A DNA stretch of 63,834 nucleotides, the filler included. It is 8 parts of 8 records of this genome, joined end to end, with 100 filler letters (N's around TTAATTAATTAA, not from the genome) between each part and the next. Parts side by side here need not be neighbours in the genome. Positions count along the whole stretch, not along the records: positions 58,486 to 63,834 come from SRR31156797_41987; 7 more parts are not named here. The stretch is one strand, 5' to 3'. Below, piece after piece: positions 1 to 63,834 of the stretch. Numbering within the stretch: the stretch's first letter is position 1; every line of letters begins with the position of its first letter. The notes under the pieces were generated by a model. The model had not been told where the DNA came from. It worked only from the letters and a program-made list of their open reading frames with translations, and ran no database searches. Both the position numbers and the translations under genes were made by a program.

Positions 1-223
1 GACCAGTGACCGGATTAAAACCATTATGGAAACCCGGGCCTGGTAGGCGGACCGATGTCTGCATTCCTGAATACCGTTTCTGCTGTGACGGGAAGGGCGA
101 ACAAGGGCTTCCCGGGTCGCCCTGACTCGTTTCTATAGCGGATGGACTGCCGTTTCAGCCGTTCCGGCACCCGGCAGTCCCCGCTTTGCTGGATGATACT
201 CTTTTTTGCCCCGTTGTTTCCTG

Positions 224-751
224 TCAGCTTCCTTCCGGATTAAAGGGGCCGGTAATCATCATGGGGCTGGCCTCAATATCCTCGGCAGCCATCATCGTCA
301 CCACCCGTTCAAAGGCGCTTTCAATCATGAGTTGTTCCCAGGATTCCAGGTCTGAAAATTGTTCGGTAAATTTTTCCTGAAGAAGGGGAGGCACCTGGTT
401 CAAAATATCTTCTCCCTTTTCAGTGATAATGATGTTGGTCCGACGTTTATCGCTGGTACTTCTGCTCCTGGTCAAATACCCTTTTTTTTCAAGCCGCTTG
501 GTAATATCTGTAACCGTTGCCTGGCTGAGGCTGACGTTCCTGGACAATTGGGTCACGGATATCTTATGCTGGGCTGAAATTTCCTGAAGTACAATGAGTT
601 GCGGACCTGTGAGTCCAAAATTTTTTCTCAGGCTGCTGGAGTGCCGATCAATCGCCTGGATAATTTTTCGAAGTGCAATCAACAGGTTCCTGCATCGGAT
701 ATCATTGGTGTCTGTCATAATCGCCTTAGGGGTAGTAGGTTCCCTCTTCAT
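224..751 (-). CDS. MarR-family regulator, EctR/CosR-like
   Basis: wHTH pattern LIALRKIIQAID...GLTGPQL...SLSQATVT...DKRR and the C-terminal LESWEQ...MMAAEDIEASP tail typical of EctR/CosR. The start may be the downstream ATG (MTDTN). Confidence 0.88.
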   Translation of the reverse strand: MKREPTTPKAIMTDTNDIRCRNLLIALRKIIQAIDRHSSSLRKNFGLTGPQLIVLQEISAQHKISVTQLSRNVSLSQATVTDITKRLEKKGYLTRSRSTSDKRRTNIIITEKGEDILNQVPPLLQEKFTEQFSDLESWEQLMIESAFERVVTMMAAEDIEASPMMITGPFNPEGS

Positions 752-950
752 TGAAGGTGTCGATAAAATTATAATATTTCAGTGAGGATTAAAAGTTTTT
801 TTTGATGGGGTGTTTTAAATACAGAATTTGGGTCTAAATGCATAGATTCCTATGGTTAAAATTCGGGTGGTGTGCCCAGTGGATGTAGTTAAAAATTCTT
901 TTGCACAGTACTTACGGCTTTATTGCATATTATTTTGATTTTAAATCAGC

Positions 951-979
951 TTGACAAAATACCTAGTGAGCGATACTTT
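951..979 (+). promoter_or_regulatory. Sigma70-type promoter for the ABC operon
   Basis: TTGACA (951-956), 17-nt spacer, TACTTT (974-979). Confidence 0.55.
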
Positions 980-1148
980 TTTGGGGCCATTTTTTTGTTT
1001 GGAATTGTTTCACTTTGACCGTGACGAAAATACCGGCAGATTAAATTGTTAATATCATGCTCCGGGCCGGGCCGGGTCTGAACCGTCATTGTAGGGGTGT
1101 TCAGTCTGCCGATCTGTCCCGGGGTAAAAGGAAACAAAAAATTTTACC

Positions 1149-2108
1149 ATGGGACATCTAAGTCAACTGATTCTCCATCGCTGTCTGGCCAGTCTGGCTA
1201 CTTTGCTTGTAATTTCCATTATCATTTTTATCGGAGTGTCGCTTTTACCGGGAGATGTGGCCCAAACGGTTCTGGGTCAGCAGGCCACCTCTGAAACCGT
1301 AAACGCCTTTAGAAAAGAACTTAAACTGGACCTCCCGCCGATGGTTCGTTACGGGGCATGGCTCAGGGGGGTTGCCCAGGGGGATTTCGGCAGATCCCTG
1401 GCCAACGGGCGGCCCGTGGCAGACCAGATCGGTTGGCGGCTGGGCAATACCTTGTTTCTGGCCCTGTTTACCTCTGCCATTGCTGTACCCTTGTCCATTT
1501 GTCTGGGCATGCTGGCCGCCTTTTACCGAAATACCCTGTTTGACCGGTTTATTTCCATGACCACCCTGTCTTTTATCTCTTTTCCGGAATTTTTCATTGC
1601 CTATATTTTGATCCTTGTTTTCAGCATCCAGCTCAACTGGCTGCCCAGCCTTGCCGCAGTGGATGAACGCATGGGGCTCGGCACCCGGATGTACACGGTA
1701 CTTCTGCCGGCCATGACCCTGACCTGTGTGGTCACGGCACATATGATGCGGCAGACCCGGGCGGCCATCATCAATGTTCTGGCGTCGGCCTATATCGAGA
1801 TGGCCCAGATCAAAGGGATCAAGCGGTTGCGGATCATTGTCCACCATGCTTTTCCCAATTCCCTGTCTCCGGTGATTAACGTGGTGGCATTGAATATGGC
1901 CTACCTCATTGTCGGGGTGGTGATTGTGGAGGTGGTCTTTGTCTACCCGGGATTGGGTCAGCTTCTGGTGGATTCCGTGGCCAAGCGGGACCTGCCTGTT
2001 GTTCAGGCCTCGGGCCTGATTTTTTCCGTGGTCTACATCCTATTGAATCTTGTTGCGGATATATTGTCCATGCTGTCCAATCCGAAACTAAGACAATCCG
2101 GAATTTAA
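1149..2108 (+). CDS. Opp/Dpp/Nik-family ABC transporter permease (DppB-like)
   Basis: LPGDVA N-terminal motif, GDFGRS, EAA-type loop YIEMAQIKG, RDLPVVQ. Confidence 0.93.
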   Translation: MGHLSQLILHRCLASLATLLVISIIIFIGVSLLPGDVAQTVLGQQATSETVNAFRKELKLDLPPMVRYGAWLRGVAQGDFGRSLANGRPVADQIGWRLGNTLFLALFTSAIAVPLSICLGMLAAFYRNTLFDRFISMTTLSFISFPEFFIAYILILVFSIQLNWLPSLAAVDERMGLGTRMYTVLLPAMTLTCVVTAHMMRQTRAAIINVLASAYIEMAQIKGIKRLRIIVHHAFPNSLSPVINVVALNMAYLIVGVVIVEVVFVYPGLGQLLVDSVAKRDLPVVQASGLIFSVVYILLNLVADILSMLSNPKLRQSGI

Positions 2109-2124
2109 AAAGGAGGGTGCACCT

Positions 2125-2940
2125 GTGTTTAAATTGTTAAAGCAATCCCCTTTTTCTGCGCGGATCGGCATGAGTATCGTTGTGCTGAACCTGGCTGTTG
2201 CCGTATTTGCCCCTCTGGTGGCTCCCTATGAAGAGACCCGTGTGGTGGGGGATGTATGGGAGCCTTTTTCATCCGCCTTTTTGCTGGGCACCGACCATAT
2301 CGGCCGGGACCTGCTGTCCCGGATGGTTTACGGGGCAAGAAATACCATTGCCCTGGCCTTCATCATTACGGGCCTTTCTTTTTTCATGGGGGCTTTGATG
2401 GGGTTTGTGGCTGCGGTGAAAAAAGGCTGGGTGGACCAGGGTCTCTCCCGGGTTGTGGATATTATTATGGCCTTTCCAACCCTTATTTTTGCCCTGATGG
2501 TCCTTTCGGTAATGGGATCTTCGGTCCCCACCCTTATTTTTACCATCGCGGTTCTGGACTCCACCCGGGTATTTCGCCTGTCCCGGGCCGTGGCCATGGA
2601 TATTGAGGTACTTGAATTTGTGGAGGCTGCAAGGCTTCGGGGGGAAGGTCTGTGGTGGATTATCCGCCATGAGATCCTGCCCAATGCCATGCCCCCGCTC
2701 ATGGCTGAATTCGGGCTGAGATTCTGTTTTGTATTTTTGTTTATTGCGGCCCTGAGCTTCCTGGGTCTTGGACTTCAGCCACCGCTGGCGGACTGGGGCG
2801 GTATGGTCCGTGAAAATGCCGGGGCCATCAGTTTCGGAATTTTAGTCCCCCTGTTTCCGGCAGCGGCTATTGCTGTTTTGACCGTTGGCGTTAATCTTAT
2901 CGTGGACTGGTTTCTCCATTTATCCAGCGGTCTAAAATAA
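2125..2940 (+). CDS. ABC transporter permease (DppC-like)
   Basis: LGTDHIGRDLLSR, EFVEAARLRGE, LSFLGLG..PP.DWG. Confidence 0.93.
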   Translation: MFKLLKQSPFSARIGMSIVVLNLAVAVFAPLVAPYEETRVVGDVWEPFSSAFLLGTDHIGRDLLSRMVYGARNTIALAFIITGLSFFMGALMGFVAAVKKGWVDQGLSRVVDIIMAFPTLIFALMVLSVMGSSVPTLIFTIAVLDSTRVFRLSRAVAMDIEVLEFVEAARLRGEGLWWIIRHEILPNAMPPLMAEFGLRFCFVFLFIAALSFLGLGLQPPLADWGGMVRENAGAISFGILVPLFPAAAIAVLTVGVNLIVDWFLHLSSGLK

Positions 2941-2950
2941 GGAGTCGGAT

Positions 2951-4564
2951 ATGACCTTATTGAAAATTTCAAACCTGAATATTGAAGGGTTTTATGAAAA
3001 TCGGTGGCAGCCCATTGTCAGAAATCTAAGCCTGGAACTTAAAAGGGGAGAGGTTCTGGGCCTTATCGGTGAATCCGGAGCCGGAAAATCAACCATTGGG
3101 TTGGCGACCATGGGATATACCCGCCAAGGCTGCCGGCTGGCATCGGGATCCATCAATCTGGACGGAATGGAACTCTTGGGTGCAAGTGAAGATGACCTGC
3201 GGCTGATCCGGGGGGCAAAGGTGGCCTATGTGGCCCAGAGTGCGGCGGCTTCCTTTAATCCGTCCCACCGGGTGATTCGCCAGTATGCGGAAGCCCCGGT
3301 TCACCACGGGCTGAAAACCAACAGGGAGGCGGAAAAAGAAGCCGTGGAAATTTATCGCCGCCTGTTTCTGCCCTCGCCGGAGAAAATCGGATACCGGTAT
3401 CCCCATGAGCTGTCCGGAGGGCAGCTTCAGCGGGCTATGGTGGCCATGGCCATGTCCTGTGAACCGGATATTATCGTGTTTGACGAACCCACCACCGCCC
3501 TGGACGTGACCACCCAGATCGAGGTTTTGGCTGCGGTCAAAGAGATCACCAAAAAAATGAACAAGGCCGCCCTTTACATAACCCACGACCTGGCGGTTGT
3601 GGCCCAGGTGGCCCACCGGGTCATGGTCCTTCGCAACGGCAGAATGGTGGAACAGGGTGAAACCCGGCAGCTTATTGGACATCCCAGGGAGAAATATACC
3701 AGGGATTTGCTCAATGTCAGAAATTCTTTGGATAACTGCGGGGCGGATTCATCTTCGGATGTGATTTTGAATATTAAAAATGTGGCGGCCACCTATACAG
3801 GGCGGGACAATGTAATTGAGGACATTGACCTGACCGTTCAACGGGGACAGACCGTGGCCCTGGTCGGGGAATCGGGTTCCGGTAAAAGCACCCTGGCCCG
3901 GGTCATCACAGGCCTACTGCCACGGATCAGGGGGGAAATTTCATTTCTTGGCAAAGCCCTTTCCATTGGATTGCAACAACGGGAACGAGTCGACCTGAGG
4001 CGTCTTCAGATGATTTACCAGATGCCGGATACGGCCCTGAACCCCAGACAAACGGTTCGAAAAGTCATTGGCCGGCCTTTGGAATTTTATTTCGGACTTA
4101 AAGCCAGGGCTGCTGAGCTGCGGATACGGGAATTGCTGGAAAAGATTGAATTGGATCCGGATACCTATATCGACCGTTTGACCACGGAGCTGTCCGGCGG
4201 TGAAAAGCAACGGATCTGTATTGCCAGGGCCCTGGCAGCCGAACCCGAGCTGATCATCTGTGATGAGGTTACCTCCGCCCTGGACCAATTGGTGGCCAAA
4301 GGCATTCTCACCCTGCTGAAGGATCTGCAGAACAAGACCGGTGTCTCTTATCTTTTCATCACCCACGACCTGGCCACGGTCAAGGCCATTGCCGATAAGA
4401 TTGTGATCATGCTCCAAGGAAAAGTCATTGAACAGGGTGAAAAGAAAACCGTGCTGGCGCCTCCCCACCATGCCTACACGGACAAACTTCTGGCCTCGGT
4501 TCCCAAAATGGATCCGGACTGGCTGGATAACTTATTAAACGAACGGGCCGCAACCTATCTTTAA
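2951..4564 (+). CDS. ABC transporter ATP-binding protein with two NBDs
   Basis: Two Walker A motifs (GESGAGKS, GESGSGKS), two LSGG signatures, Walker B DEPT/DEVT. Confidence 0.95.
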   Translation: MTLLKISNLNIEGFYENRWQPIVRNLSLELKRGEVLGLIGESGAGKSTIGLATMGYTRQGCRLASGSINLDGMELLGASEDDLRLIRGAKVAYVAQSAAASFNPSHRVIRQYAEAPVHHGLKTNREAEKEAVEIYRRLFLPSPEKIGYRYPHELSGGQLQRAMVAMAMSCEPDIIVFDEPTTALDVTTQIEVLAAVKEITKKMNKAALYITHDLAVVAQVAHRVMVLRNGRMVEQGETRQLIGHPREKYTRDLLNVRNSLDNCGADSSSDVILNIKNVAATYTGRDNVIEDIDLTVQRGQTVALVGESGSGKSTLARVITGLLPRIRGEISFLGKALSIGLQQRERVDLRRLQMIYQMPDTALNPRQTVRKVIGRPLEFYFGLKARAAELRIRELLEKIELDPDTYIDRLTTELSGGEKQRICIARALAAEPELIICDEVTSALDQLVAKGILTLLKDLQNKTGVSYLFITHDLATVKAIADKIVIMLQGKVIEQGEKKTVLAPPHHAYTDKLLASVPKMDPDWLDNLLNERAATYL

Positions 4565-4589
4565 AAATTATTCTAAAAAGGAAAAAATT

Positions 4590-6191
4590 ATGAAAGACCA
4601 GGGTATGACAGAACCGTTGATATTAGACCAACACCAGGAACCGAAAACCATCACCCGCCGCCAGTTTATTGCGGGTGCATCGGCCATGGGGGTCACTGCC
4701 GCCTTGTCCCCGGCACTTTTGTCAAAGGCGTTTGCCGTCCAGAATCCCCAAAAGGGCGGTCATTTTAAAATGGGCATGGCAGGCGGCAATACCACGGATT
4801 CATTAGATTCGGCAGTGCTCGCCGACCAGGTGGATATCAGCACCAGTTATGCCGTTAGAAACAATCTGGTGGAAGTGGATCACAAGGGCAATGCCGTTCC
4901 TGAACTGGCCGAGTCCTGGGAAGCGTCCAAAGATGCGGCAACCTGGCAGTTTAACCTGAGAAAAGGGGTGGAATTTCATAACGGTAAAAGTCTGGACAGT
5001 GATGATGTGATCTATTCCATACAATATCACATGGGCAAGGATTCCAAATCCGGTGCCAAAGGCCTGGTGAATCAGATTGTTGATATCAAAAAAGACGGCA
5101 GGGACAAGGTTCGGTTCACCCTCAAGACAGGCAATGCCGATTTTCCCTATATTCTTAACGATTACCACCTGGTGATTGTGCCGAGTGGCACCAAGGGGGA
5201 AGAATGGGAAAAGGGAATCGGAACCGGTGGCTATACGCTGGAAAGATGGGAGCCCGGGGTCAAATCCCAGCTCCGGCGGAATCCCAATTATTTTAAGTCG
5301 AACCGGGCCCATTTCGAATCCGTGGAAATTCTGGTCATTGCCGACGTCAATGCCCGGACCAATGCCCTGAGAACCGGGCAGGTGGATTATATGAATCAGG
5401 TAGAGCTTAAAACCGTCCACCTGTTTGAACGGGCGAAAAATATTAACATCATAAAGGTGAACGGGGGATTTCATTTTACCCTGCCCATGCTCATGGATGT
5501 GGCACCCTATGACAACCATGATGTCCGTATGGCCCTCAAGTATGCCATTGACAGAGAAAATCTGGTGAAAAAATTTTTAAGGGGATATGGAACTGTGGGT
5601 AATGACCATCCCATCCATCCCGGCAACCGGTTTCATGCCGCAGATATTCCCCAGAGGACCTATGATCCGGACAAGGCCAAATTCCATCTGAAAAAGGCGG
5701 GCCTGTCCGGCCACAGCTTTGATTTGTCCACCTCTTCTCTCCACAGTTTCATTGATGTGGCCACCCTGTACCAGGAAAGTGCGGCCAGGGCCGGTGTCAA
5801 AATTCGTGTAAAACAAGAGCCCGCCGACGGATACTGGAGCAATGTCTGGCTGAAAAAACCGTTTTGCAACTGCTCCTGGGCGGCCCGACCAACAGCGGAC
5901 ATGATGTTTTCCGTTGCCTATTCCGGGGAGGCCAAATGGAATGATAGCCGGCTTAAGAACAAGCGGTTAGATGAATTGGTGGTTGCGGCCCGGGGAGAAT
6001 TGGACGATGACAAGCGCAGGATCATGTACAAAGAGTGCCAGGAAATTGTCCGTGACCAGGGCGGCACCATTGTCCCCTTCTTTAAGGATTATGTGGAAGC
6101 TTCGAGTAAAAAAGTTGCCCACGGCCCCATATCCGGGTTATGGGAAACCGATGCCCACAAAGCCATTGAACGATGGTGGTTCCAAGGGTAA
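4590..6191 (+). CDS. Family-5 (cluster C) solute-binding protein, Tat-exported
   Basis: Twin-arginine TRRQFI signal, PELAESW, LRKGVEFHNG, IGTGGY. Confidence 0.92.
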   Translation: MKDQGMTEPLILDQHQEPKTITRRQFIAGASAMGVTAALSPALLSKAFAVQNPQKGGHFKMGMAGGNTTDSLDSAVLADQVDISTSYAVRNNLVEVDHKGNAVPELAESWEASKDAATWQFNLRKGVEFHNGKSLDSDDVIYSIQYHMGKDSKSGAKGLVNQIVDIKKDGRDKVRFTLKTGNADFPYILNDYHLVIVPSGTKGEEWEKGIGTGGYTLERWEPGVKSQLRRNPNYFKSNRAHFESVEILVIADVNARTNALRTGQVDYMNQVELKTVHLFERAKNINIIKVNGGFHFTLPMLMDVAPYDNHDVRMALKYAIDRENLVKKFLRGYGTVGNDHPIHPGNRFHAADIPQRTYDPDKAKFHLKKAGLSGHSFDLSTSSLHSFIDVATLYQESAARAGVKIRVKQEPADGYWSNVWLKKPFCNCSWAARPTADMMFSVAYSGEAKWNDSRLKNKRLDELVVAARGELDDDKRRIMYKECQEIVRDQGGTIVPFFKDYVEASSKKVAHGPISGLWETDAHKAIERWWFQG

Positions 6192-6306
6192 TGACCTTCG
6201 GTATTTTCCAACAGAGAATATGATGAGGTTCGGGCAGGGCCGTCAGGGCCTGCCCGGGTATAGGAGAATTAGGATGCAATGGCGCCGGACCTCACCCCTT
6301 TGAGAT

Positions 6307-6406
6307 NNNNNNNNNNNNNNNNNNNNNNNNNNNNNNNNNNNNNNNNNNNNTTAATTAATTAANNNNNNNNNNNNNNNNNNNNNNNNNNNNNNNNNNNNNN
6401 NNNNNN
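6307..6406. other. Artificial contig linker
   Basis: N run, TTAATTAATTAA (stops in six frames), N run. Confidence 0.99.
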
Positions 6407-7162
6407 CCCCTGGACCATGGCGTAACCGACCGCCACGCCGGCGGCTTCGGTGGGGCTGAAGACGCCCGACCACATGCCGCCCAGGATGATGACCGGGGTG
6501 AGCAGAGCCGGGATGACGCTGATGGTTCCTTTCCATACCTCGGCCCAGGTGGGCCTTGGTTCGGATGGATAATCCTTGCGCACGGCGATGAAATAGCTGA
6601 GCACGAGCATGGAAAGCCCCAGCACCAAGCCGGGAACAGCGCCCGCCAAAAACAACTTGCCGATGGATGCTTCTGCCAGGATCCCATACATGACGATAGG
6701 GACACTGGGCGGGATGATCGGGCCGATGGTCGAAGAGGCGGCGGTGACGGCGGCGCTGTAGTCCGCGCCGTATCCTTTTTTCTTCATGGACGGAATAAGG
6801 ATTTGCCCCAAACCGGCCGAATCGGCCACGGCAGATCCGGACATGCCCGCGAAAAGCATTGAAGTAAAGATATTAACGTGGGCCAGGCCGCCTTTAAGCT
6901 GGCCGACAATCATATTGGCGAAATTCATCATCCGTTCCGTTACGCCGCCCTTGTTCATAATCTGGGCGGCCAGGATGAAGAATGGAATGGCAATAACATT
7001 GTAGCTGTCCAGGCTGTTGCCCATCATCTGGGGAACAATCTGGTAGGGAATGGAATCGGCGTAAATCAAAAAAGCCAGGCTGGCGATTCCGACGCCGAAA
7101 GCGATGGGCATGCCCAGGATGAGCATCAAAAACAAGACAAAAAGAAGAATGAAGGTTCCCAA
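6407..7162 (-). CDS. dctM: TRAP transporter large permease (3' truncated)
   Basis: GMPIAF, AIPFF, GMSGSAVAD, IIPPS, SPTEAA. Likely TTG start at 7162 just after the dctQ stop. Confidence 0.93.
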
Positions 7163-7163
7163 T

Positions 7164-7649
7164 TCAAACCTCCCGGCTCGCGGACAGTTTGGAGAAATTT
7201 TCACCGATTACCCGAAGACAAAAAATAAACATCAAGCCGCCGCCAAGGACAATGGGCAATGAAAACACGCTTCTGGGCCAGCGCAGGGCGCCGGTGAGCA
7301 GACGGCTGGTGCGGCCGACCAGTTCTATACCGTGGTAGCTGAGAACAACTAGGAATACCGCGATCAAAATGAATACGATGATGTCGACGACCACCTGAGC
7401 CCTTTCGGGCAGAAGGCCGATTATGGTATCGATGCGCATATGCCTGCGTCGCTGCACCGCGACCGCGCTTCCCAGAAACGTCATCCAGACAAATACGATC
7501 TTGGTCAGTTCCGAACTCCAGCTAAGCGCGTCGTTAAGAACGTATCGGTAAAAAACCTGCACCAGGGTCAGAGCGACAATGAATAGGAACATGACGCTGA
7601 TAACATGTAATAGAGCTTCTTCCAGCCAGGAAAGAATCTTGATCACCAC
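7164..7649 (-). CDS. dctQ: TRAP transporter small permease
   Basis: QVFYRYVLN..WSSEL..W..FLG..HMRID, 4 TM segments. Confidence 0.92.
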   Translation of the reverse strand: MVIKILSWLEEALLHVISVMFLFIVALTLVQVFYRYVLNDALSWSSELTKIVFVWMTFLGSAVAVQRRRHMRIDTIIGLLPERAQVVVDIIVFILIAVFLVVLSYHGIELVGRTSRLLTGALRWPRSVFSLPIVLGGGLMFIFCLRVIGENFSKLSASREV

Positions 7650-7668
7650 TGCCTCCCCAAAAACCGAA

Positions 7669-7700
7669 CCGGCGCACCGGGTCTATTCCCGGGGCGCCGG
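7669..7700 (-). other. GC-rich intercistronic stem-loop between dctP and dctQ
   Basis: CCGGCGC-A-CCGGG / CCCGG-G-GCGCCGG inverted repeat, like the mRNA-stabilising hairpins found after binding-protein genes. Confidence 0.6.
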
Positions 7701-7713
7701 CCGTTACAGTTGT

Positions 7714-8715
7714 TTAGTATTTATAGGCCCAGATTTCTTCCAAAAGACCAGGGGTGCATTTCAGTTTGGGAACAACTTCGTTCAACATTATTTTACGACC
7801 AACTTCATACCAGGGCTTGTTGTCTATTTCGATAAAATTAACGCCCATTGCGGTCATCTTTGTTTTTGCGTCTTCCAAATACTTGGGCTGTAGTTCATTG
7901 TTCAGTTTTTCAGCTTCCTTGACCGCCTCGACCAGTATCTTTTGCTGCTCTTTGGTCAGGGAAGAGAAGAACTGGTCTGAAATGAAGAAACCGGCTGTTT
8001 CATACTGGTGGCGGGTGTAGGTCAGATTCTTGGCCACTTCAACGTAGTTATTGAGCAGAAGCTGAGGCAGTCCGTGCTCAACGCCTTCAACCACGCCCTG
8101 CTGGAGGCCCAAAAAGGTTTCAGTCAAAGGCATGGGCGTGGGATTGGCGCCGAGAGCCTTCCAGGGAATCATCCAGTTGGCCATTTCGGGCACTCGAACT
8201 TTAAGGCCTTTCAGTTCTTCCAGAGTTTTAACGGGTTTTGTTGTAAGCAGATTCCGGGGATTGCGGATAAGGCCCTGGGTCAGCACCCTGACGCCCACGG
8301 CATCCTTCAGACCTTTGGCCAGCTTATCGCCGATGGGGCCGTTCATGACCACCAGGCTGTGTTTCTGATTGTCGTACACAAAGTTCGAAGCCACCAGCCA
8401 GTAATCCGGCAGTGAGGAGCCCCACCAGCCCACGCCGCCCTGGAACATCTGGACCGTGCCCATTTGGAGCTGTTCCATAAGGTTGGGGGCCTTGCCCAAT
8501 TGTCCGGCGGGGTATACCTGGACTTCGATTTCGCCGTTGGTTTTGGCTTTGACGATTTCGGCGAATTTCTGGCAAGCCACGTTGTGGGGGTGAGTAACAG
8601 GGTCGATGTGTCCCAGTCGAATAATCTTGGCTTTGGCGTAAACGCCCGTTGTCAGGGACAGGACCAGCAACAAACATAAGGCAAGGGTGGTAAATAAACG
8701 ATAAAAACGCGGCAC
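7714..8715 (-). CDS. dctP: TRAP substrate-binding protein
   Basis: Signal peptide, VYPAGQLG, LKGLKVRVP (carboxylate-binding Arg), LGANPTPM. Confidence 0.93.
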   Translation of the reverse strand: MPRFYRLFTTLALCLLLVLSLTTGVYAKAKIIRLGHIDPVTHPHNVACQKFAEIVKAKTNGEIEVQVYPAGQLGKAPNLMEQLQMGTVQMFQGGVGWWGSSLPDYWLVASNFVYDNQKHSLVVMNGPIGDKLAKGLKDAVGVRVLTQGLIRNPRNLLTTKPVKTLEELKGLKVRVPEMANWMIPWKALGANPTPMPLTETFLGLQQGVVEGVEHGLPQLLLNNYVEVAKNLTYTRHQYETAGFFISDQFFSSLTKEQQKILVEAVKEAEKLNNELQPKYLEDAKTKMTAMGVNFIEIDNKPWYEVGRKIMLNEVVPKLKCTPGLLEEIWAYKY

Positions 8716-8751
8716 TTCAATCCTCCTTGTTTATGGGTCGGGAGGTGCGAC

Positions 8752-9762
8752 CTAGTTTTTGAAGGGTGCGCATGACTCCCTGACCATGAGTTTCGTTTCA
8801 AAGCAATGGTGATGAACGCCGCCTCCCTGCCTCCATATATCAACAATGACGTCCACGGCTTTTTCACCGATTTCAAAAGCCGGGACGCTGACGGAGGTAA
8901 GGGGCGGATGGCTGTATGCGGCAAAAGGAACATCGTCGAGCCCGGCGATGCTGACGTCGCCCGGGATTGAATACCCCTGTTTGTGGGCTTCGCTCAGGGC
9001 GCCCAGGGCGAGCACGTCGGCTCCTCCCAGGACGGCGCTCGGCGGGTTGGGCCTGGACATTATTCTCCGAAACCCGGCTTCCCCTTCCGCCAGGGAAGGG
9101 ACGGCTTCGTAAACCAGGGCCGGGTCGTAACTTATGCCGTGTTCGTCCAACACTGAACGGTATCCGTTCAACCGGCGCTGGGCGCGTTCACTTTTTGAAT
9201 ACGGGCCGCAGATCAGGCCGATCCGCTTGTGGCCCAGGCTGATGACATACCGGGTCAGATCGTAAAAAGCCCGGTAATTATCGAACCCGATATAACTCAG
9301 GGTCCGGTCATTATTAATTTCCCAGATTACAACGCAGGGTATGCCCGATTCTGCTATTTCCATGACCAGGGGTTCGTTGGACATGGAAAACCCTGTAAGA
9401 ATCAGGCCTGTCGGCTGCTGGCCCACAAAGCGCTCCAAAAGGGCGCGCTCCGTGGCGGCGTCGTAGTTGGTCGATCCCATGGATACGGTCAGTGAATGCC
9501 GGAAAGATGCTTCCTGTATGCCCAGGAGCGTATCCGAGAAAGCCCCGGTCAGGGTCGTCGGTAGAAGAACGCAGACGGCATCAGGCACTTTTTCGGCCGT
9601 GACCGGGATGGTATAGTTGTATCCCAACTCCCGGATCGCGGTTTGAATGCTTTTGAGCGTTTCCGGTTTAAGAAGGTTTGGCTGTCGCAAAGCCCTGGAA
9701 ACCGTGGCCACGGATACACCCACCCGCTTGGCCACTGCCTGCATGGTGACTTTAGAATGCAC
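8752..9762 (-). CDS. LacI-family transcriptional regulator
   Basis: TMQAVAKRVGVSVATVSRAL HTH, periplasmic-binding-fold effector domain, PPLTSV...RES. Confidence 0.94.
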   Translation of the reverse strand: MHSKVTMQAVAKRVGVSVATVSRALRQPNLLKPETLKSIQTAIRELGYNYTIPVTAEKVPDAVCVLLPTTLTGAFSDTLLGIQEASFRHSLTVSMGSTNYDAATERALLERFVGQQPTGLILTGFSMSNEPLVMEIAESGIPCVVIWEINNDRTLSYIGFDNYRAFYDLTRYVISLGHKRIGLICGPYSKSERAQRRLNGYRSVLDEHGISYDPALVYEAVPSLAEGEAGFRRIMSRPNPPSAVLGGADVLALGALSEAHKQGYSIPGDVSIAGLDDVPFAAYSHPPLTSVSVPAFEIGEKAVDVIVDIWRQGGGVHHHCFETKLMVRESCAPFKN

Positions 9763-9843
9763 TGGTCATACCCCCTCGGGAATTTTAACCAAGCCTAACA
9801 CAACCTTCGCCTTCCTCAAAACACATCACGCTTTCGTATTAAT

Positions 9844-11277
9844 TTACTTATCCTTGGCAAGGTGCAGATGCACCGCGGTTCCACTGGTAAAACAGCGCGG
9901 CGAGCAGAGCACCTTGGGATTGGACCCAACATGCCGTTTTGCATTTTTCATGGCTTCTTCGAAAGTGGAAACTGGAATAAATCCCATGCCCCTGGCGTAA
10001 CCGGGCTTGCGGGCGCCCACGATGTAAACCGCTGAAGCATAGAGATTGGGAACAGCTCCACCGCTGATCATGGACATGGCATGGAACGGATGATAGGTGT
10101 ACCTGTTGGAATAGCTGAAACGGTATTCGTAATTTTCAACAATGGCTTTTGCTTCATCCGAAACCAGGAATTCGGCCGGAGTGTTGAAATCCTGCATGGC
10201 TTCATAAGTTTCTTCATAGGACGGGAACCAGGAATCATTGAACCAGCCGTCGCATACTGAAGAGGCAATGATAACGCCGCCGGGGCGGAATGTTTTCCAG
10301 CAGCGGGACATCTGGCCGCCTATGGCCAGGCTCATCAGGATGGGATTCGTGCCCATGCCGGGGCCGTAATGGAAATTCCGCGGCACGCCCATGACCAGCA
10401 CGTCGGCCGGCTCATCCATATCCAGGTAGACATTTGTCCTGCTGTCGGCAATGGGCCAGGTCGCTTCTTCAACCAGGCCGAGTTCGCCGGCTTCCACGGC
10501 CAATACTTCGGAATGCTGGTTAAGCACCGCGTCCACGGCAAAAAACTTTTTTCCGATACCGGCTTCCATGGCCTTGCCAATGGAATTGAACTGTTTGCGC
10601 ATGTGGGAATCGGTGGACGCGCCCAGCCAATCAGGACGGTGCATGGTGTTCGGGCAATGGTGGGAGCCAATGGATCGCCAGCCGGCCATGCCGGTGACTA
10701 TCATTTTATAACCGCCGCTGTAACCTCCATATGGGTTCCCGGCGCAATGGCCCAGGACGATGGGCAGATCGGCTTCGGCCATTTGCCGGTTGCACTGGAC
10801 CACGTTGCCCATATCGTCCGTCCCCAGGTCCAGCAGGTCCTGGGCTTCGGCATCGTGGTTATGAATGCGGTCGGGCCAGAACTGGTCCACGATATCCTTG
10901 CCCAGATACCAGTACCATTCTTCAATCGTATTCATGCGGTGCAGGCCGATACAGCAAAGAAGCGAAATGTTTTCCAGTTTGGTTCCGCCCTTTAAAAGCT
11001 CTTCGATGATGATAGGGATGGCCGTCCTGCGATGGGCGTTGGGTTGGGCCCCGCCCTTAACCCTGTCCGGAAAGCCGATTACAACCTTTTTGTCCGGGCC
11101 GCCCAGTTCACGAAGCGGAGGAAATCCGTGCGGTTTTTCCAGGGCCGCCCTGACGGCCGCAGCCGGATCTATGCCGGGAGGATCCGTGTACGTTTTACCG
11201 TATTCGACAACGGTTGCGTCGTCGGGCAGATCCACGGGTAATATTGTATCGCCGTAATCCATATGTACTTTTTTCAT
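9844..11277 (-). CDS. LarA (lactate racemase) superfamily protein, predicted nickel-pincer (NPN) enzyme
   Basis: DYG N-terminus, ALEKP, GLHR, NHD, GYSGGYK, SHH motifs. ATG at 11277 with GGAG RBS. Confidence 0.85.
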   Translation of the reverse strand: MKKVHMDYGDTILPVDLPDDATVVEYGKTYTDPPGIDPAAAVRAALEKPHGFPPLRELGGPDKKVVIGFPDRVKGGAQPNAHRRTAIPIIIEELLKGGTKLENISLLCCIGLHRMNTIEEWYWYLGKDIVDQFWPDRIHNHDAEAQDLLDLGTDDMGNVVQCNRQMAEADLPIVLGHCAGNPYGGYSGGYKMIVTGMAGWRSIGSHHCPNTMHRPDWLGASTDSHMRKQFNSIGKAMEAGIGKKFFAVDAVLNQHSEVLAVEAGELGLVEEATWPIADSRTNVYLDMDEPADVLVMGVPRNFHYGPGMGTNPILMSLAIGGQMSRCWKTFRPGGVIIASSVCDGWFNDSWFPSYEETYEAMQDFNTPAEFLVSDEAKAIVENYEYRFSYSNRYTYHPFHAMSMISGGAVPNLYASAVYIVGARKPGYARGMGFIPVSTFEEAMKNAKRHVGSNPKVLCSPRCFTSGTAVHLHLAKDK

Positions 11278-11357
11278 TTTCGGCTCCAATCAGATAGCAG
11301 GCGCCGGCCTTGATTTCCGGCTCCATATCTATTCCGGAAATTTTCCGGTGTATTATT

Positions 11358-11395
11358 AGTGTAACGATTGTGCCATTTCTGCGGCGCCATTTCAA
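11358..11395 (-). promoter_or_regulatory. Sigma70 promoter of the larA-lacI-TRAP operon with an overlapping candidate LacI operator
   Basis: Minus strand TTGAAA-17-CACAAT with TG extended -10, overlapped by the CG-centred ACAATCGTTACA. Confidence 0.55.
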
Positions 11396-11574
11396 GTGAT
11401 ATTTTCATATATTTATCTTTTAATGAAAAATTTACATTTTAAAAGTGTAAAATCTGGCGCCGGCCGTCATGAATTCAATTTCACACATAGACGGACATCA
11501 GCTAATAACGTCGTTTTTTAAACAGGTTATCTTTTAGGCTAAAAACGTCCGGATATGTTTTATTGAGGAATGCA

Positions 11575-12291
11575 TTAAAATGACTTCTTTTTCATTACTT
11601 TCAATCCATAGGGGCAGACGGCCGAACAGATGCCGCAGTTGTGTCCCCTGTGAAACTGAAAATAGTGCTTCTTTTTCCATTGATCGCACGCGGTTACATC
11701 GAGTATTTCATGGCGCCTGGTTCCCGGAGACCAGGCCGCGCCGGTCAGCGCATTGGCTGGGCATGCTTCAACGCAGCGCATACAGTCGCCGCAGTAATTT
11801 CTTTCTGTCGGCGGGCCGCACTTAAGTTCCATATCCGTGAAAACCGTTCCCAGGCGGACCCATGATCCGAATCGGCGTGTTATAAGCTGGCAGTGGCGGC
11901 CTATCCAGCCCAAACCCGCTCTGGTAGCCGCTGTTTTATGGGGAAAATCTCCCCTGATGTTGACTTCATCCGTGCGTTCGGACGCGGCCAGCGGTTTGGC
12001 CCTGAATCCCCTGCCCTGAATTTCCGAAGAAAGTTTTATTGATAATTCATTAATGCGGTTATTAACCCTGGTGTATTCGTCGGCGTACGCCTGGTTAGGT
12101 CCGCCTTGAATATCGAACATTATTTGGGGATCCATTGGAATTGCCCAAGAAACCGCCCTTGGGAATCCATGACCGGAATCATCCAGTGGAGTGGAAAATC
12201 CGGCCAGTTCGGCTACGCCCCAAAGTTCGACCTCGGCGGCTTCCATCCACTCCTCAAGCCAGGCTTCATCATTTACGACCGCATCAGGCAT
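11575..12291 (-). CDS. QueG/reductive-dehalogenase-like 2x[4Fe-4S] protein (probably cobalamin-dependent)
   Basis: HKTAATRAGLGWIG, FGSWVRLG, CGDCMRCVEACP, CGICSAVCP. Confidence 0.8.
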   Translation of the reverse strand: MPDAVVNDEAWLEEWMEAAEVELWGVAELAGFSTPLDDSGHGFPRAVSWAIPMDPQIMFDIQGGPNQAYADEYTRVNNRINELSIKLSSEIQGRGFRAKPLAASERTDEVNIRGDFPHKTAATRAGLGWIGRHCQLITRRFGSWVRLGTVFTDMELKCGPPTERNYCGDCMRCVEACPANALTGAAWSPGTRRHEILDVTACDQWKKKHYFQFHRGHNCGICSAVCPYGLKVMKKKSF

Positions 12292-12553
12292 GGTATAGCC
12301 TTCCTTATCAACTCAATTTAAAAAACCGCATTATGGTCAAACTATTAAGAAATCCAATTCATTTCACGCACGTCACATTGCGGCCGGTCAGCCGCCCCTC
12401 TGTTTGACGGCCATGTCACCTATGACTTATAATGACTGACAGTAGAGTATAGTCCTGTTTCCATCAATTTGAGAGAATAAAATCAGGCTGAAGTCAGGCG
12501 GCGACTTCGTTAATTTCGCCTGAAGCCTTAACGCATTATTCCTGGAGGGAATT

Positions 12554-13462
12554 ATGACAGATAATATTTATGATCTGATAATCCTGGGCGCCGGGCCGGC
12601 CGGACTGCAGGCTGCAATTCACGCCGCCAGGGCCAAAGCGGAAGTTTTGATAATGGGCCGGGAACAGAAAAGCAGCATTGCCAGGGCCCATGTTGAGAAC
12701 TATTGCTGTATGGGCTCTATAGATGGAGAATCGATGCTCAGGGAAGGCCTTGAGCAGGCCGTTAAGTCCGGGGCTTCGGTTTTAAACGAGGATGTTATTG
12801 AAATTACCAGGGACGGCGACTTATTCGTGATTAAGACGGAAAGCGGCGCCGGACTGCCGACCAGGACCATAATACTGGCCATGGGCATATCCAGGGAAAA
12901 ACTCAGGGCGCCCGGGGAAAAAGAGCTTTTCGGCAAGGGCGTCAGCTACTGCGTGGACTGCGACGCCAATTTCTATCGAGGTGAAAATGTGGCCATTGTG
13001 GGCGACGAGAGCGCTGCCGTTTCCGGCGCCCTGACCATGCTGTTCTATGCCGAAAATGTTCACCTGGTCGCCAGGGGTCTTAAAGTCAGCGACATATTGG
13101 CCGAACAGCTAAGAAACAGCTCGGTGTCAGTCCATGAAGGCGTCTGGGTCAAGGAAGTGTTGGGAGAAAACAAGGTTGAGGGCCTGAAGCTCGATAATGG
13201 AGAAACCTTGGAGGTTGGCGGCGTTTTCGTGGAACTTGGCGCCAAGGGAGCAATTGAATTGGCCGCGGTGCTTGGCGTGGCCCTGGATCCTGAAACAATG
13301 AAATTCGTGGTTGCCAATAAGAAACAGGAAACAAATGTGCCCGGAGTATATGCCGCGGGCGACATTTGCGGCCCTCCATGGCAGGTGGCCAAAGCGGTCG
13401 GCGAAGGCTGCGTGGCCGGGCTGGAGGCTGCTTCTTATGCCAAGAAAATGAAACGGGGGTAG
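12554..13462 (+). CDS. Thioredoxin-reductase-like flavoprotein (atypical NAD(P)H site)
   Basis: GAGPAG FAD motif, GVSYCVDCD active site, TNVPGVYAAGD. Confidence 0.9.
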   Translation: MTDNIYDLIILGAGPAGLQAAIHAARAKAEVLIMGREQKSSIARAHVENYCCMGSIDGESMLREGLEQAVKSGASVLNEDVIEITRDGDLFVIKTESGAGLPTRTIILAMGISREKLRAPGEKELFGKGVSYCVDCDANFYRGENVAIVGDESAAVSGALTMLFYAENVHLVARGLKVSDILAEQLRNSSVSVHEGVWVKEVLGENKVEGLKLDNGETLEVGGVFVELGAKGAIELAAVLGVALDPETMKFVVANKKQETNVPGVYAAGDICGPPWQVAKAVGEGCVAGLEAASYAKKMKRG

Positions 13463-13473
13463 AGGAAAACAAC

Positions 13474-13917
13474 ATGACTAAAAAACAATTCTGTGCAGCG
13501 CTTGTCGTCCTGGCCGTATCAGGCTTCCTCGGCGGCCTGGTCGGCGCCGGCCTCAATTCCAACACGGCCCTGGCCGACAATAACCGGGTTATCAATTGCA
13601 ACAAGCTGGTAATTCAAGATTCAAAAGGCAGGGATTCAATCATCCTGGATGCATCCAATCCTGAATACAGACCGGCTGTAGTCCTGAATGACCAGGAAGG
13701 TTTTTACACCTTTATAACCGCCGACATGCTGCATATGTTTTCCCCAAAGCTTGATGTTGTTTCAACCTTTACCGTGCAGGGATCCAGGGTTTTAAAAAAG
13801 GAGGACACCCGGTTTTATTTCGGTTATGGGGAAAAAAGCTCAACCATCATGTCGATTCTCGACAGAAAGAACAGACATCTCTGGTCGGCCCCGAAAACAA
13901 TCACGATTAATCCGTGA
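13474..13917 (+). CDS. Hypothetical exported/membrane-anchored protein
   Basis: GAGG RBS and ATG at 13474, N-terminal hydrophobic segment ending ALA. Confidence 0.7.
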   Translation: MTKKQFCAALVVLAVSGFLGGLVGAGLNSNTALADNNRVINCNKLVIQDSKGRDSIILDASNPEYRPAVVLNDQEGFYTFITADMLHMFSPKLDVVSTFTVQGSRVLKKEDTRFYFGYGEKSSTIMSILDRKNRHLWSAPKTITINP

Positions 13918-13926
13918 TTTTCATTT

Positions 13927-15273
13927 TTATGGCGCCAGCCCTCTTTGAGCCAACCATAGCGGCAGAAGTTCATTATCCACCTTGTCCGCTACTTTTGGGG
14001 CCTGCTCCAATAGAAATTCTCCCATTGAAGGGCTCAGGTTGATATTACCGTAACATCCGTCGAAGACAACGGCCTTGTCAGTGTCCGCTTTTTCACAGGC
14101 GCTTTGGAGAGCGGATTTCAGATCTTTTGTAACCACGCCGTATTTTAACATGGCCCGGGTCAAACCCTCCGCCGTTTTTCGGCCGGCAATGAAGGTCGGA
14201 TAAAGGTGGACCAAACCGATAAATGCGTTTCTCCAGGCATAATTAACCACCAACGCCTTGACCGCCGGATTAAGGTGAGGGTCGTCCTGATTGCGGCCGG
14301 AAATATCCAGATTCAAATAATCGAGCGGGGATTTAAACAATGTGCCGGCGACAAGTCCGCCGCCGTGTATATACCAAGGCCAGCGCATGCCGTCCAATAT
14401 GACCACGCATTCGTCAATTTCGGCAAAAAGTCGAATCATTTTCCCATAAGACTTTAAAGTATTCCTGGTTACTGTTCGATCGACTTCATATAAGTTCTCA
14501 TTCGCCAACACGCCGGTAACGCCGGCCGGAGACGTCTCCATGACACAGACAAAGGCAAACTTTTCCTGAACAAAACCGGAATCGAAAATCGCTCTTGGAA
14601 TAACATTACTGCTGCGGCTGGAAAAGTTCATGTGATAGGCAGACCTTGTTTCATATCGTGCATAGGCCATGGTAAAAGTCTTGAGAATACGGTTAATTTC
14701 CCTGTGGAAGTATATTTCTCTCGGATCGGAATAACAGGTGTGAATAAACCAGTCCGCGTCGTACACCTTCTTAAGGCCATATAAGACGCCTATATCCGTA
14801 TCAATGGCCACGCCTTTATCAAACGGCCCCGTGGCGACAACCCGGTCAAAGTGTTTATCCAGGCCATAGTATGGAATCATATGCCTGGATTCGCTTATCC
14901 CTTCTCCGCCGGCATATCTGAGCCTGATATTTCGGCATCCTGTCCGCTCTTTTACGACGTCTTTTATGGTTTTGACCATTTCAGCGTATGGAAGCCCTCC
15001 CATGAGGGCGAATCCGTGTTCCGAGCAAAGCAGATTCACGGTATCATCAGTTTTAATTTTGCTCATATCCACGTCGGCCAAAGCCTTTATCGTCGCATTA
15101 CGGATGGCGGTAACATCCTGCCCGCTCTTATAAATATCTTTTTCAATATCCTTGAAAAGACCCCTTACAGGCAGGGATGCTATTTCATCGAGATCGGCGG
15201 CCCGTTGTTCCGGGAGTTCCGGCCCCATTGCGGTTGCCTGCAGTTGGGGAGGGCGTGCGGCTTTATTTAACAT
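13927..15273 (-). CDS. Uncharacterised 448-aa protein (possible distant LarA_N/DUF362-like fold)
   Basis: Long ORF with AGGAG RBS; motifs SEHGF..GG.PY, D.RE.YFHR, YAR.ETRS.YH, W..QRG. Confidence 0.75.
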   Translation of the reverse strand: MLNKAARPPQLQATAMGPELPEQRAADLDEIASLPVRGLFKDIEKDIYKSGQDVTAIRNATIKALADVDMSKIKTDDTVNLLCSEHGFALMGGLPYAEMVKTIKDVVKERTGCRNIRLRYAGGEGISESRHMIPYYGLDKHFDRVVATGPFDKGVAIDTDIGVLYGLKKVYDADWFIHTCYSDPREIYFHREINRILKTFTMAYARYETRSAYHMNFSSRSSNVIPRAIFDSGFVQEKFAFVCVMETSPAGVTGVLANENLYEVDRTVTRNTLKSYGKMIRLFAEIDECVVILDGMRWPWYIHGGGLVAGTLFKSPLDYLNLDISGRNQDDPHLNPAVKALVVNYAWRNAFIGLVHLYPTFIAGRKTAEGLTRAMLKYGVVTKDLKSALQSACEKADTDKAVVFDGCYGNINLSPSMGEFLLEQAPKVADKVDNELLPLWLAQRGLAP

Positions 15274-15342
15274 GAAAGTCTCCTGTTAATTCATTAATCA
15301 TGATCTTTTGCACATGTTCATACGTATTGCCGTTAAAATGGA

Positions 15343-15945
15343 TCAATGCCTGATTAAATTATGAAACACGCCCTTTTTATAAAGCTCCTTGTCCTCTTCA
15401 AGGCGATATTCGGGATACTTTTCATTAACATCCCCACTGACACTCCATAAATCGGATTTGATGTTATACCATCGATAATTGTCTGATTCCGGGAAATCTT
15501 TAAAATGGGCGTTGAGTATCCTTAAGATAGGCGCCATGCACCACATGCCGCATGCGCTGCGGGCGCCGGTCATCAGAGTTATGTCTTCCGGTGTTTTCGC
15601 CCCTTGCAACACCGCTGCCGCGACCTCTTTAGCTGTTGTAAAAGTGCACAGGCATACTGGCTCGTCCGGGTCAAAATTTGCCTGCTTGCAAAGCGCATTC
15701 AATTCTTCCTGATCCACCTTGGAAATATCCACGCCAAGCACCATCGGCTCATGTCTTTGTTTCATGCTTATCGCCTGGGGCGGACAGGCGTCCATACATC
15801 GTTTGCAATTGACGCATCTTGATTCATCCACAATCGCTTTTTTGTCCACTACCTTAATTGCCTTGGCTACGCAGATGTTTTCACAAATCTTATCCCCAAC
15901 ACAAAGATTCTCATCAACAATCGCCGTCAGATATATTTTCCTCAT
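15343..15945 (-). CDS. 4Fe-4S dicluster plus BFD-like [2Fe-2S] domain protein
   Basis: CxxDxxCxxxC, CxxCxxCxxxCP, then VCLC...GARSACGMWC. Confidence 0.85.
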   Translation of the reverse strand: MRKIYLTAIVDENLCVGDKICENICVAKAIKVVDKKAIVDESRCVNCKRCMDACPPQAISMKQRHEPMVLGVDISKVDQEELNALCKQANFDPDEPVCLCTFTTAKEVAAAVLQGAKTPEDITLMTGARSACGMWCMAPILRILNAHFKDFPESDNYRWYNIKSDLWSVSGDVNEKYPEYRLEEDKELYKKGVFHNLIRH

Positions 15946-16001
15946 GAGTTGTTTCCCTTTCAGAGGTAATATTGACTAGGATCCGGCTGGGCGCCTTTTC
16001 A

Positions 16002-16026
16002 ACTTTTGATAATCATTATTATTATA
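16002..16026. promoter_or_regulatory. Fur/PerR-family box
   Basis: GATAATCATTATTATTATA (16008-16026) matches GATAATGATAATCATTATC at 15 of 19 positions. Confidence 0.6.
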
Positions 16027-16125
16027 AATGCTACAATGAGAACCGATTAAAATGCAATTAATAAGTAATTATTAATCAAAAGTATCTTCTACTGACACCC
16101 ACAGTATATAACTGGGAAGGAAGTC

Positions 16126-16390
16126 ATGAGCCAAATCGCGGATTTAATCAAAACCCTTAAAGCTTATCTCAAGGCAAAAGGAATCACATATAAAATATTG
16201 GCAGTGGAATTAGGAGTAAGCGAGATAACCGTCAAGAGGATGTTCGCCAATCAGAATATTTCACTGACGCGCCTTGAAGAGATATGCCGAATTAGACGCC
16301 GCCCTTCCGATTGAGAATCGCACCAGCGTGGCGCTGGTGGTAGGCTTCAGGCCCTGGCTTATATCCAGCATCCAGAAAATGAGGAAGCAT
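16126..16390 (+). pseudogene. Internally deleted XRE-family HTH regulator
   Basis: HTH N-terminus MSQIADLIKTLK...LTRLEEIC joined out of frame to ELDAALP...LVVGFRPW, which resembles the C-terminus of this family. Confidence 0.7.
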
Positions 16391-16444
16391 TTTCCTTTAC
16401 AAATTAGCCAGTTATTTATTCATCACTCCGGCGAAAATAATTAC

Positions 16445-16473
16445 TTGACTCATTGAACACTGTTCGATATTTT
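16445..16473 (+). promoter_or_regulatory. tetR promoter containing a palindromic operator
   Basis: TTGACT-17-TATTTT; the spacer holds TTGAACAcTGTTCGA. Confidence 0.7.
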
Positions 16474-16500
16474 AACGCTCATCCAGGAGAAATATTCCAA

Positions 16501-17151
16501 ATGAGTCGAACCAGTCAACTAAAAGAAAAAATCGCCCAAAGACAGGAAATGGAACGCCAGGAAAGGCGGGAAAGCATCCTGGCCGCGGCCCGCAAAGTGT
16601 TTTTTGAAAAAGGCTATCTAAGCGCCAGTATGAGGGATATCGCCCTTGAAGCATCGTTGTCCCCCGGCCTAATATACCATTACTTCCAGGGAAAAGACGA
16701 GTTGTACGGGGCCATATGCGAGGAAGCGTTCTACCTGATGCTGGAATATTTCCATAAAGTAGAGAAAATGAAAGGCCCGGCCCGGGACAAGCTAGTCGCC
16801 ATCGCCAAAGCCTATGTCCAGTATTTTTTAGACCATCCTGAATACTTTGATATTGTTTCCTTTCGGGATCTCGGTTTCAAGAAAGTTGACATATCCTCGC
16901 CTATTCTGGAACGAATCGAGGCGCTCAGCTACCAGGCCTTGGATGTCCTTCGGAAACAGGTGGAAGAGAGCATGGCCGAAGGATCCATTAAGCATTCCGA
17001 CGATCTTTGGGAAACAACCATGTCCCTGTGGGCGCCTGTGGAAGGCTTGATCTTCATTGAAAAGCGGGGCTATTTAAAAACCTTCAGCGTTGATCTGGAT
17101 AAGGCTTTGGACGGCGTTCTTACTCCTTTGCTTGAAGGCCTGCGGCCCTAA
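16501..17151 (+). CDS. TetR/AcrR-family regulator
   Basis: ILAAARKVFFEKGY...MRDIA...GLIYHYFQGKDEL. ATG at 16501 after AGGAG. Confidence 0.93.
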   Translation: MSRTSQLKEKIAQRQEMERQERRESILAAARKVFFEKGYLSASMRDIALEASLSPGLIYHYFQGKDELYGAICEEAFYLMLEYFHKVEKMKGPARDKLVAIAKAYVQYFLDHPEYFDIVSFRDLGFKKVDISSPILERIEALSYQALDVLRKQVEESMAEGSIKHSDDLWETTMSLWAPVEGLIFIEKRGYLKTFSVDLDKALDGVLTPLLEGLRP

Positions 17152-17168
17152 TTTTTTTTGGGAGCCTA

Positions 17169-17183
17169 TTGAACAGTGTTTAA
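17169..17183. promoter_or_regulatory. Second copy of the TetR-type operator
   Basis: TTGAACAgTGTTTAA, the same palindrome as 16453-16467. Confidence 0.65.
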
Positions 17184-17270
17184 CAATAAAACATAAATCA
17201 ACTCAAGCGCGCGACGGCCGCCCTGGCAAATATGATTGGTTAAGGGGCGTACAACTGGCGGGGGTATGTT

Positions 17271-18326
17271 TTGGAATACAGTTCCAACAGAATTCTCATT
17301 GATCGATTCTTTAAAGACAGGCTGAATATGGATCCTGAATGGATCAGAAACGTCAGCTTTATGGACCGCCCTGGGGCGACGTTTGCCTATCTTGACTCTA
17401 TTGACCCCGATTCGCCCAATCTTATTACATTCACCCCCGGCAGCAACAACGGTTTAGGGGAACTGACCGCTTATCACCGGATCCGCAATTGGGCCAATCG
17501 TCAGATAGTCAGTTACGTTCTGGGCAGGGGCCTGGCTAACCTTGCCGAAGTGAAGGAAATTGAAGGACGGCTTTACTCCAGGTCCTGCCTATGCCATCAA
17601 ACAACGGAACTGCCTCATCACGGCCCGGAACAATCTAAAATCGGATTATGGATTCATGACTGTCTAACCGAGGATATGGACCACACCCATAACCTGAATC
17701 GCCGAACCCTGCCTGATGGAACCTGCCTGTCCTTTGATTTCGGCCTGGCCTTTTCCTGCCGGTATTACCCGCCGTTTTACAGCTTTGAACTTGGAATTTC
17801 GGATATGGATATCAGGCAGAATCAAGACTTCATATTAAAAGTCCTGTCGGAATATGCAACCCTCGCCCTGGCGGACGAAACTACCTTAATTAATGAGATC
17901 AAAAGGGCTTATCCCCAAACCATTCGTGAATCGGTATGCAGGTTTTACCGGAAAAATTTCAAAGCCTGGTTTGCCAGAAGAATTCATAAGGGAGCGTTTT
18001 TTCAAAAATTGAACCCCGAATCCTTCAACCGGGCAGATATGAATGAGATCGCTGCCGCAGTTGGAATCCGTTTGCATGGAATATCTAGTTGGCGGAGTTT
18101 TTCCGATCAACTGGCCATCGTGAAACCACCGGTCATTGACCTTAGAGGCCTGGATTTATCAGGCGCGGACCTGAGAAGAACCCGTGTATGCGGGGCCGAC
18201 CTTAGGGAAGCCGATCTTACCGGCTGCATTTTATCTGAAGCCGACTTGAGATGCGCCGACTTCAGGGGTGCGCGCACGAAAGGGGCTGATCTTAATCGCG
18301 CAAAACTGGAAGGAGCAACATTCTGA
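17271..18326 (+). CDS. Pentapeptide-repeat protein with a putative atypical-kinase-like N-terminal domain
   Basis: C-terminal A(D/N)Lxx repeats; DMDHTHN...SFDFGLAF motif. Start uncertain. Confidence 0.75.
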   Translation: MEYSSNRILIDRFFKDRLNMDPEWIRNVSFMDRPGATFAYLDSIDPDSPNLITFTPGSNNGLGELTAYHRIRNWANRQIVSYVLGRGLANLAEVKEIEGRLYSRSCLCHQTTELPHHGPEQSKIGLWIHDCLTEDMDHTHNLNRRTLPDGTCLSFDFGLAFSCRYYPPFYSFELGISDMDIRQNQDFILKVLSEYATLALADETTLINEIKRAYPQTIRESVCRFYRKNFKAWFARRIHKGAFFQKLNPESFNRADMNEIAAAVGIRLHGISSWRSFSDQLAIVKPPVIDLRGLDLSGADLRRTRVCGADLREADLTGCILSEADLRCADFRGARTKGADLNRAKLEGATF

Positions 18327-18412
18327 CCATCCTCATGCAACTTTTTAACTCCCTGCATTCGACCGTGCAATAACCGGCCGGAACGCCGGCCGTAATCGTA
18401 AGGAGGAAAATA

Positions 18413-19708
18413 ATGACCAAGGAAAAGAAGACCCATTTGTCAAAGGACCATTGGCTCGAGCAGGAGGGAATCGGATGGGCTGAAGAGGTGGCCACGGAGG
18501 ACTTTTCACCTCATATCCCGGAAGCCGAATTTAATCTGAGAATTGAAAAAGCCAGGCAATTGCTGGCCAGGCACGGCCTTGACGCCATGATTCTGTTTGC
18601 AGAGGAAAACAAGTATTACTACGGCGGGTACCGTGATGCGGCGCTTATGTTCACCGACAGGTGGCGGCACTGTATTATTGTCTCCCAGGAACATGAGCCG
18701 GTGTTTGTGGGAGAATCAATTCTGGACAGCAATGTTCGCAAAACCACCTGGATAAAGGACGCCAGGTATTGGTGCGGCATCAAGAACTGGCGCTTGCCGA
18801 TCAAGTTCATTGAAGTTCTCAAGGATACTATCATCGATCTGAAACTGGACAACAAGGTCATTGGAATGGAGTTCGGGGCCCATCACATTTCCCAGGTAGG
18901 CGTTGATGAAATCCGGATGATCGAAGCGGCTTTTCCCAACGCAAAATTTGTGAGCGCGGAAAAAGTGTTGTGGGAACAGAAGATGATCAAAACGGACTGG
19001 GAAATAGCACTTATGAAAGAGATGTGCGACAAAGCCGGACGGGTATTGGAAAAGGGCTGGAAAGCTATCAGACCCGGATTGACGGAAAGGGATATTCACC
19101 GGATCATCTGGCAGGAATGGATCAACGAAGACATGTTTGAGACGCCCTGCATGAGCAACCCGGTCCTGTTTCTTTGCGGATCGGATGCTCCGGGTAAATG
19201 GCGCATCGTAACCACGCCTTTTTTCGACCGCGTAATTAAAGAAGGGGACCAGGGCTTTTCTGACTGCGGCCCTTCCTACAAAGGATACTGGACCGACCTG
19301 CAAAGATGTTTTTATGTCGGCGATAAACTGCCGCCGCGCCTGGACGACCTTTCCAGATGGGGGCGTGATGCATACATGAACACGGTAAACAATATTGTCC
19401 CGGGTATGAGATCCTGCGACGTTTTCAAGCTGGCTGAAAAGGAGACATATCGTCAGGACTGGAACCAGTTCGTGCCCATTGAATTCGTGGGTCATGGCAT
19501 TGGAACCCTTAACCATGAACCGCCCTGGCTGGCCGAAGACGACCTCACCGAACTTCAACCCGGCATGACGCTGTGCATTGAGGTAGGATGTTACGACTCG
19601 GAGTTGATTTATTACGGTAACATGCCGGAAGACATATGGCTGGTCACGGACGACGGTTTGGAATTGATCGGCATTGACCTTCCGCGTGAAGTCTGGCTTT
19701 GCGGATAA
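18413..19708 (+). CDS. M24 (Xaa-Pro peptidase/creatinase-like) hydrolase
   Basis: Creatinase-type N-domain; metal ligands SDCG, WTDLQR, GHGIG, HEPP, IEVG, PED. Confidence 0.9.
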   Translation: MTKEKKTHLSKDHWLEQEGIGWAEEVATEDFSPHIPEAEFNLRIEKARQLLARHGLDAMILFAEENKYYYGGYRDAALMFTDRWRHCIIVSQEHEPVFVGESILDSNVRKTTWIKDARYWCGIKNWRLPIKFIEVLKDTIIDLKLDNKVIGMEFGAHHISQVGVDEIRMIEAAFPNAKFVSAEKVLWEQKMIKTDWEIALMKEMCDKAGRVLEKGWKAIRPGLTERDIHRIIWQEWINEDMFETPCMSNPVLFLCGSDAPGKWRIVTTPFFDRVIKEGDQGFSDCGPSYKGYWTDLQRCFYVGDKLPPRLDDLSRWGRDAYMNTVNNIVPGMRSCDVFKLAEKETYRQDWNQFVPIEFVGHGIGTLNHEPPWLAEDDLTELQPGMTLCIEVGCYDSELIYYGNMPEDIWLVTDDGLELIGIDLPREVWLCG

Positions 19709-19716
19709 ACAACTGC

Positions 19717-19747
19717 CCTGCTCCGCCCACCGACTCGGCGGAGCAGG
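19717..19747 (+). other. 11-bp stem-loop after the M24 gene
   Basis: CCTGCTCCGCC / GGCGGAGCAGG. Confidence 0.6.
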
Positions 19748-19765
19748 ATTATAAAGGAGGCGCCA

Positions 19766-19847
19766 GTGAGCATTCAATTTTCAAACGATGAAAGAATTGC
19801 CTATTTGACCATAATGGCCGGCTCCGGCAACGTGATTTTATACGATG
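19766..19847 (+). CDS. 5' fragment of a probable enoyl-CoA hydratase/crotonase-family gene
   Basis: AAGGAGG RBS, GTG start, MSIQFSNDERIAYLTIMAGSGNV. Truncated by the gap. Confidence 0.5.
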
Positions 19848-19947
19848 NNNNNNNNNNNNNNNNNNNNNNNNNNNNNNNNNNNNNNNNNNNNTTAATTAAT
19901 TAANNNNNNNNNNNNNNNNNNNNNNNNNNNNNNNNNNNNNNNNNNNN
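19848..19947. other. Artificial contig linker
   Basis: N run, TTAATTAATTAA, N run. Confidence 0.99.
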
Positions 19948-20703
19948 AGGGCTTGAAATGAAGGGGTGCCGATCTCCCCCAGCTTTTTGAAATTGGTTCC
20001 GGGATCGTGGGGATTGGCGATTATCACTCCGTCATCCTGGACCAGGAGGACAAATCCTGTCTTGCCGAGCTTGATTTGATTGATCATATCCGTGAGGCGC
20101 TCGAGGCTCAGATCCATGCCGCAGACCCCCGCAACTTGACCGGTTTCATTCTTTACGGCGCGGGCCAAGGTGATGGTGGCAGCGCCGGTGGCAGACATGT
20201 ATGCCTTGGAAAGCCTTGTTTTGCCCGGTTCCTGGAGTGCCATCCTGTACCAGGGACGTTTTCTCGGGTCAAATCCCGGGGGAAGCGGATCGTCCGACGC
20301 AAGGGCTATGCCGCCCAATGGGGTCCCCATGTAAATATCCATATAATTGTCATGGGCGGCGGCGACCCATCGTAAAATGCGGGTGGTCTGTTTATGCCGT
20401 TGGCTTTGTTCAAATGAGGAGGAGCGGTTTTTCCGGGTGCTGCCCGGGAGATTCGTCGGGGAACCGTCCACTCCTTTTAATAAAGGATGGGATGAGAGCA
20501 TCTCAATGTTGGACCGGGTCTCCGCAAAAAACTGGGACAGGGCCATGTCCGCCTGAAGCAGCCGGGCGTTTGTGGCGTTGACAAAGTTGTCCATGGATGC
20601 GTTTTTTATCCTGCATCCAATGATCAGGCAGAGTAGGGTCAGGGGGATGATAAGGGCTCCAAGAAAGGATATCAGCAGTTTTTTTCTTATGCTCAGGTTC
20701 ATG
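19948..20703 (-). CDS. Methyl-accepting chemotaxis protein, dCache sensor portion (3' truncated)
   Basis: SIRKKL plus TM, FDPRKRPWY, AYMSA, LGKTGFVLLV..DG.IIANP. The signalling domain is not visible. Confidence 0.78.
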
Positions 20704-21004
20704 CAATTCTCCATTGGTAAAAGTAACTTTAAACAACGAACAAACTTTTGGTCGCTCCTAAAGAAGTTTGGTTCGCCTAAGGCAAAGGTGCAATATATAA
20801 CAGCCTCCCTGGAAATCAAGCCCTGAATTGTCCCGCTGAATTAATTGAGCAGGTTTTTTTCGAAAAACAGGTCAGGGAAATCATGGGATGATGTTGCCAT
20901 GATGATCTTCCCCCATGGTGGTTCTTCCTCCGTCCATATGAGGTAATACTTACGAAAAAGGTTGACTTGTTTTGCCTTGTGTGACATTAGCATTTCCTAA
21001 GAGA

Positions 21005-21110
21005 TCGTCAGGAAGGCGACAGGGTAGAAAAAAAAGTCAGTTTATATAGTTAAGAATAAGCCACGAAGGTTTACGGAGGAGGTCCGTATCTTTGTGGCTT
21101 TTTTTGTTTT
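21005..21110 (+). promoter_or_regulatory. Leader attenuator: small hairpin plus intrinsic terminator upstream of the TonB operon
   Basis: TCGTC-AGGAA-GGCGA hairpin, then AAGCCACGAAG...CTTTGTGGCTT followed by a T run. Confidence 0.7.
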
Positions 21111-21163
21111 TATCACATGGGGAAAGGAGAAGAGTAATTTTATTGAGATAAGAAAAAGAGGAC

Positions 21164-21200
21164 GGCAGCATGGTCCGGCCAAGGTTGCCATGCTGCCTTT
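21164..21200 (+). other. Second leader hairpin
   Basis: Perfect 10-bp inverted repeat GGCAGCATGG / CCATGCTGCC followed by TTT. Confidence 0.55.
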
Positions 21201-21371
21201 GGTTCGAATCACTTCCCGGTTGGAAGGCTTCGATGGAGCAGTGTAGCATCATTTGTTCCCTCGGGTCAATCGGGTGATTCCCAGTGACATCAACCCATTA
21301 ATGTCCCGGTGCCCGCGGGCAAAGGCCGTGGGAAAGTTCTTGCGGAACCATGGGCGGCGGAGGAGAAAAAG

Positions 21372-23459
21372 ATGATGAAGAAGATGTTGGAAACGGTGGC
21401 CTTCGGGCTGCTGGCTGGTTCTTTAATGATTTTCGGCGGTTCACGGGCCTGGGCCGGGGAGAGGGCGGTTCTGGAAGATATCACGGTTACGGCCACCAAG
21501 ACCGAGGTAAATGCGGACTCGGTGCCCTTTACCTTTCATTCGGTGGAGCGGGAAGAGCTGGACCGGCAGCCTGAATTTTACATGGACAATATCGGCGAAC
21601 TGGTCCGGGACGTTCCAGGGGTTCATGTGGGGCAGTATTATCCCTGGGGGCCGCCCTGGATTCACCTGAGGGGGACCGGGTATTTTATCGGGCGTACCGT
21701 TTACTTGATTGACGGGCTTCCCACCCATTCTTTCATGTCCACGGCCATCAATCCCAGGGACGTGGAGCGGATGGATGTGCTCCTGGGGCCATCCTCCGCC
21801 ATTTACGGCCCCAATGCCTCGGGGGGCTGCGTCAATACCGTCACCCGGACCGGACATGCCGGCACAGGGGCCACGGCTGAGATCTCCTACGGCTCCAACA
21901 ACACCTTCCGGCCCCATGCCGACGTCGGCGGTGAGTCCGGGAATTGGAGTTACTACCTCTCCTATTCCGGGGACTATTCCGACGGTTACCACATGAAGCC
22001 GGTTGACGGTATGATGGAACTTTACGGTCTGGGAAAGAAGCAGTACATCAAAAGCGCTTCCCTGGAGGACAATGAGTATGATCAGTCCTGGTTTGCCGGC
22101 AAAGCGGTCTGGAAAGGGTCGGAGGGGGCCAGGTTTTCCCTCAGCACCCACTATACCGAGCGTTATCTCTACGGGGGCCATCCCAATTCCCTGCTAAACG
22201 ATGACGGGTACCAGTACATCACCACGGCCCGGTTCGAGGCCCCGGTGGGTGAGGTCGCCAAGGTGAAGGTCTCGGCGGCCTACCACTACGATGACCATCC
22301 CATGCAGGAGACCAAGGGTATCTCGGTAATCGATGGTGAACCCGTGGCGGATTCCACCATCAACTACAAGACGGACTGGACCCGGGCCATCCTTCCCGTG
22401 GATGTTCAGACCGATTTTTACCTGGGGGATAACAATATCCTCACCGCCGGTCTCTTTTTTTCCCGGGAGACGGAAAAGAAGCATCAGGTCTGGTGGGCGG
22501 ACAACTCCACCAAATATCTCTCTGAGCTGAATACCACCCAGAAGGCGGCTTACTTCCAGGACCAGTGGATGCTGATGGATGATCGTCTCTCCCTTTTGGC
22601 CGGGGTTCGCTATGACCATTGGACCTACCACGATATCTACGATTCCAATTCCACCAACCAGACCCCGGACGATGTCACCAAGCACCACACCACCTTCCGG
22701 GGCGGGGCCAAATACCGGTTCAACGATCAGGTCGCCGTCCGCTGCTCCCTGGGTACGGCCTTCTGGCCCGGCCTGGCCAAGTGGTTTTTCCAGAACATCA
22801 CCGAGGGAACCAGCCAGCGTGAGGCCAACCCGGGTCTTGAGCCGGAGAAGACCGTCATGGGAGATATCGGGGTGGATCTTTTTCATCCCGGTTGGGGCAC
22901 CGCCTTTTCCGTGACCGGTTATTACGGTGAGATCGATGACATGGTCTCCTACAGCTACGATGAGAACCCGGACCTGGAAGGGGGGCATATTACCCGGACC
23001 CGTAACCTGGGCGGGGCTGAAATCTATGGATTGGAGCTGTCTCTCAAGCAGCCCCTGACCGACCATCTTTCCTTTACAGGGGCCTTGACGTTGAACCATT
23101 CCAGGATAGAGGACGATCCCGGCAAAGACGGGAACCAGCTCAGGAACGCTCCGGATTACTGGGGCAGCCTGGGCCTTTCCTATCTTAACCCGGATCTTGT
23201 TTCAGGCGAGATCCTGTACCGGTTTTCCGACGACAGGTACTACGACGACAGCAACACGGATCTTCCCTATTTCCACATGAAGGCCTATGAGACCCTGGAC
23301 GTGAAGGTATGGCGGGACTGGAAGATCACTTCAGGTTTGACCCTTACCACGGCTTTGTCCGCGGTGAACCTCACCGATGAGGAGTACGCCACCGAGATCT
23401 GTTACGTCAATCCCGGGCGGTATATCCAGGGAACCCTGGCCCTGAAACGGGCCTTTTAA
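21372..23459 (+). CDS. TonB-dependent outer-membrane receptor
   Basis: Signal peptide, TonB box EDITVTATKT, plug LRG...IDG..GPSSAIYG, NPGLEPE, terminal Phe. Confidence 0.93.
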   Translation: MMKKMLETVAFGLLAGSLMIFGGSRAWAGERAVLEDITVTATKTEVNADSVPFTFHSVEREELDRQPEFYMDNIGELVRDVPGVHVGQYYPWGPPWIHLRGTGYFIGRTVYLIDGLPTHSFMSTAINPRDVERMDVLLGPSSAIYGPNASGGCVNTVTRTGHAGTGATAEISYGSNNTFRPHADVGGESGNWSYYLSYSGDYSDGYHMKPVDGMMELYGLGKKQYIKSASLEDNEYDQSWFAGKAVWKGSEGARFSLSTHYTERYLYGGHPNSLLNDDGYQYITTARFEAPVGEVAKVKVSAAYHYDDHPMQETKGISVIDGEPVADSTINYKTDWTRAILPVDVQTDFYLGDNNILTAGLFFSRETEKKHQVWWADNSTKYLSELNTTQKAAYFQDQWMLMDDRLSLLAGVRYDHWTYHDIYDSNSTNQTPDDVTKHHTTFRGGAKYRFNDQVAVRCSLGTAFWPGLAKWFFQNITEGTSQREANPGLEPEKTVMGDIGVDLFHPGWGTAFSVTGYYGEIDDMVSYSYDENPDLEGGHITRTRNLGGAEIYGLELSLKQPLTDHLSFTGALTLNHSRIEDDPGKDGNQLRNAPDYWGSLGLSYLNPDLVSGEILYRFSDDRYYDDSNTDLPYFHMKAYETLDVKVWRDWKITSGLTLTTALSAVNLTDEEYATEICYVNPGRYIQGTLALKRAF

Positions 23460-23470
23460 GGAGACCGGGC

Positions 23471-25021
23471 ATGGAACGGATAAATAAACAGGAAAAATGG
23501 GGAAGGCCCCGTGGTTTTGCGGAATTGGTTTTGGTGATTCTTTTCCTGGGACTCTCCCTTTGTCCGGTTCATGTCGGACCGGCCCCTGATCCCTCCTGCC
23601 TCACCATCGGGGTGGGGCGGGATTTTTACGAGGGCAGGGGCAGCAGAACCTTTCTCCACGGCTCCACCGGTACCTGGGAGGCCCTCACCCGGCTGGACGA
23701 AAATCTTGAGGCTGAATCCTGGCTGGCCACCTCCTGGGAGAGCGGGGAGGGGGGCCGGGTCTGGAGTTTTTGCCTGAGGGACGGGGTGCGGTTTCACGAC
23801 GGTACCCCGTTCACAGCCCGGGAGGCCGCCCTTTCCGTGCAACGGATCCTCGATCATCCCGGGTTCGATCCCGGGGGAAACCTGAGGGAGGTTGTCTCGG
23901 TGATTCCCCGGGGACGGCTGGAGCTGGTCTTTCAACTGGAAAGGCCGGTTCCCGGGTTCCCCAAGCGGGTCGCCTACTACAGCTCTCCCATGATCAAGCC
24001 GGACTGCTTTGACGGGAAGGGGGGGCTCACCTCTTTCATTGCCACCGGTCCCTTTAAACTGAACAAGGCGCTTCCGGGGCGGGAGGTAAGGCTGGATGCC
24101 TTCAGCGGGTATTGGGGCACCCGGCCCTTTTATAAAAAGGTGATCTTCAAGACCATCCCGGACGCCAGGACCCGGGTGGCGGCCCTGAAAGCAGGTGCCA
24201 TTGACGCCGTGGCCGATGTGGGGGGAATTCTTCCCGAGCAGGTCGCGGACCTTACATCCGATCCCGGCATCCGGGTGGACCAGGTGGAGGTTGCAACCAC
24301 CCATGTATTGTTGTTCAATTGCGGGGCACCGCCCTTTGACCGGCCTGCCGCCCGCCGCTGGCTGGCCGGTGCCCTGGATCGAAAGACCGTGGTGGATCTT
24401 TTTGCCCGGGGGGGCGGGGTGGTGGCAAGCTCGCCCTACACCCGGCTGGGCAGGAACAAGGCCTTGGGGCTTATCCAGCCCGTCAGGGCCCCCATGCCGG
24501 ATTTCTCAGGGGAAAAGGAGGTGGTACTGCTTCTCCACGGCGGTACCCTGGGGCGCTGGCCCTATCTTTCCATCGCCCAGGTGGTGGTGGACCTGCTCCG
24601 GCAGGCAGGGCTTTCCGCCCGTATCGAGATCCGGGAACCGGGAAGTTTCCAGGAGTCGGTCAAAAGGCGGCGATACCACCTGGCCATCCAGCCCTACACC
24701 CTCATGAGCGGTGACCCGGATTTTTTCTATTCCTATTTCATTGCAGGGGGGGCTGCCCGCAACCTGGGCTGGGTTAATTCCGAGGCGGACCGGCTCATCC
24801 TGGCCGCAAGATACGAGATGGACGGGATAAACCGGGCATCGATCTATCGTCGGTTGGAAAAGCTCATGGCCGATCATCTGCCGCTCCTGCCCCTTTTTTA
24901 TGACAAGCCCTATTATGCGTTTCAAAAACGGGTGGCTGATTTTACCATGGACCATATGTTCAAACCCGGCCTGATCCGGGCACGACCCGATGAAGTAAAG
25001 GATACAAAGGAGAGACAATGA
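23471..25021 (+). CDS. NikA/Opp-family solute-binding protein
   Basis: LATSW, LRDGVRFHDGTPF, IATGPF. Confidence 0.9.
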   Translation: MERINKQEKWGRPRGFAELVLVILFLGLSLCPVHVGPAPDPSCLTIGVGRDFYEGRGSRTFLHGSTGTWEALTRLDENLEAESWLATSWESGEGGRVWSFCLRDGVRFHDGTPFTAREAALSVQRILDHPGFDPGGNLREVVSVIPRGRLELVFQLERPVPGFPKRVAYYSSPMIKPDCFDGKGGLTSFIATGPFKLNKALPGREVRLDAFSGYWGTRPFYKKVIFKTIPDARTRVAALKAGAIDAVADVGGILPEQVADLTSDPGIRVDQVEVATTHVLLFNCGAPPFDRPAARRWLAGALDRKTVVDLFARGGGVVASSPYTRLGRNKALGLIQPVRAPMPDFSGEKEVVLLLHGGTLGRWPYLSIAQVVVDLLRQAGLSARIEIREPGSFQESVKRRRYHLAIQPYTLMSGDPDFFYSYFIAGGAARNLGWVNSEADRLILAARYEMDGINRASIYRRLEKLMADHLPLLPLFYDKPYYAFQKRVADFTMDHMFKPGLIRARPDEVKDTKERQ

Positions 25022-25890
25022 ACCTGAAGATTTCAGAAAAGCGCCTTGACCGGGAATATTGGGAGGATGCCTGGGCGTCTCTCAAGGAGAACTCCATAAT
25101 CGCCCGGACCCAGAAGGCGAATCCGGATGCCTGGCACGGCTTTTACAACCGGGTGGGGCGGGTTTACCACAGGATATGGGGCGGTCCGGGGGACCTGGGA
25201 AACAGGGTGGCAGGGCATCTCGTGGCCGAAGGGCTGGCCGGCCCGGGCAGGTCTGTCCTGGATCTCGGCTGCGGGCCGGGCACCCTCACCATCCCCCTGG
25301 CCAGGTCCGGTTGCCGGCTCATGGCCGTGGATTATGCCCCGGGGATGCTTGCGACGTTGAAGAAAAAAGGAGGCACCGGCCTATCCATTGCCGTCCGGTG
25401 CGCCCGTTTTGAGGCGTTGGAGGATATCTCTGCCCATGACCTGGTACTGGCTGCCTTTTTTCCCCCGGTGTTCAGCCCGGAGGGGGTGGCTGCCATGGAA
25501 AAATTCTCCCGGGGGAGCTGCGCCGTTGTCCTGGGATCGGGAAGCGGGGGACTGCCCATCAGGGAGAGGCTGTGGTCCGCCCTTATGGACACGCCCCCGG
25601 ACAGTCCGGCCCTCTCCCACCTGGAGTGTCTGACCGGGTATCTTGATGCAACGGGAAGGGGGCCGGATCTCAAGGAACTGGCCTGGGAGCATGGGTGGGA
25701 GGCCGCCTTGGATGATTGCCTGGATTTTTTCCTGTCCTATTTTTCCATTTTCGGGAAGGACTCAGCGGATGACAGGGCGTGTATCCGAAAGATCCTGGAA
25801 GAGGAGGCCCGGGGGGGAAAAATTTCCGGTCCCTGTCAACGAAAGCTTACCGTTGTTTCCTGGAAGCCGGTAAAACGGGACCTCCCATGA
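25018..25890 (+). CDS. Class I SAM-dependent methyltransferase
   Basis: VLDLGCGPG motif I, AVD motif II; ATGA overlaps on both sides. Confidence 0.88.
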   Translation: MNLKISEKRLDREYWEDAWASLKENSIIARTQKANPDAWHGFYNRVGRVYHRIWGGPGDLGNRVAGHLVAEGLAGPGRSVLDLGCGPGTLTIPLARSGCRLMAVDYAPGMLATLKKKGGTGLSIAVRCARFEALEDISAHDLVLAAFFPPVFSPEGVAAMEKFSRGSCAVVLGSGSGGLPIRERLWSALMDTPPDSPALSHLECLTGYLDATGRGPDLKELAWEHGWEAALDDCLDFFLSYFSIFGKDSADDRACIRKILEEEARGGKISGPCQRKLTVVSWKPVKRDLP

Positions 25891-26825
25891 GGACGGGGGA
25901 GGTTATTCAGGAATCGGCCTATCTGGTTATGGTCCTCCTGGGGGTGTCCTGGATAACGTTTTCCATGATTTACCTGGCCCCGGGGGACCCGGCTGAGTTG
26001 CTTTTAAGCTCAGGCCTGGAATCCGCCGATCCGGCACGGGTCCTTGCAGTCCGGGAGGAGCTGGGCCTGAACCGTCCCCTGGCGGTACAATATCTCGCAT
26101 GGCTGAAACGCCTGGCATCCGGCGACCTTGGCAGTTCCTTCAGAACCGGGGACCCGGTGGCCCGGGAGATTCTTTTAAGGCTTCCGGCCACCCTATGCCT
26201 GGCGGGCGCCACCTTTTGCTTTACGGTGGCCGGCTCCCTGGCCCTGGGCCTCCTGGGAGCCCTGAAACAAAACCGTTCCACCGACCATTTCATCGGCATT
26301 CTCGGGATTCTCAGCATCTCTGTTCCCGATTACTGGCTGGGGATTCTGCTTATTCTTTTCTTTTCCCTCAAGCTCGGGTGGCTGCCGGTCATGGGATTTG
26401 ACGGTACGGCTTCCCTTATTTTGCCTGTGTTTACCCTGGGCCTTTCCATGGCCGTTATCCAGGGCCGGGTTCTCCGGGCCTCCCTCCTGGAAATCATGGG
26501 CCAGGAGTATATTCTTTTTGCCAGGAGTAAGGGGCTTTCCGGGCGGGTGATCGTCCTTCGCCATCTGTTGAAGAACGCCCTGGTTCCGGTGGTAGTCATG
26601 TGGGGCACCTGCCTGGGAAGCCTTTTGGGCGGGGCGGTGATCATCGAGTCCGTCTTTGCCTGGCCGGGAATCGGAAAGCTGGCCGTGGATGCGGTACTGG
26701 GGCGGGATCTTCCTTTACTTCAGGGGGTGGTCCTGGTCATGGGCGTCTCCTATGTCTTGTGTAATCGATTGGCGGACCTGGCCTGCAGTTACCTGGATCC
26801 CAGGTGGGGAAGGGAAGTGCGATGA
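25887..26825 (+). CDS. NikB/OppB-like permease
   Basis: APGDPA, GDLGSS, YILFARSKG, RDLP. Confidence 0.92.
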   Translation: MRTGEVIQESAYLVMVLLGVSWITFSMIYLAPGDPAELLLSSGLESADPARVLAVREELGLNRPLAVQYLAWLKRLASGDLGSSFRTGDPVAREILLRLPATLCLAGATFCFTVAGSLALGLLGALKQNRSTDHFIGILGILSISVPDYWLGILLILFFSLKLGWLPVMGFDGTASLILPVFTLGLSMAVIQGRVLRASLLEIMGQEYILFARSKGLSGRVIVLRHLLKNALVPVVVMWGTCLGSLLGGAVIIESVFAWPGIGKLAVDAVLGRDLPLLQGVVLVMGVSYVLCNRLADLACSYLDPRWGREVR

Positions 26826-27634
26826 ATTTCAGGATGACAGCAGGGGGACTTTTGGTCCTGGGGTTTGTCCTGGCCTCCCTGGCGGCACCGGTGTTCATTT
26901 CCGGTGATCCCAATGCCGTGGATCTGGGAAGGCGGTTGCTTCCTCCGGGCGTTGCCTGTCCCCTGGGAACGGATCACCTGGGGCGGTGCGTGCTGACCCG
27001 GGTGCTCCTGGGCGGGGGCGTCTCCCTCCTTGCCGGTGTGGGGACAGCCCTGATGGCCCTGGTGCCGGGGATGGCCATGGGATTTCTGGCCGGGCTGGCC
27101 GGCCCCGGGATCTCCCGCACCATCATGTGGGCCGCGGATGTGATGCTCGCCTTCCCGGCATTGATTCCGGCCCTTATTCTGGCCGGGAGCCTGGGACCTT
27201 CCCTTGCCTCCGCCATGATGGGGCTTGGCGCGGTGGGTTGGGCCTGGTGGACCCGCTTTGTCCGGGGCCAGGTCCTGGCGGCCAGGGAAAAGGAGTATGT
27301 GCGGGCAGCCGGGATCATGGGCATCACCCGGTGGCGAATCGTTTTTCATTATATTCTGCCCCAGGTCCTGCCCCCGGTGGTGGTTTACGCCGCATTTCAG
27401 GCCGGGGGGATGATTGTGGCACTGTCCGGCCTCAGCTATCTTGGCCTGGGGATTCAGCCGCCCAGGCCTGAGTGGGGGGCCATGCTCAAGGAGGCCGGTC
27501 TCTATTCGGCCCGGGCTCCCTGGATGGTCCTGGCGCCGGGATTGGCCATCACCCTGGCTGTGCTTGGGTTCAACCTCCTGGGGGAAGGGCTGAGGGACCG
27601 GTTTCAGGTGAGGCCGACGATAGGGAGGCGATGA
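26822..27634 (+). CDS. NikC/OppC-like permease
   Basis: LGTDHLGR, EYVRAA..MG, LSYLGLGIQPP.PEWG. Confidence 0.92.
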   Translation: MNFRMTAGGLLVLGFVLASLAAPVFISGDPNAVDLGRRLLPPGVACPLGTDHLGRCVLTRVLLGGGVSLLAGVGTALMALVPGMAMGFLAGLAGPGISRTIMWAADVMLAFPALIPALILAGSLGPSLASAMMGLGAVGWAWWTRFVRGQVLAAREKEYVRAAGIMGITRWRIVFHYILPQVLPPVVVYAAFQAGGMIVALSGLSYLGLGIQPPRPEWGAMLKEAGLYSARAPWMVLAPGLAITLAVLGFNLLGEGLRDRFQVRPTIGRR

Positions 27635-28503
27635 TGAAAGATAATCTGAATATCCTGGAAGCCAGCGGCCTTTGGGTTCATCTATGTTCAGGAAAGAAGC
27701 AAATGCCCCTGCTCAGGGATGTCTCCCTATCCCTTGAACCCGGTGAAATCCTGGGGGTGGTGGGCGAAAGCGGGGCCGGGAAGACCATGCTGGCCCGCTC
27801 CCTTGCCGGGCTTCTTTCCCCGCCGGCCCGGGTTACGGCCGGAAAGATCCGGTATGGCGGCAATCCGCTGGATTACGCTGATCCGGCAGCCTGGAACAGC
27901 CTCCGGGGGCGGGGAATCTTCGTGATGTTCCAGTCCGCGGTCCAGGCCCTGAACCCCTCTTTGACCGTGGGGCGGCAATTGCTCGAGGCCGTTGATGTGG
28001 GGCGCCGGGCCGGACCGGTTAAGGCCCTGTCAACGGGAGAATTCCCGGTATCTCCGGCGGGTCTGCGGCAAAAAAATGGCGCCCATGATGTGGTAGATCT
28101 CCTTGGGGCCGTGGGACTTTCTTCCGATTTGGCCGGCCGGTATCCCTTTGAAATCAGTGGCGGCATGAAGCAACGGGTCCAGGTGGCCATGGCCCTGGCC
28201 CTCCGGCCGGGGGTGCTCATCGCAGACGAGCCCACCACCGGCCTTGATCCGGCGAATCAGGAGGTGATCCTGGGCCTTCTTTCCGCCTTGAACCGGGATT
28301 TTGGCACGGCGCTCATTCTAGTTTCCCACGATATCCGGGCCGTGGCCTGTCTTTCCCGGAAAATTCTGGTCATGGAACAGGGACGGGTGGTGGAGGCCGG
28401 ATCGCCGGAGCAGGTGGTTTCTTCTCCCGGAAGTGCCGCTGCACGGCAGCTTGTGGAGAACATGATCCGGCTGGAGGAGGGCGTCTGTCCATGCCGCATA
28501 TAG
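27631..28503 (+). CDS. ABC ATPase (NikD/OppD-like)
   Basis: GESGAGKT, ISGGMKQR, IADEPTT. Confidence 0.92.
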   Translation: MMKDNLNILEASGLWVHLCSGKKQMPLLRDVSLSLEPGEILGVVGESGAGKTMLARSLAGLLSPPARVTAGKIRYGGNPLDYADPAAWNSLRGRGIFVMFQSAVQALNPSLTVGRQLLEAVDVGRRAGPVKALSTGEFPVSPAGLRQKNGAHDVVDLLGAVGLSSDLAGRYPFEISGGMKQRVQVAMALALRPGVLIADEPTTGLDPANQEVILGLLSALNRDFGTALILVSHDIRAVACLSRKILVMEQGRVVEAGSPEQVVSSPGSAAARQLVENMIRLEEGVCPCRI

Positions 28504-29249
28504 AATTGAAATCGGTTTCGGTGCGGTTTGACGGCCGGACCGGTGGTGGGCGTCCGGAAGCCTTGGCTGGCGTGAATCTCAAGATCATGAAGGGCGAGGT
28601 GCTGGGCGTAATGGGGGAGAGCGGTGCCGGGAAAACCACCCTTGCCAGGGTTCTCACCGGTTGGCTTTCCCCGTGCCGGGGGGAGATCCGGTTCAACGGG
28701 GCACCCCTGGAGAAGGGAGAAAAGGGAATCCAGATGCTCTGGCAGGATGCCGTCAGCCATCTCAATCCCTATTTCACGGTGGAGAGGCTGGTGGGGGAAC
28801 CCCTGGTCTGCTTTCAAGGGCTGAGGAGGGGGCGGCTTGGAAAACGGGTCGGGGAACTTATGGAGCAGGTGGGGCTGCCACTCGAGCTCCTGGGACGGAA
28901 ACCCCATGAGCTGAGCGGGGGGCAGTGCCAGCGGGTAGGCCTTGCCCGGGTTCTGGCCGCCGATCCTGGAGTCCTGGTTTGCGACGAACCCTTTTCCGGG
29001 CTGGATGTGGGGGCTCAGATCCGTATCCGGGACCTCCTGGCCCGGATAAATCATGAATCCGGCCTGACCCTGGTGGTCATCTCCCATGATCCCCTGCCCC
29101 TCAAAGCTCTCTGTCATCGGGTGGCCGTGATGAAAGCCGGCAGAATCCTTGAAACCGGTTTCGCGGAAAAGCTGCTCACCCGCCATTCCCCCCCTGCACC
29201 CGCCAGCTCATATCCTGAGAATTCAATTGTCATCGAACGTCTCCTTTAA
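28491..29249 (+). CDS. ABC ATPase (NikE/OppF-like)
   Basis: GESGAGKT, LSGGQCQR, VCDEP. Confidence 0.92.
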   Translation: MPHIELKSVSVRFDGRTGGGRPEALAGVNLKIMKGEVLGVMGESGAGKTTLARVLTGWLSPCRGEIRFNGAPLEKGEKGIQMLWQDAVSHLNPYFTVERLVGEPLVCFQGLRRGRLGKRVGELMEQVGLPLELLGRKPHELSGGQCQRVGLARVLAADPGVLVCDEPFSGLDVGAQIRIRDLLARINHESGLTLVVISHDPLPLKALCHRVAVMKAGRILETGFAEKLLTRHSPPAPASSYPENSIVIERLL

Positions 29250-29390
29250 GAATCCGTTAAAATTCACAAAATAGATATTCTCCTTTTGCCAGGGGCGTAA
29301 CCCGCCTCCTCTGCCGCTGTTCTCTAATATAAGAAATGCTAGTCTTCAGGTCCGGTGTTCTGGAAAAATAACAGGTGGATCATTTTTTTC

Positions 29391-29504
29391 TTGACATGGG
29401 AACTTTTTAATGGGTAAGTGTTACTTACCACGCAATGAGTAAGTTTCACTTACCATTTGTGGGCTCGGCCTGGCCGGAGACTCAACAGGTAAGTGTTCAT
29501 CACC
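29391..29504 (+). promoter_or_regulatory. Promoter with tandem palindromic operators GTAAGT-N3-ACTTAC
   Basis: TTGACA at 29391; palindromes at 29413-29429 and 29438-29454; partial copy at 29488-29504. Confidence 0.7.
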
Positions 29505-29702
29505 AGAGCAGAGATTCATCCAGAGCACCAGCGAAAGCTTCCTAAACAGCGCAGACGAAAAGAAGATAGCTGCGAAAGCGTTCTTAAAAGCGGAGACCAT
29601 AAGTCAAAAATCAGTTTGTTGAACAGGGCACCATGGCCCCTGATAAGTGATTCAAGTGTTTTGACAAAAATAGCGAATCAACCCATTTACAAGGAGGAGA
29701 CA

Positions 29703-30794
29703 ATGGCACTTAACCTGGATTCGATCGGAAAACCAATTGGTCCGGTTACCAAGGAGTACACCTGGAAAGACGTGGTCCTTTACGCCCTGGGTGTTGGCGC
29801 GGGGTTTCAGGAGCTTGAGTATTGTTATGAGAAGGACCTCAAGGTGCTGCCCAGTTTTTCCATTGCATCTATTCTCAATATTGATTTCCTTTCGATCCTT
29901 GCCGAAACCACCAACGTAAACCTGGCCGGCATTCTCCACGGCGAGCAGGAGCTGATTTTCCATAATCCCATTCCGACCGAAGGCACCCTGACCACCACGG
30001 GCAAGGTCACCAACATCTATGACAAGGGCGACAAGGGCGCTTTGGTGGTGGCGGAATTCGATACGGTTCATTCCAACGGCAAAAAACTCTACACCAGCAT
30101 CATAACGCTTTTTTCCCGGCTGGACGGCGGATTCGGCGGCCCGGATGCCCCGGCAAAAGAGGTGGCCTTTCCTGACAGGGAGCCCGACCATGTGATCGAA
30201 GGGGTTCCCACAGCGGATCAGCCCCTGATCTACCGGCTCACCGGGGACGTGTTCCAGCTCCATGTGGATCCTGAATTCGCCAAGATGGCCGGCTTTGAAA
30301 AACCGATCATGCACGGCCTTTGCACCCACGGCTATGCCTGCCGGGGCCTGATCGAGAGCCTGATGCCGGGACGGCCGGAGCAGATGCGGCGGATGAATTG
30401 CCGCTTTTCAAAGACCCTCTATCCGGGTGAGGCCGTGAAGACCCTGGTCTGGGAGACCGGCGATGGCCGGGCGGTATGGAAAACCATCCACAGCGAAACC
30501 GGGGCCGAGATCATCACCAACGGCGAATGTGAGTACGGGGATGTGATCGAGGAGATTGTCCGGTTCGATGACCGGGTGGCCGTGGTCACCGGCGCAGGCG
30601 CAGGCCTGGGAAGGGTCTATGCCCTGGAGCTGGCAAAACGGGGCGCCAAGGTGGTGGTGAACGATCTGGGCGGCGCCCGGGACGGTTCGGGCGCGGGCAC
30701 CTCTTCCCCGGCGGAAACCGTGGTCAATGAGATCCGGGAGCTTGGGGGCGAGGCCGTGGCCAACTTTGACAACGTGGCCACCCCCGAGGGCGGG
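29703..30794 (+). CDS. MaoC-type (R)-enoyl-CoA hydratase fused to an SDR 3-hydroxyacyl-CoA dehydrogenase (3' truncated)
   Basis: LYALGVG, LHGEQ, YRLTGD..LH.DP, IMHGLC, then VAVVTGAGAGLGR...VVNDLGG. Confidence 0.9.
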
Positions 30795-30894
30795 NNNNNN
30801 NNNNNNNNNNNNNNNNNNNNNNNNNNNNNNNNNNNNNNTTAATTAATTAANNNNNNNNNNNNNNNNNNNNNNNNNNNNNNNNNNNNNNNNNNNN
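30795..30894. other. Artificial contig linker
   Basis: N run, TTAATTAATTAA, N run. Confidence 0.99.
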
Positions 30895-31343
30895 ATGTTC
30901 TTTTCCTGCATTTTAAGAAGACGTTCCTCAAGAGTTATCCGTTTGGTTCCCCTTACAAGGTTATCCGCATGGGTCACTATTTTTTGCTCCAGTGTCACAG
31001 GCATATAGTCATCATCAGGAAGTCCCATTTTATTTGCTTCTTCCTTTGTGATGCCGGCTCCGATGTGACGTTTGATAATTTCCTGTAGTTCTGGATCAAG
31101 GCCTAATTCCCTTGCCATCGCCATACCCAACAGGGCGTGATCAATCTCATGACTTTTCGCCCTTCCAAGATCATGAAGAAGACCTCCAAGCTCAACAAGG
31201 GCAAGGTTAACATCCATTCCACTAGCCTTAAGTTTTGTAGCGATCTCAATAGCAAGATCTGCCACAGTCACACAGTGTGCAATCACTTTTTCACTACAGC
31301 CCGAGCTTCCTAAAATATAGAGAGCATCTTCACGGGAGATCAT
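30895..31343 (-). CDS. Archaeal HD-domain protein (TIGR00295-like, 3' truncated)
   Basis: HC..V, LLHDLG, HIGAG, HADNL; located downstream of tfe. Confidence 0.88.
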
Positions 31344-31348
31344 TTATT

Positions 31349-31846
31349 CTATTTGTCTTTGTCAAGGTAAGCCATTCGACTCTCTATCTTTTTAATAAAC
31401 TCACTGTTATCATCATACATCATATCCTCACCACAGTAAGGACAGAGAAACTCGCATTCAGTAGCCTCATTAAAATTCAGTCGGATACAGCCTTCAGGAC
31501 ATGCATAGAAAACATTTTCCTCTTCAAACTCAATCCTGGTTTTGAGGTTCTTCACCAATCTTTTCTTTTCTTTTACTAGCTGTGGTCCTATGTCAGTCAT
31601 GTCAAGTGTCCACAGGTATGTGAGCCATCCGCTGCTGGAGTCCCTTTCACGTCTGCATACTGCAAGCTTGTTCTCATTCAGGATAAAAAGAGTCCTTCTG
31701 ACAATGTTAAGTAGAATACCCGTTGCTTCAGCTATTTGTTCATCGGTCACCTCGCCTTCTGGCATATTCTCTATCATCTGCAGTCCGTCTTCACCCACTA
31801 AACGAACAAGATATCCTCTGACAACCGGATCATTCAAATCTATCAA
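31349..31846 (-). CDS. tfe: Transcription factor E (TFIIE alpha)
   Basis: VTDEQIA..VRRTLF, SGWLTYLW, C-terminal Zn ribbon CPEGC...CPYCG. Confidence 0.95.
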   Translation of the reverse strand: MIDLNDPVVRGYLVRLVGEDGLQMIENMPEGEVTDEQIAEATGILLNIVRRTLFILNENKLAVCRRERDSSSGWLTYLWTLDMTDIGPQLVKEKKRLVKNLKTRIEFEEENVFYACPEGCIRLNFNEATECEFLCPYCGEDMMYDDNSEFIKKIESRMAYLDKDK

Positions 31847-31957
31847 AAAATTTCACCTCATGATGTACATGTCTAATGCAATGTATTCAAATATTAACCT
31901 TTGCTTGCAAACACAGCCCGATCTAAAACATTATCAGCCTGTTTTACTAATCTTTAT

Positions 31958-33133
31958 TCAGGATTCAATTAGATTCAGCGATTCACGTATAAACATAACG
32001 CTTTCCCGGACAGATGACAGCACATCATCACGAGTCTTTCCAGAACAAAGAACAGATATTACAGGCTCCTGCGTAGCTATTACCTGGTTTGCACTGGGAA
32101 TATCACAGAAATTTTTTTTGAGGAGCTTTTTCTGCACTTCCTCTGTCACCGTTATTTGCTTGTCTGCATATAGTATGACCCTTGCAGCAAACTGATTGTT
32201 CTTATTATACTGTTCCTCAACAAAGCTGAGCTCACCATTAAATGCCTTTACATGTGCATCCAGCAAGTTAATCCCCGTTGACATTTCAACAGAATCCAGG
32301 CTGCCCTGAAAACGTGCATTCACCTCAATAAGCACCGGCCCTTCTTCTGATATAATGAAATCCACACCATTTGAACCTACCAGACCTAATTCAATTATGA
32401 GTTCCTCCGAGATTTGTTTCATTTCTTCATCATAAGGCGTCTTACAAGGAGTAATATTGCCGCAGTATGCAAAAGGAAGTGTTGTAAGCCAGGGAATACC
32501 TATGAGCTGCTCATTAACTGCAATTGCAACTGCCTTTTCCTTTGTTGAAATTACGGAGACACTCACAGGAGTACCGTCGATATATTCCTGTGCTATCAGT
32601 TGATCTTTGCCCGATGGCATTCCAATAGTTGTAAGTTTTTCCCTAATTTGTCCGATATCAGATTCATTTTTAACTTTCATATTGAATATGCCGCCACCCG
32701 AACATGCGGGTTTAACCATTAAAGGCATTTCCAGTTTTTCGATTTCAGAAAGAAGGACAGTTCTGGGATGAACAAAACCCAGCCTTTCTACACGCTTTGA
32801 AAAAAGATACTTATTCGACACTTCCGCCATTATTGCCGGATCATTTGCAAGTACGGGACATGGAAGATTATCAAGACCTATACTTTCAAAACCTGATCCT
32901 AATATGACAGCTTCAAAATCAATGTTGAAACTATCTATAATCTCTCTTAGTTCTTCATGGCTTATACAGGACGCATCAAAGACTTCCCCGAGATCAAGCT
33001 TCCGTGCATCTGATGAACATTGAATCAGGTCATAGTCGCAGAAAGCATCAATGGAATACATATTGTATCCGGCTCTTTTGCCTGAACAAACAACGTTGCG
33101 GGTACTAAAACCTATTACAAGAATATTCTTCAT
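31958..33133 (-). CDS. ATP-grasp ligase, COG2232-like
   Basis: IGFSTRN...AGY..SIDAFCD.DL, VKP..SGGG, QEYIDG, IEVNARFQG. Confidence 0.85.
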   Translation of the reverse strand: MKNILVIGFSTRNVVCSGKRAGYNMYSIDAFCDYDLIQCSSDARKLDLGEVFDASCISHEELREIIDSFNIDFEAVILGSGFESIGLDNLPCPVLANDPAIMAEVSNKYLFSKRVERLGFVHPRTVLLSEIEKLEMPLMVKPACSGGGIFNMKVKNESDIGQIREKLTTIGMPSGKDQLIAQEYIDGTPVSVSVISTKEKAVAIAVNEQLIGIPWLTTLPFAYCGNITPCKTPYDEEMKQISEELIIELGLVGSNGVDFIISEEGPVLIEVNARFQGSLDSVEMSTGINLLDAHVKAFNGELSFVEEQYNKNNQFAARVILYADKQITVTEEVQKKLLKKNFCDIPSANQVIATQEPVISVLCSGKTRDDVLSSVRESVMFIRESLNLIES

Positions 33134-33148
33134 AAAAGCATACCTTTA

Positions 33149-34213
33149 TCAGGAGAAATCAGCAACAGCAAGAAGTCCTTTTTCTGTTTTAATAACAGGT
33201 ACTTCGGTTCCTGCCTCAGCATTGAACATTAAAGGTTTTCTGATTGTAACTGTCTCATATGTGTCGGGATCAAGTACCAGCAGGTCATTATTTTCAATGG
33301 CAACAAGCATTGTTTTTCTCAGGTCCTTACGTTTTGTGAGCAAGGTTGCACCTTTCATATCGTCAGCCGAAGAAGTGAAACGGGAACCAGTCTCAATATC
33401 AAAACCAGTTACACTCTTTCCGAACTTTCTTATCTCGATAATCCGTCCCCTGTGTTCAATAATATCATGAGGCATGAATTCAGGAAGCCGGAGAGAAAAA
33501 GTGATACGATATACATCCTTGCCGTCCTTCCTACCCTGCAATGTCGCAGATTCGGAAAAGCTGCCCCCAAGCTGGGAGTTGATCTCTTTGCAGATATGCC
33601 TGGCTGCATTAGAAGAACCAATATAGAGGTCAGTTCCCTCTTTTAGCTCCACGGAATTGGATGAAAAAGCAAGTCTGTCACCCTTATTGTACAATCTTTC
33701 AAGTACATTGCTGGCAATACGAATGCACTCCTGTTTTTCCTCATCCACAGGAATGCGGTTTGCGCCCCTTATTTGAATAATTGCCTCAAAATAACCTCCG
33801 GAAATCCGGCTGCATATATCGCAGGACTCGCGAAGTACACGGATTTCACTCTCAAGCTCCTGATGGAACATTTCACCAAGCAGCATTGCATCAACTTCGA
33901 TATGTACCCTGTAAAGATGGGGAGTTAGAGCCCGGGGTTGCACGTAGAGCTCAATATCCTCAGCAATTTCATGCACAAACAGTGCATCCTCAGCTGTCTT
34001 AATCACAACCTCTTCAAGGCTGCCAACGTTCACCCATCTGTTTTTAACATTCCTTTCTCCACATGTAGCGCATATTTTTGCGTGCAGAACCGGAGCTATC
34101 TCTGCAAGGGTGAAATTTTCCAGAAAGCAGGATTTACAGCGTCCCTGGTATAATCTGGGAGTTGAATTCCCGCATTTTGGACATATGGTACTGTTCATTG
34201 GCTCAGATATCAT
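33149..34213 (-). CDS. nmd3: Archaeal NMD3 ribosome-biogenesis protein
   Basis: Four CxxC pairs, GGYFEAIIQIR, G.KDGKDVYRIT. Confidence 0.92.
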   Translation of the reverse strand: MISEPMNSTICPKCGNSTPRLYQGRCKSCFLENFTLAEIAPVLHAKICATCGERNVKNRWVNVGSLEEVVIKTAEDALFVHEIAEDIELYVQPRALTPHLYRVHIEVDAMLLGEMFHQELESEIRVLRESCDICSRISGGYFEAIIQIRGANRIPVDEEKQECIRIASNVLERLYNKGDRLAFSSNSVELKEGTDLYIGSSNAARHICKEINSQLGGSFSESATLQGRKDGKDVYRITFSLRLPEFMPHDIIEHRGRIIEIRKFGKSVTGFDIETGSRFTSSADDMKGATLLTKRKDLRKTMLVAIENNDLLVLDPDTYETVTIRKPLMFNAEAGTEVPVIKTEKGLLAVADFS

Positions 34214-34256
34214 GGTCTATATGATATTGTTTTCGCTCAGTAATAAATGGCCTGCT

Positions 34257-35318
34257 TTAATCGCGTATCAACTGATAATCTGTTGTTCCTGCACCAATAC
34301 TCTTTGCATACTCAAGGTGAACCAACGGATCAATTCCCCATACATCATTGATATGTCCTCTATGTTCATGCTTCATTTTCCCGTTGATAAGATCAAGACT
34401 TGCCATGTCTATTGCAACCGGATCCTTTGAAGCCGTTATACCAACATCACTTGCAAAGGTTGGCGCAGAGAAATTGAAACAATCACATCCTGGAGTCAGG
34501 TCAAATATCCAGTTGATGTATCCTATCCTCCCTTTAAGGAGTTTAACAGGTCCAAGGGCAGCTTCCCCAAGTCTTTCCTGCAACCTTACCGGACCACCAA
34601 AGGGTGGAACAATAGCCTGATAATCGCAGGCATCCATACATGATAGTTCACCTTTGCAAATATTCAGGTCCACTTTAGCCCTGTTATGTTCCATGGAAAT
34701 TGCATCCCAGGGACATGCAGGTATACATTTTTCACAAGCAACGCATTTTTCAGTGTCTATCTCAGGGCTACTCACTTTGTGGACAGCAGCCTTACCTGCT
34801 TTGTCCAGACATCCCATGCCCAGGTTTTTAACCGCACCTCCAAATCCTGAAGCAGGATGACCTTTACAATGAGAGATCATGATCATGGAATCTGCTTTTG
34901 CTATAGCTGATGCAACAGTTATCTCACTGAGCGTTTCACCATCAATTTCCACTGATACACAATCATCGCCCTGAATTCCGTCAGCAGAGATTACAGGAGC
35001 ACCCATGCTTGCATGCGTGAAACCATTTGTAGCAGCAGTATTCAGGAGATCAGGCCCATTGAAACGCTTTCCGTTGTAAAGGACAGTAGTATCGGTTACA
35101 AAAGGAATACCTCCGGCTTCCTTTACAAGATCTATGACTGTTTTCACAATTACAGGACGCACGTAGGTAGTGTTACCATACTCTCCGGGATGTATCTTCA
35201 CCGCGACGATGTCCCCTTCTTTTACAGGTGATATTTTCGGGAAAAGGTCTATGATCTGGTCTACTTGTGTCTGTTTAGGTCCAATATGTTCAGCAGGTTT
35301 GAAATAAACTTCATTCAT
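34257..35318 (-). CDS. DUF362-domain Fe-S protein
   Basis: VAVKIHPGE.GN, SHCKGH..GFGGAVKNLGMG, internal ferredoxin motif, CDC, DPVAID. Confidence 0.9.
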   Translation of the reverse strand: MNEVYFKPAEHIGPKQTQVDQIIDLFPKISPVKEGDIVAVKIHPGEYGNTTYVRPVIVKTVIDLVKEAGGIPFVTDTTVLYNGKRFNGPDLLNTAATNGFTHASMGAPVISADGIQGDDCVSVEIDGETLSEITVASAIAKADSMIMISHCKGHPASGFGGAVKNLGMGCLDKAGKAAVHKVSSPEIDTEKCVACEKCIPACPWDAISMEHNRAKVDLNICKGELSCMDACDYQAIVPPFGGPVRLQERLGEAALGPVKLLKGRIGYINWIFDLTPGCDCFNFSAPTFASDVGITASKDPVAIDMASLDLINGKMKHEHRGHINDVWGIDPLVHLEYAKSIGAGTTDYQLIRD

Positions 35319-35569
35319 AAGGATTCCTCAATGTATACTATACAATCATATCAGTGACAGGGTTTAAGGTACATATATATGCGTTTTTCATTTTACTCCA
35401 AATATCCTTCAACCAGGTGCGTTTAGAATGAAAAAATAAAAAATCAAGACCATGACAATATATTTATTAAAAATAAATAGATTATATAGGCATATAAATA
35501 TTACATTCATCTTTTATATATTGGTGGGTGATGTCTTATGAATTAGCTAAAAATGGAGTGTGAAAAAAT

Positions 35570-35722
35570 TTGAACCATATTAAAAAATGTGACAGTTTAT
35601 ATACAAATAACGATATATGTAAAGACATTATTAGAGTAACAAATGGACACTTTCCAGAAAATATGGATGAGGGGGATCTGGAACTAACACGTTTCATGAT
35701 CGGAGGGATGAATGCAAAGTAA
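35570..35722 (+). CDS. Putative 50-aa microprotein
   Basis: GGAG..TTG start, MNHIKKCDSLY...FMIGGMNAK*. Below the ORF-track cutoff; co-oriented with the next two ORFs. Confidence 0.4.
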   Translation: MNHIKKCDSLYTNNDICKDIIRVTNGHFPENMDEGDLELTRFMIGGMNAK

Positions 35723-35750
35723 ATAAAATATGATAGTGTGGGAAGATAAG

Positions 35751-35918
35751 ATGAATTTACAAAAAGAACTTTGTTGCGAATATTGCCAGACCGGATTGAA
35801 GCGCCAGCTAATAGGCTCAAATGTGTTCTACTACTGCAAGGGGTGCGGTAGGATTACTTCTGTAAAAGACAGGGTAACGATAACGACAGATGAGAAAGGA
35901 GCGGAAATATGTGTATGA
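35751..35918 (+). CDS. 55-aa zinc-ribbon microprotein
   Basis: CEYC...YYCKGCG. Confidence 0.7.
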   Translation: MNLQKELCCEYCQTGLKRQLIGSNVFYYCKGCGRITSVKDRVTITTDEKGAEICV

Positions 35919-36088
35919 TAGAGGAAGTGGGGTACTCAGAAGAAAACAAGAAACTTTATTGTACGAACTGTGTGATTTACGTCAAGACAGGAAAATGCGA
36001 ATACCTGAGATATCTTGAGTCAAAAGTCTCTGTTGATGTAAGCAGAGAATGCTTTCAAGAGATATTGATTGATGAATGCGGACTATAA
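35915..36088 (+). CDS. 57-aa Cys-rich microprotein
   Basis: ATGA overlap with the previous ORF; MIEEVGYSEENKKLYCTNCVIYVKTGKCEYL...ECF...ECGL*. Confidence 0.6.
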   Translation: MIEEVGYSEENKKLYCTNCVIYVKTGKCEYLRYLESKVSVDVSRECFQEILIDECGL

Positions 36089-36137
36089 ACAACTAAGTGC
36101 ATTATCAACACCTACATTTTTAAATATTCATCAGTGT

Positions 36138-36485
36138 TTACTCAATGAACCAGTCAACATAGGCAAAAAGTTCCTTTTTCTCCCAGTTTTCAATTTTTCC
36201 AGGGCTGTCCTTGCAAGCCCCACCAAAAAGATCTGCCTTCTGACCGTCATCAAGGATGTGTACCTTATATTTACCTTCATCACTGTCACGGATAAAATAC
36301 CCCGGACTTACTGAATCGGATTTCTTCCACATGGAGATTCTGTCATAGTCCCACAGGCATGTTGCCCATTCAACCATTTTTTCAATATGATCATCCATGA
36401 CCTCCTCAACATCACCAACGATGACGCAGTGTTTTCCATCCCTTGTCAATTCGACACTATTGTGAGTACGTATGATCAGATCCAT
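36138..36485 (-). CDS. Hypothetical protein
   Basis: ATG at 36485 (MDLIIRTHN); soluble, ordinary composition. Confidence 0.6.
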   Translation of the reverse strand: MDLIIRTHNSVELTRDGKHCVIVGDVEEVMDDHIEKMVEWATCLWDYDRISMWKKSDSVSPGYFIRDSDEGKYKVHILDDGQKADLFGGACKDSPGKIENWEKKELFAYVDWFIE

Positions 36486-36582
36486 CTTATCCCAACATAG
36501 AACGACATGTAAATAGTATAATAATTTTGTGTTTAAAATAGCATCAGACCGAAACTTTTCAGATATATGTCTGATTAATAAC

Positions 36583-36618
36583 AAAAGAAAGATGCCGTAT
36601 CTCAATGCAGCATCTTTC
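36583..36618 (-). terminator. Terminator after cdhE
   Basis: GAAAGATGC...GCATCTTTC hairpin followed by TTTT on the minus strand. Confidence 0.6.
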
Positions 36619-36634
36619 AAAATAGTATATTTGT

Positions 36635-38044
36635 TTATTTTTTCTGTGGTGGCCAGTTCTTTTCCATCCAGCCAGGAATCCTACCGGAGTCAGCAGGACC
36701 GATCATCACATTGGCACCTGTAGCATCTTCCACGTCACCCTGCAGACGTGCTGAGAGTCCAGGAAGAACGATGGTGTTATGTGTTGTGTCCTTCTTAAGG
36801 TCAAAGCCTGCTTCGTCGATTCCCTTCTTGATCTTGTCGGCAGTGAGTTGTCCGCCAGCCACTGCAGCCTCTACACCGATACCGTCGGTATCAATTGCCC
36901 AGAGGAAACAGTCGATCTTGTTGGATGAGATATCACTCTCTACTGTGTAGTATGTAAGAGCGAAGTTGGTTGTGACAAGAACTGGTGAATCTGCAGTTGG
37001 TTCTCCTACCTTGTACATGCCCGGATCTACCGTTACAGGCTTCCTTGGGTCAGTGTAGATAGTGTCACGGATGTGCAGTTCAGGCAGCATTGCATAAGGC
37101 TCTGTGCTGTGGAGGATCATTATGTCACCGTACTTGATGGTGAACACCGATGCAACCACAGTCTCCCAGTAAGATGCACTTACAGGGTCATCATGAGCCA
37201 TCCATGCTGTGAGTGGAACTGCCATTATTGGATATGCCACTTCACGGTCACCGTCAAGACCAGCCCTGCGTACCTTGACGAAATTGGTAAAGGTTTGTTT
37301 GAGCTGTTTTCCGGTTGGGAATGTTCCAGGGTCAAGCACGAGTTTCTCGGTGCCCATTTCTGCAAAGGTCTTTGCCAGTGTCTTGAGCATGTCAAGGTCA
37401 TTTGGTGCAAAGAGTGTTACAGGTACATCGTACTCAATTGCAAGCTCTCCGACTTCCTTCCAGTTGTCCTTGTTTGCTGCGTAGAGCAATGGGTTCCTGT
37501 CCTTTGATTCCTCAAGACCAGCTTTGAGAACTGCAGGCTCGAATGAACAGAGAATGATAGGCAGGTCTGTTGTCTCGACTACCTTCTTGACTGCTGCTGC
37601 AAACTTCGCAGGGTCACCTGATGTGCAGCGCACTGCTACCATATCCACAGTGAGGAAGTTACCTACATAGAACTTCTTGAAGTCCTGGATGTATTTTACC
37701 CTTTCAACGAGGTCCTTCTCCTCCATGCTGTCAGTAACATCATATGCGAACTGTGTCTCATTGAAGAATGTAAGTTTGTGCCTGTACGGTACATCATCCC
37801 CACCGATCTTTGCGATCTTGTCACCTACACCGATCTCGACTTCCCTGATCTCAGGAGCAAGGAGTGCATCGAGCTCTTCGTACTTCTTCTTGAACTTTGC
37901 ATCAAGGATAGGTGTACAATCTGTGAGTTTGTGGGACCTGTCAATAAGGTGTGCTGCAAAAGCCATACATGTAGCTTCACCACACTCACCACAGTTGGTG
38001 GCTGGCAAGAACTTGTATGCTTCCAGTGGACTGTTAATTTTCAT
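36635..38044 (-). CDS. cdhE: Acetyl-CoA decarbonylase/synthase gamma subunit (corrinoid Fe-S protein large subunit)
   Basis: LPATNCGECGEATCMAFA..C, IYTDPRKP, TTNFALTYYTV; Methanosarcinales-like sequence. Confidence 0.97.
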   Translation of the reverse strand: MKINSPLEAYKFLPATNCGECGEATCMAFAAHLIDRSHKLTDCTPILDAKFKKKYEELDALLAPEIREVEIGVGDKIAKIGGDDVPYRHKLTFFNETQFAYDVTDSMEEKDLVERVKYIQDFKKFYVGNFLTVDMVAVRCTSGDPAKFAAAVKKVVETTDLPIILCSFEPAVLKAGLEESKDRNPLLYAANKDNWKEVGELAIEYDVPVTLFAPNDLDMLKTLAKTFAEMGTEKLVLDPGTFPTGKQLKQTFTNFVKVRRAGLDGDREVAYPIMAVPLTAWMAHDDPVSASYWETVVASVFTIKYGDIMILHSTEPYAMLPELHIRDTIYTDPRKPVTVDPGMYKVGEPTADSPVLVTTNFALTYYTVESDISSNKIDCFLWAIDTDGIGVEAAVAGGQLTADKIKKGIDEAGFDLKKDTTHNTIVLPGLSARLQGDVEDATGANVMIGPADSGRIPGWMEKNWPPQKK

Positions 38045-38047
38045 TTA

Positions 38048-38192
38048 TCACACCTCCGCTCCAACCCAGTTGGTGATGTCTATCTCTTCGGACTCGATGG
38101 AACCGTAGAGTGTCTGCGTGATCTCTTTGAGCACCTGTACGGATGTCGGGTGCATCATCATGAACATATCGTTACCTGCAAGTGAGAGTGCA
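38048..38192 (-). CDS. cdhD: ACDS delta subunit, C-terminal fragment
   Basis: [15 protein letters not shown]...[10 protein letters not shown] immediately upstream of cdhE. Confidence 0.9.
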
Positions 38193-38292
38193 NNNNNNNN
38201 NNNNNNNNNNNNNNNNNNNNNNNNNNNNNNNNNNNNTTAATTAATTAANNNNNNNNNNNNNNNNNNNNNNNNNNNNNNNNNNNNNNNNNNNN
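38193..38292. other. Artificial contig linker
   Basis: N run, TTAATTAATTAA, N run. Confidence 0.99.
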
Positions 38293-38341
38293 GTAATTGA
38301 TTATTAATCATTGGATCAGGAGTTCTGAAACTGAAATAATC

Positions 38342-39157
38342 TTATTTTCTAAACACAAACAGCGTATATTCCCCTTTGGACCACCACCACGAACTTTGTA
38401 GTTCCTGGTCCTTTTGCCAAAGCTCCTCGGCCAGTTCAGGGTTGTTTTTCACCTTGTGTGGGTTGTACCATGCCGGATAGCGGATGCTGTAACCTTTCCG
38501 TTCGATTAAAGAAAAATCTCTAAACGCTGACTTTATAGTGCCTGGGCTATAACATCTCGAAGGTAAGTGCCGGTTTGGAGAATACCCACCCCATTCTTTT
38601 TTTATCCTTGAGAAAGCCGTTTTAAAATTCAGCTTCAAGGCCTGGACAAACATTTCGCGTAGGTACCATTTATTCACAAAAGTCAGCACGGCGTGGCCTC
38701 CGGGACTGAGTAGTTTTTTTATCTGGTTAGCTGAGTGCCCCAGATCAGCCACAGTATTTAATGCACCAAAATATACGTATATCAAATCAAAAGCGCCCTC
38801 CCCAAATTCTTCCAAAAGCTGCCGTTCATCACTCACAACAACTTTCGCGTTTCTCAGGTTTTGTTCAATAATTTGTTCATTGGCAATCTCCACCATTTTT
38901 GGTGCAATATCTACGCCGATAACTTCAGCATCCGGATAATTTTTGGCAAACCAGCACACATCAAATCCAGGCCCACAGCCAATTTCGAGGACTTTTGTAA
39001 AGGGGTACTTAACAGTGATTTGCCTGAAATCATTTCTGATCCTGTCGAGCAGGGGGTTGGCTTCGGCACGTTGTTTAAAGCCCAGATCAGCGTCGGTGTC
39101 GTAATAGTCGGCTACAGTTTGGTGAAAACTTCCGGTTTTTTGATTTTTCATGGCCAA
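38342..39157 (-). CDS. Class I SAM-dependent methyltransferase
   Basis: VLEIGCGPG, GVDI, FDLIY..FGALN, LSPGG. Confidence 0.9.
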   Translation of the reverse strand: MAMKNQKTGSFHQTVADYYDTDADLGFKQRAEANPLLDRIRNDFRQITVKYPFTKVLEIGCGPGFDVCWFAKNYPDAEVIGVDIAPKMVEIANEQIIEQNLRNAKVVVSDERQLLEEFGEGAFDLIYVYFGALNTVADLGHSANQIKKLLSPGGHAVLTFVNKWYLREMFVQALKLNFKTAFSRIKKEWGGYSPNRHLPSRCYSPGTIKSAFRDFSLIERKGYSIRYPAWYNPHKVKNNPELAEELWQKDQELQSSWWWSKGEYTLFVFRK

Positions 39158-39181
39158 ATAAACAAAATCCTCAGGAATTGT

Positions 39182-39877
39182 TTAGTTAACCGTCAATTTA
39201 AAACCACTGCCGTGAATATTGCTGATCTCGATGGCCGGATCATTTTTGAGATATTTGCGCAGTTTTGTGATAAACACATCCATACTGCGTGTGGTGAAAT
39301 AACTGTCTTCACCCCAGATTTTCTTCAACGCCATCTCGCGAGGCAGCACATCATTTATTTTCAGGCAAAGCATGCGTAGTAATTCTGCTTCACGGGGAGA
39401 TAGTTTTTGCTCTTCACTTTCATAACTGAGAATCCGGTGTGGATAATTGAAATTATATTTTCCAACCTGAAACTCGTCCTTCTCCTCCTGCTTTTCGCGG
39501 TCAGCTTCATTACGCTTCAATATCGCCCTGATTTTGCACAGCAACACTTCCGAATCGAAAGGTTTGGTAATATAGTCATCAGCCCCAAGGCTAAATCCTT
39601 TCAGGATATCCTCTTTAAGGGTTTTGGCAGTGAGAAAAATCAGTGGAATGTTTTTATTGGCAAATCGTATCTCCTTAGCTATCTGAAAACCATCCACGTT
39701 GGGCAACATCACATCTAAGATGCAGATGTCAAAGTCATCCGACCGGAATTCCTTAACAGCGTGTTTCCCGTCATCCACCCAGTGTACTACAAAATCGTGT
39801 ATTTCAAGGTACGACTTGAGCACCGCCCCAAAGTTGTGGTCGTCCTCCACCATAAAAACGTGTGTTTTGTTTCCCAT
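39182..39877 (-). CDS. OmpR-family response regulator (Bacteroidota RprY-like)
   Basis: VEDD, LDVMLP, GADDYITKPF, IWGEDSYFTTRSMDVFITKLRK. Confidence 0.93.
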   Translation of the reverse strand: MGNKTHVFMVEDDHNFGAVLKSYLEIHDFVVHWVDDGKHAVKEFRSDDFDICILDVMLPNVDGFQIAKEIRFANKNIPLIFLTAKTLKEDILKGFSLGADDYITKPFDSEVLLCKIRAILKRNEADREKQEEKDEFQVGKYNFNYPHRILSYESEEQKLSPREAELLRMLCLKINDVLPREMALKKIWGEDSYFTTRSMDVFITKLRKYLKNDPAIEISNIHGSGFKLTVN

Positions 39878-40016
39878 CGGGCGTTGTAGTTATTCGCAAT
39901 TGGGTTAATAGTTATTAATCAAACTGCCTGACAGTTAGTTGATAGTTCTTTGATTTTTCCATCCCGTATCGCGGAATATCCGTTTCGCTAAATTCATCAT
40001 ATCTGTCATTCAGTTT

Positions 40017-41696
40017 TTAAAGTACATTATCCACCTTGTGAGGCAAATATACATCAAATCGGGTTCCTTTGCCGGGTTCACTTTTTACGTCAATGCTGCC
40101 CCTGAAAGTGAGAACTAAAGCCCGAACATAACTCAATCCAAGGCCAAACCCTTTCACATTATGCACATCGCCTGTCGAGACCCGGAAGAACTTATCGAAG
40201 ATTTTGTCCTGCGCTTCCTTGCTGATCCCGATGCCGTTGTCTTCAACAGAGATTCTAATTCCCTTGTTCGTATTCTCTGTAGAAATGGTGATCTCAGGGT
40301 TTTCTTTGCTATATTTTATGGCATTATCCACCAGGTTGTTGATGATGTTGGAAAAATGTATTTCATCATTATCGATCAGGGGATTTGCGGCATCCAACCT
40401 TAAAGAAATTGATCCTTGTTTCTTATCGAGTTGCAGCTTAAAATGCCCTGCAATTCGAGCGATTAAATCGTGGGCATTGATCTCCTTAACATTCAGCTTA
40501 AAATCCCGCTTATCGATCATCGACATCTGGAGTACATTTTCTACCTGCTTGTTCATACGTCTGTTTTCATCGCGGATAATACCGGTAAAGTACCTGATCT
40601 TTTCCGGAAGGCTTAATATTTTGGGGTTATCAATAGAGTCAACCGCAAGCGAAATGGTGGCTATGGGCGTTTTAAATTCATGGGTCATGTTGTTGATGAA
40701 ATCTGTTTTGATTTCTGAAATCTTTTTCTGGCGAAGAATCACCCAAATCGTGATGGAAAAGGTGAGCAGGATGATCAGCGTAAAAATCACCGAGCCGGCC
40801 AGCATAAGGATTATAGACCTGTAAAGGTGGGAGGAAATATCAGGGAAAGTGAGTAGCAGGAAGTTGGGTTTCTGGAAAATATCGTTGGGAAACAGGCTCA
40901 CCCGGTATTTGGTGCCCAGGTTTTCGTCCTCAAATTTTTCAGATCGGACCGGCACCAGGTTATCAGCCAGGCCGGAAACAACGGCGAATTCAAAAGGTAT
41001 ATCGATGCCAAATTCTTTCAGGGTAAGTTTAATCTGACTATCCAGATAATGTTTATCCAATCGCTGTGATATGGGTGCCGAAAATGACTCCACCTCCACC
41101 ACCATTTGTTCAAGCATTTTATTCAATTCAATACTCTTGAGCCGCATCCGCGATTCAGCCCTGACAATCATTTCAGTGCTGTCGGATTTTTCTGAAAACA
41201 TAAAAACACCATCGTTATTAAACTCCACACGCCTATCAGCATTAACATTAACTACTGTTTCCCCACGTGCATCATCAGGAATATTGACCTTGAATTCGAC
41301 GTGGCTTTCGGTAGAATCAAACCAGGAGTAGGTTTCAATCCGGGTTGCATAATCTTCTTCTAACCATTCAAGTTCTTCCCCCTCTTTATTATAGTCCTGC
41401 AGTTGTTTACCCAAAGAATCAAAAATCACATACTGATACTGCATGATGGAATCCAGGTCGGGGAAAGAATAATTAAAACTGTGCTTTGCCCTGCTGAGCT
41501 GGTCAGAGATGACGAGGATGTTTTCGTTCTTTTCGAGCCGCTGCACCACCTGGTTCATTGCTTCATTCACCGACCGGTCGAATTGCTTCGATTTTACATC
41601 GATGGCATTGCGCACCCACATCAACTGGACCAGAATAATCCCAACCAGTGAAATGCTCATCAATAAGATTATACCAATGATTGTACGGCGCTTCAT
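40017..41696 (-). CDS. Sensor histidine kinase (RprX-like)
   Basis: Two TM segments, FINNMTHEFKTP, NLVDNAIKY, DNGIG, GFGLGL. Confidence 0.93.
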   Translation of the reverse strand: MKRRTIIGIILLMSISLVGIILVQLMWVRNAIDVKSKQFDRSVNEAMNQVVQRLEKNENILVISDQLSRAKHSFNYSFPDLDSIMQYQYVIFDSLGKQLQDYNKEGEELEWLEEDYATRIETYSWFDSTESHVEFKVNIPDDARGETVVNVNADRRVEFNNDGVFMFSEKSDSTEMIVRAESRMRLKSIELNKMLEQMVVEVESFSAPISQRLDKHYLDSQIKLTLKEFGIDIPFEFAVVSGLADNLVPVRSEKFEDENLGTKYRVSLFPNDIFQKPNFLLLTFPDISSHLYRSIILMLAGSVIFTLIILLTFSITIWVILRQKKISEIKTDFINNMTHEFKTPIATISLAVDSIDNPKILSLPEKIRYFTGIIRDENRRMNKQVENVLQMSMIDKRDFKLNVKEINAHDLIARIAGHFKLQLDKKQGSISLRLDAANPLIDNDEIHFSNIINNLVDNAIKYSKENPEITISTENTNKGIRISVEDNGIGISKEAQDKIFDKFFRVSTGDVHNVKGFGLGLSYVRALVLTFRGSIDVKSEPGKGTRFDVYLPHKVDNVL

Positions 41697-41700
41697 AGCA

Positions 41701-41772
41701 CAAAATTACACATTAAACCCCGCTGGATATGAACTTTAACTTTTCCTTAACCTGTATTAAGGTTTCATTAAC
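41701..41772 (-). promoter_or_regulatory. Bacteroidota -7 promoter element plus four phased TTAA(C/G) repeats
   Basis: TAATTTTG (TAnnTTTG) 4 nt before the ATG; TTAAC/TTAAG at 41736, 41747, 41757, 41768. Confidence 0.6.
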
Positions 41773-41839
41773 GGTTGCATCGCATAACAGCATCATGGCT
41801 TGCAAAAATTAAAATCTGTTTGTTATTACGTTTCAAAAT

Positions 41840-42898
41840 CTACCTTTTTTTGAAATTCACTTTCAATTCCAGCTCTGATTTTATGGCAAAACCGTTTACC
41901 ATAGCAGGCTGCCAGGGTGGACCTGTACGGATGATCTTTCTGGCTTTATTGAAATATTTTTGATCCGCCTGATTGGCGTTTACAAACTTGGTGATCTTGC
42001 CGGTTTCATCCACATGAAGGTTTAGTACCACCATAACGCTATCAATCTCTGAATCCTTTTCCAGAACCGCCTGCGATTGCATCCAGGCTTTAAATTCCTG
42101 TTCATCCATCATGGGCTGAGCATCCATTGTTGGTGATGTAATTTGTGATTGAGCTGCTCCCGAAGTTATACCCTGTGCTTGCCTTGACGAGGTTGGTTCG
42201 GCAAAATTATATTCCACCTCCGCATTTTCCTCAAAAGTCTGTTCTAGTAAGCTCGCATCTTCAACAATCAGGGTTTCATTTGCCGGTTTGGGCTCTGGTT
42301 TAGAAAAAGGTGTTGTTGTTGAAATATCAGCATCACTGATTTCGTCTGGTGATTCAACAATATCAGTCTCTACGTCATTTTCTACAGTTTTAATCTCAAC
42401 CGGATCTGCAACTTTTGCCTCAGGAGAAACTGATGCCCCGGGTTCAACCATTGATTTCTTATCTCCTTTGCCCGGGCCTTTTCCCTTTTCGGGTGCTTTT
42501 GTGACAGGAACAACACTTTCTTTTTTTCTTTTCTCTGGTTCTGGATTTTCCGGTGATTTTTCAGTGGACATTTGTTCGGCAACCTGAGGCACAGATGCAC
42601 CCTGATCAAGGTTGTACCACAAAATACCGGAAGATACCAAAATCACAATCGAAGCGGCTGCAGTCCACCAAATCATCCGGTTGCTTTTTTTCGTTTTTTG
42701 CCCCAAACGCTGCTTCAATTCATCCATGTCCCGGGTAAACTCATCTGGTGAAACTTCCTGCAAGCCCTCTAAAGCCATGGCTTCGAAAGGATGTTTTTGT
42801 AGCAACTTTTCAAAAGTATTGCGCTCTTCACCGGTCAACTCATCGTTGAGATACCGCCTGTAATCTACTTCGCTGATATGTTTTTGTTGGTTACCCAT
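41840..42898 (-). CDS. Putative anti-sigma factor with a C-terminal TonB-C-like domain
   Basis: YL..EL..EER..FE anti-sigma-like N-terminus, one TM, Pro/Glu/Lys linker, PWQPA.VNG..I terminal domain; overlaps the ECF sigma stop. Confidence 0.7.
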   Translation of the reverse strand: MGNQQKHISEVDYRRYLNDELTGEERNTFEKLLQKHPFEAMALEGLQEVSPDEFTRDMDELKQRLGQKTKKSNRMIWWTAAASIVILVSSGILWYNLDQGASVPQVAEQMSTEKSPENPEPEKRKKESVVPVTKAPEKGKGPGKGDKKSMVEPGASVSPEAKVADPVEIKTVENDVETDIVESPDEISDADISTTTPFSKPEPKPANETLIVEDASLLEQTFEENAEVEYNFAEPTSSRQAQGITSGAAQSQITSPTMDAQPMMDEQEFKAWMQSQAVLEKDSEIDSVMVVLNLHVDETGKITKFVNANQADQKYFNKARKIIRTGPPWQPAMVNGFAIKSELELKVNFKKR

Positions 42899-43482
42899 TA
42901 TTTACTTTCGAGACAAATTTTTAAGTTCCGTTTTCCATTCTGGATATAGCTTTTTACCTTCTTCTCTTCTAAACCGATCTTTTGCGAAATTTCCCTGTAA
43001 GACCGGTTTTCAAAATAAAACAGGAGGATGCACTGTTTTTGTTCATCCTTGAGCTTTTCCAGGCAAGGTCCTAATTTCTCTTCCAGGTCAGTTTCTCCTT
43101 CCCTATCCAAAGGATGCAATTCGGGCTCATTTTCCATAAATTTTTCCAGCATTTCCTCATCCCCGGTTAGGATCTGTCGGCCGGATTTGGCTTTTCGCAA
43201 TTCCATCAGGCAATGGTTTTTGGTAACCACATAAAGCCAGTTCTTGAAATTATCAACCGTTTTGGTTTTTAATTCTTCCTGAACTTTATCATACAATTGC
43301 ATCACCTCATCTTTGGCCTGCTCAGCATTTTTGAAATACCTGAGACACACACCATAAACCAGGTGCATGTATCGGCCAAATAATTCTCCGGCAATTTCAG
43401 GATCATGATTTTGCCGGTATTGTTCCAGCATCTCCTGCTCTGATTTTTGCGCCTTCTTTTTTTTGAATGGAATCAGCCTCAT
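42898..43482 (-). CDS. ECF sigma-70 factor
   Basis: LVYGVCLRY, FKNWLYVVTKNHC, SYREIS...VKSYIQNGKRNL. Likely ATG at 43482. Confidence 0.93.
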   Translation of the reverse strand: MRLIPFKKKKAQKSEQEMLEQYRQNHDPEIAGELFGRYMHLVYGVCLRYFKNAEQAKDEVMQLYDKVQEELKTKTVDNFKNWLYVVTKNHCLMELRKAKSGRQILTGDEEMLEKFMENEPELHPLDREGETDLEEKLGPCLEKLKDEQKQCILLFYFENRSYREISQKIGLEEKKVKSYIQNGKRNLKICLESK

Positions 43483-43622
43483 CCTTTGATTTTCGGTAAT
43501 TCGATAAAGTAAACGAATTTTTTCGGTTTTTTTTATGGAATTCCTCAAACCGATGCATCCTGTTACTGAAACCCAAATTTAAAATTTATCATCATGAAAT
43601 GAGCATAAACTTTTTTAATCAA

Positions 43623-43722
43623 NNNNNNNNNNNNNNNNNNNNNNNNNNNNNNNNNNNNNNNNNNNNTTAATTAATTAANNNNNNNNNNNNNNNNNNNNNN
43701 NNNNNNNNNNNNNNNNNNNNNN
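43623..43722. other. Artificial contig linker
   Basis: N run, TTAATTAATTAA, N run. Confidence 0.99.
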
Positions 43723-43834
43723 AGTATGAATCCGGTAAAAAATCAAGGCGGAGGCAAAATTTCAGATACCCGGATCAGCGCCATCGTTAAAACAAATCGG
43801 GATCAACTACCTCCATCCGGATCCGGCAGGGGGA

Positions 43835-43859
43835 GCCCCCCCCCTCGATTGGGGGGGCT
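43835..43859 (-). terminator. Hairpin after the DUF169 gene
   Basis: AGCCCCCCC / GGGGGGGCT inverted repeat directly after the stop codon. Confidence 0.5.
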
Positions 43860-43860
43860 G

Positions 43861-44667
43861 TTATAGATCCAGCCAAAGGGGGGACTCAAAAATACCGTCT
43901 TCCGCTTCTTGTTCAAGATCAAGAAAAAGCCGCCAGGGTACGGCATAGGTCAGGATATCCGCTGGAAGACTTTTCTTGACATTTTTCCTGGCGGCCAGGT
44001 CAATCATTCCCAGTACCCCCCGTGGATCCGGGGATTCGGCTTCCCTAAACACATAGGCACCGATCATCTGGCAGGCCCCTCCCTGGGGGGTTACCGTCTC
44101 GTTAATGCCTTCCCGAATGGCTCCGGCCAGGGTTAAAAGGGCCGTGAGCTGAACCGGATTGACCGTGAATATGACCGATTCAGGCAATTCATCCTCTCCT
44201 AGTTCTGCAAGGGGTTTGATTACCCTGTAAGTCTCGGGAAAATCATAAACAGGCAGATCCCGGGTGATCCATTTTCGGGCCTTGTCCTTGGTACAGTGGA
44301 ACCGTTCCCCCTCAATCAATTTCCGGCGAATATGGGGATTTGTTTTTTCGGCAAAGGCCTTGTATTCGTCCGGGTTTTCAGCATCTTCAAGGCCTTTTGC
44401 AAAAAAAGAAGAAAAGGTCTCAACTCCCCCCATGGCCGTGTCATAGGCAGATCCGAACCCCAGACCTGCAGATGCCCCCGGGCATCCATAGGTGGTACGG
44501 TCAAACACAACGGTTTTTCCCCGGGCCGCCACCTGGGCGAAAAGGGACATAACGCAATAGTAACGGTTTGCACGGGCCTGGGTGGCGCCAAAAGGCTTTA
44601 AATCGCTTTTGAGAAGAGCGGCGGTATGAAATGCCGGATTCAGTTTTTGGACAATTTTGCTTTCCAT
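43861..44667 (-). CDS. DUF169-domain protein
   Basis: CVMSL..A.GKT, GCPG..AGLGF, EGER, NP.QL.AL, GACQ, GMID.AAR. Confidence 0.82.
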   Translation of the reverse strand: MESKIVQKLNPAFHTAALLKSDLKPFGATQARANRYYCVMSLFAQVAARGKTVVFDRTTYGCPGASAGLGFGSAYDTAMGGVETFSSFFAKGLEDAENPDEYKAFAEKTNPHIRRKLIEGERFHCTKDKARKWITRDLPVYDFPETYRVIKPLAELGEDELPESVIFTVNPVQLTALLTLAGAIREGINETVTPQGGACQMIGAYVFREAESPDPRGVLGMIDLAARKNVKKSLPADILTYAVPWRLFLDLEQEAEDGIFESPLWLDL

Positions 44668-44669
44668 GG

Positions 44670-45875
44670 TCAAACCTCCTTTAAGGTCTCAGTTTTTATT
44701 TTTTTATGGTGTAAAAACCAGAGACACAACAATGATGCGGCAGCCGCCCCTATGGTCAGAAAAAATGCGGCAGCAAACGGGGCCGCCGGTTTGTGAGGCA
44801 GCCAGCGGCCTGAAACAACATCGATAATGACGGGGGAAAAAAACTGACCCAGGTACATTCCGCTGGAAACAACGGCCATTGCACCGACGGTCCCGGACGG
44901 ATCAACCGATGTCCGGACCCCGTTGAATATATAGGGCAGAAGATAGCCTTCTCCGGTCCCGACCAGGCATACACCGGCCAACACCCCGGCCATGCCCGTG
45001 GATATGCCGAGGATACCGAATCCCAAGGCCATGACGGCAAGGGCAATACACGGAGAAAAAACGGGCATGGCAGATCGTAACCGGTAAAAACACAGCCCCA
45101 TGATAAAGGCGGCTCCGGTCACCAGGGCAAAGGCCATGCCGGAAGAGGCAGCGTTTCCCAATTGATTTTTTTCAATAAAAAGGGAAAGATTGATGGGCAG
45201 CGTATAAAAAACGATCATCAATAAAAAAATGGCGGCAGCGTAAAGGTAAACCACCCGGGGCAGTCCGGATGGTTTGTTCTCGATTTTAAGGCCGTCCGGG
45301 TCCCGGCCGGGCAATGATCGCTTCGGCTCAGGCAGGTATCCCATGACCAGAAAAACGGCAATGAGCCCCAGACCGTAAGCACCAAAGGCATATCTCCAGC
45401 AGAATGTCGCCAGAATTCCTGACAGAATTTGGGCGGCCATCCCCCCGAAATGGTTGGAGGCACTGATCCATCCCATCAGTTTGGGGGCCTGATCATGGTC
45501 AAAGAAATCCGAAACCAGGGCCGTGGAAACGGGCATGATAAGGCCCACAGCCATGCCAAGCAGGGCCCTTGTGACCAGAAGGGTATCCATGCGATGGGCC
45601 AGCCCGCCCCCCATGCCTGCGGCAAGGTATAGAAACAGCCCGGCCAGCAGCACCCGTTTTTTCCCGAATCTGTCGGCAAGCCTGCCGGCACCCAGGGCAA
45701 ACGGAATCACCATCAGGGGGGTCAATGTCTGAACCAGGCTGATCCGAGTTCGGCCGGCATCGGCAAAAAACTCGGCAAGGGGAGCAATGGCCGGGGAAAT
45801 GGCAGCCCCGGCCATCACCGTTAACAGGGCCACAGAAAGAATGGCTGCAGCAATCCTTTTATCTTCCGAACTCAT
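44670..45875 (-). CDS. MFS transporter
   Basis: GRLADRFGKK motif A, about 12 TM segments. Confidence 0.93.
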   Translation of the reverse strand: MSSEDKRIAAAILSVALLTVMAGAAISPAIAPLAEFFADAGRTRISLVQTLTPLMVIPFALGAGRLADRFGKKRVLLAGLFLYLAAGMGGGLAHRMDTLLVTRALLGMAVGLIMPVSTALVSDFFDHDQAPKLMGWISASNHFGGMAAQILSGILATFCWRYAFGAYGLGLIAVFLVMGYLPEPKRSLPGRDPDGLKIENKPSGLPRVVYLYAAAIFLLMIVFYTLPINLSLFIEKNQLGNAASSGMAFALVTGAAFIMGLCFYRLRSAMPVFSPCIALAVMALGFGILGISTGMAGVLAGVCLVGTGEGYLLPYIFNGVRTSVDPSGTVGAMAVVSSGMYLGQFFSPVIIDVVSGRWLPHKPAAPFAAAFFLTIGAAAASLLCLWFLHHKKIKTETLKEV

Positions 45876-46326
45876 GGCTCTTCCCTCTCATATTTTCAAC
45901 AACGGCCTTGAGTACATTTATACATACGCCGACCTCCCGGGGATCAACCCCGGCCACCGCCTGGCTGAGGTTTTGTTTGGCCAGGGTGATAAGGGTTTTT
46001 TGTATGGTTCTGCCTTTTTCGGTAAGAAAAATGCGGTTCATTCTTCTGTCCCCTTGGTCCGGCTGCCTTCGGACCAGGCCCCTGCGTTCAAGACCGTCAA
46101 TCAACTTGACGACAGACACCTTATTTTTACAGGTCCGTTCAGCAATCTGCTGCTGAGTGAGCCCCTCCTCCGACCAGAGAGATATCAGCACCTTCCATTG
46201 CTCAACCGTGGCGTCTTGACCGGCTGTTGAAAATTTCCTGTTCAGTTCAAGCCGCATGAACTGAGATGCCAGGTCAAGGAGCATACCCAATGAATTATCA
46301 ATGTCATAATCCAGTTTATTCGACAT
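45859..46326 (-). CDS. MarR-family regulator
   Basis: EQW..L..L..EEGLTQ, LERRGLV.R..DRR..LTEKG. Confidence 0.93.
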   Translation of the reverse strand: MSNKLDYDIDNSLGMLLDLASQFMRLELNRKFSTAGQDATVEQWKVLISLWSEEGLTQQQIAERTCKNKVSVVKLIDGLERRGLVRRQPDQGDRRMNRIFLTEKGRTIQKTLITLAKQNLSQAVAGVDPREVGVCINVLKAVVENMRGKSHEFGR

Positions 46327-46351
46327 CTTTTCCCCTTCAATTGTAAAGGTT

Positions 46352-46396
46352 AAATAGTTTATAGTTAACTATATAACTATTTTCTTCCCATGTCAA
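46352..46396 (-). promoter_or_regulatory. Sigma70 promoter overlapped by a MarR operator palindrome
   Basis: Minus strand TTGACA-17-TATAGT; AAATAGTT-TATAGTTAACTATA-T-AACTATTT palindrome. Confidence 0.75.
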
Positions 46397-46433
46397 TTCG
46401 GGAAAGGTCTTTGTTCGCCGAATGGGAGCAGGT

Positions 46434-47258
46434 TTAAATCAATGAAAGGACCGTCCAGGTCAGCAGATAATAAAGGGGAACGGCCAGCGCCGCAAACCAG
46501 AGGGGGGAGACGTTCCGGCCAAACACCCTCAGACCCATGGCATCGGCTTTTGACGGACAGGTTTTCCCGTCCACACAAGCATAACAGCCCACACAGTCCC
46601 GGCCGCTGATCTTCTCCATTCGGGAGATCGGTATGTCCATGGGACAGGCCCTGTCGCAGCGGCCACAGCCAATGCAGGCCCGGGCATCTCTGTGGATGGT
46701 GACAATGGGCAGCACCCGGTTGATGATATTATAGGCGGCTTTCTGGAAACAAAGATATTTGCAGAAAAATCTGGGAATCACCAAGGGGATGAACAATACA
46801 GCATACTTTTTAAATTTGATGAAAAAGGTGGTGAAGCCGGTGGAAAAATACATGTCCATATGATCATCCAAAAAATAATTAACCCCATGGCTGACCAGGG
46901 CATAGACGAACACTCCCAGAAACAGATATTTCAGATAGCGGAGGGGGGTGTCGAATTTCCCGGGTATTCGTATCTGGATCGTTGGAAAAAGAATCCGGCC
47001 GATCTTTGATATAAAATACGATAGGTTTCCAAAGGGGCAGATCCAACCGCACCAGAATGAACCGAAGACGACAAAGGCCGTCATAACGGCAATTTCAGTT
47101 TCAAACTCGGCCTCAAATCCGAATACGGCCGAGGTAAAACCTCCGAACCAGGGAATAAAAAGCACCACGGTCATAAAGCGAATCAAATCCCTTGAGTCCG
47201 TTAAAACCGTATGGGAAGAGGCTTTCTGGGAGGTTAAAATGGCATTTTTTTGTGGCAT
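46434..47258 (-). CDS. Membrane 4Fe-4S protein, NapH/MauN/YccM-like
   Basis: FWCGWICPFG, LRYLKY, RFFCKYLC, CIGCGRCDRACP, CVGCYACV..CP. ATG at 47258 after AAGGAG. Confidence 0.88.
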   Translation of the reverse strand: MPQKNAILTSQKASSHTVLTDSRDLIRFMTVVLFIPWFGGFTSAVFGFEAEFETEIAVMTAFVVFGSFWCGWICPFGNLSYFISKIGRILFPTIQIRIPGKFDTPLRYLKYLFLGVFVYALVSHGVNYFLDDHMDMYFSTGFTTFFIKFKKYAVLFIPLVIPRFFCKYLCFQKAAYNIINRVLPIVTIHRDARACIGCGRCDRACPMDIPISRMEKISGRDCVGCYACVDGKTCPSKADAMGLRVFGRNVSPLWFAALAVPLYYLLTWTVLSLI

Positions 47259-47347
47259 AATCAGTGGCTCCTTTCTCCCCGGGGTCAGTCCCGGGGGTGA
47301 TGGGGCCAAGGTATACCATAGCCGGAATTTCCATATCCTTTCAGGCA

Positions 47348-47364
47348 GATTACAATTTTGAAAG
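47348..47364 (-). promoter_or_regulatory. CopR/CusR-like response-regulator box
   Basis: CTTTCAAAATTGTAATC on the minus strand, identical to 49552-49568 on the plus strand. Confidence 0.7.
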
Positions 47365-47375
47365 AAACAAAGAAC

Positions 47376-48806
47376 TCAATCCCGGACAAGAGGGAAGGTC
47401 AGAACAAAAAGAGACCCTTTTCCAGGGTCACTGTCCACTGAAACGGTCCCTTTGTGGGCCTGGACAACAGCTTTAACCAGGGAAAGCCCAAGGCCCAGGC
47501 CTTTGGTGCTCCGGCTTTGGTCGCCCCGGTACAGGCGGTCGAAAATCCTGGTCATATCCCCGGCAGAAATGCCCATTCCCATATCCGAAACCTTGATTTG
47601 GATGGCATCCCGGGTTGTTTGAGCGGCAATGGTTATCCTGGTGCCGGCCGGAGCGTATTTTACGGCGTTATCCACCAGATTGCACACAGCCTGCTTGATC
47701 CGGCCCGGGTCCGCATTCAAAACCAGTCCCGGTGGACATGAAGACACCAGGGATATGCCTTTATTCCCGGCAGTATCGGTATAGATATCCATGACCTCAT
47801 CAAAAAGGGAAGACAGGGCTATGGGAGTAAAGTGAAGCCTCATCACCCCGGTTTCCGCCTCTGAAATATCCATAAGGGTTGTAAGCATCCTTGATATCCT
47901 CTGGGATTCCTCGGCACAGTCAAACAGGGCTTCTTTGAGCTTACCGGAATCCTCTTCCATGGCGTTGCGTTCAATGGCGATCCGCATTCGGGTCAAAGGG
48001 GTCCTCAGGTCGTGGGCCACATTATCCAGGGCGTCTTTCATGGCCTTGATCAACCCTTCATTGCGATCCAGCATCCTGTTGAACTGTTCTGTAAGCCCTG
48101 CCAGTTCGCCTTCCCTGCCGGTCAATGGAATCCTTGCCTGTATCCGGCCGTCGACCACACGGTCGACAGTTTTTTCCAGGGCCCGGATCGGTGCCATGGA
48201 CCGCCAGGCCATAATCCCTCCCATGGCGGCACTGATAAGGACAACCAGGATCATCACCCAGAGAAAAATATCCCTGAAGGATTCAAGGTATTCCTCTCTT
48301 GATTCTGCGGAATAACCCAGCCATATGCGATGTCCGCCGACCAGTTTCCTCACGCGTATCTCCAGTTCGTCATGCCCGGTTTCGTCCTGGCCCATACGGA
48401 GATAACGATCTGTTGTCATATAGTACCAAAAATCACCGGGATCAAAGCCAAGCAGGGCCCGGATCTCTTTTCTGTCAAAATCCTGCCAGCCATGGGGCAT
48501 GGTAATGTGGAGAATGGTATCCTCCGGGTCCGCAACCATGACAAACCACCCCTCTGCCATATGGGCCAGGCGTTCCTGCTGCAGGAGGTTGACAAGATGA
48601 GCCGCTCCTTTTGTTTCGGCATCCAACCCATATTTTTCAATCAATCCCGTTACGATCTGTCTGTCCCGGTGCAGAATCGAGGTTTCCAGAATAAAAAACC
48701 CGGCAAGGAACAACCCCAGCCAGGAGACGATAAAAATCAAGGCATACCAGACGGTCAGCTTAACCTCGATACGGCGAAAAATTCTATTGTTCGGGTTTGA
48801 GGGCAT
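47376..48806 (-). CDS. Sensor histidine kinase (HAMP, CusS/CzcS-like)
   Basis: Two TM segments, HAMP, NVAHDLRTPL, NLVDNAVKY, GLGLGL. Confidence 0.93.
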   Translation of the reverse strand: MPSNPNNRIFRRIEVKLTVWYALIFIVSWLGLFLAGFFILETSILHRDRQIVTGLIEKYGLDAETKGAAHLVNLLQQERLAHMAEGWFVMVADPEDTILHITMPHGWQDFDRKEIRALLGFDPGDFWYYMTTDRYLRMGQDETGHDELEIRVRKLVGGHRIWLGYSAESREEYLESFRDIFLWVMILVVLISAAMGGIMAWRSMAPIRALEKTVDRVVDGRIQARIPLTGREGELAGLTEQFNRMLDRNEGLIKAMKDALDNVAHDLRTPLTRMRIAIERNAMEEDSGKLKEALFDCAEESQRISRMLTTLMDISEAETGVMRLHFTPIALSSLFDEVMDIYTDTAGNKGISLVSSCPPGLVLNADPGRIKQAVCNLVDNAVKYAPAGTRITIAAQTTRDAIQIKVSDMGMGISAGDMTRIFDRLYRGDQSRSTKGLGLGLSLVKAVVQAHKGTVSVDSDPGKGSLFVLTFPLVRD

Positions 48807-49461
48807 AACCGACTCCCCTGAGCGTGATCAGCATTTTATGGTCATACGCTTTATCTATTTTTGCCCTCAGCCGGCATACCAGGACATCCACGGCATTGGT
48901 CTGGGGATCAAAATCATACCCCCATATGCGCTCGAGAATAGCGGTTTTGGAAACAGCCTGCCCCGGGTGCTGCATGAGGTAGCGAAGCAGGGAAAATTCC
49001 CTGGGCTGAAGGTCGATGTCCTGTCCATCCCGGGTCGCTTCCCGGGTCAGAAGATCCAGTTCAAGGCCTCCGACCCTCAGGGAGGACGGGGCCGCTGTAC
49101 CGCCGGCTCGCCTCAGCAGCGCCTGGACCCGTGCAAGAAGCTCTGAAAAGGAAAAAGGCTTGGTGAGGTAATCGTCCGCCCCGGTCTGCAGCCCGGTGAT
49201 CCGGTCTTCCACATGGCGTCTGGCACTCAGAATGATCACCGGAGTATTGATACCCGAAGATCTAATCTTTTGGATGATTTCCAGCCCGCTGATTCCCGGC
49301 AACATCACATCGAAAATACCGGCATCATAGGACTCGGTCAAAGCCAGATGAAGGCCGTCCGTGCCGGTATCGGCCTGATCCACGGTAAATCCAGATTCCT
49401 TTAATCCCCTGGCAATAAAGTTGGAAATGGTTTTATCGTCTTCAACAACAAGAATTCGCAT
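48784..49461 (-). CDS. OmpR-family response regulator (CusR/CopR-like)
   Basis: MRILVVEDD, GADDYLTKPFSFSEL, WGYDFDPQTNAVDV. Confidence 0.94.
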   Translation of the reverse strand: MRILVVEDDKTISNFIARGLKESGFTVDQADTGTDGLHLALTESYDAGIFDVMLPGISGLEIIQKIRSSGINTPVIILSARRHVEDRITGLQTGADDYLTKPFSFSELLARVQALLRRAGGTAAPSSLRVGGLELDLLTREATRDGQDIDLQPREFSLLRYLMQHPGQAVSKTAILERIWGYDFDPQTNAVDVLVCRLRAKIDKAYDHKMLITLRGVGYALKPEQ

Positions 49462-49551
49462 TTTATTATCCCGATTGTTCATCATTCAGTGGTATGCATG
49501 GACTTAAAGTATAAAAAACTCACCCCGGAAATGTCAAACCGTCCCTGCTAC

Positions 49552-49579
49552 CTTTCAAAATTGTAATCCCGGGGTAATC
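49552..49579 (+). promoter_or_regulatory. CopR/CusR-like response-regulator box
   Basis: CTTTCAAAATTGTAATC followed by a further GTAATC one helical turn later. Confidence 0.7.
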
Positions 49580-49731
49580 CGAAAGCTTTTTATCCATTGA
49601 TCCTAAAAATTCCTTGGGGAGCAGGTTTCCGGATTTGCTCACAGGTCAGAGTGGCGGTTGAACCCGGCCATTTTTAAAATTTTTACGGCGATACCCCGGG
49701 GGCATATGTTGCCACCACCTCTTTTGTAATA

Positions 49732-49831
49732 NNNNNNNNNNNNNNNNNNNNNNNNNNNNNNNNNNNNNNNNNNNNTTAATTAATTAANNNNNNNNNNNNN
49801 NNNNNNNNNNNNNNNNNNNNNNNNNNNNNNN
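49732..49831. other. Artificial contig linker
   Basis: N run, TTAATTAATTAA, N run. Confidence 0.99.
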
Positions 49832-49897
49832 TTGGGTTAGCGTAGCGTAACCCAACATCTTGAAATCGTTGGATTGCGCTACGCTAACCCAATCTGC
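49832..49897. repeat. REP doublet (REPIN/BIME-like)
   Basis: TTGGGTTAGCGTAGCGTAACCCAAC and its inverted, slightly diverged copy GTTGGATTGCGCTACGCTAACCCAATCTGC. Each is a hairpin; the second carries a GCAG (GTAG-like) foot. Confidence 0.8.
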
Positions 49898-49931
49898 GAA
49901 AAATACAAATTGTTTACACTGTAAATTATAG

Positions 49932-49967
49932 AGGCGGGGAATGCCTGACATTCTCCGCCTGTTTTTT
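49932..49967. terminator. Intrinsic terminator hairpin
   Basis: AGGCGGGGAATG / CATTCTCCGCCT followed by GTTTTTT. Confidence 0.6.
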
Positions 49968-50005
49968 ATCCGGGGCAGTTTGAGGTTTAGGCGGCGGTCG
50001 CCTTT

Positions 50006-50446
50006 TTACCCGTCTTCCTGGCAATCGGGGCAAAGGCCGTAAAAATCGAGGCGATGCCTGTCGATTCTGAATCCTGATTTTTCTGCTATTTCGTCAGTCA
50101 GCGATTTCATGGAAGGCGATTCCGGATCTTCTATTCTGCCGCATCTGGTGCAGATTACATGAGGGTGAGAATACGGCTTCCTCCCGTCGTACCTGCTTCC
50201 GTTGTCCGCAAATCCCAGTTCCAGCAATTCTCCCATGGATTTGAGCAAACTTACTGTTTTGTAAACAGTGGCCAGGCTCATAGTGGGAAAACCAGGCCTG
50301 ACCTGCTCATAGATATCTTCAATGCTCGGATGGTCCTTGCTTTCGGTTAGTATTCGCAGCACGGCTATTCGTTGAGGCGTTAGCCTGAAGCCTTCTTCCT
50401 TGAGCCTGTCCGTCAGGTAGTGCATTCGTTGTTGGGAATCGACCAA
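50006..50446 (-). CDS. perR: Fur-family regulator, PerR-like
   Basis: RLTPQR, HPS, SLATVYKT, RYD, HPHVICTRCG.I.D, CPDC. Confidence 0.8.
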   Translation of the reverse strand: MVDSQQRMHYLTDRLKEEGFRLTPQRIAVLRILTESKDHPSIEDIYEQVRPGFPTMSLATVYKTVSLLKSMGELLELGFADNGSRYDGRKPYSHPHVICTRCGRIEDPESPSMKSLTDEIAEKSGFRIDRHRLDFYGLCPDCQEDG

Positions 50447-50503
50447 TATATTCGCCCCACCCGCGATTTATCAGCGGGCTTTTCCTCTCATCAGCATTGG
50501 TTT

Positions 50504-50554
50504 CTTATTAATAATCATTATCCATTAGATACCAGTGAGCTTGGCGTCTGTCAA
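50504..50554 (-). promoter_or_regulatory. perR promoter with a Fur/Per box
   Basis: Minus strand TTGACA-17-TATCTA followed by GATAATGATTATTAATAAG. Confidence 0.55.
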
Positions 50555-50652
50555 TAAGGGTGTTTAATTAATAGAGCCGGGGCGATTAAGCCCCGGCCGG
50601 TTCAGGGTTTGGAGGGTATGTATTCTTCCCGTTAGGAAGCTGAGAGAACTCT

Positions 50653-53600
50653 TTAATTCCCCGGCTGCCCGGCGGCATGTCCGAGGGCGTCAGGTTCCTG
50701 ATCCTGGATGGCCTTTTCTTCCGGTTCTTTTTCCTCACTGCGGAAAAAGGCGAAGAAATCTTCAAAAATAAGATACAGCGTGGGCACGAGCACCAGGGTG
50801 ATGAGCGTGGCGAAGATTATCCCGAAACCGAGTGATATGGCCATGGGAATCATAAACCTGGCTTGCCGTGAAGTTTCAAAGATCATGGGGGCCAATCCGC
50901 CGAAGGTTGTCAGGGTAGTGAGCAGGATTGGGCGGAAACGGTGTATGCCGGAGGCGTGAATTGCTTCGAAGACTGGAAGTCCGGAAGCCTTTCTGCGGTT
51001 GGCGAAGTCTATTAGAATAAGTGAGTCGTTTACCACCACGCCGGATAGGGCGACCACGCCGAAGAGGCTCATTACGGAAAGGGAATAGCCCATGATCATG
51101 TGGCCGGCTACAACTCCGACAAAACCGAAGGGAATGCAGGCCATAATGATAAAAGGTTGGGCAAAGCTTCTGAAGGGTATGGCCAGCATGGCGTAAATGA
51201 CCATGAGAGCCATGATGAGCCCGTTAAACAGGCTGTCCACGCTTTCCTGCTGGTCGGCCTGCCTCCCCTGGAAAGAATAGGTAAGGCCTGGATATTTATT
51301 CTGCAGCGCCGGCAGCACGTCTTCTTTGAGCACGGCGATAACCTGGTTGGACTGCGACCTGGGAAAGACGTCCGCGGTCACGGAAATGGTGCGCCTGCCG
51401 TCACGGCGGCCGATGGATGTGTACGCCCGGCCCTGGTCCATGGTTACGACGTCCCTGAGCATTGTTTCGCCGCCGGCCGGGAGCCTGATGATCATGTCTT
51501 CCAGAGATGATTCGGATATTCTTTCATTCTTGGGACGCCGAACAACTATGGTAACTTCGTTTCTTCCCCGTTGAAGCTTCAGGGCGTCTGCGCCGTAAAA
51601 GGAATGCCGGACCTGTGTTGCCACATTTTGTGAAGTCAGCCCCAGGCGCTCGCCTTCCGGTTTCATCTGAAAGTCGAACTGTTTCTTGCCCTGAGCCGAA
51701 CCGTCGTCGATATCCTTTACCTTTGGGAACTCGGCCAGTCTGGCGGCCAGGTCGTATCCGGCCGCGTTAAGCGCGGGTATGTTGCGGTGGCTGAGTTCCA
51801 CGGTCAGGCTTTTTCCCGAACCGGGTCCGCCCCGGTCCGATTCAAAGGACAGGTTTTCCAACCCCGGGATTTCACCAACTTCCTTTCGCCAGGCCATGGT
51901 CAGATCAGTGGTGCTCATGGGCCGGACATCGTAAGGCGTCAGGTAGACTCTGGCGGTAACTACATTTTCACTGACTATGGCGAATATTCCCTTGCTCAGC
52001 TGATCGCCGCCGTTTTGCTCAACGATTTTGTTTGCGGCGTCGACAAGCATGTTCATGACGGCCGCCGTTCTGGATTCGGCGCTGCCGTACGGCAATGTCG
52101 CTGAAACGTAGGCAAAGTTTGATTCCGTCCTGGGCATGAGGGTCATACCCATGCGGCCGCTGAAGACGTATCCGCCGGTAATGATGAGAAGGGCGAGTCC
52201 GATGCTGAAGGCCGTGTAACGCCTTTTTAGGGCGAAAGCGAGGAAAGGACCGTAGTAATTGGATATAAACCGGGTAAAGGCGGCGCTGAATTTTTGCTGC
52301 TGTCTTACAATCCAGCCAAACAGGCCCCGGGAATTTTTATCCGGTTTTTGATGTCCGAGGTGAGCGGGCAGGATAAACAGCGATTCCACCAGTGATATGG
52401 CAAAAACCGTGATGACGACCATGGGGATGACCTTGAATATTTTACCCATTATGCCTGGTATGAAATAGAGCGGCATAAAGGCCACGATATTGGTCAGCAC
52501 CGCAAAGGTCACCGGCATGGCTATTTCCCTGGCGCCCTGGCATGCGGCTTCGAAATAGGATGCTCCTTGCTGTCTCAGATAGTATATGTTTTCACCCACA
52601 ACGATGGCGTCGTCCACAACAATGCCCAGGGTGACTATAAAGCCGAACATGGATATCATGTTGATGGAGAAATCGGTCGGGGAGAGCAGCAGAAAGGATC
52701 CCAGAACAGATATGGGAATGCCCAGGCTTACCCAGAAGGCCAGCCTGATTTCCAGGAACAAGGCCAGGAAAACAAAAACAAGGGCAAGTCCGATATAGGC
52801 GTTTTTAAGCAGGAGTTCGGCCCTTTCCTTGTAGATGTCGGACCTGTCTCTTATAAGGTCAATATCAACGCCGCGGGGCAGACCAGCTTTAAACCCGGTC
52901 ATGCGTTGTTTGGCTGCGTCCGCGACCGTGATGGGGGTCTGATCGCCGATGCGATATACATTCACCAGGACGGCGGGCTGGCCGTTAAAAGTTCCATAGG
53001 TGTCGGATTCGGTAAAACCTTCCTTGATTTCGGCAATGTCCTCGAGCAGCACCCTGGAACCGTCGTCAAGCGTGATTATGGGGATCCGGGCGTATTCCAC
53101 GGCCAGGTCGCGTCGTTCCTTCATTCTGACCAGGACTTCGCCGCCTTCCGTTTTGAGGCTGCCGCCCGGAAGTTCAACAGATACGTTCCGAATGCGGGTT
53201 GCGATGTCCGACAAGGTGAGATTGTACCTGCGAAGGTTTTCCTGGGGAACTTCCACGTGTATTTCAAAGTCGCGAACCCCCTCAAGTTCAACCTGTGTTA
53301 TTGATGGGTCCTGAAGCAGGTCGTCTCTGAATTCTTCGGCGATTTCCCTGAGTACAGCTTCTTTCTGGGGGCCGTATACGACAAAGTTGAGGACTTCCCG
53401 CTTTCTGGAAGCAACGTTAATTCGAGGTTCTTCCGCTTCATCCGGGAAAGTTGTTATGGCGTCCACTTCGCTTTCAACATCGGAAGCAAGAACTCTCAGG
53501 TCAAAGCCTTCAATGGCTTCTACGGAAACCTTGGCCGACCCTTCGTAAGCGGTGGATTTTATTTCATCGACTCCATCAAGACCCTGGACCGCGTCTTCAA

Positions 53601-53829
53601 TGGCCAGGATGATGCCCCGTTCGACTTCTTCGGGGCTGGCGCCGGGGTAGCTGACTCTTACGTCGACTATGTCGCTGGAGAATTCGGGAAAGACTTCCTG
53701 TTTTATCTGGGCGCCTATTAATAGTCCTCCGACCAACAGTATCAGCATCAGCAGGTTGGCGGCGACTGAATTGCCGGCCATCCAGGCTATGGGGCCTTTC
53801 TTTATTTCACGATTGTCTTGCTGGTTCAT
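50653..53829 (-). CDS. RND efflux permease (AcrB/HAE-like)
   Basis: YPGASPEEVE, GIVVDDAIVVGEN, GVVVNDS, RFRPILLT. Confidence 0.95.
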   Translation of the reverse strand: MNQQDNREIKKGPIAWMAGNSVAANLLMLILLVGGLLIGAQIKQEVFPEFSSDIVDVRVSYPGASPEEVERGIILAIEDAVQGLDGVDEIKSTAYEGSAKVSVEAIEGFDLRVLASDVESEVDAITTFPDEAEEPRINVASRKREVLNFVVYGPQKEAVLREIAEEFRDDLLQDPSITQVELEGVRDFEIHVEVPQENLRRYNLTLSDIATRIRNVSVELPGGSLKTEGGEVLVRMKERRDLAVEYARIPIITLDDGSRVLLEDIAEIKEGFTESDTYGTFNGQPAVLVNVYRIGDQTPITVADAAKQRMTGFKAGLPRGVDIDLIRDRSDIYKERAELLLKNAYIGLALVFVFLALFLEIRLAFWVSLGIPISVLGSFLLLSPTDFSINMISMFGFIVTLGIVVDDAIVVGENIYYLRQQGASYFEAACQGAREIAMPVTFAVLTNIVAFMPLYFIPGIMGKIFKVIPMVVITVFAISLVESLFILPAHLGHQKPDKNSRGLFGWIVRQQQKFSAAFTRFISNYYGPFLAFALKRRYTAFSIGLALLIITGGYVFSGRMGMTLMPRTESNFAYVSATLPYGSAESRTAAVMNMLVDAANKIVEQNGGDQLSKGIFAIVSENVVTARVYLTPYDVRPMSTTDLTMAWRKEVGEIPGLENLSFESDRGGPGSGKSLTVELSHRNIPALNAAGYDLAARLAEFPKVKDIDDGSAQGKKQFDFQMKPEGERLGLTSQNVATQVRHSFYGADALKLQRGRNEVTIVVRRPKNERISESSLEDMIIRLPAGGETMLRDVVTMDQGRAYTSIGRRDGRRTISVTADVFPRSQSNQVIAVLKEDVLPALQNKYPGLTYSFQGRQADQQESVDSLFNGLIMALMVIYAMLAIPFRSFAQPFIIMACIPFGFVGVVAGHMIMGYSLSVMSLFGVVALSGVVVNDSLILIDFANRRKASGLPVFEAIHASGIHRFRPILLTTLTTFGGLAPMIFETSRQARFMIPMAISLGFGIIFATLITLVLVPTLYLIFEDFFAFFRSEEKEPEEKAIQDQEPDALGHAAGQPGN

Positions 53830-53835
53830 GGCTTA

Positions 53836-55056
53836 TTACGACTCTTTTCTCTTTTTACCGGCGGGCTTGTTCTTTTTTTCAACAGGCTTGTTCGTTTCCG
53901 GGCCGCCTTTGAGCCTTAATTCCATGCCGTTTACAGGCGCGGCCAGGTCTGTCGCGACTATTTTGTCTCCGGGTTTAATTCCCTGATTTACATAAATAAA
54001 ATCCTTGCTTTTCCAAACCGAACCCACAGGCTGCATGACCAGCTTGCCCTGTTTTAAAAGCCAGACCTGTTCGCCGTCGCGAAAGGCCGATCGGGGCAGG
54101 CGGATAATATTGTCAATCTGACGTCCTTGTATGGATACGGAAAGGTAGCTTCCCAAAAGCAGGCGGGACGAATTACGGCCCGTTTTCAGGTTAAGGGGGT
54201 CGTCCACGCTGATCAGTATTCTGGCCATGCGGCTTTGCGTGTTCATGTCGCCCAAAAGGCGGATGACTTCCCCTTGTCTTTCTACGCCGTCAGGAGTTTT
54301 GATTGTGACCGGGCTTCCCTTGTCTCCATTTTTGACCGGGATGTCGATCCAGTGAAGCTCGTCCACATGAACCGAGGCTTCAATCCAGAAAGAGTCCGTA
54401 CCGACCAGTTCGGCCAGTTTTTCCTGGGCCGAAACCTGCGAACCTGCGTCCACGGATCGTTCGGTGACCAGGCAATTGAACGGGGCTTTTATTTCTGTTC
54501 TTTTAAGATCAAGCTCGGCCTGCTCGAGGGCGACCTTGGCGGAATTAAGTTCGGCCCTGGCCTGGGCCATTTGGGGTTTGCGCAAGGCCAGGGATGTATC
54601 CTGGATTTTGTTTTTGGAAATGGATTTCATGAGGCGCACTTCGTTTTTCGCGACTTCCTTGCGTCCCTTTTCCAGTTGTATGTTGGCGTAGGCCTTGCTG
54701 ACCTGGCTCTTTTGTTTGCGGACGTCAAGCTCAAAATCCTCGGGATCTATTTTCAATATTAGATCGTCCTGGTTGAAGAGGCCTCCCGGTGTGAAATCGT
54801 CGGATATTTCCTTGACCTGCCCGCTGACCCTTGATTCAAGGGTGATGATACGGGAAGGCTTGACCGTTCCCATGGCGTTGATGACAATCCGGCTGCTTTC
54901 GGTCCTGGCTTCCATGATTTCCACCAGCGGCGTTTGCCGGACCGGCCTGGCTCTCCGCGCCTTGGGCTTGGTGGCAAGGAAGTGTCCGGCCACGGCCAGG
55001 CCGGCGGCGATAATTACCAGGGGAATGAGCGCTCTTAACAATTTTTTGATCCACAT
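53836..55056 (-). CDS. RND periplasmic adaptor (MFP)
   Basis: N-terminal TM, VSGQV lipoyl-like motif, coiled coil, IKAPF. Confidence 0.93.
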   Translation of the reverse strand: MWIKKLLRALIPLVIIAAGLAVAGHFLATKPKARRARPVRQTPLVEIMEARTESSRIVINAMGTVKPSRIITLESRVSGQVKEISDDFTPGGLFNQDDLILKIDPEDFELDVRKQKSQVSKAYANIQLEKGRKEVAKNEVRLMKSISKNKIQDTSLALRKPQMAQARAELNSAKVALEQAELDLKRTEIKAPFNCLVTERSVDAGSQVSAQEKLAELVGTDSFWIEASVHVDELHWIDIPVKNGDKGSPVTIKTPDGVERQGEVIRLLGDMNTQSRMARILISVDDPLNLKTGRNSSRLLLGSYLSVSIQGRQIDNIIRLPRSAFRDGEQVWLLKQGKLVMQPVGSVWKSKDFIYVNQGIKPGDKIVATDLAAPVNGMELRLKGGPETNKPVEKKNKPAGKKRKES

Positions 55057-55101
55057 AGTATATATTTCCTGTTCTTGTTTTCTAATTCCGCATTTCGGTG
55101 A

Positions 55102-56556
55102 TCAGACCTTGTCCTGATCGGTAGACGATTTCTCTTTGGCCGGGACTTCGTCGGCCAGTCCTTCCGGTGTGAGTCGACCGGTCCAGTTTCCGCCTAGAGC
55201 CCTGTAAAGGGAGACCCTGTATTTGAGAAGTGCGGCCCTTTGGGTGACCAGGTCCCTTTCCAGGTCCTGGACGCTGGTCAGGCCGGCCAGCATGTTGATA
55301 AAGTTGTCTTCCCCCTTGGCATAACGGCTCTGGGCTTCATCATATGCCATGCGGGCTGCTTCGAGCTGCCTTTTCAGGGCTTCTATATGTTCCAGTTGTC
55401 GGCGTTCATTGACCAGGGCGTCTTCAACTTCCCTGACCGCGGTGAGCACTGTTTTTTCGTAATTGGCCAGTCTTTCATCCACGACCGCTCTGGTGCGTTC
55501 GACTTCGGCCTTACGGCGGCCCGCATCGAATATGGGGCCGGTCAGGTTAGCGGCCAAATTGAGCAGCCAATTATTGAAAATGAGATTCAACTGGTCTCCC
55601 GAGTATTCAAACCGGCCGGTGAGGCTTAGGGTGGGCAGCCTGTCCGCCCTGGCCGCGGATACTTCCCAGTCCGAGGATTTAAGGCGCAGTCCGGCGGCGC
55701 GAACGTCGGGGCGCATGGCCAGAAGATCGGCGGGCAGTCCGGGTTCGGGCAGAGGAGTAAGCCCGGGCAGGTCGCTTTCGGAAATATCAATGGGAGCGCC
55801 CGGCGGTCTTCCCTGCAAAAGGGAAAGGGCGTGACGCAGGGTTTGTTCCTTTGCTTTAAGCGGAGGCATCTGGGCCTTGACCCTTGCCACGACTTCGCGC
55901 TGCTGCAAAACGTCAAGGGCATTTGCCAGGGCGTTTTGAAATCTTATTTCGAGCAATTCCAGGATCTGTGCGTTTGTCCCTGCCTGTCGTTCAAGAAGGT
56001 GAATCTGTTCGCGGGTGGAAAGCAGGTCGATCCAGGTGTTGACCACTTCCGAGGCCACTGTCATGGCTGCGGAATCAAGGTCGGCCCGCCCGGCCTGGAC
56101 TTTAAAATTTTCGGAAGTATTCAGAGAGCGGATGCGGCCCCATAGATCGATTTCGTAACTGGCGGCCAGTCCCAGTGAATAATCGTCCGTATTTGTTTCT
56201 ATGACCCTTTTATTATTGTCCGTCCTGGTCTCGGAATGGGTGGCGCCGGCTTCGATATTGACCTGGGGGTACAGGGAGGCGCCGGCTTTCGCGGCCGCTG
56301 CCCTGGCCTGGTTCAGGCGGGCCCAGGCTTCCCGGATAGTGAAATTGTCTCCCAGGGCCAGGCTTACAAATCCATTCAGATCATCACTTTGGAATCCTTC
56401 CCACCAGCGTCCCGGAGAGTCCAGGCCGGCTTCCGAATACATTTCATATTTGGACGGAAAGTCCCGGGGCACGGGGTTGTCCGGATCGGGCGCAAAAGGC
56501 GTGCAGGATTGAAGAAATATAAGGAATAATAAGGTTATATATTTGAAAAATTTCAT
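55102..56556 (-). CDS. Outer-membrane efflux lipoprotein (OprM/NodT family)
   Basis: Lipobox FLQSC, WWEGF, YEIDLWGR, RPDVRAA, LYRALGG.W. Confidence 0.94.
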   Translation of the reverse strand: MKFFKYITLLFLIFLQSCTPFAPDPDNPVPRDFPSKYEMYSEAGLDSPGRWWEGFQSDDLNGFVSLALGDNFTIREAWARLNQARAAAAKAGASLYPQVNIEAGATHSETRTDNNKRVIETNTDDYSLGLAASYEIDLWGRIRSLNTSENFKVQAGRADLDSAAMTVASEVVNTWIDLLSTREQIHLLERQAGTNAQILELLEIRFQNALANALDVLQQREVVARVKAQMPPLKAKEQTLRHALSLLQGRPPGAPIDISESDLPGLTPLPEPGLPADLLAMRPDVRAAGLRLKSSDWEVSAARADRLPTLSLTGRFEYSGDQLNLIFNNWLLNLAANLTGPIFDAGRRKAEVERTRAVVDERLANYEKTVLTAVREVEDALVNERRQLEHIEALKRQLEAARMAYDEAQSRYAKGEDNFINMLAGLTSVQDLERDLVTQRAALLKYRVSLYRALGGNWTGRLTPEGLADEVPAKEKSSTDQDKV

Positions 56557-56585
56557 TAATTCACCATTCACCGTTTGTTTGTATT

Positions 56586-57146
56586 TCAATATCCGTTTTC
56601 GTGTTCAATAAGCCGTTCTCTCAGGTTTTTCCGGCCCCGGACCAGCAGGGATTCGACGGCGGGAACGGACAGTTCCATTATTTTTGAAATCTCGGCATAG
56701 GAAAAACCTTCCGTATGCCGGAGCAATATGGCCGTACGTTGTTTTTCAGGCAACTCCGTAACCGCTTTTGACAGTGCCTCGATTTTTTCTTTCCGGTCCA
56801 GTGCATCCAAGGGCGTGTCTTCATGTACTATTTCGGGCGGTTCGGCCAAAAGGTCCGGCCGTTTTTTTCTTTCCAGGTCAATGCACAGGTTCCGGGTAAT
56901 TTTATATAAAAGGGATTTTACACTTCCCCCGGGATTGAAAGAACCCGCTGTCCTGAAAATCCTTAAAAACGTTTCCTGGGCCACGTCTCCCGCCTCATTG
57001 ATATCTCCTGAAAACCTGTAAGCATAATTAAGCATCTTGTCCTGGTATCGATTCAATAGTTCCCTGAAGGCTGATTCATTTTTTTCGGCAATGGCCTTTA
57101 TCAATTCAGTATCATCTGCGCCTGTCCATTTTTTACGAAATATCAT
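56586..57146 (-). CDS. ECF sigma-70 factor
   Basis: DVAQETFL, LYKITRNLCID, LPEKQR..L...EGFSY.EI...VES.L.RGR. Confidence 0.93.
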   Translation of the reverse strand: MIFRKKWTGADDTELIKAIAEKNESAFRELLNRYQDKMLNYAYRFSGDINEAGDVAQETFLRIFRTAGSFNPGGSVKSLLYKITRNLCIDLERKKRPDLLAEPPEIVHEDTPLDALDRKEKIEALSKAVTELPEKQRTAILLRHTEGFSYAEISKIMELSVPAVESLLVRGRKNLRERLIEHENGY

Positions 57147-57176
57147 ACAGCGTTCAGGTATAGCCGCGTATGGCGG

Positions 57177-57641
57177 TTATCTGTCTATTCTCTTATTTAA
57201 GTGTTCGACAATATTTCCGTAGAATTGTCGGGCCTGTTCCGGTGTCAGCACTTCCCTGACTTCAAGCATGTGCCGGAGGCGGTGTTCGGACTTTTTGATA
57301 TTATGGTCCTGCATATTTTTAAGGTGAGAAGCCAAATCCTTTTTATCCAAGGGGCCGGGCTTCTGCATCTTGGTCATTATTAAGACCAATTCCTGCAGCA
57401 AAAGTTTTTTATCTTCTCTCGATTCCTTTATTGTCTGCTCTACAAGGGCTCTTATTTTCCTGCTTTGCTCTTCATTAAGATCCAGATTTTCAAAGGCGCT
57501 CATGTCCTGCTTATAAGGCGAGCGGAATCGGGGACCGTCGCCGAAATGCCTGTCCACCATGGCGTGGCCGGCCGCCACCAGAAGGCCTATGTTCAGACAG
57601 ACTGAAAAGAGAATAAGAAAGCGTTTGACCGTGATATTCAC
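57177..57641 (-). CDS. Membrane-anchored periplasmic CpxP/Spy/CnrX-like sensor
   Basis: SVCLNIG TM anchor, LNEEQ and LTPEQ motifs, His/Met-containing helices. Confidence 0.8.
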   Translation of the reverse strand: MNITVKRFLILFSVCLNIGLLVAAGHAMVDRHFGDGPRFRSPYKQDMSAFENLDLNEEQSRKIRALVEQTIKESREDKKLLLQELVLIMTKMQKPGPLDKKDLASHLKNMQDHNIKKSEHRLRHMLEVREVLTPEQARQFYGNIVEHLNKRIDR

Positions 57642-58093
57642 TTTTCGCCTCCATTATCGGAAACCAGGTTTCCGGTAAAGTCATAAACTTCAGGAACGGT
57701 TTCAGTTGTTAGATATGATACGTATTGGCTGCCGGCTTCGCTGGGCAGCACATAGCTTTGGGCTGCCTGGCCCAGAAAGACGCCCAGGCCGATGCCTATC
57801 GCAACAGTGGCATAGGCCAGGGAAGCCCAGCCGATGTTCCAGCGGGGCCAGGGAGTAATTGGCTTGTCTTTGTATATTTCCTTTGAAAAGGCGGCCATTG
57901 TCTGTTTGGCAAGTTTTTTTTGAGCTGGAGCTGGAGGCAGACTGTCCAGGGCGGCGCAGATTTCGATGATGTCGGCGGCAAGTTTTTTACAGGACGGACA
58001 AGAAGCCAAGTGGGTTTCGACCTGTTTTCTTTCTTGCATGGAGAGAGAATTATCCACCCAGGCATTTATTTTATCTTCGCTCAAGTGTTCCAT
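57638..58093 (-). CDS. Zinc-finger (ZAS) anti-sigma factor
   Basis: HLS...HLASCPSC (HxxxCxxC) plus one TM. Confidence 0.88.
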   Translation of the reverse strand: MEHLSEDKINAWVDNSLSMQERKQVETHLASCPSCKKLAADIIEICAALDSLPPAPAQKKLAKQTMAAFSKEIYKDKPITPWPRWNIGWASLAYATVAIGIGLGVFLGQAAQSYVLPSEAGSQYVSYLTTETVPEVYDFTGNLVSDNGGEK

Positions 58094-58133
58094 TGCCGGG
58101 CCTCCTTAGCGCGATTTTACATTCTACTTTATT

Positions 58134-58160
58134 AAAACGGATCAGGTTTAAAAAACCTTC
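58134..58160 (-). promoter_or_regulatory. Candidate ECF-dependent promoter
   Basis: Minus strand GAAGG-16-CGTTTT upstream of the anti-sigma RBS. Confidence 0.45.
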
Positions 58161-58273
58161 GGCGGAAATGTAAAAAATCTGAAAATATATTACAAAGACA
58201 CCCAAATAATTATTCAAATCTTATCCTTATTATGCTAAGATCGGAAGAAGGAATCTTCAAACAGGAGAATGTA

Positions 58274-58385
58274 ATGCCAATCGCTCGAAAAGAGATTGTA
58301 AGTGAGGGCGCCGTCGGTATTTATCACTGTATTTCCCGGTGCGTTCGGCAGGCTTTTTTGTGCGGAAAAGATTCATATACTGGTA
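58274..58385 (+). mobile_element. 5' end of a Y1/HUH transposase (RAYT/IS200-like)
   Basis: MPIARKEIV...YHCISRCVRQAFLCG.D.YTG, the N-terminus typical of REP-associated tyrosine transposases. Truncated by the gap. Confidence 0.82.
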
Positions 58386-58485
58386 NNNNNNNNNNNNNNN
58401 NNNNNNNNNNNNNNNNNNNNNNNNNNNNNTTAATTAATTAANNNNNNNNNNNNNNNNNNNNNNNNNNNNNNNNNNNNNNNNNNNN
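58386..58485. other. Artificial contig linker
   Basis: N run, TTAATTAATTAA, N run. Confidence 0.99.
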
Positions 58486-59889
58486 AATGGATTTAAAGAT
58501 AAAGAGATGATTCATTTATGTTTTATTGCAAAAAAAATGGGTCATAATATCACTGTTATTATTGAAGGCTTAAATGAACTAGAGATTATCCTTGATGTAG
58601 AAAAAGAAACATCTTTACCTACTCCTAATATTGGAATTAGGGTTAGACTATTTAATTCAGGAAGTGGAGCTTGGGCAAAATCTGGTGGAATTGATGCAAA
58701 ATTTGGTTTAAGTTCTACAGAGATACTTGAAGCATTTGAGATGTTAGAAGAGAATAACTTAACAGATATCCTTACAATGATACATTTCCATATTGGTTCA
58801 GCAATGGATACAATTAAGCCTCTAAAAAATGCCTTAAAAGAATCTGGGCATATATATGCAGAGCTTAAAAATCTTGGTGCAAATAACCTAAGTGCAATCA
58901 ATATTGGTGGTGGATTAGCGGTTGAGTATTCTCAATTTCAAAGAACAGCACAATACCATCTTCAAGAGTTTGCAAACGATGTTGTATTTACATTAAAAAA
59001 TATTGCTAAACAAAAAGGTGTTGAAGAACCAAATATCTTCACTGAATCTGGAAGATTTATTAGTGCTACTTCAACTGTTTTAATTACACCTGTTTTAGAA
59101 CTATTTACAGCTGAGTATGATGCTGAACATTTAAGACTAAAAGAGAAAAATCCACCTTTAATTGAAGAGTTAAAAGAATTATATAATGATATGAATTCTA
59201 AAACTGCTTTAGAATATATGCATGATAGTATTGACCATTTAGAATCTCTTCTTAAACTGTTTGATTTAGGTTACATTGATTTAGAAGACAGAAGTAATGC
59301 AGAGATTCTCACAAACCTTATTATCAAAAAAGCAATTTGGTTTTTAGAAGTTGATGATTATTCAGAGTTAAAGAGAATCGATAATAAAATACAAGAAAAA
59401 TATTTAGTAAACTTCTCTATTTTCCAATCATTACCAGATTTTTGGGGAATCAAACAAGAATTTCCTATCATGCCAATAACACATTTAGATAAAAAACCAA
59501 CAAGAAGTGCCTCACTTTGGGATATCACTTGTGATAGTGATGGAGAGATTGGATTTAATCCAGAAAAACCACTTTTTCTTCATGATGTAGACTTAAAACT
59601 TGAAGAGTATTATCTTGGTTTTTTCCATGTTGGTGCTTATCAAGATATTTTAGGTATGAGACATAACTTATTTTCTCATCCAACAGAAATAAATGCGGTT
59701 TTTGAAAATGGAGAATTAAAATTAGAAAAGATACTTGAATCTCAAAAAATTATAGATATATTAGAAGATATTGATTATGATACGAAAGAGATAAAAGAGA
59801 TATTAAAAGATAATTTAGATGACAAAACATATAAAATACTAAAAAAATATTTACACGATAATAGTTATCTAAAGACAACATGGAGTTAA
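58486..59889 (+). CDS. speA: Biosynthetic arginine decarboxylase (5' truncated)
   Basis: NGFKD, WAKSGG..AKFGL, HFHIGS, GGGLAVEY, ESGR, SLPDFWG, DITCDSDG, GAYQDILG. Confidence 0.96.
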   Translation, partial: NGFKDKEMIHLCFIAKKMGHNITVIIEGLNELEIILDVEKETSLPTPNIGIRVRLFNSGSGAWAKSGGIDAKFGLSSTEILEAFEMLEENNLTDILTMIHFHIGSAMDTIKPLKNALKESGHIYAELKNLGANNLSAINIGGGLAVEYSQFQRTAQYHLQEFANDVVFTLKNIAKQKGVEEPNIFTESGRFISATSTVLITPVLELFTAEYDAEHLRLKEKNPPLIEELKELYNDMNSKTALEYMHDSIDHLESLLKLFDLGYIDLEDRSNAEILTNLIIKKAIWFLEVDDYSELKRIDNKIQEKYLVNFSIFQSLPDFWGIKQEFPIMPITHLDKKPTRSASLWDITCDSDGEIGFNPEKPLFLHDVDLKLEEYYLGFFHVGAYQDILGMRHNLFSHPTEINAVFENGELKLEKILESQKIIDILEDIDYDTKEIKEILKDNLDDKTYKILKKYLHDNSYLKTTWS

Positions 59890-59891
59890 AT

Positions 59892-60674
59892 ATGAATGAT
59901 GAAAAAGACACAAATGAAAAGATTAAAGAAAAAATTTTAAATGAACAAAAACAATTAGGTCTTTGGAAACAAATAAAAGAAGATTTTACTGTACCAAAAC
60001 TAAACGACCCTGCTCTAGATTCAAGCTTTGAACTATTTTTTAATTATCCTGGAGTTTGGGCAATTATTAGTCATAGGATTGCAAATAGATTATATAACAA
60101 AGGCTGGATAAAATTATCAAGAGTTCTTGTTGGGATAGTTTCTTTATTTTCAAAAACAGATATACACCCAGCTGCAACTATAGGTAGAAGAGTTTTTATT
60201 GACCATGCTATTGGTGTTGTAATTGGAGCAACTGCAATTGTTGAAGATGATGTTTTAATCTATCAAGGGGTTACACTAGGAGGTGTTAACTTAGATAAAG
60301 GAAAAAGACACCCAACAATTAGAGCAAATTCAGTAATTGGAAGTGGTGCAAAGGTTTTAGGAAATATCACTGTAGGTAAAAATGGAAAAATTGGAGCAAA
60401 CTCCGTAGTTATTTGCGATGTACCTAAAAACTCAACAGCTGTTGGTGTACCAGCAAAAGTAATCAAAAGAGATGACAAAAATGGAAGGTTAAACCATAGT
60501 GATCTTCCAGATATAAACAAAGAGATGTTTGAATATTTACTAAAAAGAGTTGCCCTTCTTGAACATGCTGTAAAAGACCATGATGGAATAGATTTAGTAA
60601 ATGAAGATCAAGATTTAGAATGTATTTATAAAAAATTCATAAGTGCAATGAATTCAATTAACCACAAAAATTAA
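59892..60674 (+). CDS. cysE: Serine O-acetyltransferase
   Basis: DPA, YPG, DIHPAA.IG..FIDHA.GVVIG, QGVTLGG, KRHP. Confidence 0.96.
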   Translation: MNDEKDTNEKIKEKILNEQKQLGLWKQIKEDFTVPKLNDPALDSSFELFFNYPGVWAIISHRIANRLYNKGWIKLSRVLVGIVSLFSKTDIHPAATIGRRVFIDHAIGVVIGATAIVEDDVLIYQGVTLGGVNLDKGKRHPTIRANSVIGSGAKVLGNITVGKNGKIGANSVVICDVPKNSTAVGVPAKVIKRDDKNGRLNHSDLPDINKEMFEYLLKRVALLEHAVKDHDGIDLVNEDQDLECIYKKFISAMNSINHKN

Positions 60675-61411
60675 TGTTTTTAGAATTAATCATATTTGGA
60701 CTAAGTGCTGGATTTGTTTCTGGTTTCTTTGGTCTAGGGGGAGGAACAGTTCTTACTCCTATTTTAATCATTGCAGGCTTCGCAATGAAAGAAGCTATTG
60801 CTATTTCAATAATGCAAATGGTATTTAGTTCAATATATGGTTCAATTCTAAATGCAAGAAAAGCTCAAAGTATCTATAAAGATGGAATCATTTTAGGTAT
60901 AGGTGGTTCACTTGGTGGGTTTCTAAACAGTTATATCCATGAGCTTGTATCAAATCAATTCTTACAATATGTATTTATAATCATAGTAATATTTTCTATT
61001 GTTAAAATTTTTGTATCTCCAGTTGAACCAATAGGTGAAGTAAAACATCATAGTAAATTTATACTTTTATTAGTAGGTTTTTTTGTAGGACTTATTGCTA
61101 TGAGTATTGGAGTTGGTGGAGCTATTATGTTAACACCAATACTTGTAAGCTTTATGAAGTTTCCATTAAAACAAGCTACAAGTTTGAGTTTGTTTTTTGT
61201 TATATTCTCTTCTATTTCTGGATTTACATCTTTAACAATACACGGGCATATGCCTTTTCAAGAAGGTATAACTATTGGATTAGCATCTTTAATAGGTGTA
61301 TTTTTTGGAATAAAGGCTAAAAATGCAACGGGAGCTAAAAACTACAAAAAATCAATTTTAGTTATGTATTTTGTAATCTTAGCTATTATGTCTTATAAAA
61401 CTATTTTATAA
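60674..61411 (+). CDS. TauE/SafE (DUF81) sulfite-exporter-family membrane protein
   Basis: Duplicated G.GGG...P motifs, about 8 TM segments. Confidence 0.9.
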   Translation: MFLELIIFGLSAGFVSGFFGLGGGTVLTPILIIAGFAMKEAIAISIMQMVFSSIYGSILNARKAQSIYKDGIILGIGGSLGGFLNSYIHELVSNQFLQYVFIIIVIFSIVKIFVSPVEPIGEVKHHSKFILLLVGFFVGLIAMSIGVGGAIMLTPILVSFMKFPLKQATSLSLFFVIFSSISGFTSLTIHGHMPFQEGITIGLASLIGVFFGIKAKNATGAKNYKKSILVMYFVILAIMSYKTIL

Positions 61412-63834
61412 TCTCTTCTAAAAGATAAGATAAAACTCCAGAATTTTTATAATAATTTACCTCATCAACTGTTTCAAGTTTTGATTTTAGTTCAACTTCA
61501 ATATCTATATTTGATTTATGTATTGTTACAAATATTTTCTGGTCTTGTATTATTTTATCAGTTTTAATTGTAACTTTTTCATCACCTTTTAACTTCAATG
61601 ATTCAAGTGATGTATCTATAAACTCTAAAGGTAAAATTCCCAATTCAATTAAATTCAGTCTGTATGCAGGTGCAAAGGATTCTGCTATTATTACATCAAC
61701 ACCTAACATTTTAGTTCCTTTTGCTGTCCAATCTCTAAGATGCCCTATTCCATAATTTTTCCCTGCAAATATTATTAGAGGATTGTTGTTATCTTTTTCT
61801 TTTCTTGCTTTTTTATATATTGTTACAATCTCATTTGTTTCGTAATCTTTTGTAAACCCACCCTCTTTTGAAACCATTTTATTTTTTAGATTTGGATTAT
61901 CAAAAGTTCCTCTAACCATAACTTCTGAATTACCTCTTCTACTATTGAAAGTGTTATATTCAAAAGACTTTACACCATTTCTTTCTAAATATTTAGCAGC
62001 TGATGAATACAAAGAGATTTGTCCAAAAGGAGATATCTGTTCAATAGTTACATCATCTCCAAATATAGCTAAGATAGAACCTTTTTGTATATCAATATTT
62101 TCTAAATCTTTTTTCTCAAAAATATTACTTGCTTGTATATATGTTGAATTTTCTTTCCATTTATAAGTTTTCGAATCTTCTACTTCTAAGTTTTGCCAAA
62201 ACTCATTTCCTGTAAAAATATCTTTGTAAATTTTTCTATATAATGTATAATCTAATTCCCCAAGGTACTTTAATACTTCATGATTACTAGGCCAAAGATT
62301 TTTAACAAAAATATCTTTATCATCTAGTACTCCAATTACATCTTCATATAAATCAAACTTCATATTTCCTATTAATGAATAAATAACAACCAAGGATGGT
62401 GACATCTGAAAGTTTGTTTTTATAAGAGGATTTATTTTACTCTTTATTGTACTATCCCCTGAACTAATAGAGCAAACATTTAATCCAAACTGTTTTATTT
62501 CACTTTCTAAAATCTCATCTATATTGTTTGAGCTTGAGATTGTATTTTCAACATTAACAATATAAAAACCTAAATGCTCTAAATACTTTAATAAATCAAG
62601 TTTCTCTAAATACTCTTTTACAACTAAAGAACTAGTAGAAAAGTATGTTTTTATATTTTTATTGATTTTAAGTCCAAAGTCTACAGCTTTTTTTGCAACT
62701 AATGCTGCTTCTATTAATAAGTATGGATTCGAAGTTGAGTCTTTTGATGTTATTGCAGCAAATACAATATCTAAATCTTTTAGATTTTTGGATTGTTTTG
62801 CAATTGGTAACTGTTTTAAACTTTTAATCTCTATAGTTTCTGGATTTTTTTTCAAGTCTAAAATTGTAGGCTTAACATTTGATAAATCAAAATGAACTAC
62901 CTCATCATAATCTAATGTTTGGTTTTCAAAAAACAATTCTTGTTTTACTAAATACTCTTTTACTATTTTTCCATAATCATCATTGTCTCTAGTTTTATTA
63001 AAATAGTTTATTGTCTTCTCATCAATAATAAAAAAAGAGCATCTTGCATTGTACATTGGTGCAAGATTTGAGATAGTTGACCTATCTTCCAAAGTTATAT
63101 ATTTTAGTCCTTCTCCATAAAACTCTACAAGTTTTCCTGAGATATTACTGTTTTTCAAAATCTCAACTAAAGTTAAAACTATATCTGAAGAGTTAACTAC
63201 ATCATTTAGCTTCCCATGTATATTTATCCCTACAACTTTTGGTAAATCAAAGTATAAAGGTAAACCTAACATTAAAGATTCAGCTTCTATTCCTTCTGCA
63301 CCCCAACCTAAAACACCAAGAGAGTTAATCATAGTTGTGTAGGAATCTGTTCCTATTATAGTTTCAGGATAAAGAAAAAACTTCTCATCCTTTTTTTCAA
63401 CATGTAAAATTGTAGATAAAAACTCTAAATTAACTTGATGACAGATTCCAGAACCAGGAGGAACGACTCTAAAGTTTTTAAACTGTTTTTGAGCCCACTT
63501 AATAAACTCATATCTCTCTTTGTTTAATTCATATTCATTATTTATATCAAGGTCTTTGTTGTTATTATCAGTGCCTAGTTTTATAGATTGGTCTATAACC
63601 ATATCAACTAAGATTTGTGGATTTATTTTACTTGGGTCTTCTTCTCTTCTTTCAAGTTCGTCTCTCATAGATGCTAAATCTACAAGTGCAGGAATACCTG
63701 AAAAATCATGCATTATTATTCTAGATGGATAAAAACCTACTTTTGTTGATAATCTTTTTTGAAAAGTATCAATAATAGATCTCATCTGCTTTTCATCTTT
63801 TGCTTTTCTTAAATTTGCTTCTAAAAGTATTTTT
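61401..63834 (-). CDS. AcnA/IRP-family aconitase homolog lacking Fe-S and catalytic residues (5' end outside the window)
   Basis: AcnA scaffold motifs retained (ILLEANLR, DLASMRD, VVPPGSGICHQVNLE, GVLGWG, SRRGN.EVM.RGTF.N, RDW.AKG). The frame is open to the window edge. Confidence 0.9.
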   Translation of the reverse strand, partial: KILLEANLRKAKDEKQMRSIIDTFQKRLSTKVGFYPSRIIMHDFSGIPALVDLASMRDELERREEDPSKINPQILVDMVIDQSIKLGTDNNNKDLDINNEYELNKERYEFIKWAQKQFKNFRVVPPGSGICHQVNLEFLSTILHVEKKDEKFFLYPETIIGTDSYTTMINSLGVLGWGAEGIEAESLMLGLPLYFDLPKVVGINIHGKLNDVVNSSDIVLTLVEILKNSNISGKLVEFYGEGLKYITLEDRSTISNLAPMYNARCSFFIIDEKTINYFNKTRDNDDYGKIVKEYLVKQELFFENQTLDYDEVVHFDLSNVKPTILDLKKNPETIEIKSLKQLPIAKQSKNLKDLDIVFAAITSKDSTSNPYLLIEAALVAKKAVDFGLKINKNIKTYFSTSSLVVKEYLEKLDLLKYLEHLGFYIVNVENTISSSNNIDEILESEIKQFGLNVCSISSGDSTIKSKINPLIKTNFQMSPSLVVIYSLIGNMKFDLYEDVIGVLDDKDIFVKNLWPSNHEVLKYLGELDYTLYRKIYKDIFTGNEFWQNLEVEDSKTYKWKENSTYIQASNIFEKKDLENIDIQKGSILAIFGDDVTIEQISPFGQISLYSSAAKYLERNGVKSFEYNTFNSRRGNSEVMVRGTFDNPNLKNKMVSKEGGFTKDYETNEIVTIYKKARKEKDNNNPLIIFAGKNYGIGHLRDWTAKGTKMLGVDVIIAESFAPAYRLNLIELGILPLEFIDTSLESLKLKGDEKVTIKTDKIIQDQKIFVTIHKSNIDIEVELKSKLETVDEVNYYKNSGVLSYLLEEIIK

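Follow-up and report, generated by a model that had tools for sequence, protein, structure and literature searches.

A candidate pseudo-aconitase under purifying selection at a conserved locus in Arcobacteraceae

Results

An uninterrupted aconitase-like gene at the end of an AT-rich contig

The stretch of DNA analysed here (63,834 nucleotides, henceforth referred to as the window) consists of eight contig pieces whose joints are 100-nt N/TTAATTAATTAA linkers. The gene under study lies on the last piece (positions 58486-63834), where the GC content is 28.4% compared to 50.5% in the rest of the window. A 9,634-nt contig from an independent public run covers the entire piece without a gap and at 70 differences, so that the reading frame is not an assembly artefact. 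A preliminary description of the window had claimed an uninterrupted AcnA-like frame of more than 800 codons; we count 810 codons with no internal stop, the 5′ end being open where it is cut by the end of the window. As the match to the NCBIfam AcnA models begins at model position 44, approximately 40 N-terminal residues lie outside the window. The four-domain architecture of the AcnA/IRP family is present, with both Pfam domains in one chain (Table 1) and a predicted model that aligns to IRP1 over residues 1-810. The gene faces a convergent TauE/SafE-family membrane protein gene, and two further neighbours are putatively cysE (serine acetyltransferase) and speA (arginine decarboxylase). An Rfam search of the window returned no matches.

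Table 1. Positions of the gene, its domains and altered motifs, and neighbouring features in the window.
Feature	Position	Strand	Remarks
Putative pseudo-aconitase CDS (AcnA/IRP family)	61401..63833	minus	810 codons plus stop codon (61401-61403)
Pfam Aconitase (AcnA domains 1-3)	62367..63743	minus	residues 31-489; 7.9e-97
Pfam Aconitase_C (swivel domain 4)	61620..61997	minus	residues 613-738; 4.4e-25
K364 codon, first cluster cysteine position (IRP1 Cys437)	62742..62744	minus	HMMER alignment
Former GCxxC loop, VNVENTISSSNN	62523..62558	minus	residues 426-437; Cys2 to N430, Cys3 to S433, 2-residue deletion
SGDSTIKSK (was SGNRNFEGR)	62436..62462	minus	residues 458-466; HMMER alignment
GHLRDW (was GSSRDW)	61728..61745	minus	residues 697-702; catalytic Ser to His, Arg-Asp-Trp retained
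TauE/SafE-family membrane protein	60674..61411	plus	convergent neighbour, 11-nt overlap with the acn stop; within conserved synteny
cysE-named neighbour	59880..60674	plus	94% identical to the G106 ortholog
speA-named neighbour	58507..59889	plus	5′ end cut by contig start; 93% identical to the G104/G106 orthologs
Artificial linker (N44 + TTAATTAATTAA + N44)	58386..58485		separates the AT-rich piece from unrelated ~50% GC contigs

Cluster ligands and most catalytic residues are replaced

Residues were compared in a HMMER alignment of the window protein to human IRP1 (2b3x), and active sites were scored over 25 canonical columns, every one of which is retained in each of the 8 canonical AcnA sequences aligned. 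By this measure the window protein retains 9 of the 25 canonical active-site residues. All three cluster cysteines (IRP1 C437, C503 and C506) are gone, their places being taken by K364, N430 and S433; the protein contains three cysteines in total, none of them at a ligand position. The protein reads AAITSKDSTSNP where the IRP1-type motif is AAITSCTNTSNP, and VNV--ENTISSSNN in place of GYGCMTCIGNSG, and residues 429-434 of the former GCxxC loop are modelled with a pLDDT below 50. Within SGDSTIKSK both arginines that contact substrate and IRE are substituted (S461 and K466). Elsewhere DHS has become DQS, DSHT has become DSYT, QDFTG has become HDFSG, TTDHISP has become TIEQISP and ERIHRSNL has become APAYRLNL, and the motifs GICHQVNLE, GVLGWG and SRRGN are retained. 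Every substitution listed in the preliminary description was matched in this alignment, as were the replacement of all three Fe-S cysteines, with the lysine codon at the coordinates it gave, and the three intact motifs. Taken together, the changes would describe an AcnA descendant that is unable to bind a [4Fe-4S] cluster and has lost its catalytic base along with most of the residues that bind substrate.

The best solved relatives of the window protein are IRP1 and IRP2. It passes the subfamily model PRK09277 (849.8 vs 686) and misses the equivalog cut-off of the bacterial AcnA model TIGR01341 (815.8 vs 945 bits, with approximately 25 N-terminal model positions absent); full-length orthologs score 841, 657, 513 and 450 on the same model (cut-off 945). 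Bacterial AcnA, including its moonlighting apo form, is thus the closest sequence family, but the window protein departs from it in falling below the equivalog cut-off, in its cysteines (0/3) and active-site residues (9/25), and in its predicted shape, since the canonical AcnA L082 models closed (see below).

Other aconitases are encoded in the family. Of the 184 family genomes, 170 encode the N-domain of AcnB, as do 50 among the 54 that carry the clade described below, in line with the earlier proposal that another aconitase, such as AcnB, performs the TCA step. A paralog with 33-35% identity is AcnD (1531 vs an equivalog cut-off of 1420), and L082, from the same bacterial family, scores 1322 on the equivalog model. 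AcnD, an Fe/S-dependent 2-methylisocitrate dehydratase, resembles the window protein in being an AcnA-like protein of ~865 residues from the same genomes, but retains the three cysteines and the catalytic Ser and Arg, keeps 21/25 sites and has its own signature. The TCA reaction would be left to AcnB and the methylcitrate reaction to AcnD. In the accessible portions of the literature, AcnD is described in A. butzleri adjoining prpF (PMC2147049), and the Arcobacter aconitases that appear (PMC2147049, PMC13147460) are of the AcnB, AcnD and AcnA types only.

The window protein belongs to a clade of unevenly degenerate orthologs

In the tree, 91 sequences form a single group (support 1.0) that is sister to canonical AcnA; a further tree of representatives was rooted on a canonical AcnA. 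No member (n=91) keeps all 25 active-site residues, and the number kept ranges from 4 to 21; the degeneracy is common to Arcobacteraceae orthologs, as the preliminary description supposed, albeit to very different degrees. The catalytic Ser is retained in 4/91 members, the His of TTDHISP in 5/91 and all three cysteines in 12/91, and the loop that carries Cys2 and Cys3 is deleted in many. L012, among the least degenerate members, passes the AcnA equivalog cut-off (1022 vs 945). The clade may be functionally mixed, because 12 members retain three cysteines and L012 passes the cut-off. Loss of the serine seems to date from the root of the clade, and the cluster ligands were then lost independently in many lineages; that activity was lost at the root is an inference from the absent Ser.

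Conservation at the 25 former active-site columns is 0.50 compared to a protein average of 0.61, and 88 of the 209 columns that are invariant in AcnA and AcnD are lost or changed in the clade. Only 17 positions are conserved specifically in the clade, and they form no new motif. The remaining conservation is spread over the fold and peaks at residues 121-180 and 691-750 (0.68-0.70), in the core of domains 1-2 and domain 4. Constraint in the clade has shifted from the active site to the fold. Domain 3 has been cleanly deleted in at least 4 lineages of the clade, in which the native N- and C-termini are retained.

These data bear on whether the protein could still be an enzyme, either a cluster-free hydratase/isomerase or one that holds a cluster by other ligands. 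The fold is intact, selection (see below) is equal in strength to that on AcnD and AcnA, and some members have three cysteines and up to 21/25 sites. However, no alternative catalytic constellation is conserved, and conservation is lowest in the columns that once made up the active site; the Ser base and the TTDHISP His are rare, the few cysteines of the window protein lie away from the ligand positions, and the Cys2/Cys3 loop in many members and domain 3 in some are gone altogether. We therefore regard retained enzymatic activity as very improbable.

Among 184 Arcobacteraceae genomes, at least 54 carry the clade gene and approximately 130 lack it. At all 20 loci examined the gene order is ubiX-coaD-tmk-hisS-speA-cysE-tauE> <acn, and at 19 of these loci uvrA lies inside the 20 kb retrieved; the gene thus stands alone between the convergent tauE and, at most loci, uvrA, with no conserved operon partner. 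An SD-like site is found upstream at 45/51 orthologous loci. In genomes without the gene, 5 syntenic regions were searched and yielded no remnant at E <= 1e-3, and two syntenic loci likewise show none. The copy in G091 carries a frameshift. Given its absence from ~130/184 genomes, the G091 frameshift and the two loci without a remnant, the gene is dispensable. Internal stops had also been flagged in G020, G031, G030 and G002; by tblastn the other three matches contain no stop, and the one in G020 coincides with the natural C-terminal end, so these are not breaks. Among the runs listed, none recorded as RNA contained the gene. Contigs of run X6, which is only guessed to be RNA, cover parts of it. 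A search of the ESM Atlas gave generic aconitase clusters only.

The reading frame is maintained by purifying selection

Of 24 pairs compared within the clade, 21 gave dN/dS estimates (NG86) of 0.06-0.22; two deep pairs gave 0.30-0.41 and a single saturated pair gave 0.19. Control values were 0.09-0.20 for AcnD and 0.11 for AcnA. The most degenerate members, with 4/25 and 7/25 sites, gave 0.10 and 0.06. In the window copy no nonsense changes were seen where 37-48 would be expected if the missense differences were neutral. Compared to a 98.7%-identical strain (X2, from another run), the window copy shows 20 synonymous differences vs 3 replacement codons and no indels over positions 61401-62625, the region covered by this count (40 of 434 differences); chance alone would make 20% of them synonymous (p = 9e-12). 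An in-frame 6-nt insertion is present in a relative in X4. These results agree with the earlier proposal that chemistry has been lost from a frame that is under selection, and suggest that purifying selection keeps the gene product as a full-length, translated protein.

The gene evolves approximately 4-6 times faster than its neighbours (e.g. 52-54% identity vs 90-92% for speA). Likewise, acn of the window is 52-53% identical to G104/G106 and 61% identical to G088, whereas its neighbours are 93% identical to G104/G106. Horizontal transfer was considered for this mismatch and dropped in favour of rate differences: the window sequence groups in the tree with G104, G106, G086 and G090, which have longer branches.

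The same measurements weigh on the idea that the gene is a recently inactivated pseudogene on its way to loss, or an artefact of assembly. The gene is missing from most of the family and frameshifted in G091, it evolves faster than its neighbours, and its contig is an outlier within a mixed bin. Against this, the 810-codon frame is intact in DNA of 27% GC, the expected nonsense changes are missing, the differences from the near-identical strain are overwhelmingly synonymous and free of indels, dN/dS is low throughout the clade, and the root-to-tip distance of the window protein (2.01) is no longer than those of its relatives (1.9-2.6). The preliminary description had held that a decaying copy would have close orthologs that keep the lost residues, together with a dN/dS near 1; the first part was found, in that the nearest orthologs (61% identity) keep the three cysteines, but dN/dS is nowhere near 1. 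We consider decay or artefact extremely improbable.

The window protein is predicted to be open, and IRE-contact residues of IRP1 are kept in part

The AF2 model of the window protein has a pLDDT of 85.8, and its low-confidence stretches are the former active-site loops. By Foldseek the model superposes on open, IRE-bound IRP1 (3snp/3sn2) with a TMq of 0.86 and rmsd of 3.6-3.8, compared to a TMq of 0.66 and rmsd of 9.7 for closed IRP1 (2b3x). VIA-align gave a Z of 38.0 and rmsd of 3.2 over 765 residues for 3snp, a Z of 38.9 and rmsd of 2.4 over 593 residues for IRP2 (6vcd), and an rmsd of 9.4 for 2b3x. In marked contrast, the control AcnA L082, modelled at equal alignment depth, matched 2b3x (TMq 0.92, rmsd 2.5) rather than 3snp (TMq 0.59, rmsd 11.7). 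The window protein is thus predicted to adopt an open shape like those of IRE-bound IRP1 and of IRP2, and the control a closed one, the open model being an AlphaFold prediction for a sequence that lacks ~40 N-terminal residues, from a method with both IRP1 states in its training data. The prediction lends some support to the notion of a permanently apo protein put forward in the preliminary description: lacking a cluster that would hold domains 3 and 4 together, the putative pseudo-aconitase may remain permanently open and apo-like.

Of the IRE contacts of IRP1 (named in the available portions of PMC3048577 and PMC4184891), 6/13 are identical in the window protein. All six lie in the domain-4 pocket (S681, P682, R713, R780, D781 and W782), and the loop and segment contacts are changed (R269K, S371L, K379T, T438D, N439S, R536S and R541K). 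Across the clade R713 is kept in 36/91 members, R780 in 32/91 and D781 in 52/91. The protein is acidic, with a pI of 5.4 and a net charge of -16. A shift in charge or pI was considered as a sign of nucleic-acid binding and none was found, the clade median pI being 5.39 vs 5.70 for AcnA and 5.30 for AcnD.

In its strictest form an IRP-like role would mean a constitutively apo regulator whose domains 3 and 4 clamp IRE-like stem-loops through the contact set of IRP1. The predicted conformation, which fits IRE-bound IRP1 and IRP2 where the control is closed, and the retained domain-4 bulge pocket favour such a role, as do reports, as far as the accessible parts of these papers go, of mRNA binding by bacterial apo-AcnA, CitB and AcnB (PMC7527780, PMC11317140, PMC4150767, PMC3912134). 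However, the loop-binding contacts are replaced, three of the pocket residues are kept unevenly across the clade, the charge of this acidic protein is unshifted relative to the enzymes, and at least 4 lineages have dispensed with domain 3, which IRP1 needs for clamping the IRE. The strict form is therefore unlikely. A looser version, in which the ligand is RNA and the role post-transcriptional in the manner of apo-aconitases, is the guess that we tentatively favour; if the ligand is RNA, the exact IRE contact set of IRP1 is not used.

Binding of something other than RNA has comparable standing, in that we regard a protein or metabolite partner and RNA as about equally likely. Here the dead fold would serve as a protein- or metabolite-binding regulator or scaffold (e.g. 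in the TCA cycle, propionate metabolism or iron handling) through domains 1-2 and 4. The spread of conservation over the whole fold with its peaks in the domain 1-2 core and domain 4, the dispensability of domain 3 in the short forms, the absence of a basic charge shift and the small set of clade-specific positions without a new motif all point this way, but there is no conserved operon partner, and the substrate-binding arginines have degenerated too, which argues against a sensor of tricarboxylates. We hold this non-RNA role to be a credible reading, though one that falls short of being probable.

Discussion

Judged by sequence, the window protein combines two hallmarks of a pseudoenzyme: homology to an enzyme family with loss of catalytic and cofactor residues, and purifying selection with conserved orthologs. 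Since selection preserves a gene that lacks the cluster ligands and catalytic residues, its role is other than aconitase chemistry. We conclude that the gene probably encodes a selected pseudo-aconitase at a fixed housekeeping locus, a member of an Arcobacteraceae-wide clade, which leaves the TCA step to AcnB and acts by binding; action through binding rather than catalysis is what we infer from the losses described.

Two further relatives provide close comparisons. Over its whole length the predicted model superposes best on apo-IRP1 bound to IRE RNA (3SNP, 3SN2), with which the window protein shares the domain-4 pocket residues, but IRP1 switches reversibly between holo-enzyme and RNA binder, whereas the window protein cannot form the holo state. 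IRP2 (IREB2), the non-catalytic AcnA/IRP protein of vertebrates, has the same four-domain fold and is preserved for a binding role, having no aconitase activity. Its cluster cysteines and IRE-contact residues are retained, and FBXL5-dependent degradation regulates it. Unlike IRP2, the protein studied here is bacterial and without all three cysteines and the IRP1 loop contacts. A bolder reading, which we advance as speculative and rather doubtful, is that marine Arcobacteraceae have turned a cluster-free AcnA descendant locked in the open state into a dedicated regulator, a bacterial, iron-independent counterpart of IRP2. If true, aconitase regulation would have parted from catalysis, with the ligands lost many times and domain 3 deleted in some members, and the dead-AcnA lineages that arose independently in Alpha- and Gammaproteobacteria would show that evolution has taken this route repeatedly.

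It has long been asked whether bacterial aconitases 'moonlight' in RNA binding because selection favours it or merely because the cluster has been lost, and the question is difficult to address when one protein both catalyses and binds. A natural clade without catalysis yet under purifying selection would offer a clean handle, as its ligand would reveal the non-catalytic function for which the fold is selected. In addition, the clade forms a graded series, from 21/25 to 4/25 sites, in which cysteines and domain 3 are present in some forms and absent from others, and through which the requirements of the fold could be dissected. No dead aconitase appeared in the titles and abstract openings of the literature on aconitase pseudoenzymes, and a search for pseudo-, non-catalytic or paralogous aconitases matched a single paper, on Caulobacter citrate synthase. 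Public records label the proteins of the clade 'aconitate hydratase AcnA', a name that will mislead metabolic reconstructions of marine Campylobacterota.

Results

The window protein has lost most of the canonical AcnA active site

The product of the acn gene (henceforth referred to as the window protein) contains the Pfam domains Aconitase (7.9e-97) and Aconitase_C (4.4e-25). It scores above the cut-off of the NCBIfam AcnA subfamily (849.8 bits vs 686) and below both the AcnA equivalog cut-off (815.8 vs 945 bits) and the AcnD cut-off (536.7 vs 1419.85 bits), and its closest solved structures are those of IRP1 (2b3x, 7.9e-163; 3sn2) and IRP2 (6vcd). The active site was scored over 25 columns, for which all eight canonical AcnA sequences aligned gave 25/25. 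The window protein retains 9 of the 25 and none of the three cluster cysteines; residual enzymology is, in our judgement, very improbable. Alignment to IRP1 reproduced every residue substitution given in the preliminary description, including the replacement of Cys437 by Lys at codon 62742-62744.

Coordinates and identifiers of the features described
Feature	Position or identifier	Strand	Remarks
acn gene (pseudo-aconitase CDS)	61401-63833	minus	single open frame, 810 codons, 5' end beyond window
last contig piece, bearing acn gene	58486-63834		28.4% GC vs 50.5% elsewhere in window
artificial linkers	6307-6406, 19848-19947, 30795-30894, 38193-38292, 43623-43722, 49732-49831, 58386-58485		
short clade forms	P0147, P0164, P0170, P0204; G001:C7:35044-36855 (L006/L007)		564-647 aa

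Degeneration is clade-wide and varies in degree

The 46 relatives returned by a protein search, assigned where named to Halarcobacter, Arcobacter or Poseidonibacter, share 47-61% identity with the window protein; identity then drops to 43% for canonical AcnA. The gene was present in 54 of the 184 Arcobacteraceae genomes searched, as 52 full-length copies, one short form (genome G001) and one frameshifted copy (genome G091; L076, G091:C1:643000-648000), in which the frameshift lies between query residues 460 and 466; none of the other 53 carriers has a clearly broken copy. With AcnD as the root, a maximum-likelihood tree placed the 91 clade sequences in one group (support 1.0) adjoining canonical AcnA. 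The expectation that the degenerate sites would be common to Arcobacteraceae orthologs held clade-wide, to varying extent: the members retain 4-21 of the 25 sites and none of the 91 retains all. All three cysteines are retained in 12/91 members, with Cys1 kept in 59, Cys2 in 41 and Cys3 in 13, which on the tree implies no fewer than 14, 8 and 4 changes, respectively. The catalytic Ser is retained in only 4/91 and was presumably lost at the clade root. Conservation within the clade is 0.50 for the 25 former active-site columns vs 0.61 protein-wide, and 88 of the 209 columns invariant in AcnA and AcnD are lost or changed. The clade has 119 columns with a conservation of ≥90%: canonical AcnA shares 80 of them, only 17 are clade-specific, and no new motif was found.

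In public records these proteins go under ‘aconitate hydratase AcnA’ or ‘aconitase family protein’, and no account of them turned up in our literature searches. By analogy, the clade may be likened to IRP2, as a pseudoenzyme branch of the same AcnA/IRP family. A second set of AcnA-like proteins (P0214, P0221, P0224, P0235, P0239, P0243, P0244, P0258) of 860-890 aa retains 2-7 of the 25 sites; where named, these come from Gamma- and Alphaproteobacteria MAGs and carry the same two labels. This set branches apart from the Arcobacteraceae clade, although the support is weak (0.45), so that AcnA may have become catalytically dead more than once.

The acn gene is under purifying selection

Nei-Gojobori dN/dS was 0.06-0.22 in 21 of 24 clade pairs, well below 1 as had been anticipated; of the other three, one was saturated (0.19) and two were deep pairs (0.30-0.41). 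Values for the most degenerate members were 0.10 (4/25 sites) and 0.06-0.08 (7/25 sites), and those for the controls 0.09-0.20 (AcnD) and 0.11 (AcnA). Flanking housekeeping genes of the same genome pairs were mostly at 0.02-0.08, and acn amino-acid evolution is ~4-6x faster than that of its neighbours; for example, identities of 90-92% for SpeA and 92% for UvrA go with 52-54% for acn.

If the gene were a pseudogene evolving neutrally, stops should have accumulated. Nonsense changes make up 7.7% of the possible non-synonymous single-base changes in the window copy, which differs from three orthologs by 445-572 non-synonymous changes; therefore 37-48 stops are predicted under neutrality, whereas the window copy has none. 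Also against this explanation is the comparison with a related strain from a public sequencing run (X2), in which a 9,634-nt contig spans the entire last piece without gaps and shows 70 differences from it. From the 40 of 434 differences listed, 24 fall within the 3' half of acn (61401-62625), in 23 codons, of which 20 are synonymous and three contain a replacement; the synonymous share expected by chance is 20% (p = 9e-12 for the excess among the differences listed in this region). A pseudogene or artefact is thus scarcely credible. In a further relative, the acn copy has a 6-nt insertion that is in-frame. An SD-like site precedes the acn start at 45/51 orthologous loci, and the start codon in 51 clade loci is TTG (39), ATG (9) or GTG (3). 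Overall, we hold with good confidence that the window protein descends from AcnA, is catalytically dead and has been maintained by selection, the TCA step falling to AcnB. The preliminary description is confirmed in its observation, and the core of its interpretation stands.

The X2 strain is 98.7% identical to the window over 58487-63834. The differences listed number 24 in 1.2 kb of acn and 7 in 2.9 kb of speA-cysE-tauE, a density ~8x higher in acn, and are mostly synonymous in both; this distribution resembles a mosaic produced by recombination more than a loosening of constraint. Within 90 nt 5' of the acn start (L039-L078), an extended -10-like element (TGnTAnnnT) occurs in 18/51 loci, at ~36-49 nt from the start in 16 of these.

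The window protein is predicted to adopt an open shape

An AlphaFold2 model of the window protein, built from a 52-row alignment and an input without ~40 N-terminal residues, had a pLDDT of 85.8 and a pTM of 0.82; pLDDT was below 50 solely at residues 83-95, 129-134, 365-367 and 429-434, on or beside former active-site motifs. By Foldseek, the model matched IRE-bound IRP1 (3snp, 3sn2; TMq 0.86, rmsd 3.6-3.8 Å) far better than closed holo-IRP1 (2b3x; TMq 0.66, rmsd 9.7). VIA-align gave a Z of 38.0 and an rmsd of 3.2 over 765 residues for 3snp, 38.9 and 2.4 over 593 residues for IRP2 (6vcd), and an rmsd of 9.4 for 2b3x. As a control, L082, a true AcnA from within the same bacterial family, was modelled at equal alignment depth and came out closed (2b3x: TMq 0.92, rmsd 2.5; 3snp: TMq 0.59, rmsd 11.7). 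The window protein is thus predicted to have an open shape like that of IRE-bound IRP1. We infer that the aconitase fold would be permanently open and apo-like, and that it would act through binding.

If so, the ligand could be RNA, as for IRP1, whose IRE contact residues are named in PMC3048577 and PMC4184891. All six residues of the domain-4 pocket (S681, P682, R713, R780, D781, W782) are kept in the window protein, which would favour IRP1-style clamping of an IRE, but the seven other contacts R269, S371, K379, T438, N439, R536 and R541 are replaced by K, L, T, D, S, S and K. Within the clade, R713 is kept in 36/91 and R780 in 32/91 members, and the window protein is acidic like the enzymes (pI 5.40, net charge -16). 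Also against such clamping are the short clade forms: one of 564 aa, the G001 copy (647 aa, one continuous frame) and, among the representatives of 50%-identity clusters, at least three (645, 619 and 625 aa). These keep native N- and C-termini and lack window residues ~312-333 to ~526-536 (~197-507 in the 564-aa form), roughly domain 3 with the Cys loops included. Domain 3 is required in IRP1 to hold the IRE loop. Therefore, as read from these sequences, an IRP1-type clamp cannot be the function common to the whole clade, and for the window protein we regard it as improbable.

Binding of RNA in some other manner is possible by analogy, RNA binding being the sole non-catalytic activity of bacterial aconitases reported in the abstracts of PMC7527780, PMC11317140, PMC4150767 and PMC3912134. 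Taking all modes together, RNA is a tentative candidate for the ligand of the open fold, less likely than not, and a protein or metabolite partner is about as probable.

The acn gene is solitary and other aconitases are present

The seven linkers joining the eight contig pieces each consist of N44 + TTAATTAATTAA + N44. Because of its low GC content relative to the other pieces, the last piece probably derives from a different source organism from the rest of the bin. Its plus strand carries two genes that we take to be speA (5' cut) and cysE, and a TauE-family permease gene, checked against Pfam; acn is convergent to them. SpeA and CysE are 93-94% and TauE 81% identical to the orthologs of the Arcobacteraceae genomes G104/G106, from one of which a protein is labelled Halarcobacter sp. 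in public records. The order ubiX-coaD-tmk-hisS-speA-cysE-tauE> <acn was found at 20/20 loci examined, with inserts in some, and uvrA lies beyond acn inside the fetched 20 kb at 19/20. None of the 20 loci offered an operon partner for acn, which is solitary. In five acn-less genomes examined, speA-cysE-tauE...uvrA was retained in two and no acn remnant was detected at E <= 1e-3 in any.

The proposal that another aconitase, AcnB, serves the TCA step was supported by an AcnB N-terminal domain in 170/184 genomes, including 50/54 clade carriers. Most genomes also have AcnD, a 33-35% identical paralog (1531 vs 1420 bits), and two additionally have a true AcnA (1322 vs 945 bits). Among G089, G106 and G090 (L079-L081), AcnD is 89-94% identical, the acn copies share only ~50% identity, and the housekeeping genes next to acn have diverged further than AcnD; this hints at an exchange of the acnD locus between genera.
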